A stretch of 64,000 nt of DNA. Origin: Escherichia coli (lineage in GTDB: Bacteria > Pseudomonadota > Gammaproteobacteria > Enterobacterales > Enterobacteriaceae). Where the stretch lies: assembly GCF_003334815.1 (NCBI RefSeq), contig NZ_QOWO01000005.1. One strand, written 5' to 3'. The notes under the pieces were generated by a model. It was given only the letters and a program-made list of their open reading frames with translations, was not told the origin of the DNA and made no database searches. A program made the position numbers and the translations under genes. Below, piece after piece: positions 1-64,000 of the stretch. Each line of letters opens with the position of its first letter. The first letter of the stretch is position 1.

Positions 1-26878: not shown

Positions 26879-28765
26879 CTACTCTTCCATCGCCTGGCGG
26901 ATCTGATCCAACGACGCAGGATCATCAATGGTCGTCAGATCTCCAGGATCGCGTCCTTCGCAAATCGCCTGGATCGTGCGGCGCAGCATTTTTCCGGATC
27001 GCGTTTTTGGCAATTGCGAGACAAACCAGACGTGCGCCGGGCGGCCAAAGTTGCCAATCTGGCTGTCCACCAGCGCCATAATCGCCTTCTCTTGCGAGTG
27101 CGCCACATCACGATCTTCCAGACTGTCGCTCTCTTTCGGAATGACAAACGCCACCGCCACCTGCCCTTTCAGCGCATCTTTCACCCCAACCACCGCCACT
27201 TCGGCAACGCCCGGATGGCTGGAGATACTCTCTTCAATCTCGCGCGTCCCCAGCCGATGCCCGGCAACGTTAATTACATCGTCAGTGCGCCCGAGAATAA
27301 AGTGATAACCGTCAGCGTCACGGATGCCCCAGTCAAAGGTGGCGTACACCGGGCGGGAAAACAGCGACCAGTAAGTCTTCACAAAGCGGCCGTCGTCGCC
27401 CCAGATGGTCTGAATACACCCCGGCGGCAGCGGCCCTTCCACCACCAGCATCCCTTTCTCGTTGACGCCACACGGTTCGCCGGTGACTTCATTAAGCAAC
27501 TGCACGTTATAGCCATACATCGGCACACCGGGGCTTCCCAGACGCGTCGGCCTGTCGTCCAGACCGCGAGCAATCGCCATAATCGGCCAGCCGGATTCGG
27601 TCTGCCAGTAGTTGTCGATGACCGGCACATCCAGCGTATTGCTCACCCAACTGGCGGTCGGCTCGTCCAGCGGTTCTCCAGCCAGATAGAGCACTTCCAG
27701 CGACGAGAGATCGTGTTTGCGAATTTCAGCGGTAGGGAATTTTTTCAGCACGCGAATGGCGGTCGGCGCTGAGAACATCCGGCTAACCTGATATTTCTCG
27801 ACGATTTTCCACCACACGCCGCAGTCCGGCCAGGTCGGCAATCCTTCGTAAACGATAGTCGCCATCCCCGCCAGCAGCGGCGCGTAAACGATATACGAAT
27901 GCCCCACCACCCAGCCGATATCCGATGCGCAAAAGAACACGCTGCCCGCTTTGCCGCCAAAAATGGTGTCCATCGAGGTCGCCAGCGCCACCGCATATCC
28001 GCCGACGTCACGCTGCACGCCTTTAGGTTTGCCGGTCGTGCCGGAAGTGTAGAGAATGCAGGAGGTTTCGTTGGATTCCAGCCACGCCACCGGTACCCGC
28101 GCGCCGATGTGTTGATGGCGCAACGACGCGAAATCGACATCCCGCCCGCTGACGCGCGCCATTTTCGCCAGCCCGCGATCCACCAGCAAAACATGGCGTG
28201 GCTGGTGCTGCGCCTGACTTATCGCATCGTCGAGCAATTTTTTATAGGGAATGATTTTGCCACCGCGCGCTCCGGCATCAGCCGAGACAATCAGCACCGG
28301 TTTAGCGTCATCAATTCGCGCCGCCACGCTGTGCGAGGCAAATCCACCAAACACCACCGAGTGAATAGCGCCAATGCGCGCGCAGGCCAGCAGAGTAATA
28401 TGCGCTTCGGCAATCATCGGCATATACACCAGCACCCGATCGCCGCGCTGCACACCCAATGAACGCAACATTGAGGCCACCGCGTTCACTTCGTCATGCA
28501 GCTGACGAAAGGTAAAGGTGCGCTCTTCTTCTGTTTCCGAAGAGACGGCAATCAGCGCCAGCGCCTCTGGCTGTTTCTCCAGCCAGCGGTCGATGGCGTT
28601 GTGGCACAAGTTGGTTCGGCCTTCACAAAACCAACGGGCAAACGGCGGATTGCTGTGATCGAGCGTTTGCGTAAAGGGCGTCTGCCAGTCAATACGCCGG
28701 GCCTGCTCGGCCCAGAACTGCTCCGGTTCGTTAATCGAACGCTGATAAAATTCGCTAAAAGACAT
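26879..28765 (-). CDS. prpE: Propionyl-CoA synthetase
   Basis: 628 aa with the acyl-adenylate motif YTSGTTGKPKG. Last gene of prpBCDE. Confidence 0.96.
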   Translation of the reverse strand: MSFSEFYQRSINEPEQFWAEQARRIDWQTPFTQTLDHSNPPFARWFCEGRTNLCHNAIDRWLEKQPEALALIAVSSETEEERTFTFRQLHDEVNAVASMLRSLGVQRGDRVLVYMPMIAEAHITLLACARIGAIHSVVFGGFASHSVAARIDDAKPVLIVSADAGARGGKIIPYKKLLDDAISQAQHQPRHVLLVDRGLAKMARVSGRDVDFASLRHQHIGARVPVAWLESNETSCILYTSGTTGKPKGVQRDVGGYAVALATSMDTIFGGKAGSVFFCASDIGWVVGHSYIVYAPLLAGMATIVYEGLPTWPDCGVWWKIVEKYQVSRMFSAPTAIRVLKKFPTAEIRKHDLSSLEVLYLAGEPLDEPTASWVSNTLDVPVIDNYWQTESGWPIMAIARGLDDRPTRLGSPGVPMYGYNVQLLNEVTGEPCGVNEKGMLVVEGPLPPGCIQTIWGDDGRFVKTYWSLFSRPVYATFDWGIRDADGYHFILGRTDDVINVAGHRLGTREIEESISSHPGVAEVAVVGVKDALKGQVAVAFVIPKESDSLEDRDVAHSQEKAIMALVDSQIGNFGRPAHVWFVSQLPKTRSGKMLRRTIQAICEGRDPGDLTTIDDPASLDQIRQAMEE

Positions 28766-28804
28766 AATGCTCTCCTGTTGAACTTACGCCTTACCGCCGT
28801 TTAC

Positions 28805-30256
28805 TTAAATGACGTACAGGTCGAGATACTCATTGACCGGCATCTGTTCCAGGCGAGCTCTGTCGAGAGAAACCTCCAGAATGCGCTGCTGTTGGCGAGT
28901 CGGGAACTGGCGCGCGAGATTGATTTTGAATTTATCGACCAGTTTCGGAATACCATCCTGACGGCGGCGAGCATGACCAATGGGGTACTCCACCACCACT
29001 TCTTCAAATCGTGTGCCGTCGGTGAACTCAAGGGTAATGGCATTGGCGATGGCGCGTTTTTCCGGGTCGTGGTAGTCAGCGGTAAATGCCGGATCTTCAA
29101 AGCAATTGATCTTCTCGCGCAGGGCGTCAATGCGTTTATCTTGCGCAACGTTGTCCTCGTAATCTGCCGCCGTTAAGCGCCCGAATAGCAGCGGGATCGC
29201 CACCATGTACTGAATGCAGTGATCGCGGTCTGCCGGGTTATTGAGCGGCCCTTTTTTGTCGATGATGCGAATACAGGCTTCGTGGGTGCGAATGGTCACT
29301 TTTTCGATATCCGCCGCCGTTTTGCCTGCTGCCTGCATCTGTTCATAGAGCGTCATCGCTGCTTCAACTGCCGTCTGGGAGTGGAACTCCGCCGGGAAGG
29401 AGATTTTGAACAGCACATTTTCCATAACGTAGGAACCGTACGGGCGCTGGAAGCGGAACGATTCACCTTTAAAGGAGACGTCGTAGAAGCCCCACACCGG
29501 CGCAGTCAGGGCTGACGGGTAACCCATTTCGCCCGTTTTCGCCATCAGTGCCAGACGTACCGCGCGGGAAGTGGCATCGCCCGCCGCCCAGGATTTACGC
29601 GTGCCGGTGTTCGGCGCATGGCGATAGGTGCGCAGCGACTGACCGTCCACCCACGCCAGCGAAACGGCGTTGAGAATTTCCTCGCGGGTCAGGCCGAGCA
29701 TTTCGGCGACCACGGCGGTGGAAGCCACTTTCACTAACAGAACGTGGTCGAGGCCGACGCGGTTAAAGGAGTTTTCCAGCGCGATGCAGCCCTGAATTTC
29801 ATGGGCTTTGATCATTGCGGTCAGCACCTGTTTCATGGTCAACGGCGCTTTGCCGCTGGCGACCGCGTTGCGCGAAAGCCAGTCCGCCGTTGCCAGAATG
29901 CCGCCGAGGTTGTCGGAAGGATGGCCCCACTCCGCCGCCAGCCAGGTATCGTTGAAATCGAGCCAGCGGATCATCGCGCCGATGTTAAATGCCGCCTGGA
30001 CGGGGTCGAGCTGGAACTGAGTTCCGGGGACGCGCACGCCGTTGGGTACGACGGTGCCGGGAACAATTGGCCCCAGCAGTTTTTTACAGGCCGGGTATTC
30101 GAGAGCTTCCAGACCGCAGCCGAGCGTGTCGAGCAGGCAGTAATGTGCGGTGTCGTAGGCCACTTTAGAGCTGATTTCGTAGTTCATGACGTAATCGACG
30201 ATATCAACGATTTCACGATCAAATTCCGGGCGGATGTTGTTGATTTGAGCTGACAT
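28805..30256 (-). CDS. prpD: 2-methylcitrate dehydratase
   Basis: 483 aa, MmgE/PrpD family, starting [23 protein letters not shown]...; recognised. Confidence 0.96.
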
Positions 30257-30289
30257 TGGGTACGTTTCCTTATTGTTATTCGTAGAGGT

Positions 30290-31459
30290 TTACTGGCGCT
30301 TATCCAGCGCGACAAACGGGCGGTCTTCCGGTCCAACATAATTGGCGGAAGGACGGATAATTTTGTTGTCCTGACGTTGTTCGATAATGTGCGCCGCCCA
30401 GCCGGTGACGCGGGCGATAACAAACAGTGGTGTGAACATCTCGGTGGGAACGCCCATCATGTTGTAGGAAACAGCAGAGAACCAGTCGAGATTGGGGAAC
30501 ATCTTTTTGCTCTCCCACATCACCGTTTCCAGGCGATCGGCGATGTTGTACATCTTCAGCGAGCCGCCTTCCTGCGAGAGCTGCTTCGCCACACGTTTAA
30601 TCACCTGGTGGCGCGGGTCAGCGATGGTGTAAACCGGATGACCAAAACCAATGACCACTTCTTTGTTTTCCACGCGCTTGCGGATATCTGCTTCGGCTTC
30701 GTCCGGCGTTTCGTAGCGTTGCTGGATCTCCAGCGACACTTCATTCGCCCCGCCGTGTTTTGGCCCGCGCAGTGCGCCAATCGCGCCAATAATCGCGGAA
30801 TACATATCAGAGCCGGTGCCCGCAATCACCCGACTGGTAAAGGTGGAGGCGTTAAACTCGTGTTCGGCGTACAGCACCAGCGAGATATGCATCGCCTTTT
30901 CCCAGCTTTGCGATGGCTTTTCGCCGTGCATCAGATGCAGGAAGTGACCGCCGATGGAGTCGTCATCGGTTTCCGGTTGGATGCGTTCGCCGTTGTGGCT
31001 GTAGTGATACCAATAAAGGAGAATCGAGCTAAGCGACGCCAGCAGTTTGTCGGCAATATCCCGCGCGCCAGAGACGGTATGCCCCTCTTTTTCTGGCAGC
31101 GTGCAGCCGAGCGCGGAAACACCGGTGCGCATAACATCCATCGGGTGCGACGCCGCCGGTAAGGCTTCCAGCACGGTACGCACGTTAGCCGGTAAACCGC
31201 GCAGGGCTTTCAGTTTCGTTTTGTAAGCGGCGAGTTCGTCACGGGTCGGCAGTTTGCCGTGGATCAGCAGATGCGCCACTTCTTCAAATTCGCAATGTTT
31301 CGCCAGATCAAGAATATCGTAGCCGCGGTAATGCAGGTCATTGCCACTTTTACCCACGGTGCAGAGCGCCGTATTGCCCGCCGGAACGCCAGAAAGTGCC
31401 ACAGATTTTTTCGGTTTAATGACATGGGTACTGTTTTGCAGGATCGTTGTGTCGCTCAT
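30290..31459 (-). CDS. prpC: 2-methylcitrate synthase
   Basis: 389 aa, citrate synthase family (GFGHPVY, ...HGGANE motifs). Confidence 0.96.
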
Positions 31460-31500
31460 GTTGTCCTCGTCATTGTTATCATTTGTAGGGTCGAGATTGT

Positions 31501-31787
31501 TGTCGGATGCGACGCTATGCGTCTTATCCGACCTACAGTTCAGTTCACCCCGTAGGCCTGATAAGTCGCGTCAGCGGCGCATCAGGCATCGGTTGTCGGA
31601 TGCGACGCTATGCGTCTTATCCGACCTACAGTTCAGTGCACCCCGTAGGCCTGATAAGTCACGTCAGCGGCGCATCAGGCATCGGTTGTCGGATGCGACG
31701 CCATCCGTCTTATCCGACCTACAGTTCAGTGCACCTCGTAGGCCTGATAAGTCGCGTCAGCGACGCATCAGGCATCGGCTGTCGAAT
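31501..31787. repeat. BIME: three tandem 93-bp double-REP units plus the start of a fourth
   Basis: TGTCGGATGCGACGCTATGCGTCTTATCCGACCTACAGTTCAG...GTAGGCCTGATAAGTCGCGTCAGCGGCGCATCAGGCATCGG starts at 31501, 31594 and 31687. TGTCGAAT follows at 31780. Confidence 0.92.
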
Positions 31788-31805
31788 ACAATCAACGGGC
31801 GTTTT

Positions 31806-32696
31806 TTATTTCACCTGGCTACGGGCAAACAGGTTGTCGAGCTTCTCTTCGTACTGGTAGTAGTTGATGCTTTCGTACAGCTCGTTGCGGGTCTGCATGG
31901 TGTCGATGACGCTTTTCTGCGTGCCTTCCTGGCGCAGGACGTTGTAGACATGTTCAGCGGCGCGGTTCATGGCGCGGAACGCTGAAAGTGGGTACAGCGC
32001 CATTGCGACATGGGCGCTGCGTAATTCGTCGGTGGTAAACAGCGGCGTGGCACCAAATTCGGTGATGTTGGCGAGGATCGGCACCTGCACCGCATCGGCA
32101 AACTGGCGGTACATGGCGAGTTCGGTAATCGCCTCCGGGAACAACATCTCGGCACCCGCTTCAACATAGGCCTGCGCACGCTCGATCGCCGCATCCAGCC
32201 CCTCTACCGCCAGAGCATCGGTGCGCGCCATGATCACAAAATCAGGATCGGTTTTCGCATCCACCGCCGCGCGGATCCGATCCACCATCTCTTCTTTCGA
32301 GACGATCGCTTTATTCGGACGATGACCGCAGCGTTTCGCACCAACCTGATCTTCAATATGCAATCCTGCCGCACCGGCTTTAATCATCGATTTCACGGTG
32401 CGCGCCACGTTAAAGGCCGAAGAACCAAAACCGATATCCGCATCCACCAGCAGCGGCAGCGAACAAACGTCGGTGATACGGCGAATGTCGGTCAGCACAT
32501 CATCAAGGGTAGAAATACCGAGATCGGGCAGCCCCAGCGAACCTGCCGCCACGCCACCGCCAGAAAGATAAATTGCCTGATATCCGGCACGCTGCGCCAA
32601 CAGCGCATGATTAGCGTTGATGGTGCCAACAATCTGCAATGGATTTTCTTTAGTCAGTGCAGCGCGAAACGCTTTACCTGGAGAGTGTAGAGACAT
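31806..32696 (-). CDS. prpB: 2-methylisocitrate lyase
   Basis: 296 aa, PEP mutase/isocitrate lyase superfamily with the KRCGH motif. Confidence 0.96.
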
Positions 32697-32742
32697 AGCC
32701 CATCCTTTGTTATCAACTTGTTATTTGCGTTGATAAAGACAA

Positions 32743-32758
32743 AGCAAGGGGTGTGCCA
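32743..32758 (-). promoter_or_regulatory. Sigma-54 promoter of prpBCDE
   Basis: Minus strand reads TGGCACACCCCTTGCT, i.e. -24 GG / -12 GC with exact TGGCAC-N5-TTGC spacing. An IHF-like site TTTCAATTTGTTA lies at 32788-32800 between it and the upstream GTTTCA repeats. Confidence 0.85.
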
Positions 32759-32833
32759 CAATTGCCTTAATAAAATTAAATGTTTAATTTCAATTTGTTA
32801 GAGATAAAGTCATGAACTAATCCGCAAATATGC

Positions 32834-32891
32834 GTTTCAGTTAACGTTTCAGGCAATGTTTCACCGCGTTTCATTGCAACAATTATGAAAC
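32834..32891. promoter_or_regulatory. Candidate PrpR enhancer (GTTTCA repeats)
   Basis: GTTTCA at 32834, 32846, 32858 and 32868, with inverted TGAAAC at 32886. GTTTCAT-N10-ATGAAAC forms a dyad at 32868-32891. It sits about 80-145 bp upstream of the sigma-54 promoter. Confidence 0.5.
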
Positions 32892-32934
32892 AAGACTAAA
32901 CCCAATATTCGGTTTCTTAACTTTGCGGTGCGCT

Positions 32935-34521
32935 ATGGCACATCCACCACGGCTTAATGACGACAAACCGGTTATCTGGACGGTATCTGTAACGCGCCTG
33001 TTCGAGCTGTTTCGCGATATCAGCCTCGAGTTTGATCACCTGGCGAACATTACCCCTATTCAGCTTGGCTTTGAAAAAGCAGTGACCTACATCCGCAAGA
33101 AACTGGCAAACGAACGCTGTGACGCCATCATCGCGGCTGGCTCTAACGGCGCGTACCTGAAAAGCCGCCTGTCAGTGCCAGTTATTTTGATTAAACCGAG
33201 CGGCTACGATGTGTTACAGGCACTGGCAAAAGCCGGAAAACTCACCTCTTCTATCGGCGTTGTCACCTATCAGGAAACCATTCCAGCGCTGGTGGCGTTT
33301 CAAAAAACCTTTAATTTGCGCCTCGACCAACGTAGCTACATTACCGAGGAAGACGCACGCGGGCAGATTAACGAGCTAAAAGCTAACGGCACCGAAGCGG
33401 TGGTCGGCGCAGGGCTGATTACCGATTTGGCAGAAGAAGCCGGAATGACCGGAATTTTTATCTATTCCGCCGCCACCGTGCGCCAGGCGTTCAGCGATGC
33501 GCTGGATATGACGCGCATGTCGTTACGCCATAACACTCACGATGCCACCCGCAACGCCCTGCGTACTCGTTACGTGCTGGGCGATATGCTCGGTCAATCA
33601 CCACAGATGGAACAAGTACGGCAGACTATTTTGCTGTATGCCCGCTCCAGTGCGGCGGTGTTGATTGAGGGGGAAACGGGGACGGGCAAAGAGCTGGCGG
33701 CCCAGGCGATTCATCGGGAATATTTTGCCCGCCACGATGCGCGACAGGGCAAAAAGTCGCATCCGTTTGTTGCCGTCAACTGCGGGGCGATTGCCGAATC
33801 GCTGCTGGAAGCAGAACTGTTTGGCTATGAGGAAGGGGCGTTTACCGGCTCGCGACGCGGAGGTCGCGCCGGGCTGTTCGAAATTGCCCACGGCGGTACG
33901 CTGTTTCTGGATGAGATTGGCGAAATGCCGCTACCTTTGCAGACCCGGCTGCTGCGGGTGCTGGAAGAAAAAGAGGTCACCCGCGTCGGCGGGCATCAGC
34001 CTGTTCCGGTAGATGTACGGGTCATTAGCGCCACTCACTGCAATCTGGAAGAAGATATGCAGCAAGGACGTTTTCGCCGTGATCTGTTTTATCGGCTGAG
34101 TATTTTGCGTCTGCAATTGCCACCACTGCGCGAGCGGGTGGCGGATATTCTTCCGCTGGCGGAAAGCTTTTTGAAAGTGTCTCTGGCGGCGCTCTCCGCC
34201 CCATTTTCTGCTGCATTACGCCAGGGGTTACAGGCAAGTGAAACTGTGCTGCTGCACTACGACTGGCCAGGCAATATTCGTGAACTGCGCAATATGATGG
34301 AACGACTGGCGCTGTTTTTAAGTGTGGAACCGACGCCGGATTTAACGCCGCAGTTTATGCAACTGCTACTGCCGGAACTGGCGCGCGAGTCGGCGAAAAC
34401 TCCCGCTCCACGCTTACTGACACCACAACAGGCACTGGAGAAATTTAATGGCGATAAAACAGCAGCGGCGAATTATTTAGGCATCAGCCGGACGACGTTC
34501 TGGCGGCGGCTGAAAAGCTGA
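32935..34521 (+). CDS. prpR: Sigma-54-dependent activator of propionate catabolism
   Basis: 528 aa from [15 protein letters not shown]...; AAA+ Walker [15 protein letters not shown] sigma-54 contact motif, C-terminal Fis-type HTH. Confidence 0.96.
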
Positions 34522-34618
34522 ACTGCCGAATGCAGCGCGAACGCTTTATCCGGCATAAATTTCAATAGATGATCACCGATAAACTTACGCATCGGAGATG
34601 TTTACATAGGATTCAGAA

Positions 34619-34894
34619 TTACTTCTTCTTATAAATATTTGCCGTGCCGTGGATCTTATTGTCAGTTTGACCGGAGGTCAGTACCAACACATCAGCCCCT
34701 TTTTCATCCGCTTTTTTGATCAAATCTTCTTTTGCATCTGCAGTCGACATTTCATTGCTGGTTGAAATATCACCTATTTTTTCATACTGCGATTCAACTT
34801 TTTCAAATTCCGCTTTGGTCATCAATTCAGCGGCATAGACATTGGTAACGGCTAACGCTAACGCACCGACTAACATTTTAGAGATTATTTTCAT
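34619..34894 (-). CDS. yahO: Small periplasmic DUF1471 (YhcN family) protein
   Basis: 91 aa with signal peptide [21 protein letters not shown]. Paralogous in pattern to RclB in this window. Confidence 0.9.
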
Positions 34895-35040
34895 ATTACG
34901 GCTCCAGAGTTGTTATCACACTATCACCCACCCACATTATTGGGTTGATTAATAATTAGTTCAGTCAGGGCATAAACGCCAGTAACCGGAAATAAGACAC
35001 TTTGTGATCTCTCTCGCACCCGATTATTTTTGGTAGAAAT

Positions 35041-35712
35041 ATGATGCAGTTAGTTCACTTATTTATGGATGAAATCACTATGGATCCTTTGCATGCCGTT
35101 TACCTGACCGTAGGACTGTTCGTGATTACTTTTTTTAATCCGGGAGCCAATCTCTTTGTGGTAGTACAAACCAGCCTGGCTTCCGGTCGACGCGCAGGGG
35201 TGCTGACCGGGCTGGGCGTGGCGCTGGGCGATGCATTTTATTCCGGGTTGGGTTTGTTTGGTCTTGCAACGCTAATTACGCAGTGTGAGGAGATTTTTTC
35301 GCTTATCAGAATCGTCGGCGGCGCTTATCTCTTATGGTTTGCGTGGTGCAGCATGCGCCGCCAGTCAACACCGCAAATGAGCACACTACAACAACCGATT
35401 AGCGCCCCCTGGTATGTCTTTTTTCGCCGCGGATTAATTACCGATCTCTCTAACCCGCAAACCGTTTTATTTTTTATCAGTATTTTCTCAGTAACATTAA
35501 ATGCCGAAACACCAACATGGGCACGTTTAATGGCCTGGGCGGGGATTGTGCTCGCATCAATTATCTGGCGAGTTTTTCTTAGTCAGGCGTTTTCTTTGCC
35601 CGCTGTGCGTCGTGCTTATGGGCGTATGCAACGCGTTGCCAGTCGGGTTATTGGTGCAATTATTGGTGTATTCGCGCTACGCCTGATTTACGAAGGGGTG
35701 ACGCAGCGGTGA
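35041..35712 (+). CDS. yahN: LysE/RhtB-family amino-acid exporter
   Basis: 223 aa, about 6 TM, with LysE-type N-terminal helix and FxxGLxxxLSNPQ motif (LITDLSNPQTVLFF). Confidence 0.88.
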   Translation: MMQLVHLFMDEITMDPLHAVYLTVGLFVITFFNPGANLFVVVQTSLASGRRAGVLTGLGVALGDAFYSGLGLFGLATLITQCEEIFSLIRIVGGAYLLWFAWCSMRRQSTPQMSTLQQPISAPWYVFFRRGLITDLSNPQTVLFFISIFSVTLNAETPTWARLMAWAGIVLASIIWRVFLSQAFSLPAVRRAYGRMQRVASRVIGAIIGVFALRLIYEGVTQR

Positions 35713-35728
35713 GCAGATAATTTACTCT

Positions 35729-35974
35729 CTACGTAATCAACCTGATTTGCCGAATCACGGCCATCGGCGATGATAGCCCCCGTAATGCGTGGTCCTTATT
35801 TCCGATAAGTTTACTTGAGTCTTTAGCTTCCCATTTCAGCCCACTCTCCCCTGTGTGGGCTTTTTTCATTGGTCTGCCCCATCCTGAATAGCCAAACAAT
35901 GGCAATGTTCCACTTTGCAGGGATGATAATAAGGGGATCTGATTCAGAAGAGTTTTGAAAAGTTGGACCGCCAT
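35729..35974 (-). CDS. yahM: Uncharacterised 81-aa protein YahM (coding status doubtful)
   Basis: ORF matches the annotated K-12 YahM (MAVQLFKTLLNQIPLL...), but I see no clear Shine-Dalgarno and its ATG lies inside the tRNA-like element described below. Confidence 0.45.
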   Translation of the reverse strand: MAVQLFKTLLNQIPLLSSLQSGTLPLFGYSGWGRPMKKAHTGESGLKWEAKDSSKLIGNKDHALRGLSSPMAVIRQIRLIT

Positions 35975-36044
35975 CGAGGCCTCGAACCCCGTACCATACA
36001 ACAATCCTGGTTGTCGTCTGCTCTTCCTGATGAGCTAATGGCGG
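35964..36044 (-). tRNA. tRNA-like sequence, probably a degenerate tRNA pseudogene (anticodon position reads GGA)
   Basis: Minus strand: CCGCCAT TA GCTC ATCAGGAA GAGC AGACG ACAAC CAGGATT GTTGT ATGGTA CGGGG TTCGAGG CCTCG ATGGCGG T CCA. All four helices pair, and U8, A14, GG in the D loop, the TTCGAG T loop and an encoded CCA are present. Aberrant features are 5 nt between the D and anticodon arms and no U33. Confidence 0.4.
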
Positions 36045-36386
36045 TTTTTGATATGAGCCTTACAGCATATTTTCTGTCAGGCTTGAGTGCGATGCGTAAG
36101 ATACAGAAAAGACCCCACGCAAACATGATGGAATTATGATTTTTTTCATATGAATGTCAACCAACACATTCACAAAACATCTGCATGAGATCATTTTTTA
36201 TACACCGCATGGCTGCGAAACCACTACTGGTGCTTTTTTAAGCGAAGTGTCGCCGATCACAACAAAATATCGGCGAAAAAAGAGATGGAATGCCAGTTGG
36301 CATACAGATATACAGATGAAATGATTACCTGCATTGCGATTCACTCTCAGGTGGAATAACAACTTGCAGGTGGAACCCTTTCTGAA

Positions 36387-37202
36387 CTAAAGAGTGTAGC
36401 GGATTTTAACGTGCTTATTTACAGGATAATATCTGTCACCTAATTCCTGCACTCTATTAGATATCCATTCATTTAATCGCGCATCATCTCTGTATGTTTT
36501 TACGTCCAGAACAGAGAGCAATAACATCACCAGTGATTCAGGAAAAACAGGGTAGATATTTTTTAAGTGTAATAATAATCCATGCGCAAGCGCCTGCTTA
36601 ATGGGCGCGTCTGTCTCCGGAATAGACGACATTTCGCGAAGCCATTTTTCCACATGCATACACTCTTTCCCTTTAGGGAAAATTCTCAGCAAAGGCATAT
36701 GGTATTCAAGAAGAATACATTTGCAATCTGTTCGCACTGAATCGATAAACTGCACTAATTTCTTAAGCCCGGTAAAGCGTCCAGCCTGCACGTTTGCTTT
36801 AATATCAAGAAACGCATCATCCTGGTCATATACCCAAACTGTCCCTTTTTGATTTTCAAGTATGTGAAAAACAAACTTAACCGGGTGATCAGGGTAATCC
36901 ATCCAGTCATAAAATCCAGGGAAATCATTAAACTGCACATTTATGGTGAGTGCGTTATCGTCTGACCACTCACAGTCTCGTACGGCAGCCATGAGATGAA
37001 TGAGTTTGTCGTCATCGACTAAATCATCACGACAATCATAAGGATAATCATAATATTGTTTAATCAAAACCTTGAATATATCGACACAGGAAACCAGGGA
37101 GCTTTTGATATCCTCTGGTAACTGATTGTTTTTAACCGTATTAAGTATGCTTTGTTGCGTATATGGCATCAAATTATTGTGCGGAGCTTTTAATGATATC
37201 AT
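36387..37202 (-). CDS. yahL: Uncharacterised acidic cytoplasmic protein YahL
   Basis: 271-aa ORF in strongly AT-rich DNA. No motif I can assign. Recognised as K-12 YahL. Confidence 0.8.
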   Translation of the reverse strand: MISLKAPHNNLMPYTQQSILNTVKNNQLPEDIKSSLVSCVDIFKVLIKQYYDYPYDCRDDLVDDDKLIHLMAAVRDCEWSDDNALTINVQFNDFPGFYDWMDYPDHPVKFVFHILENQKGTVWVYDQDDAFLDIKANVQAGRFTGLKKLVQFIDSVRTDCKCILLEYHMPLLRIFPKGKECMHVEKWLREMSSIPETDAPIKQALAHGLLLHLKNIYPVFPESLVMLLLSVLDVKTYRDDARLNEWISNRVQELGDRYYPVNKHVKIRYTL

Positions 37203-37369
37203 CGCGATCTCTCTTAAATAAAAATAAACGTCGCAGATAATAAAGCTCTGATTAAACCAGGCACTATCAGAAATCGCTCATAACTAACGTGTGAAGTATT
37301 GTGTACTGGAGGGCGTTAATTTAACAATTTAAATTTACGTTATAGGTTTTACTGCTACTTTGATATTAT

Positions 37370-37407
37370 TTCGCTCTCCTTAACTAAAAAGTTAAGTGGA
37401 GAGCGAA
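37370..37407 (-). terminator. Hairpin downstream of yahK (possible terminator)
   Basis: TTCGCTCTCCTTAAC (37370-37384) pairs with GTTAAG-TG-GAGAGCGAA (37391-37407), giving 15 bp with a 2-nt bulge, 38 nt after the yahK stop. There is no clean U-tract. Confidence 0.4.
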
Positions 37408-46078: not shown

Positions 46079-46576
46079 ATGAACGGACTCACGGCAACGG
46101 GTGTCACCGTCGGTATTTGTGCAGGGCTTTGGCAGTTAGTGTCTTCACATGTCGGGCTCTCTCAAGGATGGGAATTATTAGGAACCATTGGCTTCGTCGC
46201 CTTTTGCAGTTTTTATGCCGCAGGCGGCGGTAAATCGGGGTTTATCAGAAGTCTGGCGGTTAATTATTCCGGGATGGTGTGGGCGTTTTTCGCCGCGCTG
46301 ACTGCTGGTTGGCTGGCCTCTGTAAGTGGACTGTCCGCGTTCTGGGCGAGCGTAATTACTACCGTACCCTTCTCGGCGGTAGTGGTCTGGCAAGGGCGTT
46401 TCTGGTTACTGTCCTTTATTCCCGGTGGCTTTCTCGGCATGACGCTGTTTTTTGCCAGCGGGATGAACTGGACGGTGACGTTACTGGGTTTTCTGGCGGG
46501 TAACTGCGTGGGGGTAATTTCAGAATATGGTGGACAAAAATTAAGCGAAGCGACGACTAAACGCGACGGGTATTAA
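46079..46576 (+). CDS. yahC: Inner-membrane protein (DUF1097)
   Basis: 165 aa with 4-5 predicted TM helices and GAGGGGAACAAG ribosome-binding region upstream. Confidence 0.88.
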   Translation: MNGLTATGVTVGICAGLWQLVSSHVGLSQGWELLGTIGFVAFCSFYAAGGGKSGFIRSLAVNYSGMVWAFFAALTAGWLASVSGLSAFWASVITTVPFSAVVVWQGRFWLLSFIPGGFLGMTLFFASGMNWTVTLLGFLAGNCVGVISEYGGQKLSEATTKRDGY

Positions 46577-46667
46577 AAGTTATTCAAAAATGATTATCTA
46601 TCTTTAACCGATACCTCTACAGTCATAGCTGGAGAAATTCATAGTAGATAATGGCGAGAATGGTTTA

Positions 46668-47600
46668 ATGAACTCAATTTTTACCGAAGAGAATCTGTTG
46701 GCATTTACTACCGCTGCGCGTTTTGGCAGCTTCAGTAAAGCCGCAGAAGAGTTGGGTTTAACCACTTCCGCCATTAGCTACACCATTAAGCGTATGGAGA
46801 CGGGGCTGGATGTGGTGCTGTTCACTCGCAGTACCCGCAGCATTGAGTTAACGGAGTCCGGGCGTTATTTTTTCCGCAAAGCTACCGACCTGCTGAATGA
46901 TTTTTATGCCATCAAACGCAGTATCGATACTATTTCGCAGGGCATAGAAGCGCGTGTGCGCATTTGTATTAATCAGCTGCTTTATACGCCCAAACACACC
47001 GCACGCTTGTTACAGGTGCTGAAAAAGCAGTTTCCTACCTGCCAGATTACCGTCACCACCGAAGTGTATAACGGCGTCTGGGATGCGATTATTAATAATC
47101 AGGCCAATATCGCCATCGGCGCACCCGATACACTACTGGACGGCGGCGGTATTGATTACACTGAAATTGGCGCGATTCGCTGGGCTTTTGCTATCGCCCC
47201 GGATCACCCGTTAGCCTTTGTGCCGGAACCCATCGCCGAAAGCCAACTGCGTCTCTACCCTAATATTATGGTGGAGGACACCGCGCATACGATTAATAAA
47301 AAAGTGGGCTGGTTGCTGCACGGGCAGGAGTCAATTCTGGTGCCAGATTTCAACACCAAATGTCAGTGCCAGATTTTAGGTGAAGGAATTGGTTTTTTGC
47401 CGGATTACATGGTCCGTGAGGCGATGACGCAATCCCTGCTGGTTACCCGACAAATCCATAATCCGCGCCAGGATTCGCGCATGTTACTGGCGACTCAGCA
47501 TTCTGCTACGGGTCAGGTGACGCAGTGGATTAAAAAACAATTTGCGCCAAATGGCATATTAACGGGGATCTATCAGGATTTACTGCATCGGGAGAATTAA
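46668..47600 (+). CDS. yahB: LysR-family transcriptional regulator
   Basis: 310 aa with N-terminal LTTR HTH (FTTAARFGSFSKAAEELGLTTSAISYTIKRME). Confidence 0.92.
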   Translation: MNSIFTEENLLAFTTAARFGSFSKAAEELGLTTSAISYTIKRMETGLDVVLFTRSTRSIELTESGRYFFRKATDLLNDFYAIKRSIDTISQGIEARVRICINQLLYTPKHTARLLQVLKKQFPTCQITVTTEVYNGVWDAIINNQANIAIGAPDTLLDGGGIDYTEIGAIRWAFAIAPDHPLAFVPEPIAESQLRLYPNIMVEDTAHTINKKVGWLLHGQESILVPDFNTKCQCQILGEGIGFLPDYMVREAMTQSLLVTRQIHNPRQDSRMLLATQHSATGQVTQWIKKQFAPNGILTGIYQDLLHREN

Positions 47601-47641
47601 TCGCTGCCAACCTCCCGATGCGCTGTGAATAGCGGTTTACA

Positions 47642-48730
47642 TCAACCACCTGCTTTCATTACCCATTCAGAGATAAATTTATTACCCGGTACTGGCGGAG
47701 AGTACAAATAGCCCTGCAAAAAGTGAACGCCTTTACCGATCATTAAATCCGCCTGCTCCTGGGTTTCTACCCCTTCCGCCACGATACTCAGACCAGGCTT
47801 ACGCGCTAGTTCGACAATATTGTCCACAATATGACCGGAGATTTCGTCGACACTCGCCATTTGCACAAATGACTTATCGATCTTAATAAAATCGACCGGG
47901 AACGCCTGCAAGTAACGATAGGTCGCATAACCCGTACCAAAGTCATCCAGCGCAAAGGTAATGTTGTGCTGATGAAGGCTGTCAAATATCGCTCTGGCTT
48001 CTGGCGTTACCGGAATAGGGTTACGTTCCGTTAGCTCGAGAACCAGCTTGATTTTATCGTTACCTAATTTATTAACCAGGTTCAGACACTCTTTTTCAAA
48101 TCCCGCTGCCAAAAAACAACCCGCCGAGACGTTGATGCCAATATGGAAATTGTCCGGCAGCAAATGTTTTACCGGCATCAGAATATCCGCAGTCTGTTTC
48201 ATCAGTTGGCGGGTCATTATGACAATAAGACCGGATGACTCCGCCAGAGGAATAAACTGATCCGGTGGGATAATTCCCGTTTGTGGATGTTCCCAGCGGA
48301 CAAGCACCTCACAGCCCGTCAGTACCCCAGTCTGCGCGCAGAAAACCGGTTGGATCCACGGTTTGAATTCGTGGTTTTCCAACGCCAGACTGATGGCTTC
48401 AGGCGTGACGATATGGTGATAGTGATTATCATTAATATATCTGTGACTATTACTCCCCGTGGCGGATATGATCTCCGGATTGTACTGAAAGAAAATATCG
48501 CGCCAGAAAGTAATATCGCTCTGAATCCCCAGTTTCTCAAAGAGCTGTTTCTTTTGATGTGAAATTGTCTTTGCACTGCGATTTCTGTACTGTGATATTT
48601 CTGTTACAGACATTCCCTGCATCAGCAGCTTGAGTAGCAGTCGTTCTTTCTCGGATACGCTACCAGGCAATGACAAATGAACCGTTGTACCGAACTCTTG
48701 CAGAAAAACACGAAAATCACATGAATTCAT
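47642..48730 (-). CDS. pdeL: c-di-GMP phosphodiesterase with LuxR-type HTH and EAL domain
   Basis: 362 aa from MNSCDFRVFLQEF...; LuxR HTH (LLMQGMSVTEISQYRNRSAKTISHQKK) plus EAL-domain motifs (LELTE, DDFGTGYA). Confidence 0.95.
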   Translation of the reverse strand: MNSCDFRVFLQEFGTTVHLSLPGSVSEKERLLLKLLMQGMSVTEISQYRNRSAKTISHQKKQLFEKLGIQSDITFWRDIFFQYNPEIISATGSNSHRYINDNHYHHIVTPEAISLALENHEFKPWIQPVFCAQTGVLTGCEVLVRWEHPQTGIIPPDQFIPLAESSGLIVIMTRQLMKQTADILMPVKHLLPDNFHIGINVSAGCFLAAGFEKECLNLVNKLGNDKIKLVLELTERNPIPVTPEARAIFDSLHQHNITFALDDFGTGYATYRYLQAFPVDFIKIDKSFVQMASVDEISGHIVDNIVELARKPGLSIVAEGVETQEQADLMIGKGVHFLQGYLYSPPVPGNKFISEWVMKAGG

Positions 48731-49564
48731 GAACACACCTTTATCTTTTATCGCTGTTCAGTATGAGTGATTACCTGTCGATTCCTGAGCACACATAAGG
48801 GGTAACCATAAACATCAGCGATGCCATACGTATAACATCCCACATCACTATCAAGAAGATTATCTTTACCTCTGATGCTCGCTCAAAAACAGTTACGCTA
48901 AATACCTTAAAAAGGTAATCACAAGTCAAACTCAGGAGATAATCACGCAAGAATGCAATATTAAAATTCAGATACTCATTTTTGGTAATAAAGAAGTAGT
49001 TGGACTATTTCAATATTTATAATTTCCCACTACATACTGGCATCCATTCATGAGCAAAGGCGCATTATATGAATTTAACAATCCAGATCAACTGAAAATA
49101 CCTCTCCCTCATAAACACATAGCGTCAACATTCAATGACATAATGAGTAAAGATGTTGGTTATGCATACGTATCATTACTCTATGCCTGTCCCTTAAAAA
49201 CCCACTCATTAAGACTGAATCCATTCAGCAAATGATAACCAATATTATAGCAATGCCAATAAAAACAATATTTAAAACATTCAATAAAATATCACACACA
49301 GATAATTAAACCTTAAATAACAAATGGTTGCGTTAATTTCAGTTGATTTACGATACACATTTCTCATGAATAATGCGTCATTTCAAATGATCAGCAATAT
49401 TTACATTAAATAAGACTAAACTTATTGAACATTCGCAACAGCCCAAATGTAGGTTTTGGGCTGCAATAGTTCTTTTCTTTTTTATTATCTGTTGTCTGGT
49501 AATCATCAATAGATACTAAGGGCTTAACCGTATAGATATAACGTATCAAGAGGTAGGAGAAACA

Positions 49565-49586
49565 GCGCCATATGCAGACATGGCGC
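49565..49586 (-). terminator. Putative betT terminator
   Basis: GCGCCAT (49565-49571) pairs with ATGGCGC (49580-49586), 19 nt after the betT stop. On the minus strand TGTTTCTCC follows. Confidence 0.5.
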
Positions 49587-49604
49587 GGTTTTATGCAATA
49601 ACAA

Positions 49605-51638
49605 TCACGCGTCCGGGAACATCACGCTATGGCCCGGCGCTTCACGATGGAGATGAATAAAGTTAAGGTGCCGCTCGTACTGGTCAAGAATATCGGTGAT
49701 CACCTGCTCTTTGCTGTAGTCCATCAGGTCGTTGCCCTGGCTGCCTTCTAACAGGAAGGTTTCCAGCCGGTAGTAGGTCGATTTACCGCTGCGTGCGCGG
49801 TAGGTAAAGCCCGGCACCGAATATTGCTGCGGCCAAATCTGATAGACAAAGTTTTGCTCTTCGCCCATATGCACCAACAAATCCAGATGACCCAACTGCT
49901 GTCCCTCTTCCGGTGGCAGGCTTTTTAGCTCCACGTACGCGCCGCGCAACCGCAACTCCTGCGCCACTTCTTCCATTGCCGGGTAACAGACCGTCTCCAT
50001 CATCTGTTTAGTGTAACGCGTGCCCGGATAATTCATCAGGCGCGAGAGACGTTTTTTCCAGCTCAGGCGATCCTGAAGCCCCAGCGGTCGCGGTGCGGTA
50101 TCGCGGTTGGCACTTTCACGGCGGTAATCTTCTACCTTCAGAGATTTATACAACCCCGCCATCACGAAGAAGATCACAAAGCTGAACGGCAGCCCCATAA
50201 TCACCGTGGTGTTTTGCAGCGCGGATATCCCGTTAGTCATCAGCATGCCGAGCGTCAGCAGGCCAATCGCCACCGACCAGAAGACGCGCAGCCAGCCGGG
50301 GGCGTCGCTGTTGATATCTTTAAGCTGCGAGGTGAAATTCCCCAGCACCAGCGCCCCGGAGTCCGCCGAGGTCACATAAAACAGCAGGCCAGTAATGGTG
50401 GCGACGGAGGCGCTAAAGGTAAACGCCGGATACTGCGCCAGCAGGCTGTAGAAGCCGCGCTCCGGATGGACCATCGCTTCCTCGGCAAATGCCGCGCCGC
50501 CGTGGATGATTTCATACAGCGCGCTATTGCCGAACACCGAGAGCCATAACAGCGTGAAGGTAAACGGAATAATCAACGTGCCCAGCACGAACTGGCGAAT
50601 GGTACGCCCACGCGAGATACGCGCCAGGAACAAGCCGACAAACGGCGACCATGCCACCCACCATGCCCAGAAGAAGAGCGTCCAGTTATTCATCCACTCA
50701 ACCGGACGGTCGAAGGCAAAACTGTTGAGCGTCATGCCCATAAAGCGATTCACATAGTCGCCAACATTCAGCACCAGTGCATTAAGCAGGAACGAAGTGT
50801 CGCCCATAAACAATACGAACAGGATCAATCCCAGCGCCAGCGCGACATTAAGCTCCGATAACACGCGAATGCCCTTATCGACACCGGAGGTGACAGAGAT
50901 CGTGGCGATTATCACCGACAAGGCGATCAGTGCCGCTTTCGCCGCCATCGAATCGGGAATATCAAACAGTACGCTCAAGCCATAGTTAAGCTGCACCACA
51001 CCGATACCGAGCGTAGTGGCAATACCGAAGATAGTGCCGATCACCGCTGCAATATCCACTGAGTGACCTATCGGCCCGTTAATCCGTTTACCGAAGATCG
51101 GGTACAGCGCCGAGCGGATGGTGAGCGGCAAATTATAACGATAGCTAAAGTATCCGAGCGCCATGCCCATCAGCGCATACATCGACCAGCCGGTTAAGCC
51201 GTAGTGAAACAGCGTCCAGACCATCGCCTGACGCGCGGCCTCAATCGTCTGTCCCGCGCCTTCCGGCGGCTGCATATACTGCGTTACCGGTTCGGCTACG
51301 GAGAAGAACATCAGGTCGATACCGATCCCGGCAGCAAACAGCATCGCCGCCCAACTCAGCAGGCTGAATTCCGGTTTGGATTGTTCTGGCCCGAGCTTCA
51401 CCGAACCAAAACGCGAACAAGCGATACAGACCACAAAGACAATATAGAGCGTTGCCGCCAGCAGATAGTACCAACCGAAGGTTTTAGAAACCCAGTCCAG
51501 CGTGCGGCCAATCCACAGGGCCGAGAAGTCGCGAAACAGGATCGTTGTCAGGGAAAACAACAAAATCAGTCCGGCGGAGGTGTAAAACACCACCGGATTG
51601 ATTTTGTCCTTTTCCCTGCTGTGTGAAAGGTCTGTCAT
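49605..51638 (-). CDS. betT: Choline transporter (BCCT family)
   Basis: 677 aa; 12-TM BCCT core with the tryptophan-rich segment (WTLFFWAWWVAWSPFVG) and a long cytoplasmic C-tail. Confidence 0.96.
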   Translation of the reverse strand: MTDLSHSREKDKINPVVFYTSAGLILLFSLTTILFRDFSALWIGRTLDWVSKTFGWYYLLAATLYIVFVVCIACSRFGSVKLGPEQSKPEFSLLSWAAMLFAAGIGIDLMFFSVAEPVTQYMQPPEGAGQTIEAARQAMVWTLFHYGLTGWSMYALMGMALGYFSYRYNLPLTIRSALYPIFGKRINGPIGHSVDIAAVIGTIFGIATTLGIGVVQLNYGLSVLFDIPDSMAAKAALIALSVIIATISVTSGVDKGIRVLSELNVALALGLILFVLFMGDTSFLLNALVLNVGDYVNRFMGMTLNSFAFDRPVEWMNNWTLFFWAWWVAWSPFVGLFLARISRGRTIRQFVLGTLIIPFTFTLLWLSVFGNSALYEIIHGGAAFAEEAMVHPERGFYSLLAQYPAFTFSASVATITGLLFYVTSADSGALVLGNFTSQLKDINSDAPGWLRVFWSVAIGLLTLGMLMTNGISALQNTTVIMGLPFSFVIFFVMAGLYKSLKVEDYRRESANRDTAPRPLGLQDRLSWKKRLSRLMNYPGTRYTKQMMETVCYPAMEEVAQELRLRGAYVELKSLPPEEGQQLGHLDLLVHMGEEQNFVYQIWPQQYSVPGFTYRARSGKSTYYRLETFLLEGSQGNDLMDYSKEQVITDILDQYERHLNFIHLHREAPGHSVMFPDA

Positions 51639-51703
51639 CCAGTATCCCCACTGTTATTGTTACTATTTAAAATCAAATTCGTAACAATTAAGACACATTT
51701 TAT

Positions 51704-51721
51704 ATTGAACGTCCAATCAAT
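51704..51721. promoter_or_regulatory. Candidate BetI operator in the betT-betI divergent promoter region
   Basis: ATTGAACGTCCAATCAAT is an imperfect dyad (TTGAACGTCCAA centred on ACGT; outer ATTGA/TCAAT arms) in the 128-bp gap between betT and betI. Confidence 0.5.
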
Positions 51722-51766
51722 AACCGCTTTAATAGATAAACACCGCTGATGAATGGAGTGGCGAAA

Positions 51767-52354
51767 ATGCCCAAATTGGGGATGCAGTCGATCCGGCGCA
51801 GACAACTGATCGACGCCACACTGGAAGCAATAAATGAAGTGGGCATGCACGATGCAACGATCGCGCAGATCGCCCGCCGTGCAGGCGTTTCTACGGGGAT
51901 CATCAGCCACTATTTCAGGGACAAAAATGGTCTGCTGGAAGCAACCATGCGCGATATCACCAGTCAGCTGCGTGACGCGGTTTTGAATCGATTACATGCA
52001 CTTCCGCAGGGCAGTGCAGAGCAGCGATTACAGGCGATTGTTGGCGGAAACTTCGATGAAACGCAGGTGAGCAGTGCGGCGATGAAAGCCTGGCTGGCGT
52101 TCTGGGCCAGCAGTATGCATCAGCCGATGCTCTATCGTTTACAGCAGGTCAGCAGCCGCCGCTTGCTGTCGAATCTGGTGAGCGAGTTTCGTCGCGAATT
52201 GCCGCGCGAACAGGCACAGGAAGCGGGCTACGGCCTGGCCGCGCTGATTGATGGATTATGGCTGCGCGCGGCTCTGAGCGGCAAACCGCTGGATAAAACC
52301 CGCGCTAATTCCCTGACCCGCCACTTTATCACTCAGCATCTACCCACCGATTAA
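51767..52354 (+). CDS. betI: TetR-family choline-responsive repressor
   Basis: 195 aa from [50 protein letters not shown] (TetR HTH). Confidence 0.95.
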
Positions 52355-52367
52355 CCGAGGAGACGTG

Positions 52368-53840
52368 ATGTCCCGAATGGCAGAACAGCAGCTTTATATA
52401 CATGGTGGTTATACCTCCGCCACCAGCGGTCGCACCTTCGAGACCATTAACCCGGCCAACGGTAACGTGCTGGCGACCGTGCAGGCCGCCGGGCGCGAGG
52501 ATGTCGATCGCGCCGTGAAAAGCGCCCAGCAGGGGCAAAAAATCTGGGCGTCGATGACCGCCATGGAGCGCTCGCGTATTCTGCGTCGGGCCGTTGATAT
52601 TCTGCGTGAACGCAATGACGAACTCGCAAAACTGGAAACCCTCGACACCGGAAAAGCATATTCGGAAACCTCAACCGTCGATATCGTTACCGGTGCGGAC
52701 GTGCTGGAGTACTACGCCGGGCTGATCCCGGCGCTGGAAGGCAGCCAGATCCCGTTGCGTGAAACGTCCTTTGTGTATACCCGCCGCGAACCGCTGGGCG
52801 TAGTGGCAGGGATTGGCGCATGGAACTACCCGATCCAGATTGCCCTGTGGAAATCCGCCCCGGCGCTGGCGGCAGGCAACGCAATGATTTTCAAACCGAG
52901 CGAAGTTACCCCGCTTACCGCGTTAAAGCTGGCTGAAATTTACAGCGAAGCGGGCCTGCCGGACGGCGTATTTAACGTGTTGCCGGGCGTGGGCGCGGAG
53001 ACCGGGCAATATCTGACCGAGCATCCGGGCATTGCCAAAGTGTCATTTACCGGCGGTGTCGCCAGCGGCAAAAAAGTGATGGCTAACTCGGCGGCCTCTT
53101 CCCTGAAAGAAGTGACCATGGAACTGGGCGGTAAATCACCGCTGATCGTTTTCGATGATGCGGATCTCGATCTCGCCGCCGATATCGCCATGATGGCAAA
53201 CTTCTTCAGCTCCGGTCAGGTGTGTACCAATGGCACCCGCGTCTTCGTTCCGGCGAAATGCAAAGCCGCATTTGAGCAGAAAATTCTGGCGCGCGTTGAG
53301 CGCATTCGCGCGGGCGACGTTTTCGATCCGCAAACTAACTTCGGCCCGCTGGTCAGCTTCCCGCATCGCGATAACGTGCTGCGCTATATCGCCAAAGGCA
53401 AAGAGGAAGGCGCGCGCGTACTGTGCGGCGGCGATGTACTGAAAGGCGATGGCTTCGATAACGGCGCATGGGTTGCACCGACAGTGTTCACCGATTGCAG
53501 CGACGATATGACCATCGTGCGTGAAGAGATCTTCGGGCCAGTGATGTCCATTCTGACCTACGAGTCGGAAGACGAAGTCATTCGCCGCGCTAACGATACC
53601 GACTACGGCCTGGCGGCGGGCATCGTGACAGCGGACCTGAACCGCGCGCATCGCGTCATTCATCAGCTGGAAGCGGGTATTTGCTGGATCAACACCTGGG
53701 GCGAATCCCCGGCAGAGATGCCCGTTGGCGGCTACAAACACTCCGGCATTGGTCGCGAGAACGGCGTGATGACGCTCCAGAGTTACACCCAGGTGAAGTC
53801 CATCCAGGTTGAGATGGCTAAATTCCAGTCCATATTCTAA
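52368..53840 (+). CDS. betB: Betaine aldehyde dehydrogenase
   Basis: 490 aa with ALDH motifs ELGGKSP and catalytic Cys in [13 protein letters not shown]. Confidence 0.96.
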
Positions 53841-53853
53841 CCAGGAGGTTTAT

Positions 53854-55524
53854 TTGCAATTTGACTACATCATTATTGGTGCCGGCTCAGCCGGCAACGT
53901 TCTCGCTACCCGTCTGACTGAAGATCCGAATACCTCCGTGCTGCTGCTTGAAGCGGGCGGCCCGGACTATCGCTTTGACTTCCGCACCCAGATGCCCGCT
54001 GCCCTGGCATTCCCGCTACAGGGTAAACGCTACAACTGGGCCTATGAAACGGAACCTGAACCGTTTATGAATAACCGCCGCATGGAGTGCGGACGCGGTA
54101 AAGGTCTGGGTGGATCGTCGCTGATCAACGGCATGTGCTACATCCGTGGCAATGCGCTGGATCTCGATAACTGGGCGCAAGAACCCGGTCTGGAGAACTG
54201 GAGCTACCTCGACTGCCTGCCCTACTACCGCAAGGCCGAGACTCGCGATATGGGTGAAAACGACTATCACGGCGGTGATGGCCCGGTGAGCGTCACTACC
54301 TCCAAACCCGGCGTCAATCCGCTGTTTGAAGCGATGATTGAAGCGGGCGTGCAGGCGGGCTACCCGCGCACGGACGATCTCAACGGTTATCAGCAGGAAG
54401 GTTTTGGTCCGATGGATCGCACCGTCACGCCGCAGGGCCGTCGCGCCAGCACCGCGCGTGGCTATCTCGATCAGGCCAAATCGCGTCCTAACCTGACCAT
54501 TCGTACTCACGCTATGACCGATCACATCATTTTTGACGGCAAACGCGCGGTGGGCGTCGAATGGCTGGAAGGCGACAGCACCATCCCAACCCGCGCAACG
54601 GCCAACAAAGAAGTGCTGTTATGTGCAGGCGCGATTGCCTCACCGCAGATCCTGCAACGCTCCGGCGTCGGCAACGCTGAACTGCTGGCGGAGTTTGATA
54701 TTCCGCTGGTGCATGAATTACCCGGCGTCGGCGAAAATCTTCAGGATCATCTGGAGATGTATCTGCAATATGAGTGCAAAGAACCGGTTTCCCTCTACCC
54801 TGCCCTGCAGTGGTGGAACCAGCCGAAAATCGGTGCGGAGTGGCTGTTTGGCGGCACTGGCGTTGGTGCCAGCAACCACTTTGAAGCAGGTGGATTTATT
54901 CGCAGCCGTGAGGAATTTGCGTGGCCGAATATTCAGTACCATTTCCTGCCAGTAGCGATTAACTATAACGGCTCGAATGCAGTGAAAGAGCACGGTTTCC
55001 AGTGCCACGTCGGCTCAATGCGCTCGCCAAGCCGTGGGCATGTGCGGATTAAATCCCGCGACCCGCACCAGCATCCGGCGATTCTGTTTAACTACATGTC
55101 GCACGAGCAGGACTGGCAGGAGTTCCGCGACGCAATTCGCATCACCCGCGAGATCATGCATCAACCCGCGCTGGATCAGTATCGTGGCCGCGAAATCAGC
55201 CCCGGTGTCGAATGCCAGACGGATGAACAGCTCGATGAGTTCGTGCGTAACCACGCCGAAACCGCCTTCCATCCGTGCGGTACCTGCAAAATGGGTTACG
55301 ACGAGATGTCCGTGGTTGACGGCGAAGGCCGCGTACACGGGTTAGAAGGCCTGCGTGTGGTGGATGCGTCGATTATGCCGCAGATTATCACCGGGAATTT
55401 GAACGCCACGACAATTATGATTGGCGAGAAAATAGCGGATATGATTCGTGGACAGGAAGCGCTGCCGAGGAGCACGGCGGGATATTTTGTGGCAAATGGG
55501 ATGCCGGTGAGAGCGAAAAAATGA
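53854..55524 (+). CDS. betA: Choline dehydrogenase (GMC oxidoreductase)
   Basis: TTG start after AGGAGG; 556 aa (M)[23 protein letters not shown]..., with the GMC signature. Confidence 0.95.
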
Positions 55525-55736
55525 GTCGTGATGTGAACTAACGCAGGAACCGATCAGATTGAGAGTTACCGTTCCAGAGAGGGGGACCGAATCCTTATAT
55601 AAACACTGAGGTAACTCTCATGCTTCATATCCAGTATTCATGATGCGGGCTTTTTGCTGATATTTAACCCGAACATTCCTGATACAGACTATTAATACAA
55701 CCTTATCTGCGACAGATTTTATTCTCTGGATATATT

Positions 55737-56405
55737 ATGCGTGAACAAATCAAACAGGATATCGATCTGATTGAGATTTTATTTTATCTGAAGAAAAAGA
55801 TTCGTGTTATCCTTTTTATTATGGCTATATGTATGGCTATGGTGCTGTTGTTTCTGTATATCAATAAAGACAATATAAAAGTGATTTACAGCCTAAAAAT
55901 AAACCAGACAACGCCAGGTATACTTGTTAGCTGTGATAGCAATAATAATTTTGCCTGTCAGACTACAATGACTGAAGATGTTATTCAGCGAATTACTACA
56001 TTTTTTCACACCAGCCCAGATGTCAAGAACAGAGAAATAAGGCTGGAATGGTCAGGAGATAAGAGAGCTTTACCAACTGCTGAAGAGGAAATATCTCGCG
56101 TGCAGGCCTCTATTATCAAATGGTATGCGTCAGAATATCATAATGGCAGGCAAGTTCTCGATGAGATACAAACGCCTTCAGCAATTAACAGTGAGCTTTA
56201 TACAAAAATGATATACCTGACCAGGAACTGGTCATTGTATCCGAACGGTGATGGCTGTGTAACTATAAGCTCACCAGAAATAAAAAATAAATACCCTGCT
56301 GCCATTTGCCTGGCTCTGGGATTTTTTCTAAGCATTGTAATTTCTGTAATGTTTTGCCTTGTCAAAAAAATGGTAGATGAATACCAACAAAACTCTGGGC
56401 AGTAA
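55737..56405 (+). CDS. ykgH: Bitopic inner-membrane protein, Wzz/polysaccharide-copolymerase-like topology
   Basis: 222 aa with TM helices near both termini around a soluble middle. The N-terminus DIDLIEILFYLKKKIRVILFI resembles the Wzz N-terminal motif by eye. The gene is AT-rich. Confidence 0.8.
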   Translation: MREQIKQDIDLIEILFYLKKKIRVILFIMAICMAMVLLFLYINKDNIKVIYSLKINQTTPGILVSCDSNNNFACQTTMTEDVIQRITTFFHTSPDVKNREIRLEWSGDKRALPTAEEEISRVQASIIKWYASEYHNGRQVLDEIQTPSAINSELYTKMIYLTRNWSLYPNGDGCVTISSPEIKNKYPAAICLALGFFLSIVISVMFCLVKKMVDEYQQNSGQ

Positions 56406-56500
56406 TAAACAACATTCTGATAGAGAGTGCCTGTATAAAGCTGAAGTGACAATGACCGGGAAGGGAACCCGTTTTCAGGAATGGATGCCTGTCTTTTTCA

Positions 56501-56541
56501 CTGTAAATATCCTGGCATTGGTAATACCAGGATATTTACAG
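56501..56541. other. 15-bp perfect hairpin between convergent ykgH and ykgG
   Basis: CTGTAAATATCCTGG (56501-56515), 11-nt loop, CCAGGATATTTACAG (56527-56541). T5 lies 5' and purines 3' on the plus strand, so it is not a canonical terminator on either strand. Confidence 0.6.
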
Positions 56542-56647
56542 AAGAGCAGCATAACCATGACGGAACGGGGTTAAGTCAGGTTGTCCTAAACGCTATTTTC
56601 AACCTCGTATGCCTTCTTCAGGTTTATGTCCAGACTTCATATCTCTC

Positions 56648-57343
56648 TCAACAATCCTCAATAATCAGATACACCGCTTTCACCGGGCCATGAACTCCGA
56701 CGACTTTGATAAGCTCAATATCCGCCGTTGAACTGGGGCCGCTAATGATGTTAATGCAGGAAGGCATTCGTTCACCGGCCTGCGCTTTCTGATGCAATTT
56801 TTCTGCGAGTTGCGCTACACGCGGCAGGATAGTGCTTTTACGCAGGATAAAAAGAGAATATTCCGGGAGCAGGCTCAATGAACGCCCGCGCTCGGCGGCG
56901 GAAAAAAGAACCACGCCTCCCGATTCGGTTAAACCATATTCAGCATACACAACACCCACTTTAGCCTGCTCTGCCTGCGAGATATTCTCGGCACCTTTCG
57001 CCGGATCCCAAACAACGGCATTGCATTCCTGCTGCAAACGTTCGCTAATCCCCAATTCCTCCAGCCTCGTGTCACCGCTAATCACGACCGACTGATCTCC
57101 CAGCTCTTTACACAGACGTATTGCAGCTTCTGCCGCCTTCGCCTCGCTGGTCAGCTCACAGCGCGTCAACATAACATCGCTGGCAAACTGAATAAACGCG
57201 TCACAGCGCTGCTGTTGGTTAAGTTGGGTAAGCCGCTCGTTAGCATAGTTGTTAAGCGGCGCATCTTCTGCTTGCGGTTCAAGTCGCAGCGGGCGACCCA
57301 GTGCCTGAGCAACGTTATTCAAAAATTCGCCTCGATTATCCAT
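56648..57343 (-). CDS. ykgG: LutC-like subunit (LUD domain) of a lactate-utilisation-type complex
   Basis: 231 aa from MDNRGEFLNNVAQALG...; overlaps ykgF by 8 nt. The ORF-track start at 57496 is an in-frame extension inside ykgF. Confidence 0.9.
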   Translation of the reverse strand: MDNRGEFLNNVAQALGRPLRLEPQAEDAPLNNYANERLTQLNQQQRCDAFIQFASDVMLTRCELTSEAKAAEAAIRLCKELGDQSVVISGDTRLEELGISERLQQECNAVVWDPAKGAENISQAEQAKVGVVYAEYGLTESGGVVLFSAAERGRSLSLLPEYSLFILRKSTILPRVAQLAEKLHQKAQAGERMPSCINIISGPSSTADIELIKVVGVHGPVKAVYLIIEDC

Positions 57344-58763
57344 TCTTTTTCTCCTGCGCCTGATGTTTCTTAAACCAACTACGGAAACTCTCTCCGTCAG
57401 CTTCAGGAAGATCGCGTGCTTCCATCCAGTCGCTAATCGCGCCAAATTTGAGTGGTGTTTTGCCGCCATTGATAAACCAGCTTGCCGCATGAGCACCGGC
57501 CATCATCCCGACTTTCCACAATCCTGGATGACTATTGGCATAAGCGAACATTTTTATCGCCCGTTGCTCTGCTTTTGCGGTGATCCCTTTTTCAGCCATC
57601 ACCCGACGATGACGCAAAATCAGTTTTGACAGCGGAATACGCACCGGACACACGTTGTCACAAGCTGTGCATAAAGAGCAGGCGTAGGGTAAATCTTTAA
57701 AATCTTTATAGCCGCCAAGTAGCGGAGAAATCACCGCACCAATTGGCCCTGGATAAATAGAGCCATATCCATGACCGCCAATATGGCGATATGCCGGACA
57801 AGTATTCATACAAGCCCCGCAGCGAATACAGCGCAGCACATCCCGAAATTCAGAGGCCAGCACCTCAGAACGCCCGTTATCGACAATAACCAGATGAAAC
57901 TCTTCAGGACCATCAACGTGCCCAGCTTCGCGCGGTCCTGTCAGCCAGGTGTTGTATCCCGTCAAACGTGCACCAACGGCACTGCGCGCCAGCATGGTGA
58001 TCAATACATCTACCTCGGCAAACGTGGGGGCAATACGCTCCATTCCCATCACTGCAATATGCGTTTTAGGCAGCGTGGTACACATTCGCGCATTACCTTC
58101 ATTGGTCACCAGGCATACCGAACCGGTCTCTGCCACCGCGAAATTACAGCCGGTAATACCTATTTCAGCACTGAGGAAATCTTCGCGGATTTTTTGCCGG
58201 ATGAATAAGGTCATCGCTTCAGGCGTTTCCGGCCCCTCATAGCCCAGACGTTCGTGTAGCACTCGACGGATCTGATGGCGATCTTTATGAATTGCCGGGA
58301 CCACAACATGAGATGGCGGATCTTGATCCAGCTGGAGAATATATTCACCCAGATCGGTTTCAATCACCTGAATGCCAGCATCCTGCAACACATGATTGAC
58401 ACCAATCTCTTCGGTCACCATCGATTTAGATTTCACCACCTTCCGGGCATTTTTGCGTTGGGCAACCTGTAAAATGTAGCGGGTAGCGTCTTCTTTGGTT
58501 CTTGCAAAATAGACGTGACCGCCGTTTTGCGTCACTTTTTCTGAGAGCTGGTACAGATAAGCGTCGAGATTACTCAGAACATGATCACGTATCTGGGCGG
58601 CCCGATCGCGCCACTCCTCCCAGTGCCCCAATTCATCGACCATTTTTTGCCGATTTGCCCCAATACGCTGCTGCGCGTTTGCCACCGCTTTGCGCATGAT
58701 CGGATCTTCAATTTGCTGACGGATGCGTGTCTTAAAATCTGTATTACTGGTTTTGATCGACAT
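57336..58763 (-). CDS. ykgF: LutB-like iron-sulfur protein (two 4Fe-4S ferredoxin motifs)
   Basis: 475 aa with CIRCGACMNTCP and CSLCTACDNVCP cluster motifs. Confidence 0.93.
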   Translation of the reverse strand: MSIKTSNTDFKTRIRQQIEDPIMRKAVANAQQRIGANRQKMVDELGHWEEWRDRAAQIRDHVLSNLDAYLYQLSEKVTQNGGHVYFARTKEDATRYILQVAQRKNARKVVKSKSMVTEEIGVNHVLQDAGIQVIETDLGEYILQLDQDPPSHVVVPAIHKDRHQIRRVLHERLGYEGPETPEAMTLFIRQKIREDFLSAEIGITGCNFAVAETGSVCLVTNEGNARMCTTLPKTHIAVMGMERIAPTFAEVDVLITMLARSAVGARLTGYNTWLTGPREAGHVDGPEEFHLVIVDNGRSEVLASEFRDVLRCIRCGACMNTCPAYRHIGGHGYGSIYPGPIGAVISPLLGGYKDFKDLPYACSLCTACDNVCPVRIPLSKLILRHRRVMAEKGITAKAEQRAIKMFAYANSHPGLWKVGMMAGAHAASWFINGGKTPLKFGAISDWMEARDLPEADGESFRSWFKKHQAQEKKNG

Positions 58764-58773
58764 CTTTATATCC

Positions 58774-59493
58774 TCAGCGGCTCATCAACACTTCAGCAAT
58801 ATGCATCACTTTGACTTTCTGCCCTTCCCGTTGTAATCGCCCACTGATGTTTAGCAGGCAACTCACGTCAGCACCAATTAAATACTCAGGGCGGACTTCC
58901 ATCAGGTGCGCAACCTTTTCTTTCACCATCTCGCCGGATATTTCGGCCATTTTGACCGAGAACGTGCCGCCAAATCCGCAGCAGGTATCCTGTTCAGCAA
59001 AGGTCAACAGCTCCAGTCCACGCACATTTTTCAGCAGCGTAAGTGGCTCGTCCTTCACTCCCAGCTTACGGGCCAGGCTACAAGATGGGTGATACACCGC
59101 TCTCCCTTGCAAACTGGCACCTACATCGACTACCCCTAATTTATTAACAATAAAAGAGGTGAGATCCTGCATACGCGCGGCAACCTTTGCGGCACGTGAT
59201 GCCCATTCAGGTTCATCCGCCAGATACGTCGGGTAACTTTTTACGGCATAGGTGCAAGAGCCAGCCGGTGAAATAATGGGATCGTCGTTATCCTCCAGTG
59301 CGGCGATCAGATTTTTCATCCCTGGAATCGCTTCTTTGATATAACCGCTATTGATCGCAGGCTGACCGCAGCATCCCTGTTTCTCCGGGAAATTTACGCG
59401 ACAGCCGAGTTTTTCCAGTAGCAGCACGGAGTCTCGTGCCATTCTTGATTTCAGGGCGTCACCAATACAGGTGACAAAGAAATTGACATTCAC
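58774..59493 (-). CDS. ykgE: LutA-like cysteine-rich (CCG domain) oxidoreductase subunit
   Basis: 239 aa with CCG motifs (QGCCGQP, DTCCGFGG). Confidence 0.93.
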   Translation of the reverse strand: MNVNFFVTCIGDALKSRMARDSVLLLEKLGCRVNFPEKQGCCGQPAINSGYIKEAIPGMKNLIAALEDNDDPIISPAGSCTYAVKSYPTYLADEPEWASRAAKVAARMQDLTSFIVNKLGVVDVGASLQGRAVYHPSCSLARKLGVKDEPLTLLKNVRGLELLTFAEQDTCCGFGGTFSVKMAEISGEMVKEKVAHLMEVRPEYLIGADVSCLLNISGRLQREGQKVKVMHIAEVLMSR

Positions 59494-59608
59494 AACTAAT
59501 ACTCCATTACTTCATGCCCATTTATGCCCGATGTTTCCCCCCCACCGGGGGATCAATCATCAATAAATATGACGTTCTTTTTTAATTGGCTAGCAACATA
59601 CCACCCCT

Positions 59609-59625
59609 CATTTGTATGACAAATG
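59609..59625. promoter_or_regulatory. Candidate GntR/FadR-type operator upstream of ykgEFG
   Basis: CATTTGT-ATG-ACAAATG is a perfect 7-bp dyad fitting tnGTnnnACna, 116-132 bp upstream of the ykgE ATG. Confidence 0.35.
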
Positions 59626-60019
59626 ATAATCTTTCATCCAAACGTCAAATGCAATAACTAATTTTATTTCTTTCGGCATCGCTCACATTTTATGGGGAAA
59701 TCGACGATCATTTTTGGCATAAGAAATCCATTTAAAAATGGCTACATCCCTTATACCTATTCAGAGCTACTTATTCAGGGGTTATTGAGATATACACTGA
59801 TGGTGTACAAAAAAATCACCGACAATAATCACGTATCAAGTAATAGTCGGGATTTTATTTAATTGAAGCAATTTAGTTTGCATTTTTATTTAAAAACTGA
59901 GCTAGAGCCCATCAGAAAAAATATATAAAGCCCAAACCACCGTTGGAAATAGAAATAGTTGAAAGGCTCACAACTCCCGGAATGCGGATTATCTTTGCCC
60001 TGATTTCTGGCGGTTTTAT

Positions 60020-60874
60020 TCAGGGTGCAAGCTGTCTGACCCTTTCCCGATATTCTCCCGGGGTACAACCAAACTCGCGGACAAACGCCTTGTGAAAAGA
60101 TGATTCACTGGCATAGCCTACTGACTCAGCGATCACCACAACAGGGAGCGTTTCCCGGGAAAACATCTGGGCCGCTATTTGTAGACGCAACTTTGTTAAT
60201 ACAGCCAGCGGCGTGGTTCCGGAAACATCACGGAAAAGCTGGGCAAAACTTGCCCGGGACATGTGAGCGATGCTGGCCAGCGATTCGACGGTCCAGGCGT
60301 GTCCTGGCATTTCCAGCATTTGCTGTATTACCGCACCAAGACGTGGATGCAGAAGCAAACTGAGAATGTTTTTCTCAGTATTAACCTGTGCAATCCACTC
60401 ACGCACCGCGAGGGTAAAGAATGTAGCGCAGATCTGGCTACACAGTGCATCCACTCCCGGCATTGCCGATCTGGATTCCTGTTGTAAAAACGGGATCGCC
60501 TCCCTCAGCCAGTTATATTCCACGCTGTGGTTAACCGGTGCTAAAAACAGCGTTTCCGGCAAAGACGTTAAAAAATAACGCGCCGAATGTTGCAACCGAA
60601 GAGTGCCGCAGACAATACAGGTCGATTCATTATCGACATGACTCAGGCGATGAGCTGAATTTTGTGGTAGCAGGACCACATTTCCCGGGCGTAATGTAAA
60701 AATCTCCCCCGTCGGCATTTCCAGCTTCGCCGCTCCTTGCGTTAACGCATGCCAACGAATAACCGATAATTCCCCGGCACCATGTGGAAGCTGCCAGTCA
60801 CTTCCTAACACGCAATTCTTATCGATCGTTCCTTGTGGAGCGTTAAGCATCAACAAACGGCTAAGGGCATCCAT
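60020..60874 (-). CDS. rclR: AraC-family reactive-chlorine-responsive activator
   Basis: 284 aa with cupin-like N-domain and C-terminal AraC HTH pair (...SRASFAQLFRDVSGTTPLAVLTKLRLQIAAQMF...). Divergent from rclA. Confidence 0.93.
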   Translation of the reverse strand: MDALSRLLMLNAPQGTIDKNCVLGSDWQLPHGAGELSVIRWHALTQGAAKLEMPTGEIFTLRPGNVVLLPQNSAHRLSHVDNESTCIVCGTLRLQHSARYFLTSLPETLFLAPVNHSVEYNWLREAIPFLQQESRSAMPGVDALCSQICATFFTLAVREWIAQVNTEKNILSLLLHPRLGAVIQQMLEMPGHAWTVESLASIAHMSRASFAQLFRDVSGTTPLAVLTKLRLQIAAQMFSRETLPVVVIAESVGYASESSFHKAFVREFGCTPGEYRERVRQLAP

Positions 60875-61099
60875 ATCAGACTCCTGAGTGGTTTTTGATT
60901 ACAAACACCAACAATCTTAGTAAATAACTAATCTAATACCATCAAATAGTTAATCATGATTTTTGTTTTGTGATTCTGATTAAGAAAAAGAAAATATCAG
61001 ACGATAAGACAAAATATCAAGCGTTGTGAAGAAATGTTATTTGCTCTTTTGCGTCTATAGTCATGATGTCAAATGAACGCGTTTCGACAGGAAATCATC

Positions 61100-62425
61100 A
61101 TGAATAAATATCAGGCAGTGATTATTGGTTTTGGCAAGGCTGGAAAAACATTAGCCGTCACGCTGGCAAAAGCAGGTTGGCGAGTGGCTCTCATCGAACA
61201 ATCAAATGCAATGTATGGCGGGACCTGTATTAATATCGGCTGCATCCCAACCAAAACATTGGTTCATGACGCACAGCAGCACACAGATTTTGTCCGTGCC
61301 ATACAGCGTAAAAATGAAGTGGTTAATTTTTTACGTAATAAGAATTTTCATAATCTTGCGGATATGCCCAATATCGACGTGATCGACGGCCAGGCGGAGT
61401 TTATCAATAATCATAGCCTGCGTGTTCATCGGCCTGAGGGAAATCTGGAAATTCATGGCGAGAAAATTTTTATTAATACCGGTGCACAAACCGTGGTTCC
61501 GCCAATTCCTGGAATTACCACCACGCCAGGAGTATATGACAGCACCGGATTACTTAATCTAAAAGAATTGCCTGGGCATTTAGGTATTTTGGGCGGCGGA
61601 TATATTGGCGTTGAGTTCGCCTCTATGTTCGCTAATTTTGGCAGCAAGGTAACCATTTTAGAAGCAGCTTCGCTGTTTTTGCCTCGGGAAGATCGGGATA
61701 TTGCTGATAATATCGCGACGATTTTACGCGATCAGGGCGTCGATATTATCCTCAATGCCCATGTGGAGCGAATCAGTCACCATGAAAATCAAGTGCAAGT
61801 GCATAGCGAGCACGCCCAACTGGCGGTGGATGCACTGTTAATAGCTTCCGGTCGTCAACCGGCTACCGCTTCGTTACATCCAGAAAATGCCGGTATCGCA
61901 GTAAACGAGCGCGGGGCAATTGTCGTTGACAAGCGATTACATACCACCGCAGACAATATTTGGGCGATGGGAGATGTTACCGGCGGGCTGCAATTTACTT
62001 ACATATCACTGGATGATTACCGCATTGTACGTGATGAGTTACTGGGTGAAGGCAAACGTAGTACTGATGATCGGAAAAATGTGCCTTATTCCGTATTTAT
62101 GACACCGCCCCTGTCCAGGGTTGGTATGACAGAAGAACAAGCCAGAGAGAGTGGTGCTGATATTCAGGTGGTGACATTGCCTGTAGCTGCAATTCCGCGT
62201 GCCAGAGTGATGAATGATACTCGTGGGGTATTAAAAGCGATTGTTGATAATAAAACCCAACGTATGTTAGGGGCATCACTGCTGTGTGTTGACTCCCACG
62301 AGATGATCAATATAGTGAAAATGGTGATGGATGCCGGGCTGCCTTATAGCATATTACGCGATCAGATATTTACTCATCCGTCGATGAGCGAATCACTCAA
62401 TGATCTATTTTCATTAGTCAAATAA
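61100..62425 (+). CDS. rclA: Pyridine nucleotide-disulfide flavoprotein oxidoreductase RclA
   Basis: 441 aa from MNKYQAVIIGFGKAGKTLA...; redox-active CxxxxC in GGTCINIGCIPTK. Confidence 0.95.
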   Translation: MNKYQAVIIGFGKAGKTLAVTLAKAGWRVALIEQSNAMYGGTCINIGCIPTKTLVHDAQQHTDFVRAIQRKNEVVNFLRNKNFHNLADMPNIDVIDGQAEFINNHSLRVHRPEGNLEIHGEKIFINTGAQTVVPPIPGITTTPGVYDSTGLLNLKELPGHLGILGGGYIGVEFASMFANFGSKVTILEAASLFLPREDRDIADNIATILRDQGVDIILNAHVERISHHENQVQVHSEHAQLAVDALLIASGRQPATASLHPENAGIAVNERGAIVVDKRLHTTADNIWAMGDVTGGLQFTYISLDDYRIVRDELLGEGKRSTDDRKNVPYSVFMTPPLSRVGMTEEQARESGADIQVVTLPVAAIPRARVMNDTRGVLKAIVDNKTQRMLGASLLCVDSHEMINIVKMVMDAGLPYSILRDQIFTHPSMSESLNDLFSLVK

Positions 62426-62435
62426 ACTCAAAATC

Positions 62436-62463
62436 AGACGCCAGAACAAATATTCTGGCGTCT
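62436..62463 (+). other. 11-bp perfect hairpin between rclA and rclB
   Basis: AGACGCCAGAA (62436-62446), loop CAAATA, TTCTGGCGTCT (62453-62463), 11 nt after the rclA stop. No U-tract follows. Confidence 0.6.
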
Positions 62464-62533
62464 CAGAGAAAAGAATCTTATTAATTCTCTGTTACTCTAT
62501 AACTTCTTAATCACTTCATTGATGGTATTTTAT

Positions 62534-62770
62534 ATGTTTAAAAAATCTGTTTTATTTGCAACACTATTATCTGGCGTTATGGCATTTTCCACCAATGCAG
62601 ATGATAAAATAATTCTGAAACATATCAGCGTCTCGTCAGTATCAGCATCACCGACAGTTCTGGAGGATACCATTGCTGATATAGCCAGAAAATATAATGC
62701 TTCATCCTGGAAAGTCACATCGATGCGAATTGATAATAATTCAACCGCAACAGCAGTATTGTATAAATAA
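62534..62770 (+). CDS. rclB: Small periplasmic DUF1471 protein RclB
   Basis: 78 aa from MFKKSVLFATLLSGVMAFSTNA (signal peptide); YhcN-family pattern. Confidence 0.92.
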   Translation: MFKKSVLFATLLSGVMAFSTNADDKIILKHISVSSVSASPTVLEDTIADIARKYNASSWKVTSMRIDNNSTATAVLYK

Positions 62771-62781
62771 GGATGTTCACA

Positions 62782-63375
62782 ATGGAAAAATACCTGCACC
62801 TGTTAAGTCGGGGAGATAAAATTGGCCTGACATTGATTCGTCTGAGTATTGCAATTGTTTTTATGTGGATTGGGTTATTAAAGTTTGTCCCTTACGAGGC
62901 AGACAGCATTACACCATTCGTCGCAAACAGTCCACTAATGTCGTTCTTTTATGAACACCCGGAAGACTATAAACAGTATCTGACTCACGAAGGCGAATAC
63001 AAACCAGAAGCAAGGGCATGGCAAACGGCCAATAATACCTATGGTTTTTCCAACGGTCTTGGCGTCGTGGAGGTGATTATTGCTCTGCTGGTTTTGGCTA
63101 ATCCTGTCAATCGCTGGTTAGGTTTATTGGGAGGACTGATGGCATTTACCACGCCGCTGGTAACACTCTCATTTTTAATCACCACCCCGGAGGCATGGGT
63201 ACCCGCATTGGGTGACGCTCATCATGGTTTCCCTTATTTATCCGGTGCTGGTCGCCTGGTATTGAAAGATACTCTGATGCTGGCAGGTGCAGTCATGATA
63301 ATGGCAGATTCGGCGCGGGAAATTCTTAAACAACGCAGTAATGAATCCAGTTCAACGTTAAAAACTGAATATTGA
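62782..63375 (+). CDS. rclC: Inner-membrane protein RclC (DUF417)
   Basis: 197 aa from MEKYLHLLSRGDKIGLTLIRLSIAIVFMWIGLLKF...; 4 TM helices. Confidence 0.93.
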   Translation: MEKYLHLLSRGDKIGLTLIRLSIAIVFMWIGLLKFVPYEADSITPFVANSPLMSFFYEHPEDYKQYLTHEGEYKPEARAWQTANNTYGFSNGLGVVEVIIALLVLANPVNRWLGLLGGLMAFTTPLVTLSFLITTPEAWVPALGDAHHGFPYLSGAGRLVLKDTLMLAGAVMIMADSAREILKQRSNESSSTLKTEY

Positions 63376-63533
63376 TAATCCGAACACTGTCTGTTGTTCA
63401 CTTTTTCAGGCGTCAGGCCCCCTTTCTGATGATGAAGCCTGACGCCATATTACCGGAGATATGACAGAGTGAAGATCAATATCACTCCCTGTTAAAAGGT
63501 TTTTGTCGTCTTAGGTAAAATACATGATTAATA

Positions 63534-63665
63534 TCAATCATGTATTTTTACAGCAAGACAACCACGAACAAATTCAGGATTAAAATGTTTTACCGACTCC
63601 CCAACATAACCCAAATCAAGCGAACTAATTTGTGCCATTTCTTTATCTGTCAGTGAGAAATCGAT
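63534..63665 (-). pseudogene. C-terminal remnant of an aldo-keto reductase
   Basis: Minus-strand translation ...KIDFSLTDKEMAQISSLDLGYVGESVKHFNPEFVRGCLAVKIHD* resembles AKR C-termini (FDFxLSxEDMxxIxxL). An in-frame TAG lies just upstream and no N-terminal part is present. The stop is embedded in a 13-bp perfect dyad (63517-63548). Confidence 0.6.
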
Positions 63666-63863
63666 TTTTGATGGGCATCTGCAATACTCTGAAGCAGACT
63701 ATACGGAAAATTCCACTGTCAGTCCCTCCATTAGGCATGAACAATGAGTCTACGTTAAAACGTAACCTCAAAGTAGTATGTGGATTTTGATATCACTTAT
63801 GCAAAAAATTCATTAATAATGTAGGACTGAAACCTCTCTATTTTCGGGGACAACGAAGCAGAC

Positions 63864-64000
63864 TGAACCGCCCCGGGTTTCCTGGAGAGTGTTTTATCTG
63901 TGAACTCAGGCTGCCAGATCATTGTTTCCGATGGAAGCATAATAAGCTTTTTCTGCTTCTGCCGGAGGAGTATGGCCCAGCCTTTCCAGCAATCGTCGAT
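63864..64000 (-). mobile_element. Terminal inverted repeat and 3' end of orfB of an IS629/IS1203-like IS3-family element (continues beyond the window)
   Basis: TGAACCGCCCCGGGTTTCCTGGAGAGTGTTTTATCTGTGAACTCAGGCTGCC starts at 63864 with the TG...-type IS3-family end. Minus strand encodes ...RRLLERLGHTPPAEAEKAYYASIGNNDLAA* with the stop at 63906-63908. It matches my memory of the IS629 right end apart from a few bases. Confidence 0.8.

Follow-up and report, generated by a model that had tools for sequence, protein, structure and literature searches.

The window analysed here, a stretch of 64,000 nt, corresponds to an Escherichia coli K-12-like chromosome in reversed orientation, with the gene order prpR, yahO, yahN, yahM, yahL and yahK. 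Between yahL and yahN, on the minus strand and overlapping the annotated start of yahM, lies an 81-nt tRNA-like element (36044-35964) that is best described as a conserved pseudo-tRNA, or tRNA-like RNA gene. No RNA is annotated at this position in any of the approximately 70 RefSeq records listed, in agreement with an earlier note on this DNA, which named none. The features of the locus are the following.

35041-35712, plus strand: yahN, convergent with yahM and with the tRNA-like element
35729-35974, minus strand: yahM, annotated ORF of 81 aa, ATG at 35974-35972; coding sequence not conserved
35839-35866, plus strand: yahN intrinsic terminator, GCCCAC-N10-GTGGGC-TTTTTT, antisense within the yahM ORF
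35955-35963, minus strand: A/U-rich 3' trailer, ACTTTTCAA, partly conserved (4 of 9 columns vary)
35964-36044, minus strand: 81-nt tRNA-like RNA, defined by structure, homology, family covariation and 0/81 variable columns
36045-36126, minus strand: 5' leader of about 82 nt, with two predicted hairpins (36125-36088 and 36084-36055)
36133-36160, minus strand: sigma-70 promoter, -35 TTGACA, 16-nt spacer, -10 CATAAT, 11/12 consensus
36387-37202, minus strand: yahL

The minus strand from 36044 to 35964 matches exactly the sequence that the earlier note had proposed to fold as a cloverleaf, and the structural elements listed there outside the anticodon arm were all recovered. They encompass an acceptor stem of 7 bp, a D stem of 4 bp, a T stem of 5 bp with one G.U pair, A14, GG (G18G19) and A21, the T loop TTCGAGG, the discriminator U and an encoded CCA. 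Other canonical tRNA positions are also present (U8 and G53-T54-T55-C56-R57-A58-C61). As the note had pointed out, the yahM ATG (35974-35972) constitutes the opening three bases of the 3' acceptor strand, ATGGCGG. In the fold favoured here, the element is partitioned as follows.

36044-36038, minus strand: acceptor 5' strand
36035-36020, minus strand: D arm
36019-36018, minus strand: junction AG
36017-36011 paired with 36004-35998, minus strand: central stem
36010-36005, minus strand: central loop CCAGGA
35997-35992, minus strand: variable region AUGGUA
35991-35975, minus strand: T arm
35974-35968, minus strand: acceptor 3' strand
35967, minus strand: discriminator U
35966-35964, minus strand: encoded CCA

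Gene finders and structure prediction gave a divided picture of this element. ARAGORN, one of the checks that had been suggested, reported a tRNA-Ser(gga) at 35964..36044(-) with a score of 105.8, its sole tRNA call in the 64-kb window, while 300 composition-matched random sequences (19.2 Mb) yielded 3 calls, none scoring above 101.5. The call rests on the relaxed spacer rule of the program and is lost under the strict spacer option. The suggested covariance-model search with RF00005, for which the curated threshold is 29 bits, returned no match at the gathering score or at E<=10 with either 301 nt or 89 nt as the query. The remaining curated Rfam models gave, over the element and its surroundings at E<=10, only chance-level matches of 9-15 bits to unrelated families. 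The minimum-energy structure predicted by RNAfold is a cloverleaf, but its z-score against shuffled sequences is only -1.88, and thermodynamics alone are hence not convincing. On the results of ARAGORN, RNAfold and Rfam alone, the case for a tRNA-like element would be open.

The central (anticodon) arm of the element is non-canonical. In the favoured fold (-27.0 kcal/mol in RNAfold), a 2-nt junction leads into a 7-bp stem, ACGACAA/UUGUUGU, closed by the 6-nt loop CCAGGA. The probabilities of its pairs run from 0.70, for the innermost A-U as the weakest, to 0.96, and six of the seven are at about 0.95. The register of the earlier note, with a 5-nt spacer, a 5-bp anticodon stem and a 7-nt loop, reaches pair probabilities of about 0.03 at -24.4 kcal/mol, and both RNAfold and the relatives of the element indicate that it is probably wrong. 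Relative to these relatives, the family stem ACGAC/GUUGU is lengthened by two A-U pairs and the variable region has 6 nt. A33 and U37 do occur in the register of the note, as claimed, and canonical U33 and purine 37 are missing in either register. The element thus lacks the 5-bp stem, the 7-nt loop and the single nucleotide 26 between stems of a canonical anticodon arm, and no canonical loop presents UCG, UCU or CCU as an Arg anticodon. Given the absence in either register of U33, of purine 37 and of a class II variable arm, normal decoding appears unlikely. On these sequence features the element probably does not decode, and decoding as a tRNA-Ser would be especially unlikely.

A megablast search against complete E. 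coli genomes identified a plasmid of 90 kb on which the match is confined to the element and 8 nt upstream of it; PGAP annotates a 'tRNA-OTHER' there, flanked by tRNA-Ile and tRNA-Arg. Searches against a phage collection matched phiP27 (E=6e-18), mEp460, TL-2011c, PhiR49_2, Evi and Yersinia phages, and every phage match was the middle gene of a small tRNA cluster located downstream of Q and upstream of stx/lysis genes. This arrangement is ileZ-argN-argO in the labels of the phiP27 record, a cluster of the Ile-X-Arg type in lambdoid and Stx phages, and the element corresponds to its middle gene, argN (tRNA-Arg). The canonical phage members, tRNA-Arg(UCG) genes of 77 nt, reach 55-56 bits with RF00005 (37-56 bits for canonical relatives overall). 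The element is 76-85% identical to the lambdoid argN family over its full length, with near-identical acceptor, D and T arms. The homology extends little beyond the element itself: BLAST matches to phages are restricted to 36055-35964, that is, the element and approximately 10 nt of 5' flank, and the final 10 nt or so of the leader (CATATCAAAAA) are still similar to the phage ileZ-argN spacer. When the surrounding 2.7 kb were compared with the phage loci in a low-stringency BLAST, no remnants of ileZ, argO, Q or lysis genes were found, and the neighbours of the element are yahL, yahK and yahN instead of the ileZ and argO that border the late-operon slot.

The individual features shared with argN, tRNA-Arg(UCG), are the acceptor stem from C1-G72 through U7-A66, the T arm, the discriminator U and CCA, the D arm with A14/G18G19/A20/A21, the A at position -1 and the alignable upstream spacer of about 10 nt. 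The two differ in that argN is 77 nt long, has CUUCGAA as its canonical loop and reaches 56 bits with RF00005, whereas the element of the window is 81 nt long, solitary, chromosomal and equipped with a promoter of its own, and does not match RF00005. An 81-nt copy, of the same length as the element, occurs in phiP27, in mEp460-like phages and in plasmid pHX138.261ft_1; it is unannotated in phiP27 and labelled 'tRNA-OTHER' by PGAP on the plasmid. The phiP27/plasmid copy is identical to the element over the first 33 nt and matches it at 27 of the last 28 nt, and the AG junction and the ACGAC...GUUGU stem are common to both, but the central 20 nt differ (ACGAUAACAGG... in the former, AACCAGGAUU... 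in the latter). The phage form resides between ileZ and argO, whereas the Escherichia form is missing from viral contigs. The homology evidently places the descent of the element in a phage tRNA of the argN (tRNA-Arg) family. It bears out the tRNA origin proposed in the earlier note, and a resemblance to the middle tRNA slot of lambdoid phages likewise agrees with its estimate that such a structure was very unlikely to arise by chance.

Copies in other Escherichia genomes were retrieved with a pattern that fixed the arms and left the central 25-40 nt free, and which an arm-diverged copy would escape, for instance one in E. fergusonii, a species that the scan did not recover. The copies obtained in this way come from five species, namely several E. 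coli representatives, E. albertii, E. whittamii, E. ruysiae and Escherichia sp. E1V33, and all share one and the same 81-mer. Across seven Escherichia lineages none of the 81 columns of the element varies and the stems are kept, a point that the earlier note had proposed to check, while variable columns amount to 29/77 (38%) in the leader, 139/449 (31%) in the yahN coding sequence and 20/39 upstream of the -35. Of the invariant columns, 28 belong to the central arm with its loop and to the variable region of 6 nt (0/28). The block of identity starts about 10 nt before C1 and fades no more than 9 nt past CCA. Since the central 33 nt were free in the pattern, their invariance is not an effect of the search; the arms were fixed, so that their invariance between species holds only for copies that the pattern could retrieve. 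This condition applies neither to the central 33 nt nor to the data on the E. coli population.

Within E. coli, the identical 81-mer is present in 4822 of 5171 records (93%), even though the 701 nt around it diverge from the window by 1-5% in most of these genomes. Among the 348 variant records, 301 carry a single change characteristic of the O157 lineage, which converts the lone T-stem G.U into G-C, and the other variants seen alter CCA (to ACA or CTA); in one strain with a CCA variant both yahM and yahN are pseudogenes. The 81-mer was unmatched in 257 of 5426 E. coli genomes, and in one genome an IS1 is inserted into the element, indicating that the element is dispensable. The exact 81-mer is absent from 2.9 million viral contigs, which makes homogenisation by a circulating phage copy unlikely. 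At the level of sequence, these comparisons demonstrate purifying selection on all 81 nt. Of the earlier description of the element as a decayed or atypical tRNA, the second term holds, given an atypical anticodon arm that lacks U33 and the failure to match RF00005; the first is contradicted by the absence of variable columns across seven Escherichia lineages and by the main E. coli variant, which turns the G.U of the T stem into a G-C pair.

The sigma-70 promoter lies about 90 nt upstream of the element, with a predicted transcription start near 36126, and is conserved, with only 3 of its 28 columns varying across the Escherichia lineages. A massively parallel reporter study (Reg-Seq preprint) describes an active yahM promoter, with confirmation of an upstream transcription start site and IHF as a repressor, and calls yahM uncharacterised; the promoter in question is presumably the one at 36160-36133. 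Published work also reports yahM to be induced in adherent STEC, and an RNA-seq study describes yahM-yahN as a convergent excludon, with overlapping transcripts, in at least half of the samples analysed. The consensus fold of the predicted primary transcript consists of the two leader hairpins followed by the cloverleaf as a separate domain. The hairpins are those of the RNAalifold consensus for six lineages, and the second of them contains two pairs with compensatory changes. On the 3' side, the trailer is a candidate endonuclease entry site for 3' maturation, and interspecies similarity collapses beyond it. No intrinsic terminator was found after the element, unlike in the Scandinavium-type genes described below; the terminator of yahN, on the opposite strand, had been missed by an automatic scan because its loop exceeds 8 nt. 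The literature searched contained no mention of a discrete 81-nt RNA or of a tRNA-like element at yahM.

The doubt that the earlier note cast on yahM proved justified. Translation from 35974 reaches 81 aa in no lineages but the K-12-like ones; the product is 11 aa long both in O157 and in one divergent E. coli, and 49 aa long in MY504. In four other Escherichia species translation yields unrelated peptides of 14-31 aa, and nearly all of the ORF is deleted in E. whittamii and E. ruysiae. The sole block of the yahM region kept by E. albertii is the yahN terminator, on the opposite strand. YahM has no Pfam, NCBIfam or phage match. The frame is hence not conserved, and yahM is most likely a spurious or very young ORF that starts by chance in the acceptor strand; it is probably mis-annotated. 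The idea that the T-loop G completing GAGG evolved as part of a yahM ribosome-binding site was rejected, as the same G is found in relatives without the ORF.

The surroundings of the element are variable. The AT-rich islet mentioned in the earlier note was confirmed, with a GC content of 0.33-0.42 across 36050-37550. The DNA flanking the unit formed by the promoter, the element and yahN differs by species on both sides. Its upstream side holds yahK-yahL in K-12; some E. coli and E1V33 have only yahK there, E. albertii has yahJ, and E. whittamii and E. ruysiae have Zorya genes (ZorC, ZorD). The element is next to yahN and convergent with it in every species, even where the spacer is deleted, and the site behaves as a hotspot for small islets; a literature search on defence hotspots returned nothing relevant to it. 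In tblastn searches against phages neither YahL nor YahM found a match, so the islet as a whole is not a recognisable prophage, and YahL has nothing significant in Pfam or NCBIfam. There is no integrase near the element and, allowing up to 3 mismatches, no second copy of its 3' half in the 64-kb window. In view of the absence of both an integrase and an att-type repeat, the element is not read as an attachment site. The suggestion that it is the remnant of a tRNA-associated integration is at odds with these results and with the fact that the element is full length, including about 10 nt of 5' flank, and that its phage relatives sit in a late-operon tRNA cluster and not at an attachment site. 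When islands integrate, the partial tRNA genes that they leave behind are 3' fragments accompanied by a full-length copy at the other end of the island (van der Gulik et al. 2023, PMC9897764). Like the element, they are found by gene finders near mobile DNA, but the element is full length, unpaired and conserved.

The element belongs to a wider family with the same tRNA body, of which 53 unique sequences were parsed into cloverleaf columns. Of the stems whose covariation the earlier note had proposed to examine, three show it in this family: the acceptor pair 7-66 is C-G in 26 sequences and U-A in 24, and the T-stem pair 51-63 and the central stem likewise covary across the family. Apart from the canonical Arg tRNAs, this body is combined with a non-canonical central arm in three kinds of setting. 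Phage Met-X-Thr-Gly clusters contain forms of 73-74 nt whose loops, 5-6 nt long, are diverse in sequence; further copies are carried by pESI-like Salmonella megaplasmids and a Cedecea plasmid; and Scandinavium, Citrobacter, Pseudescherichia and other genera have solitary genes of this type on the chromosome. A plausible anticodon within a 7-nt loop is seen in several relatives, and both the length of the loop (6, 7 or 8 nt) and its sequence change between related lineages over a fixed body. All the non-canonical forms tested fail RF00005, and only two versions of long-arm variants were found in viral and metagenome contigs, too few to lend covariation support to the extended stem.

To our knowledge, the solitary Scandinavium-type tRNA-like genes have no published description. 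Those of Scandinavium, Citrobacter, Pseudescherichia and Enterobacter sp. (77-79 nt) resemble the element in having the family body, in being chromosomal and solitary, in failing RF00005 and in their central arm, with a 2-nt junction, an AUGAC/GUUGU stem and a 6-nt variable region. Both are under strong purifying selection relative to their flanks; in the Scandinavium-type element 8 of 79 columns vary, four of these being loop positions, while variable columns in the flanks range from 48/65 to 94/102. These genes differ from the element in their locus, in a loop that is variable between species and in being compact units with a promoter a few bases upstream, a very short leader and a clear intrinsic terminator just downstream. 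A conserved 74-aa ORF follows them, for which nothing significant was found in Pfam or NCBIfam. At least two independent chromosomal lineages thus constrain the body while the loop is non-canonical or free, which suggests that the family works as RNA through its body and not by means of an anticodon.

On balance, we regard it as probable that the element is a functional, chromosomally fixed, transcribed and non-decoding tRNA mimic of phage origin, and that yahM is not what selection maintains here. A tRNA of the argN family would have been captured next to yahN in the ancestor of the sampled Escherichia lineages and would have gained or retained a strong sigma-70 promoter. Remodelling of its anticodon arm into a 7-bp helix with a 6-nt loop would then have entailed the loss of normal decoding. 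Transcription from about 36126 is predicted to produce an 82-nt structured leader followed by the cloverleaf, which RNase P would cut at C1 (36044). From what is generally known of tRNA processing, the canonical acceptor/T-arm minihelix, the GTTCGA T loop and CCA would make the element a plausible substrate for RNase P and for 3' maturation. An endonuclease may cut in the A/U-rich trailer, and exonucleases would trim the product to the encoded CCA, leaving a stable 81-nt tRNA mimic, while the remaining transcript would run on antisense to yahN. The mimic may bind a partner that recognises tRNAs, with the tRNA body and the invariant central arm as the parts through which it acts.

Processing by RNase P could also serve the longer transcript itself. 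Under this alternative, which we consider unlikely, the element is a cis-acting module whose cleavage by RNase P/RNase E sets the 5' end and the stability of the downstream RNA, within an excludon antisense to yahN. The 82-nt leader, the missing terminator after the element, its convergent position next to yahN in every species, spacer deletions included, and the yahM-yahN excludon reported in at least half of RNA-seq samples are all in its favour. A precedent is available in the tRNA-Other of Bacillus cereus, a pseudo-tRNA within a larger regulatory RNA, whose regulatory role was established by deletion and RACE (Rogers et al. 2012, PMC3399842). Like the element, it is tRNA-like, seemingly unfit for translation and located beside horizontally acquired DNA, and it is expressed with a 5' extension, the leader of the element being predicted and activity being reported for a yahM promoter; it has no sequence relationship to the element. 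Cleavage, however, requires only the acceptor/T-arm minihelix and leaves the invariance of the central arm, loop and variable region (0/28) unexplained. Furthermore, the downstream RNA is not conserved at all, and the relatives in other genera are free-standing units of promoter, RNA and terminator.

The tRNA mimic favoured here might be placed in a broader setting, as the Escherichia representative of a hitherto undescribed family of tRNA mimics that do not decode, descended from a phage tRNA-Arg and spread via lambdoid phages, large plasmids and enterobacterial chromosomes, which would act as decoys against tRNA-targeting effectors. The effectors envisaged are anticodon nucleases, colicins, and defence or anti-defence factors. 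Retention of the tRNA body and central stem with a free loop is a pattern that would suit decoys or competitive inhibitors, but we view this extension as speculative and rather improbable. If it were true, the adjacency to the Zorya slot in E. whittamii and E. ruysiae would indicate a role in phage-host conflict.

Decoding by the element, as a functional tRNA with an odd loop, is very unlikely. Such a tRNA could read UCC (anticodon GGA) or CCU (AGG), or act as a frameshift suppressor with an 8-nt loop, which the weak innermost A-U pair (0.70) could open to form. ARAGORN does assign the anticodon GGA, the remaining tRNA features and CCA are intact and conserved, and several relatives have 7-nt loops with plausible anticodons. 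Yet U33 and purine 37 are absent in any register, and the 6-nt loop, the 2-nt junction and the 6-nt variable region are all irregular for a decoding tRNA. Serine identity moreover requires a long variable arm, which is absent, RF00005 fails, and the relatives change the length and sequence of their loop over a fixed body, which would be intolerable in a decoding tRNA.

A role as a DNA site, for instance in recombination or attachment, is highly improbable. The inverted repeat ACAAC/GTTGT around a 6-nt overlap could constitute such a site and explain the variable islets around it. Both sides do vary between species, with yahL, yahK, Zorya genes or nothing upstream and the yahM region replaced or deleted downstream, and the fixed stem and hypervariable loop of the family recall the spacer of a tyrosine-recombinase core site. 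Nevertheless, the locus lacks an integrase, the 3' half of the element is not repeated in direct orientation, no island occupies the 3' end of the tRNA, and the genes that vary are located on the 5' side, past the promoter. For a DNA site there would be no need to keep G18G19, the GTTCGA T loop, CCA and a promoter all intact, and the relatives carry terminators.

The view that the element is a non-functional pseudogene, the remnant of a decaying prophage tRNA with a merely historical cloverleaf, is already strongly disfavoured and retains very little credibility. It would account for the non-canonical anticodon arm, the failure of covariance-model searches, the AT-rich and apparently horizontally acquired region and the loss or disruption of the element in some strains. 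It is contradicted by 0/81 variable columns across species against 31-38% in the flanks, by conservation boundaries that coincide with the tRNA ends, by a dominant polymorphism that preserves structure and by the conserved promoter. Least credible of all, and already disfavoured, is conservation as the translation-initiation region of a real yahM, with the GAGG in the T loop as a ribosome-binding site 5 nt ahead of the ATG at 35974: K-12-like strains do have an intact ORF, and yahM transcript levels respond to conditions, but in O157, MY504, a divergent E. coli and four other species, all with an identical element, the frame is cut short, shifted, replaced by an unrelated one or deleted, the ORF overlaps only 11 of the 81 nt, and the G of GAGG is common to relatives without such an ORF.

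The analysis therefore points to a tRNA-shaped RNA gene in E. coli K-12, the best-annotated bacterium, at a locus catalogued only as a hypothetical protein, and yahM (b0327) should be re-annotated if this is confirmed. The element would represent a case of a phage tRNA that was domesticated and then diverted from decoding, and it points to a wider family that is missed by Rfam and by the RefSeq annotations examined here or labelled 'tRNA-OTHER' or 'pseudo'. As a single-copy element with a known promoter at a dispensable locus, it would provide a tractable model for non-decoding tRNA mimics in bacteria.

Related tRNA-like genes of 73-74 nt occupy the X slot of phage and prophage Met-X-Thr-Gly clusters (retrieved loci L009, L010, L011, L017, L021, L025, L134 and L168). 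The ACAAC/GTTGT stem is constant in these genes, and their 5-6 nt loop is different in nearly each copy (CGTTAT, CACGAT, CATGGT, CACGGT, TACGAT, CAGGT). They were labeled 'tRNA-???' by ARAGORN and were not detected by Rfam. The most frequent phage variant was a 77-nt 'tRNA-Lys(UUU)' present in 36 copies (L015, L026, L044 and 33 more loci), in which position 33 is C rather than U (loop CCTTTAA) and which has an RF00005 score of only 37 bits.

Solitary chromosomal relatives of 77-79 nt were identified in Scandinavium, Citrobacter sp., Pseudescherichia and other genera (L012, L018, L020, L022-L024, L027-L029, L031, L033, L036 and L037). These genes present a promoter and a terminator of their own and are followed, on their 3' side, by a conserved 74-aa ORF (MLEGYFDLD...) for which Pfam and NCBIfam searches returned no match. 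Their loop is a T-run of varying length (6-8 nt) and sequence, set in an almost invariant body. Large conjugative Salmonella plasmids, with about 137 similar PLSDB records, also encode a solitary 77-nt relative, which has a 6-nt CCCGAG loop and discriminator A and lies approximately 400 nt from adiA. In S. Infantis plasmid pFSIS1502169 (L167:3501-3577), this relative is unannotated in the gene table.

Within E. coli, the 81-mer had no match in 257 of the 5426 complete genomes. In strain DETEC-S792 (L166:3001-3815), an IS1 interrupts the element at about position 62, so at least one strain can do without it.

Two further structures were noted in the window:

35839-35866, plus strand: yahN intrinsic terminator (GCCCAC-N10-GTGGGC-T6), antisense within the annotated yahM ORF
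36055-36084, minus strand: leader hairpin directly upstream of the element

The terminator was overlooked by the automatic scan because its loop spans 10 nt, and two pairs of the hairpin show compensatory changes among Escherichia species. Elsewhere in the window, Rfam naRNA4 (CssrE, nucleoid-associated noncoding RNA 4) was matched five times, each time above the gathering score, at 4404-4481, 6511-6687, 26705-26781 and 31555-31626.

The genes located directly upstream of the promoter of the tRNA-like gene include, in two species:

L032:1670-6696 (E. whittamii): ZorC and ZorD
L039:121-3986 (E. ruysiae): ZorC and ZorD

PADLOC identified ZorC (595 aa, E=2e-244) and ZorD (1054 aa, E=0) in this slot, and both are parts of the Zorya type I defence system. 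The same slot harbors yahK-yahL in E. coli, yahK in E1V33 and yahJ in E. albertii. The region upstream of the tRNA-like gene's promoter is a hotspot for variable islets.
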